Positions 1-64,000 of a stretch of DNA of 64,000 nucleotides are shown piece after piece. The notes beneath the pieces were generated by a model. That model searched no databases. It saw nothing but the letters and a program-made list of their open reading frames with translations, and had not been told where the DNA came from. Source of the stretch: Actinomycetaceae bacterium (GTDB taxonomy: Bacteria; Actinomycetota; Actinomycetes; Actinomycetales; Actinomycetaceae). Position numbers and translations under genes: made by a program. The first letter of the stretch is position 1. Every line of letters begins with the position of its first letter. Location of the stretch: positions 8,334 to 72,333 of the forward strand of contig JAUNHH010000005.1 of assembly GCA_030524055.1 (NCBI GenBank), read 5' to 3'.

Positions 1-663
1 CGGCCCAACTAATGCCGTCATCCGGGAACGTAAATCATCGGCAGTTGTCTGAGCAATGACCTTCCCGGAACTCAATACAATGAGATCCTCAATGAGATTT
101 TCCAGCTCGGAAATTAAATGAGTGGAGAGGATGACTGCGCTATTGCTGGAGCTTGCAAGCTCAATAATCTCCTCATATAGGGCGTAGCGGCTCGGCACAT
201 CCATATGTGCCTGAACTTCATCCAGGAAAATCATCGGTGCCTGACTTGCCAGTGAAATACAGGCAGCAAACATTGATTTTTGACCGGTTGATACCCGGGC
301 GAGGTTCTTTTTCTGTGGCATACCAAAACGCCCAATAAGATGCTGGAAAAGATCCTCATTCCAGGTGGGGCGGCAACGCGCAAAATTCAGAATGGAAGGA
401 ACCCTCATTGCGACTAATTCGCTGCCATCACCTACATAGGAGCACACACCCAATAGGTCATCGGGAGTCATTTCCTTGCCCTCAAAGAAAACCTTTCCCG
501 AGGTAGGAAACATGTGACCGCTGAGGATCCGCATCAAAGTACTCTTGCCGGAACCATTTGGTCCGATAATTCCTGAAATAGTTCCCTTGCGAAGGGTAAT
601 AGTGGCGTTATCCAGTGCGAGAGTGGACTTATATGTATGGCTCAAAGCCTGTGTAGTAATCAT
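1..663 (-). CDS. ABC transporter ATP-binding protein (N-terminal part; gene runs off the window start)
   Basis: Minus-strand ORF open at the window edge, so absent from the ORF track; ATG at 661-663. Translation MITTQALSHTYKSTLALDNATITLRKGTISGIIGPNGSGKSTLMRILSGH contains Walker A GPNGSGKST. It starts 11 nt after the GntR gene stop, suggesting a ytrA-like regulator+ABC operon. Confidence 0.75.
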   Translation of the reverse strand, partial: MITTQALSHTYKSTLALDNATITLRKGTISGIIGPNGSGKSTLMRILSGHMFPTSGKVFFEGKEMTPDDLLGVCSYVGDGSELVAMRVPSILNFARCRPTWNEDLFQHLIGRFGMPQKKNLARVSTGQKSMFAACISLASQAPMIFLDEVQAHMDVPSRYALYEEIIELASSSNSAVILSTHLISELENLIEDLIVLSSGKVIAQTTADDLRSRMTALVGP

Positions 664-674
664 CTTTTTTCCTT

Positions 675-1046
675 TCAGGGGCGCTGGCCGCGCAGGTAGG
701 TGCGAATATGGTCAATAAGGGCTTCTTCATCGAGTCCAAGAGACAACGCCTTATCCAGTGCTGGGTCTAAGGTGTCTTCCCAGTACAGACTCCGCCCTCG
801 TTCACGAAGACGTTCACGCGCCCCTGTTCGCACAAACATCCCGATGCCGCGTCGCTTCTCTAGAAGCTGGTCATCAATGAGTTGGGCAAAGGCCTTTGCT
901 GCAGTCGCTGGATTAATCCGATATGTCGTTGCATATGCCGTTGTAGACATCACCTGATCCCCTTCCTTCAACGTGCCGGTGAGGATCTGGGTACGAATGT
1001 CATCCGCAATCTGGATGTAGATCGGAGTGACTGAGTCAAAGTGCAT
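675..1046 (-). CDS. GntR-family (YtrA-like) transcriptional regulator
   Basis: 123-aa ORF; N-terminal winged-HTH pattern (IYIQIADDIRTQILTGTLKEGDQV...STTAYATTYRINPATAAKAFAQLIDDQLL) is typical of short GntR/YtrA regulators; it precedes the ABC ATPase gene. Confidence 0.75.
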   Translation of the reverse strand: MHFDSVTPIYIQIADDIRTQILTGTLKEGDQVMSTTAYATTYRINPATAAKAFAQLIDDQLLEKRRGIGMFVRTGARERLRERGRSLYWEDTLDPALDKALSLGLDEEALIDHIRTYLRGQRP

Positions 1047-1091
1047 GCCTGAATCCTCCTTCCGTAAGACGGTGCTTCAAGGCCGGTGCCT

Positions 1092-1117
1092 TGGTTCATT
1101 ACTCGACTAATGAACCA
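1092..1117. promoter_or_regulatory. Perfect 10-bp inverted repeat TGGTTCATTA-N6-TAATGAACCA; putative GntR autoregulatory operator
   Basis: Palindrome read directly from the sequence ~45 nt upstream of the GntR start codon (1046, minus strand); YtrA-type regulators bind palindromic operators in their own promoters. Confidence 0.45.
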
Positions 1118-1360
1118 TGGAAGTAGTGAGGCTGTCAATCGTCAAGCGTGTATGACGCTGGTCTCTTTCGGCTTTTACCTGCGTATATAGCCGTAATTTC
1201 GACAGAAAATCCCGCGCGTTTTCCGGGCTCCAGGACTCGCTCGCGCCCCGCCCTCGTCACTCGAGTAAAGAACCTCGCCTACGCCGCGCCCGTGCAGGCG
1301 TGTCAGGGCCCACCATGCGGAAATGTCTCAACACCACCCAACGCGACTAAACTTTCGAAG

Positions 1361-2959
1361 GTGACTGACGCAGCAGTGAACCCAGAGATTGACCCAACTA
1401 CAGAGGATGACGCTCCCGAGCAGGTGCGTGTCCGGGCCGATAAGCGTGCGCGACTCCTCGACGCCGGGCAGGAGGCATACCCCGTCGTTCTGCCCATTAC
1501 ATCGACGATTGCCGAGATTCGCGCCAACTACGCCCACCTTGAGGTTGCCGAAGAAACGCAAGACCTTGTGGGTATTGCTGGGCGCGTCGTTTTGGCGCGA
1601 AATGGTGGAAAACTCTGCTTCGCTACCCTGCAAGACGGTGCGGGGCAGCGCATTCAAGTCATGCTGTCGCTGGCAGAAGTAGGCGAGGAATCCTTAGCTG
1701 CCTATAAAGCGGATGTGGACCTTGGGGATCACCTTTTTGTTCACGGCCGAGTCATTTCATCGCGCCGCGGGGAATTGTCTATTTTGGCGTGCCCAGGAGT
1801 TGCCCCCGCAGACCTCTTTACTCCAGGAATTCACGAGGGCGATGCCATTCCTGCCTGGCAAATCGCAGCGAAGTCATTACGCCCATTGCCAAAGACATAT
1901 ACAGCGGCTGATGGGACAGAAATGTCTCTCACCGAAGATATGCGTATTCGGCGCCGTTATCTCGATATGATTGTGCGCCCTGCCGCCCGCGATATGGTGC
2001 GACTTCGTGCAGCAGTAGTGAAGTCATTGCGCGCCTATTTCGACGAGGCCGGGTTTATTGAAATCGAAACTCCCATGCTGCAAAATCTGCATGGTGGTGC
2101 GGCAGCTCGCCCATTTTCTACGCATATGAATGCCTATGACACGGAGCTCTTTTTGCGTATTGCTCCGGAGCTTTTCCTTAAGCGCGCAGTTGTGGGCGGC
2201 GTCGATAAAGTCTTCGAGATTAACCGGAATTTCCGCAATGAGGGAGCCGATTCTTCGCACTCCCCAGAATTCACCATGCTTGAAGCCTATGAAGCCTACG
2301 GCTCCTATGACACGATGGCCCGCCGCACCCGCGAGTTTATTCAGCGGGCAGCGCGCGACGCTTTCGGCACGGAAGTGGTGACTTTGGCTGATGGCACTAC
2401 TTATGACCTTTCTGGTTCATGGCGTGAAATCTCGATGTTTGACGCCACTGCCGAGGCCTTGGGACGCGACTTCAGCGTGGACACCCCGCGCGATGAGTTG
2501 GTGAAAATCGCCGAGGAACTGGGTGAAGATGTCCCCGACCACTGGGGTCCTGGCAAGGTTGCCGAAGTGATTTTCGAGGCCGCTGTTGGGGATGACCTGT
2601 GGGAGCCCACCTTCGTGCGCGACTACCCGGAGGATTCCTCGCCGCTGACCCGTGGGCACCGCTCGAAGCCAGGATTGGTCGAAAAATGGGATCTGTATGT
2701 GCGCGGATTTGAGCTGGCCACAGCCTATTCCGAGCTGGTGGACCCCGTGATTCAGCGTCAGCGTTTTGAATCTCAAGCGTTGGCTGCCGCTAATGGTGAC
2801 CCTGAAGCAATGGTCTTGGATGAAGACTTCCTGCTGGCCATGGAATATGGCATGCCGCCAGCCGGTGGTATGGGTATGGGTCTGGACCGCCTGCTGATGG
2901 CTCTGACCGGGCAAGGCATTCGCGAGACCATTACCTTCCCACTGGTCAAGCGACTCTGA
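1361..2959 (+). CDS. lysS: Lysine--tRNA ligase (class II)
   Basis: ORF 1148..2959 contains class-II LysRS motifs ([43 protein letters not shown]) and aligns along its length with actinobacterial LysS. The conserved N-terminus (…[19 protein letters not shown]) begins near GTG 1361, in frame; the first ~70 codons of the track ORF look non-coding. Start uncertain. Confidence 0.85.
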
Positions 2960-2971
2960 TGTAGACCTGCG

Positions 2972-3008
2972 TTAAAGGCCGCCCGTCAGGTGAGGGGCGG
3001 CCTTTTGC
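2972..3008 (+). terminator. Rho-independent terminator after lysS
   Basis: GC hairpin AGGCCGCCC-gtcaggtga-GGGCGGCCT followed by TTTT, directly after the lysS stop. Confidence 0.6.
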
Positions 3009-3159
3009 GTGCGCTAATCACCCTCGCACTCTGCATTGCGAGTGTCGTCAGCCAGGGGAAATTGTGCGCACAGATGCCGCTCGATAGTGCGTCGCGGCAG
3101 GGGCGAGTACCTGGGGAACTTTGTGAAGGGTATTCCTGAGGTGGAAGGCGGTAAACATA

Positions 3160-3306
3160 GTGTTAGGGACAAAACCCTCTAATTAAGGCCAATACCCCAC
3201 AGTTAGGGACTAACACCTCATGTTATATCTATAGGAATTGGTCTCTAAGTATAGGTGTTTGTCCCTAAGTATAGATATTTGTCCTTAAGAGTAGGAATGC
3301 TCCTAG
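3160..3306. repeat. AT-rich segment with four copies of a TTAGGGACAAA-like motif (two direct, two inverted)
   Basis: GTTAGGGACAAAAC, GTTAGGGACTAACAC, then GTTTGTCCCTAAG and ATTTGTCCTTAAG (reverse complements) within ~150 bp of unusually low GC, between lysS and the CPBP protease gene. Confidence 0.5.
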
Positions 3307-3468
3307 TGTCGGAAGGTAGGCCGTGCAACTCCCTTCGAGTGTGAGGCAATCATTGACCTGCTAAGAGGACTTTTCTTAGGCAGTGCATCGCAGGATGGGT
3401 GGTAGTGGCCATCTCCAGACGCAATCGAAAATCCTCCACACGGCCCTAGCGGCCAAAGTGTCTGGAAT

Positions 3469-4524
3469 ATGAGGATTGTGCCAGCGCCTGAGGTAGGTGA
3501 CCTCACGCGGAGAGGATCACTCATGGAACCTAAGATGACATTGCACGTGCGCGGCGATGGGCGTGCCTCTGCTCACGAAATGCCTCCGGATAGTGGCGCA
3601 CATTCTGCGTCTTCCCGACGCGCAGCGTGGCGCATCATAGGCGTGTTTATTTCCCTAGTTTTTGTGTCTGCATGGCTTTTTGCTATTCCTATGTGGATTT
3701 TTGGCCACGAGACGGCTAATCCTATTTATTTATTCTCCTCCACATTCTTTATGCTCAGCCCAGCAATTGTGGCAATTGGTGTGGTGTACTTTCTTGAGGG
3801 GCGCCCTATACTCTCTTCCCTTGCCTTGAACCTTAGAGGTAAATGGCGTCGAGTGCTGGTGAGTATTCCTATTGCTATTCTTGTGGCAATTGCTATTTCT
3901 CTGCTGACTTCTTTATCTTCAGCGCTGCTCGGCACCTATCATTTCGATTTTCTTAACCTGTCTAATCTGCCTGCATTCTTTGCGCAACTGGGGCAGAACC
4001 TCTCTGAAGATGGCAATATGCAGGCGGCCTTCTTGCAGGCAATGGCTATTACTGCGCCAATAATGTTGATTGGCGGATTGATTGGAACGATGGGCGAAGA
4101 AATAGGATGGCATGCCTGGCTATATCCGCGACTACGCGAACTTATGGGTATCCCATCTGCCATGATCATCACCGGCATTGTATGGGGATTATGGCATGCG
4201 CCAGTGATTCTTCTGGGCCACAATTACCCGTCAAACCCGCCGCTGGGAGTTGTCATGATGATTGGTGTCTGTATTCTCCTTACAGGTCCCATCCAAGTCC
4301 TAATGAATTGGGCGGGCACGGTATGGACGGCAGCTATTATGCACGCCGCTATTAACTCCTATGGTGTTGTCTTTTACTTTGGCCTCCAGGATGGTGCGCG
4401 CCCGGCAGATGCTCTGTGGGCGGGGACGACTGGTATGGGTGGATGGCCGGCGGGGATCGCAATTTTCCTTGTCTGTCTTGTCATCCTGAAACGCCAAGAA
4501 CGGAAGGGAGAAGTCTCCTCCTAG
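3469..4524 (+). CDS. CPBP-family (CAAX protease / Abi-domain) intramembrane metalloprotease
   Basis: Multi-TM protein with the CPBP motifs GEEIGWHAWLYPRL (EExxxR), WGLWHAP (FxxxH) and HAAINSY (HxxxN). Start may be the downstream ATG at ~3522 (MEPKMT…). Confidence 0.7.
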   Translation: MRIVPAPEVGDLTRRGSLMEPKMTLHVRGDGRASAHEMPPDSGAHSASSRRAAWRIIGVFISLVFVSAWLFAIPMWIFGHETANPIYLFSSTFFMLSPAIVAIGVVYFLEGRPILSSLALNLRGKWRRVLVSIPIAILVAIAISLLTSLSSALLGTYHFDFLNLSNLPAFFAQLGQNLSEDGNMQAAFLQAMAITAPIMLIGGLIGTMGEEIGWHAWLYPRLRELMGIPSAMIITGIVWGLWHAPVILLGHNYPSNPPLGVVMMIGVCILLTGPIQVLMNWAGTVWTAAIMHAAINSYGVVFYFGLQDGARPADALWAGTTGMGGWPAGIAIFLVCLVILKRQERKGEVSS

Positions 4525-4588
4525 GGCTGTCACTCTTTAGTGCGCCCCGTCCTCGTTTCTATTGGCGAGGGCGGGGCTCATCCACCCA

Positions 4589-4740
4589 AGCCCCATCGCG
4601 CACGCGGACAGTGCTATTTGATGCGCCGCGGCTTGGGTGATGATCATACAAGCCCCATCGCGCACGCGGACAGTGCCCAATCAGCGCGGGCTTAACCTGA
4701 TCAAACCATCCCAGCCCCATCGCGCACGTGGACAAAGCGC
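4589..4740. repeat. Three direct copies of the 24-mer AGCCCCATCGCGCACGCGGACAGTGC with ~38-nt spacers
   Basis: Units at ~4589, 4651 and 4713; the third merges into the family-B palindromic element. Only three copies and no cas genes. Confidence 0.6.
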
Positions 4741-4995
4741 CGCGAGGATGTGTTTTCAGCGGGCGATTGTCGTTGTGGCGGCGGTTTGTCAGTTGGGGCT
4801 GTGGGACCGAAATTTCTGACCTGCATAAATAGGTGCGCCCCTGGGATGCAGGTGTCGATTCTCGTTGTGTCAGCCGGACAACCCGCTGCGAGGATGTGTT
4901 TCTGGCGGCGGTTCTGCGTTGTGGCGGCGGTTTGTCAGTCAGAGCCGAGGGTCCGTAATTGCCGACCTGCGCAAATGGTGCCCCGCCCTCTTCTG
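4733..4995. repeat. Family-B composite palindromic repeat array (two ~145-bp units)
   Basis: Unit = hairpin module GACAAAGCGCCGCGAGGA…TTGTGGCGGCGGTTTGTCAG plus conserved module GGGACCGAAATTnCTGACCTGCGCAAATAGGTG; recurs at 7560-7800 (reverse complement), 15780-15990, 26270-26440 and 33500-33890. Confidence 0.6.
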
Positions 4996-5195
4996 CGGCA
5001 AGTTTTCCGCCTACGATTCAGCGGAATCCTCGGTGAAAAAGGATGTTCAATTCTCCTTTCTCATCAGCTACCATGGCCGTGTAGGGCCCAATAAATAGGG
5101 GGCTCGCTAGCGTTATTACTGCGGACACCGAGGTCTGCGTGGCGCGAGTACCCCGCTGTATTCCATTGACATGACGGAAGAAAAGGGGATAAGTC

Positions 5196-6851
5196 ATGGA
5201 AGCGATAATGACCAGTCTGCAACGATTGGGGCGCGCATTAATGGGGGCAGTTGCTGTGATGCCAGTGGCGGCGCTCCTGATGGGTATTGGCTATTGGATT
5301 GACCCCACTGGTTGGGGAAATGGAAATATTCTTGCCCTCGTTCTCATTACCTCAGGGAAAGCCGTTTTAGATAATCTCGGGGTGATTTTCGCTATTGCTG
5401 TGGCTTTTGGGCTATCTAAAGAAAGCCATGGTGCGGCCGCCTTATCTGGATGGCTTGGCTTTATGACAGTCACCACCCTGCTGAATAAAAAGCAGGTTGC
5501 CGTTTACCAAGGTCATGTTTATGACGACCTTGAAAAGGTGATCGAGCAGTGCGCAAACTACAAGATCGTCGAAGAGGGAATCGACTGTTCGACGTTAAGC
5601 GCCGCCGAAGAATATATGACCTCCTTGGCCCAATATGGGTGGGAAGCTATGACTGGAGGCAATGTTTTTGTCGGTATTTCCAGCGGTATCCTTGCTGCCT
5701 GGACCTATAACAGATTCTCCGCAACGAAATTACCTGATTTTCTCGCCTTCTTTTCTGGGCGCCGCCTCGTCCCGATTCTTACCTCCGTCTTTTCTATTGC
5801 CCTGTCCTTTATTCTCTACTTTGTCTGGCCGCTCCTCTATTTCGGCCTAGTGCGCTTCGGCGACTGGATTCAAGGGCTAGGACCTATTGGCGCTGGCATT
5901 TATGGCTTCTTCAATCGCCTTCTTATCCCAACCGGCCTACACCACGCCCTCAATCAGGTTTTCTGGTTCGACCTTGTGGGCATTAACGATATTGGGGATT
6001 TCCTTGGGGGACAGGCAACTATTGAAAGTGCCGCCGCAGCAAAAGATGCCGCAAGCTGTCCGGGAGTATGGAATGCTGGCACTTCAACCTGCGAAGTGGT
6101 GGGCTATGTGGGAATGTATCAAGCGGGATTCTTCCCGGTCATGATGTTTGGCCTCCCAGCTGCTGCTTTAGCAATCTATTTACGCGCGGAAGATCGTCGA
6201 AAGAAAGTCGTGGGTTCGCTGATGATGGCGGGCGCTCTTTCGGCATTCTTTACTGGTGTCACCGAGCCCCTCGAATTTGCCTTTATGTTTGTCGCCCCGG
6301 TGTTATATCTGATCCACGCTCTTTTAACGGGCCTTTCTTTGGCGGTTGCCTCATTCTTTAATTGGACCTCAGGATTCGGCTTTTCCGCGGGATTTGTCGA
6401 TATGGCTCTTTCTGCACGTAATCCCGTGGCGAATGAATGGTGGATGTTGATTCTCCAGGGTGTAGTGTGGGCGATTATTTATTTCCTCGTCTTCTATTAT
6501 CTGATTCCGCTGCTGAAATTGCCAACCCCTGGTCGGGAAACAGAAGAGGACCCCGCCCTCGTTAATGATGACGAAGAGGAGGATGCTGATCTTGGGCGTG
6601 GCGCTGCCCTTATTATTGAAGGGCTCGGTGGAGTAGAGAATATCGATTCTCTTGAGCATTGCGCAACGCGCCTACGTGCTATTGTTCGTGACCCTGATTC
6701 GGTTGATGAATCACGGATTCGGCAAGCAGGAATTGCGGGGATTATCCGGCCCTCAAAGAAGGGGGTTCAAGTGGTGATTGGTCCTCAGGTGCAAATGTGG
6801 CATGACGAAGTCAGTCGGCAAATGGCTTTGTCTCCCACCACGGAAGAGTAA
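5196..6851 (+). CDS. PTS transporter subunit EIICB (glucose/N-acetylglucosamine family)
   Basis: N-terminal glucose-family EIIC membrane domain; C-terminal EIIB domain with active-site cysteine context (NIDSLEHCATRLRAIVRD); acidic linker between domains. Confidence 0.85.
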   Translation: MEAIMTSLQRLGRALMGAVAVMPVAALLMGIGYWIDPTGWGNGNILALVLITSGKAVLDNLGVIFAIAVAFGLSKESHGAAALSGWLGFMTVTTLLNKKQVAVYQGHVYDDLEKVIEQCANYKIVEEGIDCSTLSAAEEYMTSLAQYGWEAMTGGNVFVGISSGILAAWTYNRFSATKLPDFLAFFSGRRLVPILTSVFSIALSFILYFVWPLLYFGLVRFGDWIQGLGPIGAGIYGFFNRLLIPTGLHHALNQVFWFDLVGINDIGDFLGGQATIESAAAAKDAASCPGVWNAGTSTCEVVGYVGMYQAGFFPVMMFGLPAAALAIYLRAEDRRKKVVGSLMMAGALSAFFTGVTEPLEFAFMFVAPVLYLIHALLTGLSLAVASFFNWTSGFGFSAGFVDMALSARNPVANEWWMLILQGVVWAIIYFLVFYYLIPLLKLPTPGRETEEDPALVNDDEEEDADLGRGAALIIEGLGGVENIDSLEHCATRLRAIVRDPDSVDESRIRQAGIAGIIRPSKKGVQVVIGPQVQMWHDEVSRQMALSPTTEE

Positions 6852-6867
6852 GGAAGCGCTCCGCCCT

Positions 6868-6902
6868 CGTTCCTATTTTTACGAGGGCGGAGTCGCACCT
6901 TC
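6868..6902. terminator. Bidirectional hairpin CCGCCCTCGT-loop-ACGAGGGCGG between the convergent PTS and kinase genes
   Basis: Perfect family-A inverted pair with loop TCCTATTTTT, at the PTS stop and the 3' end of the convergent minus-strand gene. Confidence 0.6.
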
Positions 6903-7511
6903 TTCACGCGCGAGTAAACGCAAACGCTGCTCTGCTTGCTCTAAAGAGGGGATAGGGCGTGCTCCATCAGCAATCCACTTTTTCACCTGTCGAGGTTCCC
7001 CAATAGCAAGATGAGCGCCGCGCCATAATAAAATCGGTGTTGATTTTCGCCCTTCCCCTAAATCACGCAGGAGCCGAAACCACATATTTCTTAAGGGGGA
7101 GCGGGCAATACATAAGGCGTCGGCAAGAACGCCAGCCGATTTCAGATCGCTAATCAGAGTGGTCGCAAAAATGCCTTCCGCAATAAAAATTCGCTGCTCT
7201 GGCGCTAAAGTCCACGTCATTGTGCCAGTGCGCAGACTTGTAGGAATATCGTAGACGGGAATCCGTGCCTGACCGGTTCGGCATAGCGTTAAAAGTGCCT
7301 CTAATGCGTCGCCTCGATTCCACGACTCAGGGGTGTCCCAATCGATAATGCCATTCGCGAAACGTGGCATATCGGCTTCGGTGTGATCGCGATAAAAGTG
7401 GTCTAAAGACAATGCGGGAATACCCGTCCGGGTACTTAATGAGGTTTTACCGCTGCCAGAGGGCCCGGCCAAAATAATGACGCGGGCGCGAAGATGCTGA
7501 GAAGAGGGCAC
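6879..7511 (-). CDS. Uridine kinase/phosphoribulokinase-family P-loop kinase
   Basis: Walker A ILAGPSGSGKTSL plus PRK/Udk-like fold features. The track ORF (to 7778) extends upstream into the repeat array; the likely start is GTG at 7511 (VPSSQHLRARVIILAG…). Start uncertain. Confidence 0.55.
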   Translation of the reverse strand: MPSSQHLRARVIILAGPSGSGKTSLSTRTGIPALSLDHFYRDHTEADMPRFANGIIDWDTPESWNRGDALEALLTLCRTGQARIPVYDIPTSLRTGTMTWTLAPEQRIFIAEGIFATTLISDLKSAGVLADALCIARSPLRNMWFRLLRDLGEGRKSTPILLWRGAHLAIGEPRQVKKWIADGARPIPSLEQAEQRLRLLAREEGATPPS

Positions 7512-7559
7512 CGCCAAAGCATAGTCCGCCGCGGTCGGGCGCCACGCGCTGGGGCGTAA

Positions 7560-7800
7560 TCGGCCAGAACAAACCGCGTCCACAATGACAATTGTTCGTG
7601 TGCAAACACGTCCTGGCGGCGGTTTGTATTGATGTACGAGGGCGGCGTCGCCATTTGTGCAGGTCGCCGTTTGCCGGTCAATAGTGCCAACTGACAAACC
7701 GCCGCCACAATGCACTTTGCTTGCCCAAAATACGTTGTCGTGGCGCTTTGTCGTAACGTGCGAGGGTGGGGCCGCCATTTGCGCTGGTCAGAATTATCGG
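7560..7800. repeat. Family-B palindromic repeat array (reverse orientation, ~2 units)
   Basis: CGTCCTGGCGGCGGTTTGT…GACAAACCGCCGCCACAATG and CATTTGTGCAGGTCGCC…, reverse complements of the 4733-4995 units. Confidence 0.6.
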
Positions 7801-8104
7801 CGTGCGACCTCAAAGCACAAGCCTCAGGCACGATAAGCGCCGACGTAGAAACAGCGAAGCCAGGACAATCGAATTCGGTAGCAGCGGAATTGTCTCGAAA
7901 ATCCTGGCTCTCGCGGTTCTTGTGGAGGCCATCGAGCGCCTAGTTCAGGCCTTGATGGGTCCGAACTAGAACCTCAGGGTGGGTCACTCGTTAGCAGCGG
8001 GTAGCCCATCTCTATGTCCTCTTGGGGTTAGGGTTACAGCGGTCTGCCCTACTGGCGCAGCGAAAAGTTGCCGCCAAGACTCGCGTATTGCTGCAGCAGC
8101 GGGC

Positions 8105-8638
8105 CTACGGCCTCGCTAAAGTCCGATCCGCATCCGTTAATTCCCTCAGCATTCGCGTATTGCCTAAGGTATTGGGCTTAAAGGCCGCCAAATCGAGGAA
8201 TTCTTTCACACCATCATCGTGGGACGACAGCATTTCGCGATATACATCTTCACCCACTGGCGTTCCCTCAATCACCTCAAATCCATGCCGCGCAAAAAAG
8301 TCCACCTCGAAAGTCAGGCAAAAAACGCGTTTGAGATCCAATCGTGCGGCCCGCTCCAATAATGACCGCAAGAGATTTGACCCGATATGGCGATGAAGGT
8401 GCTGCGGATGGACAGCTAATGTCCGAATTTCCGCAATGTCATCCCACAGCACATGTAAGGCGCCGCAGCCAATAATTTTCCCCGTTTCCGCATCCTCGGC
8501 CACAAGAAATTCCTGGATATCCTCGAAGTAGGCGATGAGCTCTTTGGATATCAATATGCGCCGCAAAGCGTAAGGCTCCACTAATGCCGCAATTGCGCGT
8601 GCGTCAGCGGGCCTGGCTGGCCGTAAAGTCCACGTCAC
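8105..8638 (-). CDS. GNAT-family N-acetyltransferase (short ArgA-like amino-acid N-acetyltransferase)
   Basis: 177-aa GNAT fold (…IIGCGALHVLWDDIAEIRTLAVHPQHLHRHIGSNLLRSLLE…); resembles the single-domain actinobacterial NAGS (Rv2747-like). Confidence 0.65.
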   Translation of the reverse strand: MTWTLRPARPADARAIAALVEPYALRRILISKELIAYFEDIQEFLVAEDAETGKIIGCGALHVLWDDIAEIRTLAVHPQHLHRHIGSNLLRSLLERAARLDLKRVFCLTFEVDFFARHGFEVIEGTPVGEDVYREMLSSHDDGVKEFLDLAAFKPNTLGNTRMLRELTDADRTLARP

Positions 8639-9615
8639 CGTACTCTCTTTCGCCGATGTGTCTTCGAGCGCACAAGTTCAAGAAGCTCACGCGCTGCACC
8701 TGCATCCAACACTAAATCGGTCACCACGCCCGCGCGCAACGCACCTAATAATGGCAGTGCTTTAGAGGACCCAGCCACAACACATAGTCGATGAGGAATC
8801 TGGCTTAACGTCTGAGGCGTGGGCCCAGAAGCCCGCGCATTTAGCTCCATATCTGTGCTCCCGTCCTCGCGAATAAGAACAGTACAGACATCCCCAACAA
8901 CACCATCGGCCCGTGCGGCCTCGATTTCCTCCTGTTCTAAATATCCCCCTGAATACACATGGGATGGCAGACGGGCAGACAGTGACCCCACCCCAAAAAG
9001 CGCAATATCGCAGGAATCAATGGTGTCAAGGACGGATCGAATGGCACGTTCACGCCACATAGCCTCTTTCGTAGAGGCGAAGTCGAAAAAGGCAGGCACA
9101 GGAAAATGCACTGTCCGTGCACCCAAAGCACCTGCCACCCGAGAAATCAATGCATCGGCATAGACCAGCCCCGCGTCAGTTGCTGTTCCCGCCCCATTGA
9201 GCTGCACCACTGTAGACCCGGGGAAACTCACGGGCTGTAGGCAGCGGGAAATCTCTGACGTGGTATTCCCCCAGGCAATCCCCAGCGTTGCCCCGGGAGT
9301 CATTAAATCAATCAGGCGTTCAGCAGCCACCATTGCCACATTATTTAACCGGCTGACTTCCGTATGAATATCCTGCACTGACACCACAGAGGTATGGACG
9401 CCAAATAATTCAGAAATCTGCCCGGCCAGGGTGGCTTTTAGTCCAGTCATTGGTGGGACGGAAATGCGTACCAGGCCAGTCTCGCGCGCATAGGCCAAAA
9501 GACGAGAGACAGATGATCGTGAAACGTTGAGATGGTGGGCAATCGTTGACATTGTGTGCCCTTGAAGGTAATACATGCACGCTGCTTCGTGTGCCTGTGT
9601 GTCACGCATGGTCAT
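8635..9615 (-). CDS. SorC/DeoR-family sugar-binding transcriptional regulator (probable glycerol operon regulator)
   Basis: N-terminal HTH (MSTIAHHLNVSRSSVSRLLAYARETGLVRI) and C-terminal SorC sugar-phosphate-binding domain; divergent from glpD. Start taken at the internal Met (MTMRDTQ…); the track ORF extends to 9636. Confidence 0.7.
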   Translation of the reverse strand: MTMRDTQAHEAACMYYLQGHTMSTIAHHLNVSRSSVSRLLAYARETGLVRISVPPMTGLKATLAGQISELFGVHTSVVSVQDIHTEVSRLNNVAMVAAERLIDLMTPGATLGIAWGNTTSEISRCLQPVSFPGSTVVQLNGAGTATDAGLVYADALISRVAGALGARTVHFPVPAFFDFASTKEAMWRERAIRSVLDTIDSCDIALFGVGSLSARLPSHVYSGGYLEQEEIEAARADGVVGDVCTVLIREDGSTDMELNARASGPTPQTLSQIPHRLCVVAGSSKALPLLGALRAGVVTDLVLDAGAARELLELVRSKTHRRKRVR

Positions 9616-9726
9616 AGCTAAGATTCTGCCATGCACATAGGTGCACTGCCATGCGAACAGATGTGCAGAAGTGGCAAGCTAGAGATAACACACTGTGACT
9701 CGACAACTACTCAACGAGGAGAAAAC

Positions 9727-11475
9727 GTGTCAACCTCAGCCCTATCTCCCCAATACCGCAGCGAATCTCTTGCTGCAATGGCCTCTCAGCGCCTCGATAT
9801 CTTAGTTATTGGCGGCGGCGTGACAGGCGCTGGTATTGCCCTTGACGCTGCCACACGCGGACTGAAAGTCGGTATTGTTGAAGCCCAAGACTGGGCTTCC
9901 GGCACTTCCTCTCGCTCCTCAAAACTTGTTCACGGCGGCTTGCGCTACCTGTATCAACTCGACTTCGCCCTCGTTGCTGAATCCCTGACTGAGCGCGGAC
10001 TTCTGCTCACCACCACTGCTCCGCACCTCGTCAAAGGGCAGCCTTTCCTGTGGCCACTGCGCACCCCGGTGATTGAGCGCAGCTACTCAGCAGTAGGCGT
10101 GGGCATGTACGACACCATTGCCCAATTCGCTCACCGCGGCTCTGTGCCCATCCAAAAGCACTACTCCCGCAAAGGCTCCCTAGCCCTAGCCCCGTCGCTG
10201 CGCCCCGACTCTCTGGTTGGTTCCATCGTTTACTACGACGCCCGCGTTGATGACGCCCGACTCGTCGTTGACCTGGTCCGCACTGCCGCCGCTCACGGCG
10301 CCTACGCCGCCAACCGCGTCCAGGTCACAAAAGTCACCACCGGCCCCGATGGCCGCGTCAACGGCGCTGACCTGCGCGACCTTGAAACCGGTGAAGACCT
10401 GCACGTTGCCACCCGCGCCATTATTAACGCCACCGGCGTATGGACTGAAAAGACCCAGACCCTGGCAGGTGGAGAAGGCGGCCTGAAAGTCCTCGCCTCC
10501 AAGGGTATCCACGTGGTGATCCCCAAAGAACGCATCCAATCTGAGGTCGGCATTTTCGTGCGGACCGAAAAGTCAGTGCTCTTTATTATCCCGTGGAAGC
10601 GCTACTGGGTGATTGGCACCACCGACACCAAGTACACAGAAGACCGCCTCGAACCGGTGGCAGACGCTGAAGACGTCGATTACGTCCTTGACCATGCCAA
10701 CCAGGTCCTTAATGTCAACCTCACCAGGGATGACGTGATCGGCACCTTTGCTGGCCTGCGCCCGTTGCTGCAGCCCGGCGTTATTGAAGGCGGCGAAAAG
10801 GCCTCCACCAAGGTCTCTCGTGAACACACTGTGACCGAAGCAGCCCCTGGCCTGACCGTTATTGCTGGCGGCAAACTCACCTCTTACCGGAAGATGGCTG
10901 AAGACGCCGTCAACTTCACCATTGGCAAGCGCGCCAGCAAATCGCGTCCATCGCTGACCAAGCGCACCCCACTACAAGGTGCCGTTGGCTATGAGTCCGC
11001 GTGGCGTCGCCGCGCTGCTATTGCCGCCGAATCCGGCCTTGATGTCAGCCGTGTTGAGGATCTTCTCGACCGCTACGGCACCGACATTGACCTCCTCTTC
11101 GACGCCATTGCCGCCCAGCCTGACCTGGGTAAACCGCTAGCGGGAGCCCCAGAGTACCTGCGCGCGGAAATCGCTTTTGGTGTCACTCACGAGGGCGCGG
11201 TTCACCTTGATGACCTGCTCTCACGCCGTACCCGCCTGTGCTACGAGCACCGCGACCGCGGCCTATCCGCAGCGGAAGAAATCGCCGATATTGCTGCCGA
11301 CCTGCTCGGTTGGGATGAAGCTAAACGTGCCGCTGAACTCCAGTGGTACCGCGACCGCTGCGACGCTGAAGAACAAGCCCTTGGAATCGCTGAAGAATCC
11401 GAGGCACAAGCCGTTCGTGAAAAGGTAGCGCCAATCGTTCCCTTCCTGGACGTAGCACCTCATATTGACGGCTGA
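9727..11475 (+). CDS. glpD: FAD-dependent glycerol-3-phosphate dehydrogenase
   Basis: FAD-binding DILVIGGGVTGAGIALDAATRGLKVGIVE and a GlpD-family C-terminus. Start set at GTG 9727, preceded by GAGGAG with 6-nt spacing; the upstream part of the track ORF (from 9631) lacks an RBS. Confidence 0.85.
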   Translation: MSTSALSPQYRSESLAAMASQRLDILVIGGGVTGAGIALDAATRGLKVGIVEAQDWASGTSSRSSKLVHGGLRYLYQLDFALVAESLTERGLLLTTTAPHLVKGQPFLWPLRTPVIERSYSAVGVGMYDTIAQFAHRGSVPIQKHYSRKGSLALAPSLRPDSLVGSIVYYDARVDDARLVVDLVRTAAAHGAYAANRVQVTKVTTGPDGRVNGADLRDLETGEDLHVATRAIINATGVWTEKTQTLAGGEGGLKVLASKGIHVVIPKERIQSEVGIFVRTEKSVLFIIPWKRYWVIGTTDTKYTEDRLEPVADAEDVDYVLDHANQVLNVNLTRDDVIGTFAGLRPLLQPGVIEGGEKASTKVSREHTVTEAAPGLTVIAGGKLTSYRKMAEDAVNFTIGKRASKSRPSLTKRTPLQGAVGYESAWRRRAAIAAESGLDVSRVEDLLDRYGTDIDLLFDAIAAQPDLGKPLAGAPEYLRAEIAFGVTHEGAVHLDDLLSRRTRLCYEHRDRGLSAAEEIADIAADLLGWDEAKRAAELQWYRDRCDAEEQALGIAEESEAQAVREKVAPIVPFLDVAPHIDG

Positions 11476-11569
11476 CCGACTCATAGGGTGGACATCTGGC
11501 TCCGACGGGGTCAGACTTTCCTACGGCCCTTATCCTGCCCGTGCGGCGGGGTAAGGGCCCAATCGGCCT

Positions 11570-11607
11570 CGCGCCGTCCTCGTCAATGCCTATTGACGAG
11601 GGCGGAG
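11570..11607 (+). other. Hairpin CCGTCCTCGTCAAT-gcct-ATTGACGAGGGCGG in the glpD–glpF intergenic region
   Basis: Near-perfect inverted repeat containing the family-A core, with no T-tract; possible attenuator, processing or operator site within the glp operon. Confidence 0.35.
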
Positions 11608-11676
11608 TAAATCCCATCACGGAGCCGATACCCCATGAGACCGACCCCTTCGGGAGTCGGAGAAAGGTAGGCCTTT

Positions 11677-12462
11677 GTGCTTGCATCAATTGTCCCTGCC
11701 GTAGCAACAGAAACACCGACTGTGACTCAGTTCTTTATGTCGGAGCTTCTGGGAACTGCGGTTCTGTTGCTTCTTGGCGCCGGTGTTGTCGCCACGAATC
11801 TGCTGCCGAAATCTAAAGGACGTGAGGGCGGCTGGCTCCTCGTGAACTTCGGGTGGGGCCTGGCAGTTTTCGCCGGTGTCTACGTTGCCTACTACTCCGG
11901 TGGGCACCTCAACCCTGCTGTGACCATTGCAAAATGGGTCGCCTCATTCTTTGACCCCGCAGTGACCCTGGCCAAGGGTGTTCCCGCAAGCCCAGCTAAT
12001 GTTGCTCTGTATATTTGCGCCCAATTCCTCGGTGCCTTTATTGGTGCTGTCCTGGCGTGGGTTGCCTTCAAGCAACACTTCGATGAAGAAGCAGATCCAG
12101 GCATCAAATTGGGTGTCTTCTCCACCGGTCCCGCCATCCGCTCCTACGGATGGAATCTCACTACCGAAGCCATTGCCACTGCAGTCCTGGTGATCTGGGT
12201 TTTGGTTTCCGGTTACTCTCCCTCAGGTCTTGGGCCCTTAGGTGTTGCTATGCTGATTGTCGGTATTGGTGCCTCCCTTGGTGGCCCCACCGGCTATGCC
12301 ATCAACCCTGCTCGCGACCTGGCTCCGCGCCTCGCGCACGCTCTCTTGCCAATTAAGGGTAAGGGCGGCTCGGACTGGGGTTACTCCTGGGTTCCTGTCG
12401 TCGGCCCGATTATTGGTGCCGTTATTGCCACGATCCTTGTGTACGCCACAGGACTGGCCTGA
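11677..12462 (+). CDS. glpF: Aquaglyceroporin / glycerol uptake facilitator (MIP family)
   Basis: Two NPA boxes (GGHLNPAVTIA; NPARDLAPR) and six TM segments; GTG start preceded by GGAGAAAGGTAGG. Confidence 0.85.
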   Translation: MLASIVPAVATETPTVTQFFMSELLGTAVLLLLGAGVVATNLLPKSKGREGGWLLVNFGWGLAVFAGVYVAYYSGGHLNPAVTIAKWVASFFDPAVTLAKGVPASPANVALYICAQFLGAFIGAVLAWVAFKQHFDEEADPGIKLGVFSTGPAIRSYGWNLTTEAIATAVLVIWVLVSGYSPSGLGPLGVAMLIVGIGASLGGPTGYAINPARDLAPRLAHALLPIKGKGGSDWGYSWVPVVGPIIGAVIATILVYATGLA

Positions 12463-12593
12463 TCTGTTCCGATCATCTGATCGGTTCATCCCCGCAGACG
12501 ATGGGGGCGGAGCCGCTCCGTTTCTTCCTTGAGGCGGTTGGCGGCCCCGCCCTCGTCACCACAACGAAGTGAAAAGAAGGGCATACACAACCC

Positions 12594-14114
12594 ATGTCTG
12601 AAACCAAATATGTTCTCGCCATTGACCAAGGAACCACCTCCTCGCGAGCCATTATTTTTGACCACTCCGGGCAGATCGTGTCTGTCGGCCAGAAAGAGCA
12701 TGAGCAGATTTTCCCAAGGGCAGGATGGGTTGAGCACAACGCCATTGAGATCTGGGAAAATGTCCGAGAGGTCGTTGCTCAGGCCCTTGCCAAGGCTGAA
12801 CTGAATAAGAACGACCTGGCAGCAGTAGGCATTACCAACCAGCGTGAAACCACAGTGGTGTGGGATCGCACGACTGGCGAACCCGTCTACAACGCCATTG
12901 TCTGGCAGGACACCCGCACCCAAGCCATCGTTGACGAACTCGCTGGCGACGAAGGCCCCGAAAAATACAAGGACATTGTGGGCCTGCCCCTGGCCACCTA
13001 CTTCGCTGGACCCAAGGTCAAGTGGATCCTCGACAATGTCGAAGGAGCCCGTGAGCGCGCCGAAGCTGGCGACCTGCTGATGGGCACCATGGACACCTGG
13101 GTCCTGTGGAACCTTACCGGCGGCGTCGAAACCGGCGTCCACGCCACTGATGTCACCAACGCCTCCCGTACCCTCCTGATGGATCTGAAGACCCTCGATT
13201 GGGATCAATCCATTGTGGCGGATATGGGTATTCCTACCTCTATGCTGCCCAAGATCGTGTCCTCCGCTGAGGTCTACGGCAATGGCCGTCCACAGGGCCT
13301 TCTCGCGGGCGTGCCCATTGCTGGCATCCTCGGAGACCAGCAGGCCGCCACCTTCGGTCAGGCCTGTTTCGAGGTTGGCATGGCCAAGAACACCTACGGC
13401 ACCGGCTGCTTCATGATTATGAACACCGGCACCGAGATTGTGCCCTCGAAGAATGGCCTGCTCACCACCGTGTGCTACAAGATCGGTGAAGCCGCACCGA
13501 TTTACGCACTGGAAGGCTCTATTGCTGTCACCGGTTCGCTGGTCCAGTGGCTGCGCGACAATCTGCGGATGTTTGATTCTGCGCCAGAGATTGAGCAGCT
13601 GGCCTCCACAGTGGAAGACAATGGTGGAACCTACGTGGTTCCCGCCTTCTCTGGCCTCTTTGCTCCCTACTGGCGTTCCGATGCGCGCGGTGCCATTGTG
13701 GGTCTGACCCGCTATGTCAACCGTGGACACATTGCGCGCGCCGTACTGGAAGCCACCGCTTTCCAGACCCGCGAAGTGCTGGACGCTATGGAAGCCGATT
13801 CTGGCGTGAAGCTGTCTGAACTGAAGGTTGACGGCGGTATGACTGCCAATGAGACCCTCATGCAATTCCAGGCTGACCAGCTCGGTACCGATGTTGTTCG
13901 CCCTGTTGTTGCGGAAACTACCGCTCTGGGTGCGGCCTATGCCGCCGGTATTGCCGTGGGCTTCTGGGCAGGCGAACAGGATGTCATCGACAACTGGGCC
14001 GAAGACAAGCGCTGGACCCCGAAGGTGGACGAAGACGAGCGTGCTCGCCAGTACCGCCTGTGGAAGAAAGCTGTGACACGGACCTTCGACTGGGTCGATG
14101 AGGATGTGAAGTGA
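12594..14114 (+). CDS. glpK: Glycerol kinase
   Basis: N-terminus [23 protein letters not shown] (FGGY kinase), full-length similarity to GlpK; third gene of the glp operon. Confidence 0.9.
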
Positions 14115-14205
14115 CGCGCTAGAGTGTGAGTGCGCTCAAAGATGATGAGGCGGGTCCACCGTGGTGGGCCCGCCTTGTCGCTTGTCTTGAGCCTCTCGCT
14201 ATGAT

Positions 14206-14841
14206 TTGTGGTATGAGATTGGCGCGTTAAAGCGTCAAGAGCACCCCTTAAGCGGCATTACGCTATGGTCTATGAACGAGTTCGGAGAGACTACCTATTT
14301 GGTTGTCGATGGTGAAAATATCGACGCCACTTTGGGTTTATCAGTTTTAGATCGACGCCCTAACCCTGAAGAACGCCCTCGCTGGGATCGAGTAATGATT
14401 GCTGCGGCGGAGAAGTGGGGAGGGGGAGCAACTGGCCTGTTCTTCCTGAATGGTTCCCATGGCAGTTTGCCAATGGGTTTTGTCCAGGCCTTAATGGCAA
14501 TGGAGTACCGGGTGATTCCTTTGGCGGGCCCGGAAACCATGAAAGTGGTGGATATTGGCGTCCAGAAAACCCTAGAGGCTATTAGCCATTTGGATTCTGG
14601 GTCGGTCATCCTTGCCAGTCATGACGGGGATTTTGTGCCCCAGATTGAGACACTATTGGCACAGGGCCGTCGTGTTGCGGTGATGGGTTTCCGCGAGTTT
14701 GTCTCCAGTCAATTGCAGGAATTGATTGAGGCTGGCCTGGAAATCATCGACTTAGAATATGACGTTGAGGCATTCCAAGTGAAGTTGCCGCGTCTGCACA
14801 TTATTGATGTGGAGGACTTCAATCCATACGACTACCTGTGA
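14206..14841 (+). CDS. NYN-domain (LabA-like, PIN-like nuclease fold) protein
   Basis: LVVDGENIDATLG … ILASHDGDFVP pattern of NYN/LabA domains; the start may be the internal Met at ~14263. Confidence 0.5.
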   Translation: MWYEIGALKRQEHPLSGITLWSMNEFGETTYLVVDGENIDATLGLSVLDRRPNPEERPRWDRVMIAAAEKWGGGATGLFFLNGSHGSLPMGFVQALMAMEYRVIPLAGPETMKVVDIGVQKTLEAISHLDSGSVILASHDGDFVPQIETLLAQGRRVAVMGFREFVSSQLQELIEAGLEIIDLEYDVEAFQVKLPRLHIIDVEDFNPYDYL

Positions 14842-14874
14842 TGGTGGTGAGGTGAAACGGAGAGCGAGCCGGGC

Positions 14875-15753
14875 GTGCGCCGGTGCACTTCTGAATCTCG
14901 ACTGTCCTTTGTGAACTCACCTTTTCACCTCATGGAAATATATGCTGAAGTGGCTTTTTCCTTGCCAGGCCATGTGGCTGGTGATGTGCCTGGCAAGATC
15001 CACCAGATTCTTGATACGGAGCGAGCCTTAGTGGGTTGGGGCGATTCCCTTTGGGGGATTCACAAGGGCTCGCACGTAGAAACCTGGGGCGAGGTGCCCA
15101 CAGACGCGGGGGCGGTGATTGGCGGAGGGCGTAGTCCCAGCGGCATCCTTCTTATGACAAAAAACGAGGGCGGGGCGCGCATTTTTTGCCTGGATTCTGT
15201 TGGCGCCGTGCTGTGGGAACTGCCCTTATCCGCGCGGGTTGGCCGCGGTGGCCTGACAGCGAATGGCAATGTGTGGACAGTAGAAAAATGGGCAGAATCA
15301 GGAAAAGAGTACAACCGGGTCTGCCTCCTTGCCCTGCCTGATGGTGAGTGTCTGGCCGCCACCGAGGTTCTCAGCGGCGGGTTTATCCCCTGGATGGCCT
15401 GTACTTCTACTGCTTCTGGCGTGGTCGTTGCGCATAACTCTTATGACTATGAAGCTGCGCGAATAGGAATGCTTGAAACGAGTGGCCAGCGGTGGGTTGA
15501 TCTTGACTGCGGTGATGTCGTCGCGGTGGTGTGGGAAGGTGACATTATTGCTACTGTTCATGATTGGGAATCGCCCCTGACCTGCTATTTATGGCGCGTA
15601 GATCCGCGGGGGCGGGCGCAGAAAATCGCGAGCAGAATCTGGGAGGAGCTCGATTGCGAACCCATTTTCGGCTACGAGGGCGGGGCTCATCTCTTTAATG
15701 GGAACACCTGGTTGCGGACCTCTATTACTGATCTGGTGCGCGCCCGGGAATAG
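14875..15753 (+). CDS. Hypothetical protein
   Basis: Long ORF with coding-like composition and no recognisable motifs; a more likely start is ATG 14932 (MEIYAEV…). Contains one in-CDS family-A core copy. Confidence 0.35.
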   Translation: MRRCTSESRLSFVNSPFHLMEIYAEVAFSLPGHVAGDVPGKIHQILDTERALVGWGDSLWGIHKGSHVETWGEVPTDAGAVIGGGRSPSGILLMTKNEGGARIFCLDSVGAVLWELPLSARVGRGGLTANGNVWTVEKWAESGKEYNRVCLLALPDGECLAATEVLSGGFIPWMACTSTASGVVVAHNSYDYEAARIGMLETSGQRWVDLDCGDVVAVVWEGDIIATVHDWESPLTCYLWRVDPRGRAQKIASRIWEELDCEPIFGYEGGAHLFNGNTWLRTSITDLVRARE

Positions 15754-15779
15754 TGGCCCTTCAAGATGCGGGCGGTTCT

Positions 15780-15990
15780 TTGACAAACCGCGCCCACAAC
15801 GCGCTGGCGCCGCTACAAGTGCGTCCTGGCGGCGCTTTGTCCTCCCTTCGATTGAAGAGGTCGGGTGTTTGTGCAGGTGGGCTTTTCTGCTCCGCGGCTA
15901 TTCTTGGACAACCCGCCATCACAACGCGCTTTGGCCGACTGAAAGTCATTGTGGCGGCGCTTTGTCCGCCGGCGTGATAGGAAAGGGCCG
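15780..15990. repeat. Family-B palindromic repeat array (reverse orientation)
   Basis: GACAAACCGCGCCCACAACGCG…CGTCCTGGCGGCGCTTTGTCC repeated twice. Confidence 0.6.
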
Positions 15991-16042
15991 GACAGGAAAA
16001 CCTGCCCGGCCCACAAGCCACACCCGCCTCAAGCGGAGGGGA

Positions 16043-16759
16043 TCAGCTCTTTTGCTTCAGCGCCGCTAAACGCGCCTCAACCTCGAACTGGGAAGCGTCA
16101 GTTTCCAGCTCGGCAAACTGCGACTCCAGCGACGAGGCGGCAATCTCTGCCTTGCCCTGAGCCAAAGCTTCCTGACGACGCACGCGATCTTCAAAGCGGG
16201 ACAACTCAGAAGTCGGGTCAAGAACATTAATCGACGAAATCGCGTCAGTGACCTTCGCCTGAGCTTCAGCGGACTTCTGGCGAGCCACCAGCTGATCGCG
16301 CTTTGACTTGAGTTCTTCCAACTTGGTCTTCATCTGGGCCAGGCCAGCGGTCAACTTGGAGACAACCTCAGTCTGAGAAGCAATCATGGGTTCAGCTTCC
16401 TTAGCTTCACCCTCGTACTGGATCTGCTTGCCAATAGCGACCCGTGCCAGGCCATCCCACTTATCGGCGCCCGCAGTATCGCCAGCGGCACGCATTTCTT
16501 CAGCCTTAGCTGAAGCAGCGGCAGCCTTACGGCCCCAGTCAGCAGCCACAGAGACATCTTCTGCATGCTCTTTTTCAGCCAGACGCAGATTGCCAACAGT
16601 TTGGGCAACAGCGTGCTCCGCTTCAATAATGGAGTTCGTGTAATCGCGGATGAGCTGGTCAAGCATCTTCTGCGGATCCTCGGCACGATCAATGATGGCG
16701 TTAATATTCGCTTTGGCCAACTGAGCGATACGGCCAAAGATGGTCTGCTTTTCTGCCAT
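16043..16759 (-). CDS. pspA: PspA/IM30-family protein (phage-shock protein A homologue)
   Basis: Start MAEKQTIFGRIAQLAKANINAIIDRAEDPQKMLDQLIRD is the canonical PspA N-terminus, with AGGAGGG 5 nt upstream; coiled coil throughout. The track ORF extends a further 22 codons upstream. Confidence 0.8.
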   Translation of the reverse strand: MAEKQTIFGRIAQLAKANINAIIDRAEDPQKMLDQLIRDYTNSIIEAEHAVAQTVGNLRLAEKEHAEDVSVAADWGRKAAAASAKAEEMRAAGDTAGADKWDGLARVAIGKQIQYEGEAKEAEPMIASQTEVVSKLTAGLAQMKTKLEELKSKRDQLVARQKSAEAQAKVTDAISSINVLDPTSELSRFEDRVRRQEALAQGKAEIAASSLESQFAELETDASQFEVEARLAALKQKS

Positions 16760-16887
16760 TGTCCCTCCTTGGGGTGTGGAGCTGAGGGGTGTCCTCACGC
16801 AAATCTTATCGGTACCTACACACACGTGCGCGGTGGAAATGCTGTGATCTGCCTATGCAGTGGGCGCTTCGCCATCAGAAGAATTCA

Positions 16888-16939
16888 CGAGGGCGGAGCG
16901 CGAAATCCTCACCGGAAAATTCCTGCGCCCCGCCCTCGT
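16888..16939. terminator. Inverted family-A pair ACGAGGGCGGAGCGC…GCGCCCCGCCCTCGT with a ~23-nt loop
   Basis: Sits at the 3' end of the minus-strand membrane coiled-coil gene and upstream of pspA. Confidence 0.5.
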
Positions 16940-16969
16940 CAATGCCCCACGCGAGCTGTGCCCACTGCC

Positions 16970-18427
16970 TTAGGAACGGCCACCCCACGTGCCACGACCT
17001 ATATCGAAAATCCGCTGCACATCACGCATATTCACATTGCGGCCCTTCGACAACACCCCGCTGAGCACCACCGAGGCAATCGCCTCGCCAAGTTCGGCAA
17101 TATCAGGATCCCCCGGGCGGCGAGGCGCCCCCTGCCCGACCTGCGGACCCTGATACTGAGCCCCCGGACCATCGATATCCACCAAAGGAACAGGCGTATT
17201 CAACACCTTCTCTGCCTGAGCAATCGCTTCCTGCGAGGCCGCAATGGACTGGGCAGGGGAGGAGTTCACCAATGCGCGCGCCCGAGTCAACGCCCCTTCC
17301 GCACTCATGAGCGTAGAGCGGCCTTCCAACGGAACCAGCCCGCGCCGCGACTGAACAAAAGCACGCGCCCGACGAATTGCCACAACCGCATCCTCTAACT
17401 GACGCTGAGCCGAACCCTCCTGCCGTGACCGCGCATCAGTTTGCCCACGCAGTGGCGCTAAAGCAGCATCCAAGGCATCCTCAGCAAGCCGCAGATTCTC
17501 CAATGCCGCCAAAGGATCGCCGTGACCTCCGCGAGCCTGACGCGCCTGATCCACTGCCGCATTCGCATCCTTGACCAGCGGCGCAAAAGCTTCCTCATCA
17601 GCGCCAAGGGTACGCACATCGGCAAGATCAGCAGTAATCGAAGCAATCGCCTGAGCTAAACGCTCATCCGCCTGCGACAAATCCGACTGGGCCTCCAGCA
17701 CCGCCTGAATCTGGTGACCCGCCATAGACACCGCCCGGCGCGCACGATCCAATGTCCGCAAGGCCTCAGCCCGGTCGGTCGCTAAAAGCGAGGCAGCCTG
17801 ATCGCAATTCTTCTCCGCCGAATCCAAAAGCGCCGCTGCCTGCCCCGGATTATCCTCTAAAGAGGCCACGCTCATCTGCGGATAGGCCACCTTCAGGGCC
17901 TCTAATTCCGCCTGCATACTGGGAATTTTGCCGCGGGCCTCATCGATTAACGCCCGCACTTCACCAACCTGCTCATCCGCCCCAGCCTGCGCATCACGCA
18001 TCTTCACAAAGTGCTCACGGGACTGAATCAACGCCGGCATCACCGCATCCAAAGTGCCAATCACGTGATCCGCCAAGGCGGCGCGCGCCGCCAGATTCGG
18101 TGCCTCATTCATCTGCTGCTGTAGCTCAAAGGCTTTGAGCAGGCCGCCTTTCGCTGCTTCAATCGCATCGGCATAGGCCTGAGTTGCGGAAATCCCAAAC
18201 TGGACGCGAGCAAACTCCAACTCATCACTGGCACTACGCGCCAACTCATCCGCTTCAAGCAGTCGCGACCCCGCCAACTCCACGCGGTCCTCTAATGCGC
18301 TCTCATCCCGCGCAGCCGCCCGCGCCATTGACTGACGTGTCGAACGCGACGAACGCGCCATTAAAATGCCCACGCCAATCAGCAGGACAAGACCAACAAA
18401 TGCAATAACAAGAAGAGCCTTGCCCAC
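16970..18427 (-). CDS. Membrane-anchored coiled-coil protein (PspA-associated; possibly TelA/Rv2743c-like)
   Basis: GTG start preceded by GGGAGG; N-terminal TM helix (GKALLVIAFVGLVLLIGVGILM) then ~450 aa of Ala/Glu/Arg-rich predicted coiled coil. Sits next to pspA, as in actinobacterial psp operons. The track ORF extends to 18685 without an RBS. Confidence 0.55.
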   Translation of the reverse strand: MGKALLVIAFVGLVLLIGVGILMARSSRSTRQSMARAAARDESALEDRVELAGSRLLEADELARSASDELEFARVQFGISATQAYADAIEAAKGGLLKAFELQQQMNEAPNLAARAALADHVIGTLDAVMPALIQSREHFVKMRDAQAGADEQVGEVRALIDEARGKIPSMQAELEALKVAYPQMSVASLEDNPGQAAALLDSAEKNCDQAASLLATDRAEALRTLDRARRAVSMAGHQIQAVLEAQSDLSQADERLAQAIASITADLADVRTLGADEEAFAPLVKDANAAVDQARQARGGHGDPLAALENLRLAEDALDAALAPLRGQTDARSRQEGSAQRQLEDAVVAIRRARAFVQSRRGLVPLEGRSTLMSAEGALTRARALVNSSPAQSIAASQEAIAQAEKVLNTPVPLVDIDGPGAQYQGPQVGQGAPRRPGDPDIAELGEAIASVVLSGVLSKGRNVNMRDVQRIFDIGRGTWGGRS

Positions 18428-18598
18428 GTCAGTACCTCCCAAGTGCTGGCGAGCCGAAAAATCCCCGCATAGGACAAGAATAGTCGGGCAGCAGGCCGAG
18501 CACGAGACAGAACTCATTAGGAGTAGATCAACGAGGGCGCGGCCACCTACAATAGTCAAAGGCTCAGCCGAGCTACCCTCATCTAAAAGGAGATAATT

Positions 18599-18976
18599 GT
18601 GCCCACCGGCAAGGTGAAGTTCTTCGACGTGGACCGAGGATTCGGGTTCATCGCCGGCGACGACGGAGTGGAGGTCTTCCTCCACTCCTCCGCGCTACCC
18701 GCTGACGGGCAAAATCCCCGTAAAGGCGCGCGCGTAGAATACGGCATTGCTGACGGCCGCAAAGGTCCACAAGCCCTCTCCGTGCGCATCCTGGAAGAAG
18801 CCCCCTCGGTCGCCCGCAACCAGAGGCGCAAACCTGAAGTTATGGTGGGCGTTATCGAGGACCTCATTAAGCTCCTCGACAATTCCTCTGGTCCGCTGCG
18901 CCGCGGAAAATACCCCGATAATGCCGCAAAGATCGCCAAGGTCTTACGTGCCGTTGCTGAGGACTTCGATGCCTGA
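18599..18976 (+). CDS. Cold-shock-domain protein with C-terminal extension
   Basis: N-terminal MPTGKVKFFDVDRGFGFIAGDDGVEVFLHSSAL is a CspA-type CSD (RNP1 motif GFGFI). Confidence 0.8.
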   Translation: MPTGKVKFFDVDRGFGFIAGDDGVEVFLHSSALPADGQNPRKGARVEYGIADGRKGPQALSVRILEEAPSVARNQRRKPEVMVGVIEDLIKLLDNSSGPLRRGKYPDNAAKIAKVLRAVAEDFDA

Positions 18977-19748
18977 CGCCGCCACCAAAGCCCGCGTTGA
19001 CGCCACCCTCGCTGCCGCCGTGACACAGGCTCACGACGCGGCAGTGGCGGTGGCCGGCGCCAACCTTGGGGAACACCTCGGTTTCCGTATGGATGCCGAA
19101 CGCCTGGGCACACACTCCTTTGCCTGCACCCACCCCGGATATATCGGATGGTGTTGGGCAGTCAGTGTTGCCCGTGCGCCGCGCTCGCGGAAAGTCACCA
19201 TTTGCGAGGTCGATCTGGTGCCTGGAGATGGCGCCCTTCTCGCCCCTGAATGGGTTCCGTGGGAAGAACGCCTCCAGCCTGGCGATTATGCCCGCGATGA
19301 CGTTATCCCTTACCGGGCTGACGATGAACGCCTTGACCAGGCCATGGAAGACACCTCTGACGATCCGGATGTGCTAGATATTCCTGAGGTGGGCTTAGGT
19401 CGGGCGCGGGTCCTCTCCGCTGAGGGGATTGGTTTGGCTGTGCGCCGCTGGTATCGCTCAGATCAGGGGCCCGCGCGGGGACGCCTGCCGAAGAATCCCT
19501 GCTCTACCTGCGGTTTCTTAGTGAAAATGTCCGGGTCAATGCGGACAATCTTCGGCGTATGCGCTAATGAGTGGGCTCAAGATGATGGCCGAGTGGTCTC
19601 TTTAGATCACACCTGTGGCGCCCATTCTGAGACCGATATCCCAAGCTCAGGTCCCGAGTGGTCAGTGCGCCCCTCGCGGATCAATGATTTTGTCGTTGAG
19701 GCAGAGAAAATGCCCGCAAAGGACGAGGACGGGGCACAACCCGCATAA
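18969..19748 (+). CDS. DUF3027-family protein
   Basis: ATG overlaps the csp stop by 8 nt (translational coupling); conserved C-terminal Cys/His cluster (…PCSTCGFLVKMSGSMRTIFGVCANEWAQDDGRVVSLDHTCGAHSE) matches DUF3027. The track ORF starts further upstream at 18747. Confidence 0.6.
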   Translation: MPDAATKARVDATLAAAVTQAHDAAVAVAGANLGEHLGFRMDAERLGTHSFACTHPGYIGWCWAVSVARAPRSRKVTICEVDLVPGDGALLAPEWVPWEERLQPGDYARDDVIPYRADDERLDQAMEDTSDDPDVLDIPEVGLGRARVLSAEGIGLAVRRWYRSDQGPARGRLPKNPCSTCGFLVKMSGSMRTIFGVCANEWAQDDGRVVSLDHTCGAHSETDIPSSGPEWSVRPSRINDFVVEAEKMPAKDEDGAQPA

Positions 19749-19809
19749 TTCATGTGTCCTGTTGCGAGGGATTTTGCTCGGGTGGGTGACCACAGCGGAT
19801 AATCTCTTG

Positions 19810-21285
19810 GTGAGCACAAAAACAGCGAACACCCCTTCTACACGTGCGCCTTCAACGAGTTTCCTCGACTCCTACTTTCAGATCACCAAACGTGGGTCAA
19901 CAATCGGCCAAGAAATCCGCGGCGGCTTCGCCACTTTCTTCGCTATGGCCTACATTCTCGTGGTCAACCCCATTATTCTTTCCGCAGCCATTGGGGATAA
20001 TGCCTCCTTTGGCTTCCAAGATATTGCTGCTGGCACCGCCCTCGTCGCTGGTATTGTCACCATTTTGATGGGCGTTGTTGCCAACTTCCCCCTGGCGCTG
20101 GCCGCAGGTATGGGCCTGAACGCTATGGTCGCCTTTACCCTGGTTCTCGGCTCGGGTCTGACCTACGCCGAAGCAATGGGCCTGATCGTCTGGGAAGGCA
20201 TCCTTATTACGGTGCTAGTCCTGACCGGATTTAGGGGCGCTGTTTTTAAGGCCGTCCCCCTCCAGATTAAAACCTCCATTTCTGTGGGTATTGGCCTCTT
20301 TATTGCCTTTGTTGGCCTGATTAATGCGGGGATTATTCGCCCGGGTGGAACCCCTGTGCAACTCGGCGTTGCTGGATCACTGGCAGGTTGGCCGTCAGTG
20401 GTCTTTGTTTTTGGCCTCCTGCTGACCATTGTTCTCTATGTGCGGAAAGTGAAGGGCGCCATTCTGATTGGCATTTTGTCCTCCACAGTCCTGGCGGTGA
20501 TTCTCCAAGCCATTTTCCACATTCCCGCAATGAAAAATGAGGCGGGTGAGGTTGTTGCTCCCACTGGCTGGGGACAAACAATTCCCGAATTAGCTGGCTC
20601 ACCCATTTCACTGCCACATTTCGGCACCCTTTTCCAGGTGGATCTTTTCGGCGGCTTTGCGAAACTTGGCCCGATTGCCGTTATCCTGTTGATTTTCTCG
20701 CTGATGCTGGCGGACTTTTTCGACACTATGGGCACAATGGTGGCCATTGGTGGCGAAGCGAAACTTCTTGACGAGGAAGGGAACCCTCCGCGTTCCACAC
20801 AGATTCTGCTGATTGACTCTCTCGCGGCAGTTTTCGGTGGTGTTGGCGGCGTGTCCTCAAATACCTCCTATATCGAATCCTCTGCGGGCGTGGGTGAAGG
20901 GGCGCGCACAGGTCTGGCTTCTGTTGTGACCGGCGTTCTCTTCCTCCTGTCTACCTTCTTGGCGCCTGTGGTGAACCTGGTTCCCACCGAAGCTGCCTCT
21001 ACTGCCCTGGTTTTCGTTGGCTTCCTCATGATGGTCCAGGTTGCCGATATTGACTGGACCAAGGTAGAAATCGCAATCCCCGCCTTCCTCACCATTGCCT
21101 TTATGCCTTTCGCCTACTCCATTACCGTCGGCATTGGCATCGGCTTTATTACCTACACCGCTATTCAAGTCGCCCTAGGTAAAGCCTCGAAGATCCACCC
21201 ATTGATGTGGCTGGTTTCCGCCCTCTTTGTGCTGTACTTCGTTCTTGGACCAATCCAGGCGGCTCTGACTGGAGCAGGCGCCTGA
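19810..21285 (+). CDS. NCS2-family purine permease (AzgA-like guanine/hypoxanthine permease)
   Basis: …ITKRGSTIGQEIRGGFATFFAMAYILVVNPIILS… is the AzgA signature; 12-13 TM segments. Start chosen at in-frame GTG 19810, just before the conserved N-terminus; the track ORF begins at 19615. Confidence 0.8.
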   Translation: MSTKTANTPSTRAPSTSFLDSYFQITKRGSTIGQEIRGGFATFFAMAYILVVNPIILSAAIGDNASFGFQDIAAGTALVAGIVTILMGVVANFPLALAAGMGLNAMVAFTLVLGSGLTYAEAMGLIVWEGILITVLVLTGFRGAVFKAVPLQIKTSISVGIGLFIAFVGLINAGIIRPGGTPVQLGVAGSLAGWPSVVFVFGLLLTIVLYVRKVKGAILIGILSSTVLAVILQAIFHIPAMKNEAGEVVAPTGWGQTIPELAGSPISLPHFGTLFQVDLFGGFAKLGPIAVILLIFSLMLADFFDTMGTMVAIGGEAKLLDEEGNPPRSTQILLIDSLAAVFGGVGGVSSNTSYIESSAGVGEGARTGLASVVTGVLFLLSTFLAPVVNLVPTEAASTALVFVGFLMMVQVADIDWTKVEIAIPAFLTIAFMPFAYSITVGIGIGFITYTAIQVALGKASKIHPLMWLVSALFVLYFVLGPIQAALTGAGA

Positions 21286-21330
21286 GGCCCTGAAGGCGGA
21301 GGCTTTCTGCGGCTCCCACCTCATATCCAC

Positions 21331-21375
21331 CCCGGGCGCCCCGCTGAGGACATCAGCGGGGCGCCCGTATCTTTT
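21331..21375 (+). terminator. Rho-independent terminator (14-bp perfect stem GGGCGCCCCGCTGA/TCAGCGGGGCGCCC followed by a T-tract)
   Basis: Read directly from the sequence downstream of the permease stop (21285). Confidence 0.65.
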
Positions 21376-21563
21376 CCCTCCCCATAGGCGTAGCATTACG
21401 AAAGCCCTATTTTTTGGGCCGCAAGTAATGCACTGAAACTCGCGCCCCGCCCTCGTACTGACACCATTGGAGGAATCCCACGTCCGCCACCTTTTACTCC
21501 CTGCGCTACCAGAACTTTCGCCTGTGGGTCGCCGGCAATCTTTTCGCCTCTTCAGCCATTTGG

Positions 21564-22793
21564 ATGCAAAGAGTTGCGATGGATTGGTTGGTACTGACCG
21601 AACTCACCGAGCACTCAGGGACTCAGGTGGGGATTGTGACCGCCCTCCAATTCCTGCCCGTCCTGCTTTTTACCGCGTGGGCAGGGGTCCTGGCTGATCG
21701 TCTGGATCGGCGGCGCTTGGTACAAAGTTGCCAAGCGGTAGTGGCATTGGTGGCCCTTATTGTTGGGGCTCTAGTAGTCAGCGGTTATGCGCAACTGTGG
21801 CAGATCTATGTGCTGGCTTTTGTGTCCGGGGTGGCGTCAGCTATTGAAATGCCCGCACGCCAAGCTTTTGTTTCCGAATTAGTCCCTCAAGAATCAGTCC
21901 CCAATGCGGTGGCACTCAACTCGACCGCTTTTAATACTGCTCGCCTTATCGGTCCAGCAATGGCAGGTTTTGTCATTCAATGGGTGGGGACAGGCTGGGT
22001 TTTCCTGGCTAATGCCCTTCTTCTTATGGCGCCAATAGCCGCGCTTGCGTTTATCCGCACAGAGGAACTTCTCGTCCGCAAGCGCTTGCCACGCGCAAAA
22101 GGACAATTCCGGGAAGGGGTGCGCTATGTGCGTCACCGCCCCGATATTGTCCTGGTATTAGTAGTGGTCACTGTCATTGGTGGGCTGGGACTGAACTTCC
22201 AATTGACCTCAGCCATGATGGCCACCGAAGTTTTTGGCAAAGAAGCCGGGGAATACGGAATGCTGTCCTCGGTATTGGCTATTGGTTCTTTATCGGGATC
22301 GCTTGTGGCGGCGCGCCGGCAACGGCCGCGTTTGCGGACAATTATTGGGGCTGCAGGAGCTTTTGGTTTAGCGGAACTCGCATTAGGGCTAGCGCCTAGT
22401 TATTGGATCTTTGCGGCCTGCGCTATTCCCACGGGATTCGCCACAATCACAATGCTTAATAGCGCGAATACCTATATTCAGATGTCTACTCCAGAAGCAT
22501 TCCGCGGCCGTGTTTTGGCCTTATATTCCGCGATTTTCCTGGGGACAACGCCGGTAGGTTCGCCCTTTATTGGGTGGGTTGGAGAAGCCTTTGGTGCGCG
22601 CTGGTCGCTGCTGGTGGGCGCTATTGCCTGCATTGCGATTGCTGTGGCGGGGGCCGCGTGGGCTGCGCATTACTGGCGGTTGCGTGTGGTGTGGGCTGGT
22701 GGCCGGCTGGAGATTGTGGATGCTCAGGGGCGCACGCGCGCTGAATGCGCTGGCCAGGCCCACCATATTGATTCAGTGGCGGGGTCTGAATAA
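21564..22793 (+). CDS. MFS transporter (EntS/YbdA-like efflux family)
   Basis: 12-TM MFS. The conserved N-terminal MFS segment (…YSLRYQNFRLWVAGNLFASSAIW) is encoded in frame upstream of the first ATG (from ~21462), but no ATG/GTG/TTG lies there even though GGAGGA is at ~21469; start unresolved. Confidence 0.7.
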   Translation: MQRVAMDWLVLTELTEHSGTQVGIVTALQFLPVLLFTAWAGVLADRLDRRRLVQSCQAVVALVALIVGALVVSGYAQLWQIYVLAFVSGVASAIEMPARQAFVSELVPQESVPNAVALNSTAFNTARLIGPAMAGFVIQWVGTGWVFLANALLLMAPIAALAFIRTEELLVRKRLPRAKGQFREGVRYVRHRPDIVLVLVVVTVIGGLGLNFQLTSAMMATEVFGKEAGEYGMLSSVLAIGSLSGSLVAARRQRPRLRTIIGAAGAFGLAELALGLAPSYWIFAACAIPTGFATITMLNSANTYIQMSTPEAFRGRVLALYSAIFLGTTPVGSPFIGWVGEAFGARWSLLVGAIACIAIAVAGAAWAAHYWRLRVVWAGGRLEIVDAQGRTRAECAGQAHHIDSVAGSE

Positions 22794-22797
22794 TTCA

Positions 22798-22835
22798 CGA
22801 GGGCGGAGCCCCGGCGGCCATTCGGCCGCCGGGGC
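22798..22835 (+). terminator. Terminator hairpin GCCCCGGCGGCC-attc-GGCCGCCGGGGC preceded by a family-A copy
   Basis: Perfect 12-bp stem immediately after the MFS stop. Confidence 0.6.
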
Positions 22836-22890
22836 TGGCCTTTAACTGGCGGGTGTTCCACTCAACTGGAGTGGTGTTTCACCAGGTCGG

Positions 22891-24021
22891 TCAGTTATGG
22901 CTAGCCACATGTTGGATAACCCAATCCAGAGCGCCCACCAGCGCCTGTGCATCCTCAAGGGAGGTGTTGGGGAAGGTCGCCACCCGAAGTTGATTGCGTC
23001 CCAAACTCCGATAGGGATCTACATCAACAATCCCATTGCTGCGCAAAATCTCAATGACCTGTGGCGCCGAAATAGAGTCATCCAGATCTATAGTGGCCAC
23101 CACATGCGAACGGAACTCTTGGGCAACAAAAGGTTCTGCCAGCGGGTGAGCCTGAGCCCAGTCGTAGAGTGCGCCCGAAGCCGCCCGGCTTCGCGCCTCC
23201 ATTTCTGCCAGGCCCCCAACCTTGTTCATCCACTGGATCTGCTGATCTAGCATGATCAGCGTTGCCAGTGCCGGAGTATTCAGCGTCTGGTCTTTGACGG
23301 AGTTCTCGATGGCGAGTGACAGGTCTAGAAATTGTGGGACCCACCGTCCAGCTGCGCCGCGCAATTCCTTAGCCCGTTCCAGTGCAGCAGGGGAGAGCAG
23401 CGCCACCCACAGGCCCCCATCAGAGCCAAAACATTTCTGCGGCGAAAAATAGTAGGCGTCACACAGCGTCACGTCCACGTCAATCCCACCCGCTACCGAT
23501 GTGGCATCAATCAGAAGGAGCTGGTCATCTGCGCCAATACGCCGCAATGGGGACAGCGCACCTGTGGAGGTTTCATGGTGGGGGTGAGCAAAAACATCAA
23601 TGGCCCCGCCCTCGTCACTTTCTTCTCCAGTTAATAACGCAACGGAACCTGCTGGGGCAGAGAGGACGAAAGGATCCGCTAAATGTGGGGCAGAAGCGGA
23701 CTCGGCGGCGAATTTCGCGCCAAATTCGCCGAAAATTGCGTGGGCACTGCGATGGCGAATCAACGAGGCCGCAGCTACCGCCCAAAACGCCGTCGCACCC
23801 CCATTACCCAGGACAACCTCCCAGTCTTCAGGGAGATGGAAAAGCTGGCGCAGCCCCTGACGTAGTGATGCGACGACCTCTTTCACAGGACGCTGCCGGT
23901 GGGAGGTTCCCATAATGGGGGAGGAGGCCACCGCGGCAAGGTGCTCAGGGTGAATCCGTGACGGCCCAGATCCGAAACGTCCATCGGCAGGAATAAGGTC
24001 TGTAGGAATGCGCACAGTCAT
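22891..24021 (-). CDS. serC: Phosphoserine aminotransferase (actinobacterial SerC type)
   Basis: Full-length similarity to mycobacterial/corynebacterial SerC (…FSPQKCFGSDGGLW… and the PLP-fold pattern). Confidence 0.85.
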   Translation of the reverse strand: MTVRIPTDLIPADGRFGSGPSRIHPEHLAAVASSPIMGTSHRQRPVKEVVASLRQGLRQLFHLPEDWEVVLGNGGATAFWAVAAASLIRHRSAHAIFGEFGAKFAAESASAPHLADPFVLSAPAGSVALLTGEESDEGGAIDVFAHPHHETSTGALSPLRRIGADDQLLLIDATSVAGGIDVDVTLCDAYYFSPQKCFGSDGGLWVALLSPAALERAKELRGAAGRWVPQFLDLSLAIENSVKDQTLNTPALATLIMLDQQIQWMNKVGGLAEMEARSRAASGALYDWAQAHPLAEPFVAQEFRSHVVATIDLDDSISAPQVIEILRSNGIVDVDPYRSLGRNQLRVATFPNTSLEDAQALVGALDWVIQHVASHN

Positions 24022-24259
24022 GTGACGAATCTACTCGTCTGGAGGGGGTACACGTATTTCGGTGACACTCAGTGAGCGGATTACCTGATATTGGCTGGCG
24101 TTCAGTCGCTGAGAATATCCGGTGTTTCGCCAGGTAAATCGGCTATTTTTGCGCAGCGGGTGCGTGCGGGCATGCTGCGCCGAATATTGTGAACGAAAAG
24201 ATTGGACAGCTCCACCCCCACCACGGTGGTGCCGTTTTCCTGGAGAAAGGAGGCTTGCT

Positions 24260-24943
24260 GTGGGCGACCTCATTGATACCACTGAGATGTACCTGAAGAC
24301 CGTCCTCGAAATGGAAGAAGACGGGGTGACGCCGCTACGCGCACGCATTGTTGAACGTCTCGGGCATTCTGGACCAACAGTGTCCCAAACTGTGGGGCGC
24401 ATGGAACGCGACGGTCTCTTGCATGTCATGGGGGATCGGCGCCTGGAATTGTCTGACGAAGGGCGTGCGAAGGCGATTGAAGTCTTGCGCAAACACCGCC
24501 TTGCGGAGCGTCTTCTCGTTGATGTGATTGGCCTGAAATGGGTGGATGTCCACGAAGAAGCCTGCCGCTGGGAACACGTCATGAGCGCTGCCGTTGAACA
24601 GCGACTCGTGGACCTCCTGGAAAACCCTGAGGTAGACCCTTACGGGAATCCAATCCCTGGATCCGGAGTTGAAGGCCTGGGCAAGTCTGTGGAACTGGTT
24701 GTTCGTACCGGCGTGGCGGGAGTGCATCGCATCACTCGAATTGGGGAGCCTGTGCAGGCCGAAGAAGATCTCATTGCTGATCTTGATAAGGCAGACTTAC
24801 GTCCCGGGGGGTTGGTTACTTTGACCCTTGAAGGTGAAAATGTGCTGGTCACGCCCGTTAGCGAGGGCGGGGATTCGCGCGGCGAAGCAATTGCCCTACC
24901 TATGACCTTAGCCTCACATCTTTTCGTTGACCCCGTCGTGTGA
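24260..24943 (+). CDS. dtxR: DtxR/IdeR-family iron-dependent repressor
   Basis: GTG start with AAAGGAGG upstream; VGDLIDTTEMYLKTVLEMEEDGVTPLRARIVERLGHSGPTVSQTVGRMERDGLL is the DtxR HTH/metal-site region; C-terminal SH3-like domain. The track ORF starts at 24122. Confidence 0.85.
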   Translation: MGDLIDTTEMYLKTVLEMEEDGVTPLRARIVERLGHSGPTVSQTVGRMERDGLLHVMGDRRLELSDEGRAKAIEVLRKHRLAERLLVDVIGLKWVDVHEEACRWEHVMSAAVEQRLVDLLENPEVDPYGNPIPGSGVEGLGKSVELVVRTGVAGVHRITRIGEPVQAEEDLIADLDKADLRPGGLVTLTLEGENVLVTPVSEGGDSRGEAIALPMTLASHLFVDPVV

Positions 24944-25039
24944 GGTCAGGGAAAACCCTGAGAGAAATTGACCCTCGTAACATCCGCGTGACATTTCGAC
25001 CCTGAGGCCTGTATCGTGGTTTCCGGTCAATAGACCAGC

Positions 25040-25195
25040 CCTCTAATCGCACACCTAAGTCGGACCGCGATTGGATAGGGATGACCGCAGGTCCGACGCG
25101 GGGGACCCACTTACTGATCCGCTCGGATCTAGGGGTGAAGTCCGGGAAACTGGACCGGGCGCTCCTGCCCGAATCCGACAGCTAACCTCGTAGGT
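25040..25195 (+). ncRNA. Cyclic-di-AMP riboswitch (ydaO-yuaA class) in the 5' leader of the NlpC/P60 gene
   Basis: Leader contains the conserved blocks AAUCGC, CGGGGGACCCA and CCGAAUCCGACAGCUAACCUCGUAGG, then AAAGGAGAG and the GTG start at 25216. ydaO riboswitches characteristically precede actinobacterial cell-wall hydrolase genes. Boundaries approximate. Confidence 0.65.
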
Positions 25196-25215
25196 TTGAA
25201 AAGGAGAGACACTAC

Positions 25216-26133
25216 GTGACGAACGTGAAGCACACTGCACGCCACCGCAAGGCCCGTCGCCCAATCCTCCCCGTTGGAGAGATTGCCGACTCCCTTATCT
25301 CAATGAACAAGAGCTCTGCCCGTCCCGTGGCTATCGCTTCGGCCACCGGTCTTGCTCTTACCGCTGTTGTTACCGGCAGCGCACAGGCAGCCGCTCAGCC
25401 CAGCGAGGACGTTGTTGCTCCCGCCACCGTTGAAGCTGCTCTGCTCCCCACCACCGTGTCCGTGCCGGACATCCCGTGGGCCGCTGCTGATGAGTCCGTT
25501 TCTGTTGTTGCTGAGGCCCCCGTTGAGGTTGCCGCTGAAGCCACAATCGAAGCTGCCGCGCCAGCAGCCCCTGCTGCTCCTGCTGCCCCCGCCGCTCCTT
25601 CCACGGATGAGGCCGACGACAGCGCTGCTAGCTCTGATAACTCGGTAGCACCTGCCGCTAATACTGAAGGCGGCTCCCGTCAGGAGTCCGTCAACGAAAC
25701 TACTCGCCAGGCCATTGAAGAAGCCGCTTCCCGTGATGATGTCCGTGCGGACGTCTCCACCGAAGCTCCGGCTCCTGCGCCAGCAGCTCCTGCTAGCGCC
25801 AATGGTTCCAGCATCGTTTCCATCGCCATGGGTCTGCTGGGCATCCCCTACGTTTGGGGCGGCTCCACTCCTGCTGGCTTCGACTGCTCTGGCTTTACTC
25901 AGTACGTTTACGCTCAGGCTGGCATCTCAATCCCCCGTACCTCCGGCGCCCAGGGTGCTGCTGGTACCAAGATCTACGACATCAGCCAGGCTCAGCCCGG
26001 TGACCTCGTGTGGCACGCCTACGGCCACGTCGGCATCTACGCCGGCGACGGCATGGTGATTGAAGCCACCACCCCCGGTGAAGTCACTCAGATTCAGCCA
26101 ATCTGGGGCTACGACGCCTTCATCCGCTACTGA
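25216..26133 (+). CDS. NlpC/P60-family peptidoglycan endopeptidase (Rip-like) with Ala/Pro-rich linker
   Basis: Signal peptide/TM, (AAPAAP)n linker, C-terminal NlpC/P60 domain with catalytic Cys/His context (GFDCSGFTQYVY … HVGIY). Confidence 0.85.
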   Translation: MTNVKHTARHRKARRPILPVGEIADSLISMNKSSARPVAIASATGLALTAVVTGSAQAAAQPSEDVVAPATVEAALLPTTVSVPDIPWAAADESVSVVAEAPVEVAAEATIEAAAPAAPAAPAAPAAPSTDEADDSAASSDNSVAPAANTEGGSRQESVNETTRQAIEEAASRDDVRADVSTEAPAPAPAAPASANGSSIVSIAMGLLGIPYVWGGSTPAGFDCSGFTQYVYAQAGISIPRTSGAQGAAGTKIYDISQAQPGDLVWHAYGHVGIYAGDGMVIEATTPGEVTQIQPIWGYDAFIRY

Positions 26134-26269
26134 TCGGCGGGCGCGTAGCTCGATAGAGCTCCAGCCCTGAGAACTGTAGACAATGGCCGGACCCGCGATG
26201 GGTCCGGCCATTGTGCTGTACCCGGCGGGGGCTTGTGGGTCGGGTGCCGATCTCCAAGGGGTCACGCGG

Positions 26270-26440
26270 ACAAAGCGCCGCGAGGACGTAATTTCAGGCT
26301 GAGATTTTCATCGTGGCGGCGGTTTATCAATTGGGGTTGTGGGACCGAAATTGCTGACCTGCGCAAATGCTCGCCCCGCCCTCGTAGGCCAAGACAAACC
26401 GCCACGAGGACGTGGTTCCGACACCGCACCCCTCATTGTG
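26270..26440. repeat. Family-B palindromic repeat unit plus family-A core copy
   Basis: GGACAAAGCGCCGCGAGGACG…CGTGGCGGCGGTTTATCA, GGGACCGAAATTGCTGACCTGCGCAAATG, CGCCCCGCCCTCGT. Confidence 0.6.
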
Positions 26441-26552
26441 AACGCGCTTTGTCAGCTCTCATCACTTAACTTTGCCCTTTTCCGCTCGTTGATATACCGA
26501 GATCGGCACTTATAGTGCACAATAGGGTGACACGCATCACGAGGAGGGTACC

Positions 26553-27482
26553 ATGGGTTCCACCGAAGTCATCCTTGTTGGCGTCGATGGCTCGACGGAG
26601 AGTCTCGCAGCCACAGCCTGGGCAGCCGATAGGGCAAAGATTACCGGGGCAAAAGTCCATGTGATCTGCACCTATGCGCTCGCCTCTTATTCCGCCGCTG
26701 CTCTTGATGGCGGTTATACCGTCCTCGATGATGAGGCTCTTAAACGTGGAGCTGAACTCGTTGTCGAAGACGCTGTCAAACACGCAAAGGAACGTGGCGC
26801 CACCAATATCTCCAGTTCTGTTGAACCCGGCGACCCGGCGGGAATCCTTGTCGAAATGTCAGCGGAAGTTGACCTTGTCGTGGTCGGTTCACGCGGCGGG
26901 GGAGGATTCACTGACCGCCTTCTCGGTACCGTGTCCTCAGCCCTACCCGCCCACGCAAAGTGCCCCGTCGTGGTGGTCCCGCGCCATACCTCAGGCAAAC
27001 ACTTCACGCCGGTTGAACGCATTGTTGTTGGTGTTGATGGTTCGGAAGTCGCGTCAGCAGCCTTGAAACGTTCCGTTGATGAAGCCCTGGCTTGGAAAGC
27101 ACGCCTGACAGCAGTCTCAGCCGTACCTATTGCTTCCACCGGTTCAATGATGTCCTGGCTGCCAACCCAGGTTGATCGCGTTGCCCTCTTGAAGGATGTC
27201 CGCGAAGGCCTGACTAAAGCAGTCGCATCAGCTGTGGATGGGCGTGATCTTGAGGTGCCGTGCCACGCATTAGATGGATCCCCGGCCTCGTTACTTATTG
27301 AGTTCTCTACCGCTGTGGATCTTGTTGTCGTCGGCACACGAGGACGGGGCGGCTTCGCCGGCGTTCTCTTAGGGTCAACGTCACAAACGGTACTTCATCA
27401 TTCCACCTGCCCGATTATGATCGTTCCTTCACGTCATAAGGATGCTCATTCTGCTCCAGCAGGAGCCTGGGAGCGCCGCTAG
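26553..27482 (+). CDS. Universal stress protein (tandem UspA domains)
   Basis: Two UspA-type alpha/beta domains, each with a (V)VVGSRGRGG-type ATP-binding motif; GAGGAGGG RBS. Confidence 0.85.
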   Translation: MGSTEVILVGVDGSTESLAATAWAADRAKITGAKVHVICTYALASYSAAALDGGYTVLDDEALKRGAELVVEDAVKHAKERGATNISSSVEPGDPAGILVEMSAEVDLVVVGSRGGGGFTDRLLGTVSSALPAHAKCPVVVVPRHTSGKHFTPVERIVVGVDGSEVASAALKRSVDEALAWKARLTAVSAVPIASTGSMMSWLPTQVDRVALLKDVREGLTKAVASAVDGRDLEVPCHALDGSPASLLIEFSTAVDLVVVGTRGRGGFAGVLLGSTSQTVLHHSTCPIMIVPSRHKDAHSAPAGAWERR

Positions 27483-27561
27483 AGCGGTAGTGGCAGTCGG
27501 CCCGGCGCTTCGGTGGTAGGCTGGCCACCGCGCCTGCGCATCCACTGGATCGCCGGGCCCC

Positions 27562-27634
27562 GCCCTCGTAGCTCAGGGGATAGAGCACCGCTCTCCTAAA
27601 GCGGGTGTCGGACGTTCGAATCGTCTCGGGGGCA
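27562..27634 (+). tRNA. tRNA-Arg (anticodon CCT)
   Basis: Manual fold: acceptor GCCCTCG/CGGGGGC (one G·U), D-arm GCTC-AGGGGATA-GAGC, anticodon arm CCGCT-CTCCTAA-AGCGG (U33, CCT, A37), T-arm GGACG-TTCGAAT-CGTCT, discriminator A; 73 nt, CCA not encoded. Confidence 0.85.
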
Positions 27635-27828
27635 CTTTTCTTTACCCTTTTTGATCCTGATCTGCAGTGGATGACCGTCGTACACGCTGTTATCGTCCCG
27701 AGTACTCACTCATCCCCATAGCGTGAGTTGTCTTTTTCACCCTGCGACGCGCCGGATCACCTCCACAATCCGGTGCACTTACGGCGCTTCACGCGAATCC
27801 ATGGCGCCTGCGCCGCTACCGTGGCAGG

Positions 27829-30800
27829 GTGGTCAGCTTCTTCTCTCGATCTAGCTCCTCCCGCAGCGCGGACGAACCCGCTGAACAGCAGGAGGAGACC
27901 CCTGCCGTCACCTCATCTGGCGTCAACCCGGAGGTGGTGCGCGCATGGAAAGCAGAACTGGCACAACTGACTACCGACAACCGGGCAGAAGACTCTCCAC
28001 GCCTGACCATTAGTTCAGCCCACCCGGGCGGTCTCGCCCAACTCTACGCAGACCACGCCACACGACTGTCCAATCTGGTGCGCGAACCGCTGTCCCACGC
28101 GCGCGCCGTTGACCGCGCAGAAGCAGTCATTGCCCGTTCCCAGGAACTCACAATGCGGCATGGGCTGGGGACAGTTCACCTCGCGATTGGCCGCGCCCAT
28201 TGGGTGCGCGGTAGCGAACGTATTTCCTCCCCCGTATTCCTGCGCCCTATCCACGTTGAAATGGGCGAGAACGATATTTTGCTGACCTTGCGGCCCGGCA
28301 CCGTGGTGGCGCCCCTCCTGGCCAACGCTTTAGAAGAAGCAGGTGTTGATGTTGATCTTCTTGGCGTGATGCGTGGGGCGAGTACGGCCCACGGTTTTTC
28401 GGCGTCGAAGGCGTTGGCATCAATGCGGGACCTTGCCTCGGTGCTGGACCGTTTTGAGCTCCGTGAAGAACTGGTTTTGGGGATTTTCGAACACCCTGCC
28501 GCTTCTCTTCAGCGGGAAATGGATGATTCCGCCTGGCTTTTGGCGTCCCCCGTGGTGCGTGCCCTTGCTGGAGATGACGAGGCCGCGCGCCTGCTCGAAA
28601 CCGAACTCCCTGAACCTAACCCCCACGACCGTGACCCCTGGAAAGAAATGGGCGCTGGGGATCTGACTCCACGCCAAGCCGACTTGGTGGAGACAATTTC
28701 CACCGGAAAATCCCTCTTTGTGGATGTCCCGCATGGGGCGGATTCAGCAGCGGTGCTGGCAGCGGTACTTGCCCAGGGCGCAGCTAAAGGGCGCAGCATT
28801 ATTCACGTGGCGAGCTCCTCGTCGCGCACTACCCGTGTGGAGGCCCGCCTAAAGGCTTTGGGCCTTGCCGATATTGCCGCCCGGATTGATGCCTCCCCAG
28901 CGGCTGCGACAGCGCTTGGGGATCGCCTTGCGCGCGCCATGACTGACTTAACGGTCCTTCCGGACAATGGCCGGATTGATCGGATGCGCAAGCGTCTGGT
29001 GGAAGTGCGAGAACTTCTTGCTGGCCACACCTCGCATTTACATCAGCCTTTCCGCGGTTTTGGGGTGTCCGCTTTTGACGCCCTTCAGGTGCTCACTGAC
29101 TTGACGTCAACGTCTCCTGCGCCGCGCACGCGGGTGCGTTTCCGGGAGGAAATCCTCCTTGATATTGCCTCCGACCAGGGTGAACGCGCCCGGGAGGTTC
29201 TTCACCGTGCGGTGAACCTTGGTATGTTTTCTCCCTCAACAGCCCACGCTGCCTGGAAGGGCGTGCACCTGGCTAATGACTCTCAGGTGGAACAGGTCCT
29301 TGATTGCGTTGGGCGCCTCGCTGACGAAACCCTGCCTCAAATGCGTGACGATATTGCCGCAGCAGTGGAATCCACGGGCGTGCGTGAAGTGACGTCACTG
29401 AGCGAGTGGGAAGAACAACTCGCCATGTTTGAAGGCATCCGGGAAGTCCTTGATGTCTTTGTTCCCAGGGTTTTTGAACGTTCCGCAGCCGATATGGTGA
29501 TTGCCACCGCCTCGCGCCAGTGGCGTAAAGAACGCGGTATTAATATGCCGCGTTCTCAGCGGGTGCGTTTGGTGCGCCAAGCGCAGGATCTGGTCCGCCC
29601 TGGTTCCCATGTGAAGGATCTCCACGGGGCTCTTGTGGGCGTCCAGGAACGCCGTGAAGCCTGGCGCGCGCACTGTGAGGCCGATGGGTGGCCGTCGCTG
29701 CCCAGTGACCTCGACGGGATGATTGCCACTGCCGGGGATGTCCGCCAGGACATTGCTCGTCTTCAGCCGTATTTGGCTGATGTCGAGCCAGATATGGAGC
29801 ACACACCTGTGGCGCACCTTGCCCGCCTTGCTGAGCGTCTGAGTGCAGACTCTGATGGGGCACGGCATCTGCCACGCCGCAGCGGGGTCCATGAGGAACT
29901 GACTGACCTGGGCTTGGCGGCTTTTGCTGACGATATGCGTGACCGGATGGTTTTGCCGGAGCTCATCGACGCGGAGCTGGATTTAGCCTGGTGGGCCTCG
30001 ATTTTGGGGTTGATGATTGCCTCGGATCCGCATTTGGGGGGTACCGAGCCAGCCAGTTTGGAAGGTTTGTTGGCCGAGGGGCGTGACCTTGACCAGGCTC
30101 AGGTCGAGTCTCTGACTCCGCAGGTGTTGGATCATCTGCGCCGCCGCCGCAAGAAGGAATTGGAAAAGGATCGCACAGCCCAGGCAGCCCTTCAGGGAGA
30201 TTTGGGGTTGGTCATCCCTGCCCCGGATTTGTGGGCGCGCCACCCGCTGGTGGCACGTTTAGTGCCAGTGGCATTGACGGTGCCCACATTGGTGCCGTGG
30301 ATTTTGCCGCGCGGCCGCTACGCTGATGTAGCCATTTTGGACGGTATTGATGACCTGCCGTTGGCGGAGTTGATTCCGATTATTGCCCGAACCCGTCAGG
30401 TCATTGTGTTGGCAGATTCGGCCACTGCCCGCGAGGGCGGCCCCGTTGAAGCATTAGCGCGGATCCTGCCGCAGGTGTCAATGGAGGTCACGCCTACCCG
30501 TCTTAATGACCAGGTCGCGTTGCTTTTGGCGCGTCAAGGGGTAGAACACACAGGGGTGCCCGTCCCGTGGACTGCACCCCAAGCCCCGGTTACCGCTGTG
30601 TGGACCGATGGCACGGGAATGCCTGCCCCCGGGTCGGCCTGCGTGGAAACCAGCCCGCAGGAAGTGGCCGCCGTGGTGGAGGAAGTCCTCGCGCACGCCC
30701 TCGAACAACCAGAACGATCCCTTGGCGTTATTGCCCTCAATGCCCGCCACGCGGAAAGGGTACGTCAGGCGATTACCAAAGAATTAGGTCACGAGGACGG

Positions 30801-31920
30801 GGTTGCTGCTTTCTTTAGTGACGACCAGGTTGAACCTTTTGTTGTGGTTGACCCTGATGGTGCGCGCGGACTGACCCGTGACCGGATTATTCTCACCGTT
30901 GGTTTTGCCAAGACCCCCCACGGACGGGTTCTTCACGACTTTGGCGCTTTTTCTCAGCCGAATGGTGTGGCTGTAATGGCTGGTGTGCTGCGGGCGGTGC
31001 GCGGCGACCTCACGGTGATTTCTTCTTTGCGCCCCGAGGAGTTTGACCGTAGCCGTGTGCGCGCTAAAGGCGCGCGGATGCTGATTGATCTGCTGGATAT
31101 TGCGCAGGGCCAATCTGGGCAGGGCTCGGATGCCTGGCCTGTGTTGGAGGCCGCCCCTGACCGCCTTCTGGTGGATCTCGCCGAGCGCCTCTATGGCATT
31201 GGTCTGGAAGTTGTCCCCAATGTGGGGATCCCTGGCGGGATGCGGATTCCGCTGGCGATTGGCCACCCGGAGGTGCCTGGCCGCCTTCTGGTTGCGGTGC
31301 TGACCGATGATGATGAATATGTTTCTGAGCCATCCCTGCGGGTCCGTGACCGCCTGCGCCCTGCCATGTTGGAAGAACAGGGGTGGCGGGTCCACACCGC
31401 GCTGTCAATGGCTGTCTTTATTGATCCGGGTAAAGAAGCAGAAACCATTGTCCATACTGTTTTGGACGCTGTTGATGAAGCTATTGGTCCGCGTGAAGAT
31501 GTCCTTGATGTCCCCATTGTGGATGACGATCCGGATGCCTTTGGCGATTTTGCTGCAGAAGACGCCTTGCCGGCCCGTAACCAGGTGCAGTGGTTCCCTG
31601 ACCCGCATTCTGAGGATTCACGTGAACGGCGTGACGCCGTTGCCGAGACCATTTTGACGGGGTCTTTGGCGGCGGTTGCCCCGATTCCTGATCGCGGCCC
31701 GCGTCCGGCGATTGCTCGTGGTTTGCCTTTGGCGGCCTATGGGGATGACCAATTGGATGAGTTGGCCGATTGGGTGCGTTCTGATGGGATTGAACGGACC
31801 CATGCGGAAATGGTGGAAGAACTTCGTGAGGCTTTAGGTTTGCACCGCCGTGGCGCCCAGTCGGATGCTGTTTTGGGCAATGTTGTGCGTCGTACCGATC
31901 CTGGGCATCGTCACGAATGA
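27829..31920 (+). CDS. Large SF1-helicase-like protein (DUF4011/AAA_11/AAA_12-type architecture) with degenerate ATPase motifs
   Basis: 1363 aa, GTG start. Regions align to the DNA2/Upf1-like helicase core of DUF4011 proteins, but Walker A is VPHGADSA (not GPPGTGKS) and the motif II DE is LDGIDD. C-terminal blocks (…IILTVGFAKTPHGRVLHDFGAFSQ…) are conserved. Family assignment from pattern recognition only. Confidence 0.7.
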   Translation: MVSFFSRSSSSRSADEPAEQQEETPAVTSSGVNPEVVRAWKAELAQLTTDNRAEDSPRLTISSAHPGGLAQLYADHATRLSNLVREPLSHARAVDRAEAVIARSQELTMRHGLGTVHLAIGRAHWVRGSERISSPVFLRPIHVEMGENDILLTLRPGTVVAPLLANALEEAGVDVDLLGVMRGASTAHGFSASKALASMRDLASVLDRFELREELVLGIFEHPAASLQREMDDSAWLLASPVVRALAGDDEAARLLETELPEPNPHDRDPWKEMGAGDLTPRQADLVETISTGKSLFVDVPHGADSAAVLAAVLAQGAAKGRSIIHVASSSSRTTRVEARLKALGLADIAARIDASPAAATALGDRLARAMTDLTVLPDNGRIDRMRKRLVEVRELLAGHTSHLHQPFRGFGVSAFDALQVLTDLTSTSPAPRTRVRFREEILLDIASDQGERAREVLHRAVNLGMFSPSTAHAAWKGVHLANDSQVEQVLDCVGRLADETLPQMRDDIAAAVESTGVREVTSLSEWEEQLAMFEGIREVLDVFVPRVFERSAADMVIATASRQWRKERGINMPRSQRVRLVRQAQDLVRPGSHVKDLHGALVGVQERREAWRAHCEADGWPSLPSDLDGMIATAGDVRQDIARLQPYLADVEPDMEHTPVAHLARLAERLSADSDGARHLPRRSGVHEELTDLGLAAFADDMRDRMVLPELIDAELDLAWWASILGLMIASDPHLGGTEPASLEGLLAEGRDLDQAQVESLTPQVLDHLRRRRKKELEKDRTAQAALQGDLGLVIPAPDLWARHPLVARLVPVALTVPTLVPWILPRGRYADVAILDGIDDLPLAELIPIIARTRQVIVLADSATAREGGPVEALARILPQVSMEVTPTRLNDQVALLLARQGVEHTGVPVPWTAPQAPVTAVWTDGTGMPAPGSACVETSPQEVAAVVEEVLAHALEQPERSLGVIALNARHAERVRQAITKELGHEDGVAAFFSDDQVEPFVVVDPDGARGLTRDRIILTVGFAKTPHGRVLHDFGAFSQPNGVAVMAGVLRAVRGDLTVISSLRPEEFDRSRVRAKGARMLIDLLDIAQGQSGQGSDAWPVLEAAPDRLLVDLAERLYGIGLEVVPNVGIPGGMRIPLAIGHPEVPGRLLVAVLTDDDEYVSEPSLRVRDRLRPAMLEEQGWRVHTALSMAVFIDPGKEAETIVHTVLDAVDEAIGPREDVLDVPIVDDDPDAFGDFAAEDALPARNQVQWFPDPHSEDSRERRDAVAETILTGSLAAVAPIPDRGPRPAIARGLPLAAYGDDQLDELADWVRSDGIERTHAEMVEELREALGLHRRGAQSDAVLGNVVRRTDPGHRHE

Positions 31921-32120
31921 CACCGAAAAAACGCCGCCGAGCGATTTACATTAATGAGGTGGATCGCTCTCGTCTTGAACGGGGGATCCCGCCCTCGTGG
32001 GAAGAGAAAAGCGACCACGACGATCACCTGACGGATGACGGGGCCCTGGTTGACGATGGGGACTCAAATGATCAGCGTCTTTTAGGGGAAGTGCCGCCGC
32101 ATTGGTCTCTTCCGCAGTAG
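31917..32120 (+). CDS. Small acidic protein translationally coupled to the helicase-like gene
   Basis: ATGA start/stop overlap with the upstream gene; 67 aa, basic N-terminus (MTPKKRRRAIYINE…) and acidic C-terminus. Confidence 0.4.
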   Translation: MTPKKRRRAIYINEVDRSRLERGIPPSWEEKSDHDDHLTDDGALVDDGDSNDQRLLGEVPPHWSLPQ

Positions 32121-32244
32121 GGTCCTGTGGATAATTCACGAGGGCGGGGCGCTATCCACAATTGACGCTGTGCCTGAATTGCGGAATTCACAGGCTGTCT
32201 AGGCACGGATGCGAGGGTAGGGGAGGGTGCGCTGAGATTAAGGA

Positions 32245-32874
32245 ATGAATGCTTCTCTGTCCTGGCCAGTTCTCCGCAGATTCCTTATTTGCGTGACACT
32301 CATTGGCATGGTTGTGACCATATTCACATATGTCTTTTCTGGGGAGGAAGCGGAGGTGTGGGTCACCCGTCAACCGCTTCGGTCGGGAGAAGAATTTTCT
32401 GCCGACCATTTGGAGGTAAAAAGTATCCCCAAGGATCTTGTTCCCTCCGATGTGATTCCTGTGGGCGCACCCCTACCTGATCAGTGGAATGGGGGTGATA
32501 TTGGAGCTTCCACAATCCTTACGGAATCATTACTTGATGGGTCAATTCAGGGGCGAGAATTGACTGATGGATGGACCCGTTTGAGTGTTGTTTTACCTGC
32601 CAATCAGGTCCCGGTGATGGAGTCTGGAGATATTGTTGAGGCTTGGGCAACCTCCGATATTTGTGACGTACATGGCTGCTCTGCCTCTTCCGTTGCGCAA
32701 GAAGTGCGCATAGCCTCTATTGCGACCGTCGATGATTCTGCATGGGCAGACTCATCGACATTGCGTCTTGAGCTGATTGTGAAAGATGCAGATATAGATG
32801 TGGTCCTGGGTCATGCTAGGGCCGGAACGTTGAGTTTGGTGCTCCGCTCTTATGGTGGAAAGTCAGGCTCATGA
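32245..32874 (+). CDS. SAF-domain membrane protein (CpaB/RcpC-like)
   Basis: N-terminal TM helix followed by a SAF-like beta-rich domain; directly upstream of mscL. Confidence 0.5.
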   Translation: MNASLSWPVLRRFLICVTLIGMVVTIFTYVFSGEEAEVWVTRQPLRSGEEFSADHLEVKSIPKDLVPSDVIPVGAPLPDQWNGGDIGASTILTESLLDGSIQGRELTDGWTRLSVVLPANQVPVMESGDIVEAWATSDICDVHGCSASSVAQEVRIASIATVDDSAWADSSTLRLELIVKDADIDVVLGHARAGTLSLVLRSYGGKSGS

Positions 32875-32892
32875 CACAGGAGAGAGACCCGC

Positions 32893-33288
32893 ATGATCAA
32901 GGGCTTCAAGGAATTCATTTCCCAGGGCAATGTAATGGAACTGGCCGTCGGTGTGATTATCGCTGGCGCATTCAGCCCTATCGTTGACAAAGTGACCAAG
33001 GTGATCCTGGATTCCATTGGTCAGATTGTTGGCCAGCCCAACTTTGACTCGCTTGGTCAGTTCAAGCTCAACCCCGCTGCTGCTGAGTTCATCCAGCCCG
33101 GTAGTATCGTGACTGCTGCTGTGAACTTCCTGATCGTGGCTTTCGCCATTTACTTCTTCATCGTTGTCCCGATGAACAAGCTCAACCGTAAGAACGCTGC
33201 TGACGATGCCGCTGAAGAAGCAGCAGCAGAAGCCAGCAACGAAGAGAAGCTGCTCACCGAAATCCGCGATCTGCTCGCCAAGCGCTGA
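32893..33288 (+). CDS. mscL: Large-conductance mechanosensitive channel
   Basis: MIKGFKEFISQGNVMELAVGVIIAGAFSPIVDKVTKVILDSIGQ is the canonical MscL N-terminus; 131 aa. Confidence 0.9.
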   Translation: MIKGFKEFISQGNVMELAVGVIIAGAFSPIVDKVTKVILDSIGQIVGQPNFDSLGQFKLNPAAAEFIQPGSIVTAAVNFLIVAFAIYFFIVVPMNKLNRKNAADDAAEEAAAEASNEEKLLTEIRDLLAKR

Positions 33289-33313
33289 TCTTTTCGCGCT
33301 GACAGATTTCCAA

Positions 33314-33350
33314 AGCCCCGCGCCAGATATGGCGCGGGGCTTTGCTGTGT
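33314..33350 (+). terminator. Rho-independent terminator after mscL
   Basis: 13-bp perfect stem AAAGCCCCGCGCC-agatat-GGCGCGGGGCTTT followed by a T-containing tail. Confidence 0.65.
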
Positions 33351-33499
33351 TATTAAGGAGTGGGGTTAAAAGATGGGGTTAAAGGACAGTGGGTGTTGTT
33401 GCGGTCCGGGTTTTTGGGCTTGATGGCAGTGAAAAGTCGGGATTTTAGTTGGGTGTGCCTGCCCTGGATCTCTTGTCTGGGTTGGCCTTCGCAGAGTGC

Positions 33500-33890
33500 C
33501 CCAGATGCCTGTCCTTATTGCGGCGCGCTGACAAAGCGCCGCGAAGACGAACTTTGGTGACCAGATTTGCATCGTGGGCGCGGTTTGTTTTTCTGGGCTG
33601 CACGTCGGAAATTCTGACCTGCGCAAATAGGTGTGGTCCTGGGGGCCGGGTGCCTATCTTCATTGCACCAGGCGGACAAAGCGCCACCAGGACGTGTTTC
33701 TGGCGGTGAATCTGCGTTGTGGTGGCGGTTTATCAATTTGGGCTGTTGGCTTGTAATTGCCGACCTGGGTAAATAGAGGTGGTCTTGGGGCCTACGGCGT
33801 CCGTCCCCATCACACGCGCTGACAAACCGCCGCGAGGACGAACTTTGGCGGCCAGATCTGCATCGTGGGCGCGGTTTGTCAGTTGGAAGT
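33500..33890. repeat. Family-B palindromic repeat array (three tandem units, ~146-149-bp period)
   Basis: Units begin at ~33527, 33676 and 33822 (GACAAAGCGCCGCGAAGACG / …CCACCAGGACG / GACAAACCGCCGCGAGGACG), each with the CTGACCTG(C/G)GCAAATAG module. Confidence 0.65.
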
Positions 33891-33939
33891 TGCCAGGGCA
33901 GGGGGCTTTTAGCTGTACTGTCGCAAGAAAGTAAGGATT

Positions 33940-34554
33940 TTAGTTGCCACGATATGGTGGCTCGCCCAACACGGTAAAACCCTTGGGGGTAAGCACTGCA
34001 TCAACAGGAATATCGTGAGACTCTCGGGGAAGATGGCCCGCTGGCACGAACGCTTGTGAATCAATAATCCCAATAATCGCAGCGTCAGGCCGACGAAACA
34101 TCAATGCCCGGTCATACCACCCGCCACCCTGTCCTAGTCGCGTTCCAGAAGCATCAATTGCGAGTGCTGGCACCGCAATCACATCGGCGCGGCGTAGAGC
34201 TTCAGGGTATAGGGGAGTGCCTGCCACCTGTGCCGGCCACTTCAAATCCGGTTGAGAAAGCTGCGCCCCGGCCTCGTAAATTGACCACATTGGATCGGAT
34301 AAAACCTGCCCATCATCACCGACCAGATAGGGCAGAAGGAACCGCGAATGTTCACTCCAGATGCCCCTCATATCCGGCTCAGTCGCGGTCGAGGAGAAAA
34401 GCGCAGGCAAGACCGTATTTTCCTCGTTGATGCCGAGGTGCGTGAGAAGTTGTATCCACCCCTGGCGTAGCGACTCAGCCTCACCACTAGGCCGAATTCT
34501 GCCCCGACGCTGCTCGCGCCACAGCTGACGCGCACGTACTTTCTCGTCAACCAT
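33940..34554 (-). CDS. 5-formyltetrahydrofolate cyclo-ligase (MTHFS family)
   Basis: C-terminal GQGGGWYDR motif and MTHFS fold pattern; start set at internal ATG 34554 (MVDEKV…); the track ORF extends to 34785. Divergent from galU as in M. tuberculosis (Rv0992c/Rv0993). Confidence 0.75.
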   Translation of the reverse strand: MVDEKVRARQLWREQRRGRIRPSGEAESLRQGWIQLLTHLGINEENTVLPALFSSTATEPDMRGIWSEHSRFLLPYLVGDDGQVLSDPMWSIYEAGAQLSQPDLKWPAQVAGTPLYPEALRRADVIAVPALAIDASGTRLGQGGGWYDRALMFRRPDAAIIGIIDSQAFVPAGHLPRESHDIPVDAVLTPKGFTVLGEPPYRGN

Positions 34555-34591
34555 TTCCACCTGACCCCTGTCTCCGACTAATGTGTGATCT

Positions 34592-35515
34592 ATGGCAGAT
34601 AAGGAACTCAATGTATCGCACGCCGTAGTCCCATCCGCCGGACGCGGCACCCGTTTTCTCCCGATCACCAAGGCCGTTCCCAAGGAAATGCTTCCCATCG
34701 TGGACCGGCCTGCCATTGAGTATGTCGTGCGTGAAGCGACCGAAGCTGGCATTGACGACATGCTCTTCGTTACCCGTACAGGCAAAGAATCTATCGAAGC
34801 TCACTTCGATGCCGACCCCGGCCTCGAAGGGGACCTCATTAAAGCAGGCAAAGATAAACTCCTTGCCCTTGCCAATGAGTACCGTGACCTGGCGCGCGTC
34901 CACTCCGTCCGCCAAGGACACCCTCTGGGCCTTGGCCACGCTGTGCTCCAAGCAAAGAAGCATGTCGGCCAGGCACCCTTTGCTGTCATGCTGCCCGACG
35001 ATCTCATGCACCCCGACTCAGTGCTGCTTAAGCGCCTGATCGAGGTCCGTCGCGCGCTTGGCGGTTCCGTTGTGGCGCTGCTGCGCGTCACCCCTGAACA
35101 GGCAACCGCCTACGCCTCCACTGCCGTGACCACACTGCCCATTCCCGAGGGAGTCAACCTTGAAGAAGGGCAACTCATGCGCATTGACAAGGTCGTGGAA
35201 AAACCCCCGGTAGAAGAAGTCATGAGCGAATACGCCGTGGTTGGCCGCTACGTTTTCGACCCGGCGATTTTCGACGAACTCGAAGTCATCGAACCCGGTA
35301 GCGGCGGCGAATACCAGCTCACTGACGGTTTTGCTCGCCTCATTGACCGGCCGGCAGAAGAAGGCGGCGGCCTCTACGGCGTCGTCATCGAAGATCGTCG
35401 TTTCGACACCGGCGACAAACTCGGCTACCTCGAAGCCAATGTGGCCCTCGCTCTGGAACACCCAGAACTCGGCCCCAAGCTGCGCGAATACCTGCAAGAG
35501 GAACTCGCAAAGTAA
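34592..35515 (+). CDS. galU: UTP--glucose-1-phosphate uridylyltransferase
   Basis: VVPSAGRGTRFLPITKAVPKEMLPIVDRP (nucleotidyl-transferase signature) and full-length GalU similarity. Confidence 0.9.
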   Translation: MADKELNVSHAVVPSAGRGTRFLPITKAVPKEMLPIVDRPAIEYVVREATEAGIDDMLFVTRTGKESIEAHFDADPGLEGDLIKAGKDKLLALANEYRDLARVHSVRQGHPLGLGHAVLQAKKHVGQAPFAVMLPDDLMHPDSVLLKRLIEVRRALGGSVVALLRVTPEQATAYASTAVTTLPIPEGVNLEEGQLMRIDKVVEKPPVEEVMSEYAVVGRYVFDPAIFDELEVIEPGSGGEYQLTDGFARLIDRPAEEGGGLYGVVIEDRRFDTGDKLGYLEANVALALEHPELGPKLREYLQEELAK

Positions 35516-35610
35516 ATCCTCGCTCATGTGTGGCCTTCGCTTTCCCTCATAAAGGCAAGGTGGGGCCGCGCAGGGCAGGCGCATTCGCCAGCGGGTGCGC
35601 CACTGCCATG

Positions 35611-35655
35611 AACGAGGGCGGGGTTGCTGAAAAGTCCACGCGCCCCGCCCTCGTT
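35611..35655 (+). terminator. Hairpin AACGAGGGCGGGG-(20 nt)-CCCCGCCCTCGTT between galU and moeA
   Basis: Perfect 13-bp family-A inverted pair. Confidence 0.6.
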
Positions 35656-35709
35656 AAACCCCATAGGTATCTGGTCGCGGCCCGATGCCCCAACCTGATC
35701 GGAGAACCC

Positions 35710-37014
35710 GTGCGCTCCGTCGCCGACTTCTACCAGGACTGCCTGGCTGCTGTTGCTCAACAGCCACCCCTCGACGTCCAACTGGCTGACGCTGTCTCTT
35801 GCATCCTCGCAGAAGACGTTTCCGCCCCCTTCGATGTACCCATCGCCGACCTTTCCGGATGCGACGGCTACGCCGTGCGGGCACGCGACCTGGCAGGAGC
35901 CACCCCCGAAACCCCCGTCACCCTGAGCGTCACCGAAGAAATCCGCGCCGGAGACGTCCATCCCGCGGCCCTGGTACCCGGCACAGCCATTCGTATTGCT
36001 TCTGGCGCGCCCATTCCTAGTGGCTGCGATGCGGTGGTGCTGCTGGACTTTACTGATCACGGTATTGCTGAAGTGGCTGTACGGACCCAACCTGCCGTTG
36101 GCGAAAATATCCGCCGCAAAGCCGAAGACGTGGCCGAAGGGACCGTTATCTTGAAGCAGGGCACCCGCCTGGGTTCGCGCCAGGTGGCGCTGCTGGCCGG
36201 AGTGGGGCGCTCGCGGGTTTTGGTGCACCCGAGGCCGCGCGTTGTGGTGCTCTCTATTGGCGATGAATTAGTTGAACCTGGCCGCCCGGCGCGCCCTGGT
36301 ACTGTTTTCGACGCTAATGGGCATGCGCTGTCGAGTGCCATTGCCGATGCGGGTGCGCAGACTTTCCGTGTAGCGGCGGTTCCTGATGAGCGCCGCGCCC
36401 TGCGTGAAACTATTGAAGACCAGCTGGTTCGGGCTGATTTGATTCTTACGACCGGCGGTATTTCGCATGGCGCTGGCGATACCGTCCGCGAGGTTCTGGG
36501 CAGCCTTGGGACTGTCCGTTTTGACAATATTGCTGCCTGGCCTGGGCATATTCTCGGTGTTGGAACTGTTGGTGGTGCGGAGAACGGTGGCGGTGCTGGC
36601 GGCGCCTCCGGTGGCGCGCAGAGCGCGGGTACGGGCGGCGCCTCCGGTGGCGGCGCAGCCACCTCTGGTGGAATCCCGATTTTCTGCCTGCCCGGCGATC
36701 CTGTTGCCGCCCAAGTCTGCTTTGAAGTCTATGTGCGCCCAGCGCTGCGCCATATGCAAGGGTGGGCACAACTCAATCGCCCGAGTATTAAAGCCACCGT
36801 TGACCGCAGTTGGTATTCCCCCAGAGGGCGGCGCGAATTCGTGCGTGTGCGCCTGACCGGCGACCCTAGCGGTGGCTACCGCGCCCAGGTGATGGGCCCG
36901 CCTGCGTCGCTTCTGTTGTCCGCTCTGGCTGAGTCGAATGCCTTGGCTGTTGTCCCAGAGAACGTCACTAATGTGCACGTTGGCGACACATTGCAGTGCA
37001 TGGTGTTGGAGTGA
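35710..37014 (+). CDS. moeA: Molybdopterin molybdotransferase MoeA with a Gly/Ser/Ala-rich insertion
   Basis: MoeA N-terminal and MPT-binding domains (…LTTGGISHGAGDTVREVL… , …FCLPGDPVAAQVCFEVYVRPAL…) interrupted by the low-complexity insert GGAENGGGAGGASGGAQSAGTGGASGGGAATSGG; GTG start 35710, in frame with the track ORF that begins at 35530. Confidence 0.8.
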   Translation: MRSVADFYQDCLAAVAQQPPLDVQLADAVSCILAEDVSAPFDVPIADLSGCDGYAVRARDLAGATPETPVTLSVTEEIRAGDVHPAALVPGTAIRIASGAPIPSGCDAVVLLDFTDHGIAEVAVRTQPAVGENIRRKAEDVAEGTVILKQGTRLGSRQVALLAGVGRSRVLVHPRPRVVVLSIGDELVEPGRPARPGTVFDANGHALSSAIADAGAQTFRVAAVPDERRALRETIEDQLVRADLILTTGGISHGAGDTVREVLGSLGTVRFDNIAAWPGHILGVGTVGGAENGGGAGGASGGAQSAGTGGASGGGAATSGGIPIFCLPGDPVAAQVCFEVYVRPALRHMQGWAQLNRPSIKATVDRSWYSPRGRREFVRVRLTGDPSGGYRAQVMGPPASLLLSALAESNALAVVPENVTNVHVGDTLQCMVLE

Positions 37015-37115
37015 GTTCCTCCTCCATTTTTGACCGTTTCCGCCGGCCCCTGGTGTGGGGCAGGACGGTGGAAGAACTCACCCTGGTGGAAGAAAACCCG
37101 GTGGGGCGAGGGCTC

Positions 37116-37721
37116 ATGCGTGAGAGTGCCCTGTGGCCGGCCCCGCAGTATCTAACTATGCGGCCTGCCCTGGGGCGGGACCATTTGCGCCTTGACGTAG
37201 TGCGGCGTATGCATAGTTCTTGGCTGGCGCCCTGGGAAGCAACAATGCCGCCGGGTTTTGAAGCAGAACTGCCCACAATGACGGAGTACATTCGCCGCTC
37301 CGACCGGCGCCAACGCGACCGCGAGCTTTTGGTGCTGATGCCTGAAGTTGATGGCCAACCAATTGGGTCTTTTACCGTGTCCAATGTGTCGTGGGGTGTG
37401 GCGCGGATGGGGTCGCTGGGATATTGGCTGGCCGGGGATGCGGCTGGGCTGGGACTGGGGGCGACCTGTGCGGCAATGACCTTGGATTTGGTGATTGGTG
37501 AGCTCGGCCTGCATCGCGTGGAGGTCTGTGTTCGGCCCGAGAATGAGCGTTCCTTGGGTTTGTGTCGCCGCCTTGGTCTCTATGAAGAGGGTTTGCGGCC
37601 GCGCTATCTGCATATTGCGGGGCAATGGGCTGATCATATTGCCTTTAGTGCGGATCTGGAGTCGATGCCCCGCGGGGGATGGGTGGCGCGTTTGCAGCGC
37701 CGTCGCGGGTACGATTCCTGA
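37116..37721 (+). CDS. rimJ: GNAT N-acetyltransferase (RimJ-like ribosomal-protein-alanine acetyltransferase)
   Basis: GNAT fold with the RimJ-like N-terminus WPAPQYLTMRP…; synteny galU-moeA-rimJ as in Rv0993-Rv0995; start at internal ATG 37116 (the track ORF starts at 36996 and overlaps moeA). Confidence 0.65.
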   Translation: MRESALWPAPQYLTMRPALGRDHLRLDVVRRMHSSWLAPWEATMPPGFEAELPTMTEYIRRSDRRQRDRELLVLMPEVDGQPIGSFTVSNVSWGVARMGSLGYWLAGDAAGLGLGATCAAMTLDLVIGELGLHRVEVCVRPENERSLGLCRRLGLYEEGLRPRYLHIAGQWADHIAFSADLESMPRGGWVARLQRRRGYDS

Positions 37722-38136
37722 CGTTTTGCTGATTGACGAGGCCGGGGCCCTGCCCTTGACACCAAACCTGCGCAGGGCGACAAAAATGGTCGATTTTCGG
37801 GGAAAATGTCGCCCTTTGCCCGTCTGGTGTAGCCCCCAGAACCGGCCTGTTGTTCTGACTGACACTGACGTCAGGTAGTATGGCCCACTCAATTGACCGG
37901 TCGGTCCAATTAGATAGCGGCCCCGCCCTCGTTGATGGCGCATGGTGGTCGCCTCACGGACTGCGTTCGCACCCAGGTTCACACCCCCAGTCGCACCCAT
38001 CCTGACGTGGGAATATTGTGGCTAGTGAGGCTCATGTGACAAAAGTGAACGATGGGGTGTGATTTCATTCTTTGCTTTCCTCAACACGCCCCAGCGGCAC
38101 CCCTGCGCGAGGCCCCAAGCCGCCTAGCGTGGAGCC

Positions 38137-39312
38137 GTGGAGTTCGGGGGACTAGTCATCGCAGCGGCAATCGCCATTGTCCTTGCGATAATTCCTCAGT
38201 TGGTTGCTCGTCGCACAGCAATCACAGAATCGAGGGAGATCGACCGCTTTTCGCCGCGGTTGAGGCTCCTGCACACCAAGACTTCCGACGAGGATGGCTC
38301 TTGTGAGACCACAAGTCCGGCGTTGCTCCCCGCAGCGCGCAGGATTCGACCGACGACAGGGGAAATGATGGTTCAACACCAGGCACGCGCGAGAGGGTCC
38401 GCGCGTGAGATCCACACGGCAAATACCGCCGTGCGTGCGATCGCCAAACTGCGTTCTGAACGCGCTGCCCGCCTGTCTCGTGAGGCCGCTGCCGGTCAAC
38501 GCCGAATGGTCCTGTCAGCCGTGTTCGCCGTCGTTACCATCGGACTCTCTCTTGCTGCTGGCCTTGGCGCTCTTGCCTGGCCGTGGATCATTCTTGGGGC
38601 TGTGCCTTTAGCTGGTGTTTTAGTGTGGTCGCGAGGTGCGGCGATTGCGTCTGAGCGTGCGAGCCACGCTGAAGTTGCCCGCCTGCGCGAACTTCGTAAG
38701 GCCGCCGGGCGCGCCACGGCGGGTCCGCGCACTGTTGAAGGCCGCCAGGATCCACGCACTCACACGATTATGCCGCAGCGTACTAGCGTGGCTGGGTCGT
38801 CGTCTTATGCGGGTGGCGTGGGTGGTGCCGCTGGCGTTGGCACTGCAGCGGGAGCTGCCACTGCTGCGCCCGCTATGCCTGCCTCCGCAGCTTCCACCGC
38901 GGGCCTGGGCCTGACTGAAGAGATCGCTCGCCTGGGAGCTCTTGCTCGCCGGGAAAACATGGCTGTTGCTGCGGGCGCTGAAGGCGTTCATGTCGAGACT
39001 GTTGCCGAGACCGTCGCCGCCTATCCACAGCCTGAAGCCGTTGCTGTTGAGCCGGTCCGCACGGAGTCAATGACGTGGTCGGTGACTCCGGTTCCTGCCC
39101 CCACCTATGCGCGTCGTGGGCGGGTTGCTGGCCGTCAGGTCCATGCGGACACTGACATTCGCGGGATTCCAAAGGTTGAGGCCCGCGTCCCAGCTCGTCC
39201 TGTTCGTGCCCAAGATCCCGCCACTGGTGCCCTGTCCACTCATGAGGTGGTTGCCGACCAGATGGTGGCCTTGGACTTGGAGGCGATTTTGGAGTCGCGT
39301 CGGGCCCAGTGA
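38137..39312 (+). CDS. Conserved membrane protein (Rv0996-like), Ala/Gly-rich
   Basis: Two TM segments, low-complexity Ala/Gly/Val stretches, syntenic position after rimJ; no enzymatic motifs. Confidence 0.5.
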   Translation: MEFGGLVIAAAIAIVLAIIPQLVARRTAITESREIDRFSPRLRLLHTKTSDEDGSCETTSPALLPAARRIRPTTGEMMVQHQARARGSAREIHTANTAVRAIAKLRSERAARLSREAAAGQRRMVLSAVFAVVTIGLSLAAGLGALAWPWIILGAVPLAGVLVWSRGAAIASERASHAEVARLRELRKAAGRATAGPRTVEGRQDPRTHTIMPQRTSVAGSSSYAGGVGGAAGVGTAAGAATAAPAMPASAASTAGLGLTEEIARLGALARRENMAVAAGAEGVHVETVAETVAAYPQPEAVAVEPVRTESMTWSVTPVPAPTYARRGRVAGRQVHADTDIRGIPKVEARVPARPVRAQDPATGALSTHEVVADQMVALDLEAILESRRAQ

Positions 39313-39326
39313 GGTTGATAAACGTA

Positions 39327-39374
39327 AAGCCCCGCCCTCGTTCCTTTTTATGGACGAGGGCGGGGCTTTTTCTT
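39327..39374. terminator. Bidirectional terminator AAAGCCCCGCCCTCGT-loop-ACGAGGGCGGGGCTTT followed by a T-tract
   Basis: Perfect 16-bp inverted repeat between the convergent genes at 38137-39312 (+) and 39403-42132 (-). Confidence 0.7.
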
Positions 39375-39402
39375 GGAAGAAACCTCCTACTGTGTGGCTG
39401 GG

Positions 39403-42132
39403 TTAGGGGGCGGCTGGGCTCAGAGTGAGCGTGCCAGTGGCGTGTTCTTCAACGGCACTGGGGGAATGTGGCCAGACATAAAACTCGCCCTTAGCCCAGG
39501 TTTCGTTTTGGTCCTCATAATGTGGTGACAATGGGTGTCCAGAATTTCCTGTAGGACTGATCCAGAGGGCTGTATTGGAATTCGACATATCCACGACCAT
39601 TCGCATTGAACCGCCGGATATTACCTCGTATTTCACCGTGCCATTCTCCGAAACAAAAGGCATCCACGCATTGGCATTGGGGATATCATCGCCACCACCA
39701 ACTTCTCGAGCAGTGCCATTAAAATAGTCCCGAATAAATGAGGGAACTCCTTCAGTGCCAAAAATCTGATGTTCAGGAGTCTCCTTATGAATACTTCCCC
39801 AACGCCACTGCTGAATATTCTCACCCATCTGCGCTGTCAAATCTTTATCAGCGCTGGTAAATGCTTGGCGAAGAATATCGTCAACACTTTCCTTTTCGGG
39901 GGTGCGGGTGTCATCCCATAAAGGATGATCGGGCTGGGCGAGCAGGTTCTTAATTTGAGGGGTCGCGAGGGCGAATTGCCCTAATTCGTCGCCAGCGATT
40001 TCATTGGAAAGGTGTGAATGGAGGGCTGCCATAATTGCCGCCCCGGCCTCATCAACCGCGAAATGACTGCCTTTTTCTCGCCACTGGCGCAAGAGATTCT
40101 GCATTTCAAGAGCGCGCGGATCAGAAAGGGAAATGCTAGTAAGCGTGTCCCCAACTTCCTGAGAATGTGGCGAGACATCAAGCATCATGACTTGCCCAGC
40201 CTGCTCTGGCGTTACCTTTCCTGCTGCTGCCAGGCGCTGAAGTTCATCACGCATTTGCTGTGAGCGATAACCGGCAAACCCTATATTGGCACCTAAGTAT
40301 GGGCCAACATCAGTGAAGGTTATTGTCTGATTTGCAGGGGTAATCAAGCCGCTGGGGGGATTAAGCGTGGCAGGTAAATCCTCATGAGCGTAATAGCCTT
40401 TCCAGTCATAACTAGAATCCCAGCCAGGGCGCGGCCAGCGCCCATCTGCCCCAAAATTATCTGCTGCAGGCACCTGATCATCATGACCATCGCTGGGTGC
40501 CTTTATTGGGCGAATGGGGAAAAGGCCAGTGGTTTTATAGCCAATATCGCCAGAGTCGGTGGCATAAAGCAGATTCATACTCGGAGTAGTGAAGTCGCTG
40601 GCCGCTGTGACAAGCTCTTCGCTATTTCGTGCCCGATTGAAATTGAAATGTGCCTGGGCGGTGCGAGAAGGGGTGAGAACACTCCATTGCATGGCGACAG
40701 AGAAGTCCTTAGGAGCGCCTGGGAATTTCGCAAAGTCCTCCTTCGGAGCTAGGGAATCAGGAAGAATAGGGCCGTGGATTGATTCGCGAATATCAATCTC
40801 GCGAGTTTTTCCGCCAGCAATGGTAATAGTCTCTTTTCGCGTGTGATACGGCAGTGTCTTCCCGTCGTATTCATAAGAATCGGTGCCGATGTTTTTCTCG
40901 ATGACCGCATCGGCTATATCTGTAACTGCTCCGGTAGATGTAAAACCCCACGATAAATGGCTATTGCGCCCAATAATCACCCCTGGAATACCTGCCATTG
41001 CAAAACCAGAGACATCAAAAGTGCAGGCGTCATTGAGCTCCTGGCAGTGTAGACCGACCTGATTCCAAATAGAGGGTTGATTCAGCATTAGGTGTGGATC
41101 ATTGGCGAGAATTGGCTTCCCTGAGGCCGTATATTTCCCGGCAATCGCAAAAGAATTCGAGCCTAGACCTGGGATATAGCCTGAAGAACTTAGGGATAAG
41201 AGAGAATCCGCCAAAGGCGCTGGGCTGGAGGATGCTTTTGGATCATTGGGTGAAGCTGGACTGCTGCTTGGAACATTGCTGGGAATGGAGAATGCTGCAG
41301 GAGAGGTAGCAGATGCCCCGGTCCCTTCCCTGTCTGATGCGGCCCCACTTTGAGGCAGGGACGGGCTAGTTTCTGTAAGAGGGATTGGCGGAGCCTCGGG
41401 ATAATCCGAGCGGGGGGAAAGATTCGAGCCTGCCTGCTCAGTAATATTTGGCAGACGCGCTGATTGATCATCTGTGGGGTATAGAGTTTCAACAGCCTCT
41501 ACTGACCCCAGCAACGATAACTGTTTCATGCGATATGCTTCGACCAAGTAGCCGCCGCCAAGACCTGCCGCCAATTGCTTCCACCAGACTAGCGAGTCCA
41601 CTCCATCCCATGGGCGGATCTCCCCAACGGGAACCGACGTTGATAACACTGCATATTCATTAGCTACTTGCCATGGCGCTTTCCCTTCCAGATAGGAATT
41701 GACTCCTGCGGCATAGGATTCATAAAAGGAACGTGCCTCATCGGAAAGGAGGTCCCATTCTTTTTCTGCAACTGCCCGGACTCCTAATGTGCGGTTCTGA
41801 ATGTCCATTTCTACGGCAGATTCACCGACCAATTCAGCGAGCTGTCCTGAGGGCATACGTCGTTGAAGATCCATTTGGAAAAAGCGCTCTTGAGCGGTGA
41901 GAAAACCCTGCGCATAAAACAAGTCTTGGTCGCTGGATGCGTAGATATGGGGAATACCTTGAGCATCCCGTTTGACGGTGACCTCGCCTTTTAGGCCGGA
42001 AAGGGAAATCTGGCCGGTTAAAGCGGGAAGGGGAGCGCGAGTAATGGCAACAAGCGCTATCCCTAAAACTAGGACAATCGCCAAGAGGGTAGCGCCTATC
42101 CATAGGCTTATTCTTCTGATTCGTCGCGCCAC
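39403..42132 (-). CDS. Penicillin amidase/acylase-family (Ntn-hydrolase, S45) protein with Ser/Pro-rich insert
   Basis: N-terminal signal/TM, then …DAQGIPHIYASSDQDLFYAQGFLTAQERFFQMDLQRR… (S45 family signature region) and an Ntn processing region; internal low-complexity S/P/A stretch (~41200-41400). Confidence 0.8.
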   Translation of the reverse strand: MARRIRRISLWIGATLLAIVLVLGIALVAITRAPLPALTGQISLSGLKGEVTVKRDAQGIPHIYASSDQDLFYAQGFLTAQERFFQMDLQRRMPSGQLAELVGESAVEMDIQNRTLGVRAVAEKEWDLLSDEARSFYESYAAGVNSYLEGKAPWQVANEYAVLSTSVPVGEIRPWDGVDSLVWWKQLAAGLGGGYLVEAYRMKQLSLLGSVEAVETLYPTDDQSARLPNITEQAGSNLSPRSDYPEAPPIPLTETSPSLPQSGAASDREGTGASATSPAAFSIPSNVPSSSPASPNDPKASSSPAPLADSLLSLSSSGYIPGLGSNSFAIAGKYTASGKPILANDPHLMLNQPSIWNQVGLHCQELNDACTFDVSGFAMAGIPGVIIGRNSHLSWGFTSTGAVTDIADAVIEKNIGTDSYEYDGKTLPYHTRKETITIAGGKTREIDIRESIHGPILPDSLAPKEDFAKFPGAPKDFSVAMQWSVLTPSRTAQAHFNFNRARNSEELVTAASDFTTPSMNLLYATDSGDIGYKTTGLFPIRPIKAPSDGHDDQVPAADNFGADGRWPRPGWDSSYDWKGYYAHEDLPATLNPPSGLITPANQTITFTDVGPYLGANIGFAGYRSQQMRDELQRLAAAGKVTPEQAGQVMMLDVSPHSQEVGDTLTSISLSDPRALEMQNLLRQWREKGSHFAVDEAGAAIMAALHSHLSNEIAGDELGQFALATPQIKNLLAQPDHPLWDDTRTPEKESVDDILRQAFTSADKDLTAQMGENIQQWRWGSIHKETPEHQIFGTEGVPSFIRDYFNGTAREVGGGDDIPNANAWMPFVSENGTVKYEVISGGSMRMVVDMSNSNTALWISPTGNSGHPLSPHYEDQNETWAKGEFYVWPHSPSAVEEHATGTLTLSPAAP

Positions 42133-42535
42133 AATAGCTCCTTAGGGTTGGGGGACAGAAAGTAGTGGCCCGCCCCGATGTGGCAGATAACGGGGCAGTC
42201 CACTTTTTGACCCTAAAGACAGCGCTATTAATGCACATCATCCACTAGAACTCTTCTGTACTAGCCATATGGTGTGGCAATATCCACCACCTGGCTGATG
42301 CGCACTAGGGGTATGCCTATTACGGTGGAGAAGGTGAATGGTCAACGGGTGGGTGCAAATGCGGCGGCATTTATGCTGCCCACCTGGTGGGGGATCTGCG
42401 TAAAGAGAATGAAAAAGCAGCTCGGCTTGGTAATTTGCCGCACAGAATTGACCTCCTCGCGCCCCGCCCTCGTTCATCGCTATTCCCTCATCTGCCCTCA
42501 GTCAACACCCATACTCGCCCCCAACTCTTCGCCCT

Positions 42536-43750
42536 ATGCCTGCCGTTAGACCACAACACCTGGCACACAAACGCCCAATTCTCCATGGTGGCGATTCTGG
42601 TCGAGACAAGAGTTCGACTGTGCTCTTTATTATTTGGCTGGGATCATTGTTATGTACCGTGATCGTTGTGCCGCTGAATTTTATTAATTCTATTCCTCCT
42701 GTGGCGGCAGTAATGAAAATGCCATTTACCTGGGAATGGTTTAGTCTGGTGCTTAGTACTGTTTCCCCCTTTATTTCCCATATCTTCACCTTTTTTGCGA
42801 TCCAAAGAAAAGGGATTGTCCTTCCAATTCTTGGCCTCATCACCGGGCTATTTTCTTTTACCTTCATCTCCTATGCTGCCGCCCTGTCTTGCTATTTAAT
42901 TGGGCGCAGGGCTGCTCTTAAAGGAATCGCCATTACGGTGATAGTTGCTACTCTTTCTATGATTGTCTCTATTCCGTTAATGGTTCCTCTCGCGCCTCGG
43001 GACCTTTTCGACATAGTTGTCAATATTATTGTCCTCGATATTGTGGGTATTGCTGTCACCCTCATCGGCGTCCTCATGCGCACTCAGGACGCCCTCGAAA
43101 CCTCGCGCGTTGCCGCCGCAAAAATCGAAGAACGCGCCCGTATTTCCCGCGAAATTCACGACTCGCTGGCGCACCGCCTGTCACTGGTATCCCTCCACGC
43201 TACCGCCCTGTCCTCGCGCCGCGACCTCGACCCAGAACTTATGCGCGAAAGCACCCAAACCATCCAAACCCTCGCTGCCGAAGCAGGCCGAGAACTCCGC
43301 CAGATCCTGCGCGTTCTCCACGGGGATGGCACGCCCGACCAAGCGGGGGCTCGCCGCGAAGCCATTGCGGTGGCGATCCGCCGCGAACGCGACGCTGGCC
43401 AAAAGATCCGCTTCCACTGTGAAAGCGGATGGGACCGCGCCTTTGAATCCGCTGATATGGCCAGCCGGCACGCAGTTGTGCGGGTCGTCGAAGAGGCACT
43501 CACTAATGCGCGACGGCACGGATCAGGGCGGACTGTTGACCTCTCCTTAACGTCAACGCGCCGCGCCCTCGTTGTGGAATGTAGTAATCCGACGCACCGT
43601 CGCAGCAGCTCACATACGGGCGGTACTGGGCTGGGCCTCGCTGGCCTGCGCGAACGTGTCCGTCTGCTTGGCGGGGATTTGCAAGCAGGCGCCCGCGACG
43701 GCATCTTTACATTAGAAGCATCGATTCCTCGGCGAGAAGGACGCGCATGA
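42536..43750 (+). CDS. Two-component sensor histidine kinase (HisKA_3 / NarL-partner type)
   Basis: N-terminal TM domain, H-box EERARISREIHDSLAHRLSLVSL, HATPase_c G-boxes (GTGLGLAGLRERV). Start within 42536-42700 uncertain. Confidence 0.8.
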   Translation: MPAVRPQHLAHKRPILHGGDSGRDKSSTVLFIIWLGSLLCTVIVVPLNFINSIPPVAAVMKMPFTWEWFSLVLSTVSPFISHIFTFFAIQRKGIVLPILGLITGLFSFTFISYAAALSCYLIGRRAALKGIAITVIVATLSMIVSIPLMVPLAPRDLFDIVVNIIVLDIVGIAVTLIGVLMRTQDALETSRVAAAKIEERARISREIHDSLAHRLSLVSLHATALSSRRDLDPELMRESTQTIQTLAAEAGRELRQILRVLHGDGTPDQAGARREAIAVAIRRERDAGQKIRFHCESGWDRAFESADMASRHAVVRVVEEALTNARRHGSGRTVDLSLTSTRRALVVECSNPTHRRSSSHTGGTGLGLAGLRERVRLLGGDLQAGARDGIFTLEASIPRREGRA

Positions 43751-44406
43751 CAGACAGCAAGATCCGCCTGGTCATTGTTGATGATGAGCCGCTGGTGCGT
43801 ACTGCGCTGACCATGATCCTCCAGGGTGATCCTGCATTTGAGATTGTGGGTCAGGGGGCTGACGGGCAGGCCGGGGTGGATGCTGTGCGTGCGCTGCGTC
43901 CGGATGTGGTGTTGATGGATCTGCATATGCCTGGGCGGGACGGGGTGTGGGCGTGCGGGCAGATTAAGCGTCAATTTCCGCAGGTGTCCGTGCTGGTGTT
44001 GACGGCTTTTGATACGGATCAAATGCTGTCGGGGGCGCTTGGCGCTGGGGCGGCGGGCTTTTTACTGAAGGATTCGTCCGCGGAACAGATTATTGCGGCC
44101 GTCCATAATGTGGCCGGTGGGCAGCGCAGTTTTTCGCCGGCCATTGTGGAGCAAATGGTGGCGAATCAGGTGGCCATGGGGGCAGGGAATATGGCGCCAC
44201 CGCAACTGACCGCACGCGAATATGAGGTGGCTATTCTTGTCGCCGAGGGTTTAGTGAATAACGAGATTGCCGACGAATTAGGGATTTCCCTGGCCACAGT
44301 GAAAACTCATGTCGCCCATTTGCTGGATAAATTCGGAGTCCGTAATCGCATCCAATTGGCCGTTGAAGTCCATAGCGCTTTCCCCGATTTACGAGGGCGG
44401 GGCTAG
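43747..44406 (+). CDS. Response regulator, NarL/LuxR family
   Basis: ATGA overlap with the kinase gene; receiver domain (IRLVIVDDEPLVR…DLHMPGRDG) plus LuxR HTH (LTAREYEVAILVAEGLVNNEIADELGISLATVKTHV). Confidence 0.9.
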   Translation: MTDSKIRLVIVDDEPLVRTALTMILQGDPAFEIVGQGADGQAGVDAVRALRPDVVLMDLHMPGRDGVWACGQIKRQFPQVSVLVLTAFDTDQMLSGALGAGAAGFLLKDSSAEQIIAAVHNVAGGQRSFSPAIVEQMVANQVAMGAGNMAPPQLTAREYEVAILVAEGLVNNEIADELGISLATVKTHVAHLLDKFGVRNRIQLAVEVHSAFPDLRGRG

Positions 44407-44794
44407 GCGTTTGATGTGGGGCGTTCTTTTTGGAGCGGCGTGAGGCGCGGGCTGGTAGTGGCCCTGGCTTTTCTTGTGGGCACCTGGTGTGCTTGGCGTC
44501 GCGCTGCGTGCTCAGGGCATAGTTCTTGGCTCAAGGCAGCGTTAATTCGCCATTTAACGATGCCTTGAGCGACAAACTCTGCCTCGAGGAAAAGCGCGGC
44601 CTTGAGCAGGATCGAGTGAGAGCGCCTCCCTCAGCCAGGGGGAAAGTTCGGCGTGGAGAAAGCGTTCAGGTTAAGGCTGGTGCGCCCCGCCCTCGTCAAT
44701 ACAAACGAAGGTGCCCGCAACGTATCGTGACGCACTTGTCCCCCACAGATTTCGCACGAGGGCGGACCGCGGTGCTAAGCTGAGGACACACTCT

Positions 44795-44867
44795 GGGGCT
44801 ATGGCGCAGTTGGTAGCGCGTCTCGTTCGCAATGAGAAGGTCAGGGGTTCGAATCCCCTTAGCTCCA
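44795..44867 (+). tRNA. tRNA-Ala (anticodon CGC)
   Basis: Manual fold: acceptor GGGGCTA/TAGCTCC with the G3·U70 Ala identity pair, D-arm GCGC-AGTTGGTA-GCGC, anticodon arm TCTCG-TTCGCAA-TGAGA (U33, CGC, A37), T-arm AGGGG-TTCGAAT-CCCCT, discriminator A. Confidence 0.85.
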
Positions 44868-44892
44868 CGTAAGATGAGAAGATCGAAACTTG

Positions 44893-44921
44893 CCCCGCCT
44901 GATGGCGGGGCAGTTTTGTTT
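44893..44921 (+). terminator. Rho-independent terminator downstream of tRNA-Ala
   Basis: GCCCCGCC-tgat-GGCGGGGC followed by AGTTTTGTTT. Confidence 0.6.
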
Positions 44922-45016
44922 CTGGGGTGACGTGGGCCGGGGCATCGATACTGGTGTGGGCGAGGACGCTGGCTGTGGTCTCGTCGGGTGTGTAGGTGGC
45001 GTTCTCTTCGTCGTCG

Positions 45017-45793
45017 ATGGTGATGCGGGTGAACAGGGCGTTGGTCGGCGTGAGCGTGAGGACGCTCCACCACTGGGATGACATTGGCTTGGTTGTTCCG
45101 CGACATCGGTCACGCTCTGGCTACCGTGCGTACGACGGCGATGACATCGGCCGGATTCACCGTGTGCTCATCTACCGAGAACTCGGATTCAGTCTCGCAA
45201 GCATTCAAGAAATCCTCGATGATCCCACCCTCGACGAGGAACAGCAACTCCGTCAGCAGAGACGGATCATCGGCGACCGGATCGGTCGGCTCTCCGAAAT
45301 GGCGGCAGGTATCGACCGGCTCCTAGCCGCGCGGGAAACAGGTACACGACTCTCGATGCAGGAGCAGGCGGAGATCTTCGGACAGGACTGGCGGCCGGAG
45401 TGGGCGGAGGAAGCATACGAGCGGTGGGGAGACTCGCGTGAATGGACGCAGTTCGAGCAGAACGTTGCGCATCTTTCCGCGGACGAACGCGCCAGGATTC
45501 ATGACCAGGGTGAAGCCATCCAGCGTGAGCTGGTCGAAGCGAAGCGGGCCGGCATCGCGCCGGGAACTGTCGAAGCCAACCGACTTGCCGAAGCTCACCG
45601 AGGTGCGATCAATCAGTTGTTCGCCTGCTCGCACTCGATGCACGCGGTCTTGGGACGCATGTATGTCGAGGACGAACGATTCACTGCGAACATCGACCGG
45701 TGGGAACCCGGTATGAGCGTGTGGTTGCGAGACGTGATCTTCGCCAACGCAGAGGCTCACGACGTTGACCCGACGCAAGCCGCATGGGAATGA
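45017..45793 (+). CDS. tipA: MerR-family regulator of the TipAL type (N-terminal MerR HTH + C-terminal TipAS antibiotic-recognition domain)
   Basis: …VRTLHHWDDIGLVVP… (MerR HTH) and a C-terminal segment closely matching TipAS from Streptomyces TipA as I recall it (GRMYVEDERFTANID vs GEMYVSDERFTRNID). Start set at internal ATG 45017; the track ORF begins at 44996. Confidence 0.75.
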   Translation: MVMRVNRALVGVSVRTLHHWDDIGLVVPRHRSRSGYRAYDGDDIGRIHRVLIYRELGFSLASIQEILDDPTLDEEQQLRQQRRIIGDRIGRLSEMAAGIDRLLAARETGTRLSMQEQAEIFGQDWRPEWAEEAYERWGDSREWTQFEQNVAHLSADERARIHDQGEAIQRELVEAKRAGIAPGTVEANRLAEAHRGAINQLFACSHSMHAVLGRMYVEDERFTANIDRWEPGMSVWLRDVIFANAEAHDVDPTQAAWE

Positions 45794-45816
45794 AGCCAGA
45801 GGAACGGCGAGGCACG

Positions 45817-46305
45817 TCACGCACGTGATGGGTGCCGAGCGTGCCTGGTGCACCTTCGCCTGCTGACGGCGTTCGTCGCGTCGGCGAAAGGACGGCGACA
45901 TCCCGGATGATCGCATACCTTCACCCTTGACCATCCGTCGAGCGCGAGCAGCAGCATGAACGCGTGGCGCGCTGCTATCGGATCGTCTACGTCTCCGTGC
46001 CGGACTCTGCTCCAAACCTCCGCAACGCACTCCTCGTCGCGAGCAATCTCGAACCAAAGCAACTGGGAAGCGTAAGCCTGCCCAGCCTGTTCGGCCGCGT
46101 TGAGGTAGGGCGTGAGCGCTTCGGGTTGATGCTCAATCGCTCGCCCGACGAGCCCGGCCAGCCGTGCCACTAGAGCCACCGGCACGCGCAACTCGCGGGC
46201 CGCGTGTCCAGCAGGGCGATGGTCCGCAGGCAACTGATCCATGTCGGCAACGCTAGGGTCTTCCCTCGCGTGAGGGTCTAGCACTTGACTCTCACGTCGC
46301 GTCAT
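45817..46305 (-). CDS. Hypothetical protein, possible ABATE/CGNR zinc-finger domain
   Basis: C-terminal Cys cluster (CDHPGCRRPFADATNAVSRRRCTRHA) reminiscent of CGNR fingers. Weak; the ORF lies in a very GC-rich region where spurious ORFs are common. Confidence 0.3.
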   Translation of the reverse strand: MTRRESQVLDPHAREDPSVADMDQLPADHRPAGHAARELRVPVALVARLAGLVGRAIEHQPEALTPYLNAAEQAGQAYASQLLWFEIARDEECVAEVWSRVRHGDVDDPIAARHAFMLLLALDGWSRVKVCDHPGCRRPFADATNAVSRRRCTRHARHPSRA

Positions 46306-46313
46306 GCCGAACC

Positions 46314-47210
46314 GTGAAGTGCATGCACGACACAACCCCGCTCCAGGACCGCGGCAACGGGACTCGCGGCGACCACACGGTCATCGATGATCCGAACCAT
46401 CCTATTTCGCGCCGGATTCGCGATGTCCTGCGCAATCGCTCCTCCAAGCCAAAGACCATCCTGATCGACGATCCCGAGAACATCGAGCAAGCTGCGCGAA
46501 GCGGCGTACAACTCGACAGCTTGTACGTGACCGAGGGACTGCCGCCTTCTTCAATCGGTGACACGCTTTCTGTCCACGGACGACTCCCCGTACACATGCT
46601 GTCTCGTGGGGTTGTTGACGGTCTGTTCGGCGACGAGAAGCGGGCGCGCGTTTTCGCCTTGGCGAACGCTCCTCGTCCCGCGCGGCTGAGCGACCTGTCT
46701 AGCGCGCAGGGCGACATCGTCGTACTCGATGGCGTACGCCTGATGGGCAACATCGGCGCGATCACCAGGACGTCTGCGGGATTCGGAGCCGCCGGTCTCG
46801 TTCTTCTGGAAAGTGGGTTACGGCATGTGTTTGATCGACGGCTAATCCGAGCAAGCAGAGGGCTCGTGTTCACCCTTCCCATCGTGCTCGCGACTCCCGA
46901 CGAGTTCGCTGATTACGTGCTCGGTGAGCGGACTGTCGTGAGCACACTGACGGCACATGCAATTGAACGACTCGAATCCGCCAGCGGTGTCCAGGACCGG
47001 ATGGCCATAGTTCTGGGCAGCGAACGTCATGGCGTATCAGAGAAACTCGATCGGCTTGCGAGCTACAGGTATGCCATCCCGATGTCGCCTGAGATTGATT
47101 CGCTCAACGTGTCCGTCGCGGCAGGAATCGCTCTTTACGAGCGGAACCGCTCACGCACCGCCAAGAACATGAAGGAAAAATCTGCTGGCCGATCCGTCGC
47201 GCGGTGGTGA
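46314..47210 (+). CDS. SpoU/TrmH-family rRNA 2'-O-methyltransferase of the thiostrepton/nosiheptide-resistance type (Tsr/NshR-like)
   Basis: From my recollection of Streptomyces azureus Tsr, close matches along the catalytic half: PRPARLSDLSSAQGDIVVLDGVRLMGNIGAITRTS (Tsr: [35 protein letters not shown]), RRLIRASRGLVFTLPIVL, IPMSPEIDSLNVSVAAGIALYER. SPOUT knot motifs are present. Confidence 0.75.
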   Translation: MKCMHDTTPLQDRGNGTRGDHTVIDDPNHPISRRIRDVLRNRSSKPKTILIDDPENIEQAARSGVQLDSLYVTEGLPPSSIGDTLSVHGRLPVHMLSRGVVDGLFGDEKRARVFALANAPRPARLSDLSSAQGDIVVLDGVRLMGNIGAITRTSAGFGAAGLVLLESGLRHVFDRRLIRASRGLVFTLPIVLATPDEFADYVLGERTVVSTLTAHAIERLESASGVQDRMAIVLGSERHGVSEKLDRLASYRYAIPMSPEIDSLNVSVAAGIALYERNRSRTAKNMKEKSAGRSVARW

Positions 47211-47402
47211 AATCCGGCGCGGGGCCACGTCAGCGGACGGGCCATAGGACGAGCCTCCTGCAAGCCGTCCCGCGCCGACAGGACCGCCGCCCCGACGCGG
47301 AGCACACGACGCTTCCGCTGACGGGCGGCGGGTGTAGGCGCGTGGTGGCGCGCGTCCTGACGTGGGTGCTGATGGCGCACCTCCCTCACGGGAGGCGCCA
47401 CC

Positions 47403-48132
47403 GTGACCGAACACACCCCGCCCGACGCGAGCGACGATGCCGCGGAAGCGGCTGGCTCGGAAGCATGACTTGGACCCTTGGCATATTGCCTCAGCGGCGT
47501 TCGAGGTCATGCTCGCCCCGTCGACGCGGAACGCAGGGAATCCGTGGGCTGTGGTCACCCGCGCGGTGCAGATCACTTGCAACACCGACATACGGGCTGC
47601 CGGACTGTTGGTATCTCCGAATCAGGCGCGTCACACCAAGTGACTCGCCGGATTCCACGACGCGGTGCGATTCGCCGAACGAGAAGGCCTCGCCGACTAC
47701 CATCCCGCGTTCGCCGTCCCTCCCGACGATGATGATGATCCAGAGTCCGGCGAGGACGACGGACGGGTCGCCACCGCTCTGTCGGATGCGGTGGCGCTGT
47801 TCGTCTCGGCGGGCTGGGACGCCGCGCTCGTGGCTGACTGCGTGGAGCACGTCGCCTATCGGCTGGCGGACTTGTCCTCACGACGGAGCGCCGTGGAGGT
47901 ACTGCGGCGCGACCGCACTGTCCCGAAGTTGCTGGGTCTGCCGCCACGGTCATGGGCTGCGCTGCTGCGGATCGTGCTGGGGCATCCCGCACCGAAGTAC
48001 AGGGGCACCCCGACCGGAGATGGCGCGCTGGTGCGCCTGCTGAACGGCGAACCGCTGGATTCACTCCGCCAGGATGACGCTCTGATGGAAGCGATCCGCG
48101 CCGCGAAGCCCAACCCGCCCCCTGGAGCGTGA
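47403..48132 (+). pseudogene. Interrupted paralogue of the 62899-63762 gene (in-frame TGA at ~47641-47643; divergent/shortened N-terminus)
   Basis: Track ORFs 47437..47643 and 47665..48132 lie in the same frame and together align with the intact 287-aa protein at 62899..63762 (…LDPW(H/E)(I/V)ASAAFEVMLAPSTRNA(G/S)NPWAVVTRAVQITC… and …CVEHVAYRLADLSSR…LRIVLGHPA…). An RBS-like GGGAGG is conserved upstream of both copies. Confidence 0.55.
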
Positions 48133-48232
48133 ACCTCATCGGCGGCGCGGCCAGGACAGCGCACGTTCAACGCCGCATCACTCCGAAGCGACTGCATATA
48201 GTGCTCAATGCACACTATCTCTACTAGATATT

Positions 48233-48469
48233 GTGGTTACGGGTGTGCACCTGTCTGGTATGACTACCACAGCAGCGCACAGAACCCCCGATGCTTCCCG
48301 GACGCCCTCGGCTCGTGAGCGGCGGGGTCGTGTTCCGAGCGGTCTGCCGCCGGGGTTTGATCCGGTGGCGTGGACGCGCCAGGCGTGTGAGCGGTCCGGG
48401 GTGACGGTCGGGGTGAGCGATCCGGTGGCGCTGGCCAAGCTGCGTGTCCTCACCCGACCCGAGGACTGA
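48233..48469 (+). CDS. Small hypothetical protein (paralogue of the partial ORF at 63793→)
   Basis: 78 aa; C-terminal …GVSDPVALAKLRVL… resembles …AVDDPAVLAELREL… in the ORF that follows the intact duplicate gene, so the duplicated module spans two genes. Lies between the pseudogene and the recombinase gene end; possible recombination accessory factor (speculative). Confidence 0.35.
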   Translation: MVTGVHLSGMTTTAAHRTPDASRTPSARERRGRVPSGLPPGFDPVAWTRQACERSGVTVGVSDPVALAKLRVLTRPED

Positions 48470-48534
48470 CCGCGCGCACGCGCGAGCGCCGCCGTCCCAA
48501 CGAGGAGCGGCGGCGCTCGGGTCTGTGGTGGGGG

Positions 48535-50019
48535 TCAGGCTTTGAAGGTGAGTTCGACGCGTTCGGGCCGGAACCTGGCCCCGCGTTTGCCGGGTTCTGC
48601 GGGTTTGACGATGAGGGTGTCGATCAAGGCGGCGATGATCGCGCGTTTCTGCGGGATCGACCACTCCGACTCCCACGCGTGCCGTAGTGCTTCCTCGTCG
48701 CCGATAGGGATGCCCTTCAGCGCCGAGGATTTCGCACTCCGCCCGAGGACGAGTTCGGCGTTGCTGATGATCGCGGTGGCGGCGGTCTTCGCGGCGTGCA
48801 GTTCGGTGCGGGAGAGCAGGCCCGCGCCGTAGTCGCGGGCCATGTCCTCCATGCGCTGCCTCGCGGCGGTGATCTGCTCCATCGCCGCACTGACCCCCGC
48901 GTCCGCATCCGGTGCTGCGGTGGGCAGGGTGGTCGCGGCCAGGCGGGTAATCATGGCCTCGCTCACCAGGGTTTCGATGCCGTGCGCGGACACGACGAGA
49001 CCGCCGCGCTCGGGCCTGCCGGGGAGGGGGAGGCAGCGGTAGAAGCGTCGCTTCCCGATGGAGGTCTCTCCTCGATGGAGTCCTGAGGAGACGAGGGTGT
49101 TGCCACATTTGGCGCAGGTGATCAACCCGGCCAGGAGGCTCTTGGAGGAGCGGCCCACGCGACGGTCGGGGTGGTTGAACACCGCCCGGATGCGCGCCGT
49201 CTCTTCCGGGGTGATGATCGCCTCCCAGTTCCCCGGCCCGAGAATCGCGCGGTCGCGGCGTTCCCACGTCGCCGTCGTCTTCGACGCGGGTTCGTAGGCC
49301 CGTTGCCCTGAGATACGTGCTGAGCAGAGGATTGAACCGACGGCGCTCTCGTGCCACACGTTCAACCGGCTCTTGCCTTTCGACGGCGGCACCGGCCCGC
49401 CGTCGCGGTTGAGCCACCTGGTGATCTGCCGCACCGACTGGCCCGCGAGGAACCGGTCGGCCATCTTGCGGATGACGGCTGCTTCTTCGGGGATGAGGAC
49501 GCCGCCGATGCCGTATCCGTACTTCGCGCCGCCGTGCCAGTCACCGCGCTCGGCCTTCTGCTGGTTCGCCCGCCGGATGCGGTCTGCCTTGTGCCCGGAC
49601 TCGTAGGAGGCGATCGCGACGAGCTGACGGGCCATCAACCGGCCTTCGTGGGTGTTCAGGTCGAACGCGCCGCCCTTGACGGTCTCGATTCTGATCGGGT
49701 GGGTTTCCACGGGGTCGATGAGGTCTTCCAGCTCGCGGGGGCGACGGTAGAGGCGATCCACATGCCACGCCACGATCCGCGACGGCCCCAGCTTCACCCG
49801 CTCCAACAGGTCGATGTAGCCGGGGCGCTTCTTGCCCGAGTACGCGGAGATGTCGTTGTCCATGAAGATCGCCGGATCGGTGATCCCGAGCCGCGCGCAC
49901 AGTTCCAGGCAGTCCTGGCGCTGCCGCTCGACCCCGGCCTCCGCGCCGGTACGATCCTCGGAGATACGCAGGTACACCACCACCTGCTCCACACCGCTGT
50001 TTGCTGTTGTGCCGTCCAT
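48535..50019 (-). CDS. Large serine recombinase (resolvase/invertase N-terminal catalytic domain + recombinase and zinc-ribbon domains)
   Basis: Start MDGTTANSGVEQVVVYLRISEDRTG… (catalytic Ser in the YLRIS context) preceded by AGGGAGG at 5-nt spacing; …DRLYRRPRELEDLI… resolvase domain; C-terminal Cys pairs (CAKCGNTL…RFYRCL) and a coiled coil. The track ORF (to 50826) extends into non-coding antisense of the adjacent fragment. Confidence 0.85.
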   Translation of the reverse strand: MDGTTANSGVEQVVVYLRISEDRTGAEAGVERQRQDCLELCARLGITDPAIFMDNDISAYSGKKRPGYIDLLERVKLGPSRIVAWHVDRLYRRPRELEDLIDPVETHPIRIETVKGGAFDLNTHEGRLMARQLVAIASYESGHKADRIRRANQQKAERGDWHGGAKYGYGIGGVLIPEEAAVIRKMADRFLAGQSVRQITRWLNRDGGPVPPSKGKSRLNVWHESAVGSILCSARISGQRAYEPASKTTATWERRDRAILGPGNWEAIITPEETARIRAVFNHPDRRVGRSSKSLLAGLITCAKCGNTLVSSGLHRGETSIGKRRFYRCLPLPGRPERGGLVVSAHGIETLVSEAMITRLAATTLPTAAPDADAGVSAAMEQITAARQRMEDMARDYGAGLLSRTELHAAKTAATAIISNAELVLGRSAKSSALKGIPIGDEEALRHAWESEWSIPQKRAIIAALIDTLIVKPAEPGKRGARFRPERVELTFKA

Positions 50020-50085
50020 GACGACCTCCCTCATTTTCCTGGTAGGTACGCCGGTCAAACCCGACACGTCGACAAGACAACCGCG

Positions 50086-50949
50086 ATGAACGCACTCCGC
50101 CGAGCCTGGGAAACCTCGCATGGTTCCGGGTCGGTGGTGGGGTTGGCGCCGTCGGCGGTGGCGGCGCAGGTGCTGGCCGACGATCTGGGGATCGCTACGG
50201 AGAACACGGCGAAGTGGTGGACCACCCACCAATACACCGGTGCCACCTTCCAGGCCGGGCAGCTCGTCATCATCGACGAAGCCTCCCTCGCCGGCACCCT
50301 CTCCCTGGACCGGATCACGCAGGCAGCGGAGGAGGCGGGGGCGAAAGTGCTGCTGGTCGGCGACTACGCCCAGCTCCAGTCCGTCGACGCAGGCGGTGCG
50401 TTCAGCCTCTTGATCCACGACCGCCACGATGCCCCCGAACTGGTCGATGTCCACCGCTTCACCCACGACTGGGAGAAGACCGCATCCCTGGAACTGCGGC
50501 ACGGCCGCACCCCAGTCATCGACACCTACCTCAACCACCATCGCATCCATGATGGTGACGTCGGGGCCATGACCGATGCCGCCTACACCGCCTGGCACCG
50601 AGACCGTCGGCAGGGTTTGGTGTCGGTGCTGATCGTCGAAACCCGCGAGAACGTCACCGCCCTCAACATCCGAGCCCGCGCCGACCTCATCCTTGACGGC
50701 ACGCTGAAGCCCGGCCCCGAAATCACCCTGTCCGACGGATCGGCAGCGGGCGTGGGGGACACGATCATCACCCGCCACAACGACCGGCGGCTGCGGAACC
50801 GGCACGGCTGGATCCGCAACGGCCAAACCTGGACCATCAGCCAGGTTCGGGGCGATGGGTCGGTCACGATCCGCCCACCCGGGGCCAGGTTCGGAAACAG
50901 CATCTTCCTACCCGCCGACTACGTGGCCGAGCACGTCGACCTCGGCTAG
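50086..50949 (+). pseudogene. Truncated MobF/TraA relaxase gene fragment (helicase core only; lacks the N-terminal relaxase domain and C-terminus)
   Basis: 288 codons aligning to the RecD-like helicase segment of TraA (…LVIIDEASLAGTLSLDRI…VLLVGDYAQLQSVDAGGAFSLL…VHRFTHDW…) at ~30-35% identity to the intact relaxase at 54565-58020. Begins 67 nt from the recombinase start. The track ORF 49351..50949 is spurious upstream of 50086. Confidence 0.7.
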
Positions 50950-51071
50950 CCGAGGTGCCCCAAACACACTCACCTGTGTTCGTGCGCGTGTGCGCGCTTC
51001 CAGCCTACTCCGCCGTCGATCGACGGCGCGGTCTATCTCGTCAGCCCTGTTGCTGTCGATATCCTTGAGAC

Positions 51072-51827
51072 ATGCACGAGGGGTCAGCGTTTACCAGCCA
51101 GCAGTGGCTCAGTGGGCTGCTGCCCGAGGTGAATTCCGCCCGGAGCGTACTCGCGTCCGCCGATCGCCTCCTGCGGCAAGACGGAGCCCTCGAACGTGAC
51201 CTCGATGCTGTCCTAGCGACTTACTCGATCGGTGTCGAACGACTCATGAAGCTCGCGCTTGGCACCGCAGCCGTCTCCAGAGGAGAAGGCTGGCCAACGA
51301 AAATGGGCTTCACCCGTGAGGGCTGGGGCCATGCCTTGGATGAGATGGACGAGCGGTTACGCTCCGAACTCCGCGAGGCAGTCGAGTCTGGCGACTGGGA
51401 GCGGAAACAGATGCTGCGCAACTGGATTTGCACCCTAGACAACGACCCCGTCTGGGCGGCGGTGGTGCGCACCCTGAGAAACTACGCAGACGCGGGCCGC
51501 TACCACCATCTCGACCAGGTGGCTGGCAAAGAGGTTAGCTCGCGATCATCGAGCGAGATGTGGGACGAGGCAGAGCGGGCGGCCATCGCCAGCTCATCTT
51601 CTCTCGCCGCCCATCACCAGCGAACGACGGAGGGCGCGGGCTTCGCGCCATTCGAACGCGAACTGCGCGCGGAAGTTGCCGACTCCATCAAACGCTGGGT
51701 TTCCATCGTCTGTTTGTGTGGCTTCCACGGCGTACTCGGTGAAGATTGGCGAGTTATCGGGGCTTCTGCGCTCCCCGATGATGCGTTGCCTGTCCGAGCG
51801 CTGCCGAACTGTGAGGCTCAGGCGTGA
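51072..51827 (+). CDS. Hypothetical protein (first gene of the AAA+ ATPase module)
   Basis: 251-aa ORF with coding-like composition and no recognisable motifs. GC visibly lower than the flanking island genes. Confidence 0.45.
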   Translation: MHEGSAFTSQQWLSGLLPEVNSARSVLASADRLLRQDGALERDLDAVLATYSIGVERLMKLALGTAAVSRGEGWPTKMGFTREGWGHALDEMDERLRSELREAVESGDWERKQMLRNWICTLDNDPVWAAVVRTLRNYADAGRYHHLDQVAGKEVSSRSSSEMWDEAERAAIASSSSLAAHHQRTTEGAGFAPFERELRAEVADSIKRWVSIVCLCGFHGVLGEDWRVIGASALPDDALPVRALPNCEAQA

Positions 51828-51849
51828 CGATCCGCACGAGAGACTTCAG

Positions 51850-53079
51850 ATGACGACTCTGCTGCCAGGTGAGTTTGAGGATGAAGAGCCCGACATCATC
51901 GAAGGGCAATTGTTCCGGGTCCTAACCAATGTCGATGGCTCAGTCTTGCTTGAGCTGCGGAACGGCAACACGGCCCGCGCCAACGGCTCGGGCCTGGCTG
52001 GTTTGCAGCCCGGAGACGTCTTCCTGCTTGCGGACGGTCGGGTCGAGCAACTCCCCGCTGAGTCATGGCCGGCTGGTGATCGCACTGGAACCGTCGTGTG
52101 GGCTGGGAACACCGATATCGTCGTGAAGTCAGCTGGCTCTACCTATAGCTTCCGGCAGCGAGCCGACGTTCCCTTCAAGAAGGGGCAAACGGTTCGGCTC
52201 GGACCAGATGGCCAACCGATCGCCGTGATTGCAGACGAACCCATTGACGACCTCAGCATCCTCCGCGACGATGACTTCGACCCGGAGTCCCTCGTTGTCC
52301 GAAAAGAAGATAACACCACGTCCCTCGAGGATTTCGGCGGCAACACGACGCTCGTCCGCCGCACTCTCGACCTCGCGACCGTGGCGCTTTTGCCCGACGA
52401 TCCATTGCGGACGATGGGAGTAAACCCGATCAAAGGCATGCTCTTCAGTGGCCCCTCTGGCACGGGAAAAACATTCCTTGCTCGGGCTCTCGCTGCCAAG
52501 CTCGATGCTTCTTTCTACAACGTCGGCGGGCCTATGATTGTCGACAAATTCGTCGGCCAGACTGAGCGTCGGCTCCGCGAAATCTTCGAGCATGCGCAAG
52601 TCAACGGTCCCGCGATTCTCTTCTTCGACGAGATCGATAGCTTGTACACGCAACGGGGCGAACGCAACCACGAGGCAACCAACCGGCTCGTTGGACAGTT
52701 CCTGTCGCTCCTTGACGGTTTCGTGGCGTACGACCGAGTGCTCATCATTGCGACGACAAACCTTCCCGGAGCGCTTGATGACGCGCTCCTGCGCCCTGGA
52801 CGACTGGGGCACAAGCTCGTCTTCTCCTTGCCGTCCGAGGATGACAGAGTTCAGATTCTCACGGCATCGAGTCGCAAGGTGACATTCCGAGAGGCGCCAG
52901 ACCTGTCAGCGCTGGCCCAACTCACGGACGGCTGGACAGCGGCCGACCTCGCTGCGATCTGGACCGAGGCCGGTCTTGCCGCGACCCTCGACCATAGGAA
53001 ATCCATCGCTTGGGAAGACATCCTCATCGGTGTTGAGGCGGTTGACCGCGACCGAAGAACCCAAGTGAAGGCAGAGTGA
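51850..53079 (+). CDS. Classic-clade AAA+ ATPase with ~150-aa N-terminal domain of unknown function
   Basis: Walker A GPSGTGKTFLARALA, Walker B ILFFDEIDSL, sensor-1/SRH ATTNLPGALDDALLRPGRLGHKLVF (FtsH/Cdc48/SpoVK-like). N-terminal domain (MTTLLPGEFEDEEPDIIEGQLFRVLTNVDGSVLLELRNGN…) unassigned. Start at internal ATG 51850; the track ORF begins at 51676. Confidence 0.8.
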   Translation: MTTLLPGEFEDEEPDIIEGQLFRVLTNVDGSVLLELRNGNTARANGSGLAGLQPGDVFLLADGRVEQLPAESWPAGDRTGTVVWAGNTDIVVKSAGSTYSFRQRADVPFKKGQTVRLGPDGQPIAVIADEPIDDLSILRDDDFDPESLVVRKEDNTTSLEDFGGNTTLVRRTLDLATVALLPDDPLRTMGVNPIKGMLFSGPSGTGKTFLARALAAKLDASFYNVGGPMIVDKFVGQTERRLREIFEHAQVNGPAILFFDEIDSLYTQRGERNHEATNRLVGQFLSLLDGFVAYDRVLIIATTNLPGALDDALLRPGRLGHKLVFSLPSEDDRVQILTASSRKVTFREAPDLSALAQLTDGWTAADLAAIWTEAGLAATLDHRKSIAWEDILIGVEAVDRDRRTQVKAE

Positions 53080-53237
53080 TGACTATCTGGAACCGCAAGC
53101 GCAATGAAATCCGTGACCGCCACCGCGAGTTCATCTATCTGGACGAAGTGAGTGTTGTCAGCCTTCTCGCCGGCCTTCAAGGCGAGATTAAGGACGCCGT
53201 CACCGATATCCTCTCGCGTACAGAAGACCACAGTTAG
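53079..53237 (+). CDS. Small ORF (52 aa) translationally coupled to the AAA+ ATPase gene (ATGA overlap)
   Basis: MTIWNRKRNEIRDRHREFIYLDEVSVVSLLAGLQGEIKDAVTDILSRTEDHS; too short for the ORF track. May instead be the N-terminus of the next gene separated by a frameshift (the next ORF's frame is open from 53192 and has only a weak RBS). Confidence 0.3.
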   Translation: MTIWNRKRNEIRDRHREFIYLDEVSVVSLLAGLQGEIKDAVTDILSRTEDHS

Positions 53238-53272
53238 GAGGGACCCTCGGCACGGCGAAGGCCGGTGCCAGC

Positions 53273-54382
53273 GTGGAGTCACGCCTTGGCACATCGCGGA
53301 GCTCGACCAACGAAGTTGTCCGACGTGCGGTCATCCAAAGCACGTTCCGGGACCTCTGGCGACGCGACGTCGGGGTTCTCCTTCACGACATCTCGGGGAT
53401 CAAGCGTAGGCTTCGCAAGCCGATCCACTCGTACCGCGATCTTGAAAATGCACTTCCACGTTTAAAGAAGGCGAAACTGGCCGTCCCCCTGGGCAACATC
53501 CACCGCGGCGACATCGTGGAGATGGACATCAAGGTAGAAGCCGATCAGTTCTTCAAGATGATCACGGTGGGTACCACATTCCTCGATCTCATGAACGGTC
53601 GAGAGGACCTGTTCGGCGTCTCGGCTGCGGACGTTCGTGAGGTCGCACCAATGATCGAGGTACTTAAGGAGCTTCTCGTTGGACTCGTTCCCATGCGGGG
53701 GGTAGCCACGAGCCACAGCGTCATCGAGGTGGCCGGTGAGCAGGTCGCAATCGCAACAGAGCTTCTAGGCAACGAAGTGCAGGGAGGCGCAAGACCTCTC
53801 GAACTGGTCGGCTTCGCTGAAGCCAACTCCTTCTGGCGCGACCTCCGTCGGACACTGTTCTCACCTTCCACCTTCACCGTCTACGCCCGGGCCGAAGGAC
53901 CTACGCTCAGTTCACCATGGTCCCCGATCAAAATCGCGGACCTCCTCGAATCCCTGTCGCCTGATCTCCGTGATGAGGTAGTGCTCCCACTACAACAGCT
54001 TGACCTCGGCAACACCCAGCTGATCGAGACTCCCGAGGCAGGGGCCACCGCTCAGTTTCAACTAAACAACTTCGCCGCTGCGCTCCAAGCGGCCTCGGGC
54101 GCAAGCCCTGATGCCGCTTCGGTCAATAGGGCCGTCGAAACTGCCATTCCGGCACTCGCTTCTGCAACGACCATTGAGGAGCGGCGTCGCGCCTTTGAAC
54201 CTGTCGCCCAGGCTGTAGCAGGCGAGAACGTCGACCGAGACCTACTGCTGACAATCAGAAATGACTGGATCAATCGACTCCCCACGTCCGCGCCGAGCAC
54301 CTCTACGGCTCCTCTTCAACAGCCCGAACCTTACGCGCCACCAGTTCAGCTCGAAGTCGGGTTCGTCGCACTGTACTGGTGA
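53273..54382 (+). CDS. Hypothetical protein (last gene of the AAA+ ATPase module)
   Basis: 369-aa ORF, GTG start, coding-like composition; no recognisable catalytic motif. Confidence 0.45.
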   Translation: MESRLGTSRSSTNEVVRRAVIQSTFRDLWRRDVGVLLHDISGIKRRLRKPIHSYRDLENALPRLKKAKLAVPLGNIHRGDIVEMDIKVEADQFFKMITVGTTFLDLMNGREDLFGVSAADVREVAPMIEVLKELLVGLVPMRGVATSHSVIEVAGEQVAIATELLGNEVQGGARPLELVGFAEANSFWRDLRRTLFSPSTFTVYARAEGPTLSSPWSPIKIADLLESLSPDLRDEVVLPLQQLDLGNTQLIETPEAGATAQFQLNNFAAALQAASGASPDAASVNRAVETAIPALASATTIEERRRAFEPVAQAVAGENVDRDLLLTIRNDWINRLPTSAPSTSTAPLQQPEPYAPPVQLEVGFVALYW

Positions 54383-54564
54383 GCAACCAACCAGGCGGAC
54401 ACGCCATCTTCATCTTCCACGCGCGCTGTAATCCCTTACGCTCAGCGCGTGTCCACTTAGGACTTGACTGACGAGTGGGGCGAGATCAGATATGGATACC
54501 TGACATCTGATGACCGTCGACACAGATTGCCTTGCGCGCCAGCAGGTGCGTGCCCCGAGAACCG

Positions 54565-57500
54565 CTACAGGCCGCGTGTTGGCCCGTCCCGGCGTGCCCC
54601 GCTGCGGTGACGGTCGTGCTCGATAGGGTCACTGATCTGCCGCTGTCGCTCCAGCACCTGCTGTCGCTGGTTCTCCCGCTCGGCGCGTTTCGTCTCAATC
54701 TGTCGGGCGGCGGCGTTCACGGGCAGCATGCGCAGTTCGTTGGCCTCAGCCCGGGCCAGGGCGGCTCTCGCGCGGGCGTCTTGAACGTTGCGGTGCGGGC
54801 TGATCGTGCTCATACCGAACTGAGCGCGGCGGGCGTGGTCGATCCCGTACTCGCTGACGAGCAACGCCGTGCGTTCCTGCCGGTGCCGCTTCCGCATCGT
54901 TTCGCGGTCGGCGGTGGCGGCTTCGACGGTCTCCGCGGCCTCAGCCACGCGGGGGTCTGCCTCGGCGCGGTTCGCGGCGACCTTGCTTGCCCATTCTGGG
55001 AGACGATCAGGGTTCGCCGGTGTGGTGCCCCACTCGGTTCTGACCTGCCCGCGCAACGTCCGGGTGCGCTCGGTCGCGGCCTGGTGCTCGGTACGGGCTT
55101 TGCGTCTGCCGAACCTGCCTACGGTAGCGAGGCGACCACGGGCGGCGGCCTCGTCTACGACCGCATCGAGGTACGCGGCACCATCGCGCTCAGCCTGCAC
55201 CGTCAGTGGCCGGGTGACCTCAGCACGCACCTGCTCGGCGGCGTCTTCGGCCTTGCGGAGCGCACCAGCGCTCTCGTTGTCTTCGGCTCGATGGGTCGAA
55301 CGTTGAGCGCCGAACCTGGCGGCGATCTGCTCCCACCGTTCCGCTGCCCGTTCCGCTCGTTCGGCTTCGTGGTTGAGGCGGGCGAGTTCTTCGGTGACCA
55401 GTCTCACGGGGCCGTCTGTGACGAATCCGCGCACCGCCTCTCTCGCGGCGCGGATGGCGTGGTCGAGGCCCTGGTCTGCGGGGTCGCGTTCCATCGCCTC
55501 GATGAACTGCGCCCTGGCGTCGGCCATGTCCTCGGCAACGATGTGGAGCCGGTTGGTCTGACGGCCTCGGGTCATGCCGACGTAGACCCCTGCCGCGCTC
55601 GTCGCCTCCGACAGCATCGTGTGCGAACTGCCCACGGTTGCGCCTTGGACGCCATAGGCGGTCGCGGCGTAGGACAGGTGCGCGTGCTCACCCACATACT
55701 CGGCAGGTAGGGTGACGGTGCGGGGGTTCTTGCGCCCGGTGCCGACCTCACGGGCATAGACGGTGCCGTCGTTCTCGACGTGTTGGACGATCCACTGCTG
55801 CCGGTTCGCCACCCCCACATCGCTGTCGTTGCGGCGGGTCTGGATGAGGTCACCCGCTCCGATGCTCAGCCCGTCGCTGCCGGTCGCCGTCACAGTGTCG
55901 TCAACCTCGCCCGCCTCGACACGTCCGGCGCGGATGCGCTCGTTCAACGCGGTGGCTTCATGGTTGGTCGCCACGGTGATCGCCTCGCCCTGGTGGGCGT
56001 GGTCAGTGATGTGCTCGCGAACCCGCTCATCATCAGCGTGCAGTATCACGAGCCCCATGGCGGTGAGTCGGTCGAACACTTCGCCGGGGTTCTCCCGGTC
56101 GCGCATCGTCAACGTGAGTGCCGCGTACTCTGCGTCAGTGAACCGGTGGAGTTCGGTCATGTCGTAGGTGCGGCCCCTGATCTGCGCGGCCATGTCGAGC
56201 ACCCCGCCCCGGCCGACGGCGGGGAGTTGTGCGCGGTCGCCGACGAACGCGATGGTTGCGCCTGCCTCGGCGGCGATGGTGAGGAGTGCGTGGGCGGTGT
56301 CTTGGTCGAGCATCCCGGCCTCGTCCACAATCACCCGCTCACCCCACGACAGCACAGCATCGCGAGCGGGGCCGGTGAAGGTGCTCCCGGTGCCGGGGTC
56401 GGTGTCGCCGGGTGCGAGGCGCACCCAAAGGCCATCGGAGTTCCAGCGCCATCCGTGCGCGTGCACGAGCGCTGCAACACTCGTGGCGGGAACGCCGAGT
56501 TCTTCGTGTGCGACCTGCGCCGCGCGTAGCGTGGGTGCAACCACCCGCGACGCACGCCCGTGCTCGGCGGCGACGTCGATGGCGGTGCGCAGCATCGTCG
56601 TCTTCCCGCTCCCCGCAGCACCCTCCACGATCACCAACGGATCGGCCGATGCCACCGCCGCCGCAGCCACCGTCTGCCCCTCATCCAGCCACGCCCTGAG
56701 CGCAGCCTCGATCACGTCCGGATGCTCCGGTTCATGCTCCGGCACAGCCGCGGCCAGGCGGTCGCGGAGCGCGGTCTCGGCGGCGACCACGGTGAGGCTG
56801 GTCAGGTGCGCGACATGCTCCGGCGTTGCGGCCTCCGGCGGGAGCACGGAGAAGCAATCCGCGACCGCAAGGTCGGTCGCTATCGCGATGAACTCGCGCA
56901 ACTCAGCGGGGGTTGCTTGCACGCCGTGTTCAGTGGTGATGCGGGTGACATGCTCCTGCACCGTGTGTGTCGTCCATGCCGATGATGCGGCGGCGCAGCG
57001 ATCCAGCGCCCGCGATGCAACCTCCTGCACCGCAAGATCATCCACCCGCACCGGGCGCCGCACGGTGCTGCGTCGAGGTGCAGCGGGGTTGTATCCGGCG
57101 TCGGTGAGTTCTTGCGCCCACCACTGCTCGTTCTTCAGATCAGCGGGCTGCTTCCCGGGCCGCTGGTGCGTCCAGGCGATGCCCTGCAACCTGGCCGTCA
57201 TCACCGGGCCGAGCACTTCGCCGGGATGCGCCGCTTCCCATTCGGCTTCGAGACGGTCAAGGTTGCGCCTGATCTGCGCCGACCGCTTCGACATCACCCC
57301 ATTGAACGGCTGCAACTCCGCCACCTCACCGGAGACGGGATCGAGGGTCAGGCCATGCTCCGCGAGGGTCTGTGTGAGGTGCGGGTGTGCGGCGATGACC
57401 GCGGTGCCGAGGGCGCGGATCGCGCCCTGCTGCTTGAACAACGCCGCAGTATCGAGCGCCCGCCATTTCCCAGCCGCCCACACCCGAGTACCGATCTGCA

Positions 57501-58020
57501 TATGGATATGCCGGTGAGGATCGCCCGCCCGCGATGTCTTGTGCCGGATGCCGACGACCTGCATCTGCTCGATAGGGATGACTTCTCGCGCGTCGCGCGG
57601 CCCGACTCTCGTGACGGAGTGCTGGCCGAGCCACCGCCGAATCTCCGCCAGAGCGTCCTGCTGAGCCTGATCGAGAGCGGCGGAGACTTTGGGGTGGAGG
57701 GCGGCGGCAACCGACAAGCTCTTGGGCGCGTTGATCGTCATTTCCGCAAACAACGGCGACCCCTTCGACCCCTCGCCGGGCTTGCGTGGGGTGCCCATCA
57801 ACTCGCCCGCGATCGGGTCTGTCCAGTCCACCCACCCCTCATACTCCTCGGCGGTCAGGGAACGGGTAACCGTCACCTCGCCGTGGGCGTCGAGCACCGC
57901 GTACTCGGCGACGGCGTTGTCCGCGCCAAGATAGTACTCGTCGGCGCGGGAGCGGTCGGCCTCGACATAGCGGCGCGCGGCAGCACCGCTACCGCGGAAC
58001 AGGATCACGCCGCCCTTCAT
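54565..58020 (-). CDS. traA: MobF-family conjugative relaxase TraA (TrwC-type relaxase + RecD-like helicase)
   Basis: 1151 aa; N-terminal relaxase domain with the His triad (…DPHRHIHMQIG…); central helicase with Walker A GAAGSGKTT and …VIVDEAGMLDQ…; strong RBS GAGAGGAGG upstream of the ATG at 58020. Confidence 0.85.
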   Translation of the reverse strand: MKGGVILFRGSGAAARRYVEADRSRADEYYLGADNAVAEYAVLDAHGEVTVTRSLTAEEYEGWVDWTDPIAGELMGTPRKPGEGSKGSPLFAEMTINAPKSLSVAAALHPKVSAALDQAQQDALAEIRRWLGQHSVTRVGPRDAREVIPIEQMQVVGIRHKTSRAGDPHRHIHMQIGTRVWAAGKWRALDTAALFKQQGAIRALGTAVIAAHPHLTQTLAEHGLTLDPVSGEVAELQPFNGVMSKRSAQIRRNLDRLEAEWEAAHPGEVLGPVMTARLQGIAWTHQRPGKQPADLKNEQWWAQELTDAGYNPAAPRRSTVRRPVRVDDLAVQEVASRALDRCAAASSAWTTHTVQEHVTRITTEHGVQATPAELREFIAIATDLAVADCFSVLPPEAATPEHVAHLTSLTVVAAETALRDRLAAAVPEHEPEHPDVIEAALRAWLDEGQTVAAAAVASADPLVIVEGAAGSGKTTMLRTAIDVAAEHGRASRVVAPTLRAAQVAHEELGVPATSVAALVHAHGWRWNSDGLWVRLAPGDTDPGTGSTFTGPARDAVLSWGERVIVDEAGMLDQDTAHALLTIAAEAGATIAFVGDRAQLPAVGRGGVLDMAAQIRGRTYDMTELHRFTDAEYAALTLTMRDRENPGEVFDRLTAMGLVILHADDERVREHITDHAHQGEAITVATNHEATALNERIRAGRVEAGEVDDTVTATGSDGLSIGAGDLIQTRRNDSDVGVANRQQWIVQHVENDGTVYAREVGTGRKNPRTVTLPAEYVGEHAHLSYAATAYGVQGATVGSSHTMLSEATSAAGVYVGMTRGRQTNRLHIVAEDMADARAQFIEAMERDPADQGLDHAIRAAREAVRGFVTDGPVRLVTEELARLNHEAERAERAAERWEQIAARFGAQRSTHRAEDNESAGALRKAEDAAEQVRAEVTRPLTVQAERDGAAYLDAVVDEAAARGRLATVGRFGRRKARTEHQAATERTRTLRGQVRTEWGTTPANPDRLPEWASKVAANRAEADPRVAEAAETVEAATADRETMRKRHRQERTALLVSEYGIDHARRAQFGMSTISPHRNVQDARARAALARAEANELRMLPVNAAARQIETKRAERENQRQQVLERQRQISDPIEHDRHRSGARRDGPTRGL

Positions 58021-58146
58021 CTGGGCCTCCTCTCATGAGTCGTCTCATGAGGGAGGTGTGCACCACGGCCCCGCCGTGGCATACGTGCATCACTGTGTAT
58101 CACTGTGTTAGGGGCAGAGACGGAGTGCGGTGGGGGCGCAGCATGA
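58021..58146. promoter_or_regulatory. Candidate oriT / traA promoter region
   Basis: Immediately upstream of traA: two copies of the self-complementary octamer CTCATGAG (CTCATGAGtcgtCTCATGAG) and a tandem direct repeat ATCACTGTGT-ATCACTGTGT. MobF oriTs typically lie next to the relaxase gene and contain inverted repeats near the nic site. Confidence 0.35.
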
Positions 58147-58224
58147 GTGGTAGCGCGCTCTGCGTGGGGTACTGAGTTCGATGGTTTTGTATTCGTAGAT
58201 ACAGAACCTGGTAGGGTCGTTGCT

Positions 58225-58827
58225 ATGGCGAGACCGCGAGCGTTCGATGAGACGGCAGTGCTCGACGCCGCTGCCGCGCAGTTCCGGGTGCACGGCTTCG
58301 CCGATACCTCGACCGCGCAGTTGTGCAAGGCGGCGGGGGTACGGCGCAGCAGCCTCTACAACACCTTCACGTCCAAGGATGAACTGTTCGTACGAGCACT
58401 GGAGCGTTACGTTGAGACCACGGGCGCGGCGCAGGCTGAGGTTTTGGAGGACGCCGACCTCGACGGTATGGCTCGGTTGCGCGGAGTGCTCGACCTCATC
58501 TTGGGCGAGGAGGTCGCCGCCGCCCGTAACGGGCACGCCGCGGGGTGCATGGTTGTCGCCTCACGGATGACTCCTGACCTCGAAGAGCGAGACGGGCGGG
58601 TGAAGCGCATCCTGGACCGTAGCCTGGATCGGCAGGTTTCCCTGCTCGCGCATGCGGTCGAGGTCGGTCAGCGTGACGGCTCCGTGCGTTTGGGCATCTC
58701 GGCCCGCGATGCCGCGCTGCTGGTGGTGTCGATCATCTCCGGCATTCGCGTCCTCGCCCAGGCCGGATCGCAGCCGGACGAGCTACGTCGCGTCGCCGCA
58801 CTCGCCCTCGACGCCCTACGTCCCTAA
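58225..58827 (+). CDS. TetR/AcrR-family transcriptional regulator
   Basis: N-terminal HTH (…TSTAQLCKAAGVRRSSLYNTFTSKDELFV…); start at internal ATG 58225 (the track ORF starts at 58147); precedes an MFS efflux gene. Confidence 0.8.
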   Translation: MARPRAFDETAVLDAAAAQFRVHGFADTSTAQLCKAAGVRRSSLYNTFTSKDELFVRALERYVETTGAAQAEVLEDADLDGMARLRGVLDLILGEEVAAARNGHAAGCMVVASRMTPDLEERDGRVKRILDRSLDRQVSLLAHAVEVGQRDGSVRLGISARDAALLVVSIISGIRVLAQAGSQPDELRRVAALALDALRP

Positions 58828-58904
58828 CATCTCACCCGCGTGCCGCTGGTGAGGGCGATCTCTTTGCCCCCATTTTGTATCTCATAATCCAGAAAGGTTC
58901 ACCG

Positions 58905-60113
58905 GTGAAGAAGTACCTCTACCTGCTGATGGTCACGATCATGGTCACCGTCATGAGCGAGCTCCAGGTTGCGGGCATGATGCCCGCGATCGCCGCCGAC
59001 CTGAACGTGACCACCGGGCAGGTCGGCGCGCTCGTCTCTGTCTACGCCGCGGGCATGGCCATCGGCGGGCCGCTGTTCGCCTGGTTCCTGCGCCACAGCC
59101 CACCCAAGGGAGCGCTGCTGACCATCGTCGCCCTGTACGCGGCCGCGCAGGTGCTCGTGCCCGTGATCGACGCCTACTGGTGGGTCGCGCTGATCCGCAT
59201 CATCACCGGCGCCGTCGCGGGCGCCTCCTTCGGCCTGTCGGTCACGTACGGTGCGCTGCTGGCCGAGAGCCCGCAGAAGATCGGCGAAGCCGTGTCGATC
59301 GTGCTCGGGGGCATCATGGTCGGCACCGTGCTCGGCCTCCCGACATCACACTTCATCGCCGACCGGTGGGGCTGGCAGTCCAACTTCTACGTCCTCGGCG
59401 CGCTCGCCTTCCTGCTCTTCCTGGCCAGCGTGGCGATCCTCCCCAAACGGGACGCGGCCACCCAGGACGCCGCCGCGCAGGACGTGCGGAACCTCCGCCT
59501 GCCGCGCCTGTGGGCGAGATACCTGGTCAGCCTGCTCACCATCGGCGCGGCCTACGCCTCGTTCTCCTACTTCACCCCGCTGCTGGAACAGAGCGCCGGA
59601 TTCAGCACGAATCAGACCACGATCATCCTGCTCGCCTACGGCATCTGCGCCTACATCGGGAACCTGATCGTCGGGAAGTTCGCCGACAAGCACGCAGTGG
59701 CCGTCCTGCGCAGCGGACACGGCCTGCTGTTCGTCTCCCTCGCACTACTGGCCGCGTTCGGACACGTCCAGCCGGTCGTGCTGGTCATGGTCATCGTCGT
59801 GGGCTTCGTCGGCGTCACCATGAACCCCGCCCTCGTCACCCGGGTCGCCGAGGTCGGCGGTGCGGGAACCATGGTCAGCACCTTCCACACCGCCGTCATC
59901 TCTGCCGGCGTTACGCTCGGGTCCGCGGTCAGCGCCGTCACGATCAGCATGTTCGGCGACGACCCCGCCATCGCCATGTGGACAGGCGCCACCCTCGCCG
60001 TCCTTGCCGCAATCGTACTTTCCACCCAGACTCGCCCGCGTCACAGCAGGATCGAGCGCGCCGCGGTCGCTGCCGGGCGGGGTGAAGACAGATCATGGCC
60101 GAACCGCTCGTAG
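58905..60113 (+). CDS. MFS efflux transporter (12-TMS, DHA1/Bcr-CflA-like)
   Basis: GTG start 58905 with GAAAGG 8 nt upstream; 12 predicted TM helices with MFS motif-A-like loops. Confidence 0.8.
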   Translation: MKKYLYLLMVTIMVTVMSELQVAGMMPAIAADLNVTTGQVGALVSVYAAGMAIGGPLFAWFLRHSPPKGALLTIVALYAAAQVLVPVIDAYWWVALIRIITGAVAGASFGLSVTYGALLAESPQKIGEAVSIVLGGIMVGTVLGLPTSHFIADRWGWQSNFYVLGALAFLLFLASVAILPKRDAATQDAAAQDVRNLRLPRLWARYLVSLLTIGAAYASFSYFTPLLEQSAGFSTNQTTIILLAYGICAYIGNLIVGKFADKHAVAVLRSGHGLLFVSLALLAAFGHVQPVVLVMVIVVGFVGVTMNPALVTRVAEVGGAGTMVSTFHTAVISAGVTLGSAVSAVTISMFGDDPAIAMWTGATLAVLAAIVLSTQTRPRHSRIERAAVAAGRGEDRSWPNRS

Positions 60114-60285
60114 CGTCCACGACTTCCCCAACACGGTCCGTCGCGTGTCCAGTTGAAGATGAGGCCGATGAGTCTGGGGAACCGGTTCTTAAGGTCATCG
60201 AGGCGGGCGCGGCTTCTTCCAGGAAGGTCCGCACCTCGTGATCCGCGTAGCCAGCTCGTCACGCGGGGCGATACTCGCGCCCTGA

Positions 60286-61125
60286 CTACAGAAGCCGCAC
60301 CGCGTCCCGTGAGGTGTTGTCGCGAGGCGTGTAAATCTCCAGGCGGTGGTCGGGGCTGTCGGGTTGCAGCCAGACCTGGTAGTCGATGTTCACGGCGCCG
60401 ATGGTGGGGTGTTGAAGGTTCATCGGGCCGCTGGTGCAGTCGGCGACCTCGCCGGTGGCCCAGATCGTGCTGAATTCGCGGCTGTGCATGCTGAGTTCCC
60501 CGATCAGCTCGGCGAGCTTCGCGTCGTCGGGGTAACGGCCGGAGGTGAGTCGGAGGTAGCCGATGTGAATGCGGGCGAGTTCATCCCAGTTCCGGTACAG
60601 GTCACGGTGCAGTGGGTCGAGGAAAAACATGCGCGGGATGGAGGGCCGCGTGTGCGGATGCGTCGGGGCTTCGTAGTCGAGATGCTCCGCCATGAGTGCG
60701 TGTCCGGTGCGGTTCCAGGCAAGCACGTCGCCGCGTCTGCCGAGCACGATCGCGGGCACGCTTTCACCCAGTGAGGACAACAGCGCCGACACGCGTGGGG
60801 CTAGGACCTCCGGTTCGGGCGGGCTGAGACGTGACAGGCCGGAGCGGTGAGCGAGGTTGTGCAAGTGCGTCGTCTCGGCATCGTCGAGCTGGAGCACGCG
60901 GGCGAGCGCGTCAAGCACTTGCGGTGAGGCGGTGCCGGATTGGTCTTGCTCCAGACGGGTGTAGTAGCCGACGGAGACTCCAGCGAGGTGTGCGAGTTCT
61001 TCCCGCCGTAGGCCCGGAACGCGGCGGACGGTGCCGTAGGTGCGCAGTCCGGCGTCTTCTGGGGTCACGCGGTCGCGGCGGGTTTTGAGAAACACCCCCA
61101 GGGTCTCGGTGCGCATGTTCTCCAT
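60286..61125 (-). CDS. XRE-family HTH regulator with MmyB-like C-terminal domain
   Basis: MENMRTETLGVFLKTRRDRVTPEDAGL…GLRREELAHLAGVSVGYYTRLEQ is the HTH_XRE of MmyB-like regulators; divergent from an MFS exporter. Start at internal ATG 61125; the track ORF extends to 61215. Confidence 0.7.
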   Translation of the reverse strand: MENMRTETLGVFLKTRRDRVTPEDAGLRTYGTVRRVPGLRREELAHLAGVSVGYYTRLEQDQSGTASPQVLDALARVLQLDDAETTHLHNLAHRSGLSRLSPPEPEVLAPRVSALLSSLGESVPAIVLGRRGDVLAWNRTGHALMAEHLDYEAPTHPHTRPSIPRMFFLDPLHRDLYRNWDELARIHIGYLRLTSGRYPDDAKLAELIGELSMHSREFSTIWATGEVADCTSGPMNLQHPTIGAVNIDYQVWLQPDSPDHRLEIYTPRDNTSRDAVRLL

Positions 61126-61204
61126 GCTAGCCAGGCGTTCTCTGACGTTCCTGCACCTGCCAGGTGTACCCATCGCAGGGGTCTGGCTACCGCTGGGTGG
61201 ACTG

Positions 61205-62740
61205 ATGACGATCAAACACGTGAACGATCAAGCGCATAACTCAGCCCCTGATACTCCCGCCCCGATAGCGCCGCGAGAGGTGAAGGCAGGGCCGCGTGCA
61301 TGGCTCGGCCTACTGGTGGTGCTCGGCCCAGTGCTACTGGTGTCGATGGACGGCTCGATGCTGTTCCTGACGATGCCGACGATCACTCACGCGCTCGCTC
61401 CCACCGCCGATCAAGCTCTCTGGATTCTTGACATCTACGGTTTCGTGGTCGGCTCACTCCTGATCGCGTTCGGAAACCTCGGCGACAGATTCGGCAGGCT
61501 GAAACTGTTGATGCTCGGAGCGACCGTGTTCGGTCTCGGTTCCGCCGGGGCAGCGCTATCGACCTCACCGGAATGGCTCATCGGGTTCCGTGCCCTTATG
61601 GGCCTTGGCGGAGCCACCCTGCTCCCATCCGGGCTCGCAGTGCTCAGCGAGCTGTTCGAGAACCCGCGCCAACGGTCCCAAGCTATCGGGATCTTCGCCG
61701 CGACCTTCGCTACAGGCTTCGCTATCGGCCCGATCATCGGTGGGCTGTTGCTGAGCCGCTTCGACTGGGGAGCAGTCTTCCTCATCAACTTGCCCGTCGT
61801 CGTGATCTTCCTGGCCGCAGCCCCGTTCGTGCTCCGCGAGGTCAAGGCCACCCGCCCCGGCAAGGTCGATCTGCTCAGCATCATCCTCTCCGCAGGCGGG
61901 CTGCTCGCGGCCGTGTACGCCATCAAGGAGCTCGCCGCCTACGGCCCTTCCTGGCCCGTCGCAGTTCTGGGAATCGGCGGTGTGCTGGTACTCACCTGGT
62001 TCATCCGCCGCCAGCAGAAACTCGAATACCCACTGGTGGACGTGACCCTGTTCCGGGAGAAAGTCTTCACCGTCGCGATCATCACCGGCGTCCTCTCCTT
62101 GTTCGCCTGGTCAGCCGCCGCCTACCTCACCGGCATCTACCTCCAATCCGTCCTCGACCTGCCCGTGCTCACAGCGGCACTGCTCGCCCTCCCCGGGGCG
62201 GCGGTACTCACCACCGTGTGCATCTTCACCCCCAAGCTCGTCGAACGCATCGGTGGACGTGCCGCACTCGTCCTGTGCCACTTCTCAATGGCGGTAGGAC
62301 TCGCGTTGCTGCTCGCGACCACGGTCACCAGCGGAATCGGCTGGTTCATCGCCTCCACCGTTGTTGCTGGAGTCGGCTACGGCATCTCGTTCGCGCTGGT
62401 CGCTGACACCGCTGTCTCCGCCGTCCCAGCCAACCGGGCAGGATCGGCCGGGGCCATCGCAGAAACGTCCAACGAAATCGGCAACGCCCTCGGCATTGCC
62501 CTCCTCGGCTCCACCGCGGCACTCATCTTCAGGATCGCAGGCCCCGACCTCGCTCCAACCCTGGATGAAACCCTCGACCTCAACATCACCACCGGACTGA
62601 TCGACCAGGCCAAGTCAGCATTCACCACCGGCCTGCATGTAGCCGTGGGTATCGCTGCCGCCCTCAGCGCGGCACTCGGGGCCCTCGCGCTGCGCTGGAT
62701 ACCCAAACCCGGCAACACCGGGTCAGGAAACTCGGACTGA
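61205..62740 (+). CDS. DHA2-family (14-TMS) MFS drug:H+ antiporter
   Basis: Start MTIKHVNDQ… at the internal ATG (the track ORF from 61040 overlaps the divergent regulator); 14 predicted TM segments, DHA2-like motifs (…GNLGDRFGRLKLLMLG…). Confidence 0.8.
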   Translation: MTIKHVNDQAHNSAPDTPAPIAPREVKAGPRAWLGLLVVLGPVLLVSMDGSMLFLTMPTITHALAPTADQALWILDIYGFVVGSLLIAFGNLGDRFGRLKLLMLGATVFGLGSAGAALSTSPEWLIGFRALMGLGGATLLPSGLAVLSELFENPRQRSQAIGIFAATFATGFAIGPIIGGLLLSRFDWGAVFLINLPVVVIFLAAAPFVLREVKATRPGKVDLLSIILSAGGLLAAVYAIKELAAYGPSWPVAVLGIGGVLVLTWFIRRQQKLEYPLVDVTLFREKVFTVAIITGVLSLFAWSAAAYLTGIYLQSVLDLPVLTAALLALPGAAVLTTVCIFTPKLVERIGGRAALVLCHFSMAVGLALLLATTVTSGIGWFIASTVVAGVGYGISFALVADTAVSAVPANRAGSAGAIAETSNEIGNALGIALLGSTAALIFRIAGPDLAPTLDETLDLNITTGLIDQAKSAFTTGLHVAVGIAAALSAALGALALRWIPKPGNTGSGNSD

Positions 62741-62898
62741 AGCCCCGTACGCCACTGCTCGTGGCGTACGCCATTACGCCGGTCCTCTGGTGACGTTCAC
62801 TGCACTAGCGCGAGGGCTAGGCAACGGGTTTCGAAGCTCGCTTTGGCACAAAGCGGCGTGGGTGCCGGTGGCGCACCTCCCTTTCGGGAGGCGTCATC

Positions 62899-63762
62899 GT
62901 GGACGAGCACCTTATACCCCGCGCAGACGGCGCTACAGGTCCGGCTGGTTCGGCCGACCACGGCTTCGAGAGCCCGGAACGGCTACGCGCCCTGCTCACC
63001 CGTTTACAGGACGCTGGGCCGGGCGCGCGGCGGGGTGACCGTGAAGCGACAGAACTCATGCGCTACACCGCCATCAAGTACCGTCCGCTCGCGCGGAAGC
63101 ACGGGCTGGACCCCTGGGAGGTCGCGTCGGCCGCGTTCGAGGTGATGCTCGCGCCTTCGACGCGCAACGCTAGCAATCCGTGGGCGGTGGTCACCCGCGC
63201 GGTGCAGATCACCTGTCACGCTGAGGCTCGTGCCGCTGGGATGCTGACCTCGGCCAGCAAGGTGCGTCACACCACTCGGATCGTTGGGTTCCATGATGCC
63301 GTGCGGTTCTCCGAGCGAGAGCGCTTGGCCGACTATCACCCCGCGTTCACGCACCACGATGACGGCGACGCGGACGAGAGCGCACAAGAGCCGCGGGTGG
63401 CCGCTCTGCTGTCTGCCACGGTCGCGCTGTTCGAGTCCGCGGGCTGGGATACCGCGCTGGTCGGCGAGTGCGTGGAGCATGTGGCCTACCGGCTTGCCGA
63501 TCTGTCATCACGATCCCGAGCGGTCGAGGTGCTGCGACGTGACCACACAACCCCGATGCTGCTCGGTCTGCCGCAGCGGTCCTGGACCGCTCTGCTGAGG
63601 ATCGTCCTGGGACATCCCGCATCGAAACACACCGGAACGCCCACTGGCGACGGCGTACTGCTACGCCTACTGAACGGCGAAACCCTGGACACCCTGCGGA
63701 ACGACGAAGCACTGATCGAGGCGATCCGCGCCGCCTGCCCCGACAAGCACACCGCTCGATGA
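62899..63762 (+). CDS. Hypothetical protein (intact copy of the duplicated island gene)
   Basis: 287 aa, GTG start preceded by GGGAGG; paralogue of the interrupted copy at 47403-48132. Confidence 0.55.
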   Translation: MDEHLIPRADGATGPAGSADHGFESPERLRALLTRLQDAGPGARRGDREATELMRYTAIKYRPLARKHGLDPWEVASAAFEVMLAPSTRNASNPWAVVTRAVQITCHAEARAAGMLTSASKVRHTTRIVGFHDAVRFSERERLADYHPAFTHHDDGDADESAQEPRVAALLSATVALFESAGWDTALVGECVEHVAYRLADLSSRSRAVEVLRRDHTTPMLLGLPQRSWTALLRIVLGHPASKHTGTPTGDGVLLRLLNGETLDTLRNDEALIEAIRAACPDKHTAR

Positions 63763-63792
63763 TTTGGGGGGGCGGAGCTCCGCACCTACCGG

Positions 63793-64000
63793 TATGAGCA
63801 CCCCAATCGTCACCGTCGTCGCCGCGCCGTCAACGTCCCCTGCAAGCTCCACGCTGGGGGCGCGGCTGGCTGCCGTTTCGCGTCAGGCGCAGGGCCTCGA
63901 CCATGCAGTGGATGACCCGGCGGTGCTGGCCGAGCTGCGGGAGTTGTGCAGCGCGCCCAGGCCGACGAGACAGGCAGTGCCCGCGATGCGGGAAGGCCCC
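63793..64000 (+). CDS. Hypothetical protein, 5' part (continues beyond window); paralogue of 48233-48469
   Basis: Open to the window end, so not in the ORF track; MSTPIVTVVAAPSTSP…AVDDPAVLAELRELC…. Confidence 0.3.

Follow-up and report, generated by a model that had tools for sequence, protein, structure and literature searches.

The stretch of DNA analysed here (the window, 64,000 nucleotides in length) contains, at positions 51072-54382, four tightly packed open reading frames (ORFs), all on the + strand in the ORF listing of the window. The initial annotation had described them as a co-oriented, tightly packed four-gene module sitting between a serine-recombinase/relaxase-remnant junction and a MobF relaxase. 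The layout agrees with the ORF coordinates and the position with the Pfam assignments, but the number of genes had to be revised: the conserved unit is a two-gene AAA+/DUF6414 operon, and an unrelated solo gene (ORF1) precedes it here. The features of the region are the following:

48535-50100, - strand: large serine recombinase (Pfam Resolvase 3.4e-23, Recombinase 1.3e-12)
50107-50949, + strand: 3' remnant of a BTAD/AAA_30 helicase (relaxase-like), or TraI-helicase remnant (Pfam AAA_30 6.3e-45)
50128-51071, + strand: upstream part of a co-travelling DNA block, comprising the helicase remnant and a 122-nt spacer, 95-98% identical to loci L001-L003
51072-51827, + strand: ORF1, 251 aa
51850-53079, + strand: AAA+ ATPase, 409 aa counted from ATG, intact
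53079-54382, + strand: whole DUF6414 gene (434 aa in its intact form), second in the pair
53076/53079-53237, + strand: DUF6414 N-terminal fragment (the 52-aa small ORF of the initial annotation), 53/52 aa
53273-54382, + strand: DUF6414 C-terminal fragment (its 369-aa hypothetical protein), 369 aa, frame open from 53192
54565-58020, - strand: TrwC/MobF relaxase, 1151 aa, convergent (Pfam TrwC 1.5e-39, AAA_30 1e-40)

The GC content of 51072-54382 is 60.6% (GC3 66-71%) versus 66.8-67.0% (GC3 81-87%) in the flanks, confirming the lower value noted at the outset, and the accompanying idea of a separately acquired cargo in a mobile island is supported, the region being of the MOBF type. In blastn comparisons the block shared with other loci extends over 50128-54571 for L001 and L002 and over 50757-54571 for L003, with the DNA of all three being 95-98% identical to the window. 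Homology to L001 and L002 begins only at 50128, and both carry an intact 551-aa version of the helicase remnant; in the window the serine recombinase abuts this helicase/relaxase-like gene and has apparently truncated it. On the other side, the relaxase is 84% identical to L004, and Gulosibacter, Propionibacteriaceae and Pseudoclavibacter loci share this relaxase as a neighbour (neighbour cluster 4).

The two ORFs downstream of the ATPase were shown to be parts of one gene, since they match complementary positions of the DUF6414 model and their intact homologues are single 434-aa proteins. The Pfam family PF19952 (DUF6414) was detected on the 52-aa ORF at model positions 1-35 (E 7.1e-08, 33 bits) and on the 369-aa ORF at positions 57-247 (E 2.8e-24, 86.8 bits), both above the gathering threshold of 25 bits, with the larger fragment also matching positions 56-438 of a family HMM built in this analysis. 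PF19952 is annotated on all of the 68 DUF6414 homologues (typically 433-437 aa, the closest with 98% identity), the distant partners scoring 86-169 bits. Alignment with two near-identical loci revealed that one T was lost at window position 53233 (TTT to TT), creating a TAG at 53235-53237, and that this is the sole indel in 51072-54382 relative to L001 and L003. The 52-aa fragment, initially taken for a separate gene, is in register with and identical to residues 1-52 of the intact homologue P0001, and restoring the missing base yields a full-length DUF6414 protein. The gene in the window is a pseudogene or the victim of a sequencing error; with a correct base call, the cassette is non-functional in this genome. 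The overlap of its start with the ATPase stop, previously given as ATGA, is real, but it reads TGATG and measures 1 nt from the ATG or 4 nt from a GTG start. Stop and start of the two genes overlap or nearly so in the loci inspected, and the DUF6414 gene is predicted to be translationally coupled to the ATPase gene.

In every locus that has upstream DNA, an ATPase gene with the same N-terminal domain directly precedes the DUF6414 gene on the same strand; such loci number about 95 of the 98 collected, the others beginning at a contig edge (L033 and L061) or being cut (L048). Paired loci occur in Actinomycetota, Chloroflexota, Acidobacteriota and Proteobacteria as well as on haloarchaeal plasmids, and include those of Streptomyces, Novosphingobium, Tsukamurella and Halobacterium plasmids. 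Among the 89 non-redundant loci there is no third conserved gene. ORF1, located 22 nt upstream of the ATPase gene in the same orientation, encodes an all-alpha protein. It represents a narrow family, is joined to the pair in the window's own clade only, and is absent from all more distant loci. Its homologues with 55-74% identity are found apart from the pair, one setting being next to AbiL, which makes ORF1 an independent or accessory gene that merely co-travels with the pair in this clade. The proposal of a single novel operon of four components acting together draws on the common orientation and tight spacing of the ORFs and on the co-travelling of ORF1, AAA and DUF6414 genes at 95-98% identity in several genera; however, with two of its ORFs being one frameshifted gene, its four-gene form is already refuted, and with ORF1 missing from distant pairs and occurring apart from them such an operon must be considered highly improbable.

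The fold of ORF1 is possibly HEPN-like, although no significant Foldseek match and no match to a Pfam HEPN family was obtained. The canonical Rx4-6H motif, present in solo HEPN-type Abi/defence proteins, is lacking. The conserved stretch RNYADAGRYHHLD (R136-N-Y-A-D-A-G-R143-Y-H145-H146-L-D) has an R-to-H spacing of 8 or 1-2 residues instead of 4-6, and an R82-x4-H87 is present but R82 is not conserved.

The ATPase consists of a single classic-clade AAA module (Pfam AAA, PF00004, 6.2e-36, 124 bits; AAA_lid_3, PF17862, 3.6e-10, 39.6 bits) preceded by an N-terminal region of about 185 aa, longer than the ~150 aa first estimated. The classic-clade assignment and the motifs reported earlier (Walker A GPSGTGKT, Walker B FFDEID, SRH) stand, and to these can be added the pore loop KFVG, the sensor-1 N and the RPGR arginine fingers, the catalytic motifs being invariant in an alignment of nine orthologues (A4). 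The N-domain is specific to this family; it has no internal repeat, and its profile gave no PDB match but recognises the domain in the gene preceding DUF6414 at nearly all loci. Both genes are under purifying selection, with dN/dS values versus L004 of 0.11 for the ATPase and 0.15 for DUF6414. Since the AAA module belongs to the PAN/Cdc48 clade and has pore loop 1, SRH arginine fingers and AAA_lid_3, the ATPase is probably a translocase or unfoldase working as a hexamer. Its DUF6414 partner was modelled with moderate confidence (pLDDT 72) as an arginine-rich OB-like beta-barrel with helical domains and a basic N-terminal tail that is disordered, and the 434-aa family ends in a C-terminal helical bundle with an invariant terminal ...YW. 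Domain searches recognised no catalytic effector domain, nuclease or other toxic domain in either protein.

Such features could also be those of an accessory protein quality control device, in which a PAN/Mpa/Cdc48-like unfoldase and a DUF6414 adaptor or substrate would serve host physiology (stress response, proteolysis). Indeed, the nearest annotated relatives of the ATPase are PAN, Cdc48, FtsH and p97 D1/D2 (the best PDB profile matches being p97/Cdc48 D1 and D2), it shares with translocating unfoldases a conserved pore loop and conserved arginine fingers, and a toxic effector is nowhere to be seen. The ATPase shares with PAN, Mpa/ARC, Cpa, VAT and p97 the AAA clade, pore loop 1, the SRH arginine fingers and AAA_lid_3, but has a single AAA module, an N-domain with no detectable OB or double-psi-barrel similarity and no C-terminal HbYX-type tail, and its gene is sporadic and mobile. 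All NCBIfam scores (PAN, Cdc48 and FtsH being the closest) are far under the family cut-offs (PAN 190 versus 500; pup_AAA 112 versus 505), and the candidate of a proteasome-activating ATPase (PAN, Mpa/ARC) was rejected on these scores, on alignments that start after the N-domain and on the lack of proteasome or Pup genes nearby; no proteasome, Pup or protease genes were present in any neighbourhood inspected. The AAA+/DUF6414 family (710 clusters at 50% identity) is moreover sporadic, being found in 155 of about 185,000 species genomes from at least six phyla, mainly Actinomycetota, Chloroflexota, Alphaproteobacteria and haloarchaea. Copies with 93-100% protein identity exist in Brachybacterium, Brevibacterium and Propionibacteriaceae, which indicates recent transfer. 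Near-identical copies across genera, atypical GC and variable, island-like contexts are hallmarks of accessory mobile traits and not of housekeeping genes, making a quality control role distinctly unlikely.

The association with mobile DNA raises the alternative of mobile-element maintenance or addiction, whereby the pair would benefit its carrier element instead of providing phage defence, either in a toxin-antitoxin (TA)-like manner, with the ATPase neutralising a toxic DUF6414 protein, or through exclusion or entry control. The location between MOBF relaxase-type genes in the window's clade, the presence of homologues on plasmids and near integrases, recombinases and TA genes, and the tight, TA-like coupling of the two genes would all be compatible with it. 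Yet, across the 89 non-redundant loci no tie to any conjugation or partition gene emerged, and proteins of 409 and 434 aa are far above the typical size of TA components. In addition, either partner can break alone: the ATPase is split in L046 and, by an IS3-type transposase with DUF6414 remaining full length, in L078, whereas the window and L096 have an intact ATPase and a broken DUF6414 gene. From this sample, which is small and includes MAGs, it follows that neither gene acts as an unconditionally lethal toxin needing its partner, and the maintenance or addiction scenario is considered unlikely. Even less probable, to the point of being very unlikely, is that the genes are conjugation accessories of the MOBF element, such as a relaxosome or coupling helper ATPase. 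A TrwC relaxase does directly adjoin the pair both in the window and at loci L004, L020 and L022, but this link is limited to one shallow clade with homologues elsewhere having no relaxases, and the ATPase is a classic AAA and not of the VirB4, VirD4 or TraG type.

The wider gene neighbourhoods are very varied, often with mobile or defence genes, and the AAA+/DUF6414 pair alone is conserved. The 113 nearest neighbours are spread over 105 Pfam families. Recurrent or adjacent genes include HsdR/type I R-M, tyrosine integrases, IS3 transposases and TrwC relaxases; GajA/GajB, type III REase, TIR_2, AAA_16, ApeA_NTD1 and AAA_15/21; and Fic/Phd, HicA, CHAT, SIR2 plus integrase, HEPN-NTase and RelE/ParE. 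Housekeeping genes also occur among the nearest neighbours, ribonucleotide reductase (3 loci) being one such case. These neighbourhoods fit a role in defence or in mobile elements, the adjacency to defence genes being qualitative. No copy of the pair was found in IMG/VR viral contigs, an absence that is neutral regarding defence but shows the cassette not to be typical prophage cargo.

The initial annotation could not map the gene combination to any named system. The combination does fail the HMM tests for Dodola, but Dodola, which had not been considered, is the nearest named system, and no other named one joins a DUF6414 protein to an AAA+ partner. Dodola (DolA/DolB; Millman et al. 2022) was reportedly validated in B. 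subtilis and S. thermophilus. It is composed of a DUF6414 protein (DolA) and a ClpB-related ATPase (bioRxiv 10.1101/2024.10.26.620412), and it was experimentally demonstrated to be anti-phage (PMC11514479; 10.1101/2024.10.22.618286). Like the window pair, Dodola has two genes, for a DUF6414-family protein and a single-module AAA+ ATPase with an N-terminal domain, with no recognisable enzymatic effector and in variable or defence-type loci; the DUF6414 membership of DolA comes from a review statement. The differences lie in the ATPase, which is of the classic clade (PF00004 plus AAA_lid_3) in the window and ClpB/AAA_2-like in Dodola (AAA_2 reached 18.3 bits on the window ATPase, under its cut-off of 27), in the gene order, reversed here to ATPase then DUF6414, and in the length of the DUF6414 protein, about 434 aa here versus the 283 positions of the Pfam model; the taxonomic range given above is a further difference. 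Of the PADLOC-DB v2.0.0 profiles none, DolA included, matched the DUF6414 fragments of the window (E<=0.1), the intact P0001 (E<=10) or four distant partners, and DolB did not match the window ATPase; the Halobacterium orthologue is the only one with a DolB match, a weak one over the P-loop (8.8e-05).

The defence-system profiles of PADLOC gave only partial IetA and TRIP13 matches to the AAA core, in keeping with the earlier exclusion of CBASS, Qat, IetAS, PARIS, Gabija and Lamassu. IetA was the best PADLOC match of the ATPase (1.8e-31), confined to model positions 111-319 of 374, that is, to the AAA core. IetAS is said to combine an AAA+ ATPase (IetA) with a subtilisin-like protease, IetS (Gao et al. 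2020), and resembles the window pair as a two-gene operon of a classic-type AAA+ with an N-terminal extension and one partner, which here is DUF6414 and not a serine protease. It was rejected given an NCBIfam IteA_antiphage score of 99.7 bits versus a cut-off of 510 and no protease domain in the DUF6414 partner or ORF1. CBASS Cap6/TRIP13-HORMA was also rejected, the TRIP13 match (1.1e-14) being in the AAA core only, with neither HORMA nor CD-NTase present in the flanks of the window or at homologous loci.

The strict pairing, motif conservation, purifying selection and variable, mobile- and defence-rich neighbourhoods seen in this analysis, together with the Pfam family common to Dodola, a link taken from the literature, lead us to infer a defence function. 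Positions 51850-54382 hold a single copy of an AAA+/DUF6414 cassette that is conserved and horizontally mobile. We read the pair, at odds slightly better than even, as a Dodola-like defence system against phages or mobile elements; the cassette is an uncharacterised Dodola-like variant with a probable defence role. In the proposed mechanism, the DUF6414 protein would be the specificity or sensor-effector subunit, and the ATPase would engage either this subunit or a phage target presented by it, via the family-specific N-domain. ATP-driven threading or remodelling would then activate the effector or dismantle the target, blocking the invader.

A bolder and rather doubtful extension is that of an "unfoldase immunity", with AAA+/DUF6414 pairs as a distinct bacterial and archaeal immune family in which DUF6414 would recognise a protein or nucleic acid of a phage or plasmid and pass it to a proteasome-ATPase-like hexamer. 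The hexamer would mechanically unfold or strip this target with no need for a membrane effector, nuclease or NADase, and Dodola would represent the Clp-type branch of such immunity. Dodola is validated and broad-spectrum in its anti-phage action, its mechanism being still unsolved in the literature. DUF6414 is obligately paired also with a second, unrelated AAA+ clade, of PAN/Cdc48 type with intact translocation pore loops, which argues for "DUF6414 plus a hexameric unfoldase" as the essential logic. The pairing, which extends over about 700 sequence clusters from bacteria and haloarchaea, provides a much larger and more diverse sequence set for structural and genetic dissection, and brings in a family missed by the PADLOC-DB v2.0.0 models. 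For this genome the outcome is more modest, an apparently dead cassette carried as cargo by a MOBF-type element.

As judged from Pfam matches and DNA alignment, the module at positions 51072-54382 is made up of three genes, the last of which, coding for a DUF6414 protein, is broken:

51072-51827, + strand: ORF1, 251 aa
51850-53079, + strand: AAA+ ATPase, 409 aa from the ATG (ORF open from 51676)
53076/53079-53237, + strand: small ORF of 53/52 aa, N-terminal DUF6414 fragment matching positions 1-35 of Pfam DUF6414 (PF19952)
53273-54382, + strand: C-terminal DUF6414 fragment, 369 aa, matching PF19952 positions 57-247

The ORFs are co-oriented, as reported in the initial annotation, and the ATPase motifs quoted there were found in the translation, in agreement with the Pfam matches of this protein (AAA, 6.2e-36; AAA_lid_3, 3.6e-10). 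Its count of four genes and its gene boundaries had to be revised, because the 52-aa and 369-aa ORFs match one DUF6414 model and are separated by a 1-nt deletion, meaning that they are two pieces of a single frameshifted gene. Each of 68 DUF6414 homologues is encoded as one protein, typically of 433-437 aa, the top one being that of Brachybacterium fresconis (98% identity). DNA alignment with two near-identical loci showed that one T of a TTT run is missing at 53233 in the window, which generates an in-frame TAG at 53235-53237; this is the sole indel in 51072-54382 relative to the two loci. The ATPase stop and DUF6414 start overlap in a TGATG, which is the same in intact loci. A programmed frameshift at 53233 was rejected, since 68/68 homologues are uninterrupted and the AGT TAG G site has no slippery or prfB-like context. 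A homopolymer sequencing error in the T-run may be the source of the frameshift, and the window copy of the AAA+/DUF6414 pair is apparently inactive.

Relative to the copy in a Gulosibacter element (L004), the dN/dS values of ORF1, ATPase and DUF6414 were 0.09, 0.11 and 0.15, respectively, showing that all three are under purifying selection. The repaired window DUF6414 gene gave a dN/dS of ~1.0 against the near-identical copy L001, a value with only about a dozen substitutions behind it that might reflect decay after the frameshift. Five DUF6414 residues are specific to the window when compared with near-identical copies, one being a Pro that follows the invariant DLRRTLF motif. Given the few changes relative to L001, the lesion is recent or artefactual.

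On contigs carrying DUF6414 homologues down to 29% identity, a 407-433-aa PF00004/AAA_lid_3 gene was always found immediately upstream, on the same strand and mostly overlapping DUF6414. Screening of species-representative genomes yielded 155 stretches with confirmed relatives, from which 79 loci were kept; the stretches belong to Actinomycetota, Chloroflexota/Dehalococcoidia, Acidobacteriota, Alpha- and Betaproteobacteria and Ignavibacteria. By tblastn, the pair was also located on plasmids of Streptomyces californicus, Novosphingobium resinovorum, Tsukamurella and Halobacterium salinarum. Loci were annotated with purpose-built HMMs for DUF6414, the ATPase, the ATPase N-domain and ORF1; an ATPase with the same N-domain lay directly upstream of DUF6414 in every locus having upstream DNA, the exceptions to the pairing being contig edges (L033, L061, L048). 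An exhaustive profile search yielded 710 clusters at 50% identity, with 475 at E<=1e-30, and the 150 best of the matches were all close relatives. Plasmid searches by tblastn with one actinobacterial and one haloarchaeal member returned only AAA-DUF6414-type loci. Neither these loci nor the 150 best profile matches included a genuine DolA sequence. With the ATPase N-domain as query, no more than 5 fragments were obtained from a word-indexed protein database. Clustering of every ORF that flanks the pair in 89 non-redundant loci revealed no third conserved gene. This absence and the strict pairing mean that the functional unit, as defined by gene neighbourhood, is the two-gene AAA+/DUF6414 operon, which is all that is conserved of the four-component module initially described.

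In H. salinarum plasmid pKBTZ01_286 (L019, 50300-52830) the pair lies beside an integrase and a SIR2-family gene, and other large haloarchaeal plasmids also bear it, so that the cassette crosses the boundary between bacteria and archaea.

Three loci from other genomes carry damaged pairs:

L078, 3351-5914: ATPase interrupted by an IS3-type transposase, DUF6414 intact
L046, 4713-5951: ATPase split, DUF6414 intact
L096, 5884-8606: DUF6414 split by a ~1.1 kb insertion

Loss of one partner thus does not entail loss of its mate. Such single losses weakly contradict a strict toxin-antitoxin tie, and an element-maintenance or toxin-antitoxin-like role of the pair, one of the two main rival readings, is regarded as unlikely.

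ORF1 is linked to the pair only in the shallow clade of the window (L001-L005, L020-L022, L024), and homologues with 55-74% identity exist at loci devoid of the pair:

L099, 5544-9208 (also L100): followed by a 233-aa gene and by AbiLi/AbiLii
L101, 6865-8765: directly after a DUF3800 gene, with an Eco57I-type enzyme and a serine recombinase nearby
L102, 490-1233: alone

By this distribution ORF1 is independent of the AAA+/DUF6414 pair, and it may itself be a candidate single-gene defence.

The ATPase belongs to the classic AAA+ clade. Among NCBIfam models, PAN, Cdc48 and FtsH come closest to it, with scores far under the cut-off in each case; among solved structures, the closest are p97/Cdc48 D1 and D2. 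In an alignment of nine orthologues, down to 36% identity, the Walker A and B motifs, the sensor-1 Asn, the RPGR arginine fingers and the pore-loop glycine (KFVG form in most) are invariant, which predicts an active hexameric translocase. Family members share a conserved N-terminal region of ~185 aa, for which profile searches found no Pfam and no PDB sequence match. Two OB-like repeats read by eye in this domain were unsupported, with hhalign of the two halves giving a probability of 1.7%. By score, by N-domain and by context, the protein does not qualify as a proteasomal ATPase. The other main rival reading, in which the pair would be an accessory of proteostasis, is judged quite improbable.

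The AF2 model of DUF6414, of moderate confidence (pLDDT 72), starts with a disordered basic tail followed by a conserved strand-helix (REFIYLDEVSV), and continues with long helices, a beta-barrel and a C-terminal helical bundle, the last strand ending in an invariant YW. Invariant residues are for the most part Arg, Lys and Trp. The family alignment displays a nearly invariant REFIYLDEVSV.SLLA motif near the N-terminus, preceded by the basic disordered tail, an invariant D-x-RR motif (WRDLRR) and an invariant extreme C-terminus (...LEV.FVA.YW-COOH). A free ...YW docking tail, by analogy with HbYX, is unlikely, as AF2 sets residues 423-433 in a confident beta-strand inside the fold.

The only named system uniting a DUF6414 protein and an AAA+ ATPase is Dodola, formed by DolA and DolB (10.1101/2024.10.26.620412), which was shown by experiment to protect B. 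subtilis and S. thermophilus against phages, its mechanism being unknown (PMC11514479; 10.1101/2024.10.22.618286). The Millman preprint makes no reference to Dodola in its text. The two-gene logic and Pfam DUF6414 are common to Dodola and the window family, with DolA membership taken from the literature. However, the gene order is reversed (ATPase then DUF6414) and the motor comes from another AAA+ clade. Window-family DUF6414 proteins are ~150 residues longer than the Pfam DUF6414 model (283 positions). None of the DUF6414 members examined was matched by the PADLOC DolA profile, even with the threshold relaxed to E<=10, nor did the DolB profile match the window ATPase. We therefore class the pair as Dodola-like and outside PADLOC-DB v2.0.0 detection. 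Matches to IetA (IetAS) and TRIP13 (CBASS) were confined to the AAA core of the ATPase, the defining partners of both systems being absent. PF19952 was not mentioned in the literature searched, where DUF6414 came up in a single paper.

A role of the pair in defence is considered slightly favoured. The pairing, motifs and context are observed; beyond these, we infer a mechanism in which DUF6414 would be a sensing or effector subunit and the AAA+ hexamer would dock via its family-specific N-domain, remodelling or threading either a target presented by DUF6414 or DUF6414 itself, beginning at the disordered basic tail of its N-terminus, with phage or plasmid propagation being interrupted as a result; any specific step of this scheme is doubtful at best. 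The view of the module as mobile cargo and probable defence candidate was retained from the initial annotation, which had recognised neither the Dodola link nor the frameshift, nor that ORF1 is independent. The family behind the broken window copy is a reasonable and moderately interesting target.

In the wider family, HsdR lies directly upstream of the pair (~0.7-1.1 kb) on the same strand in L035, L042, L074 and L095, as does type I R-M in L015 (590-6787), making five unrelated loci with HsdR or a full hsdMSR set. Tyrosine integrases are found beside the pair in 5 loci (L040, L073, L080, L084, L094) and IS3 transposases near it in 6; relaxases, Gabija GajA/GajB, type III REase and DndB are also among the neighbours, together with TIR, STAND-like AAA_16, ApeA, AAA_15/21, Fic/Phd, HicA, CHAT, SIR2 and HEPN-NTase. 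The 113 nearest neighbours fall into 105 Pfam families, including some housekeeping genes. By this qualitative survey of neighbours, the extreme heterogeneity, and an IMG/VR scan that found no copy or relative of the pair, fit an accessory cassette that is self-contained and inhabits variable islands.

In the window, the module is flanked, as initially described, by a serine-recombinase/relaxase-remnant junction and a MobF relaxase:

48535-50100, - strand: large serine recombinase
50107-50949, + strand: AAA_30/TraI-helicase remnant, 3' part of a BTAD/AAA_30 helicase (relaxase-like) gene
54565-58020, - strand: TrwC relaxase

The recombinase gene abuts the helicase remnant. The helicase gene is intact (551 aa) in L001/L002 and homology to the window starts only at 50128, which indicates that a recombinase-bearing segment replaced its 5' part. 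A 4.4-kb block (50128-54571) shares 95-98% identity with L001-L003 and 85% with the Gulosibacter element, where the same relaxase follows. The DUF6414 protein of Brevibacterium metallidurans (L024) is identical to the intact homologue P0001, and that of a Propionibacteriaceae MAG (L020) is 93% identical to it. Such identities across different genera indicate that the block spread recently and horizontally as cargo. Plasmid megablast with the module gave no match, and nothing informative came from scans for sigma-70 promoters and terminators.

The lower GC content attributed to the module was borne out by measurement, with 60.6% (GC3 66-71%) versus 66.8-67.0% (GC3 81-87%) on both sides. The window itself is two-part, at ~57% GC until roughly 44-47 kb and ~67% after, the module being nearer in GC to the left part than to its carrier island. 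A direct repeat (47451-48104 and 63087-63734, 73% identity over 656 bp) encloses ~15 kb with the recombinase, module, relaxase and TetR/MFS genes. Its first copy (155-aa ORF, 47665-48132) resembles a truncated paralogue of a 287-aa ORF (62899-63762) that had no Pfam match, and both copies match one 286-aa Gulosibacter gene (L004, 16716-17576). Three further features lie nearby:

44795-44868: tRNA-Ala(CGC)
44996-45793: TipAS/MerR-type regulator, just downstream of the tRNA
46314-47210: thiostrepton-resistance-type rRNA methylase (TSNR_N and SpoU), likewise downstream of the tRNA

The regulator and the methylase, which lie at the border of the high-GC region, form a thiopeptide-resistance-like pair.
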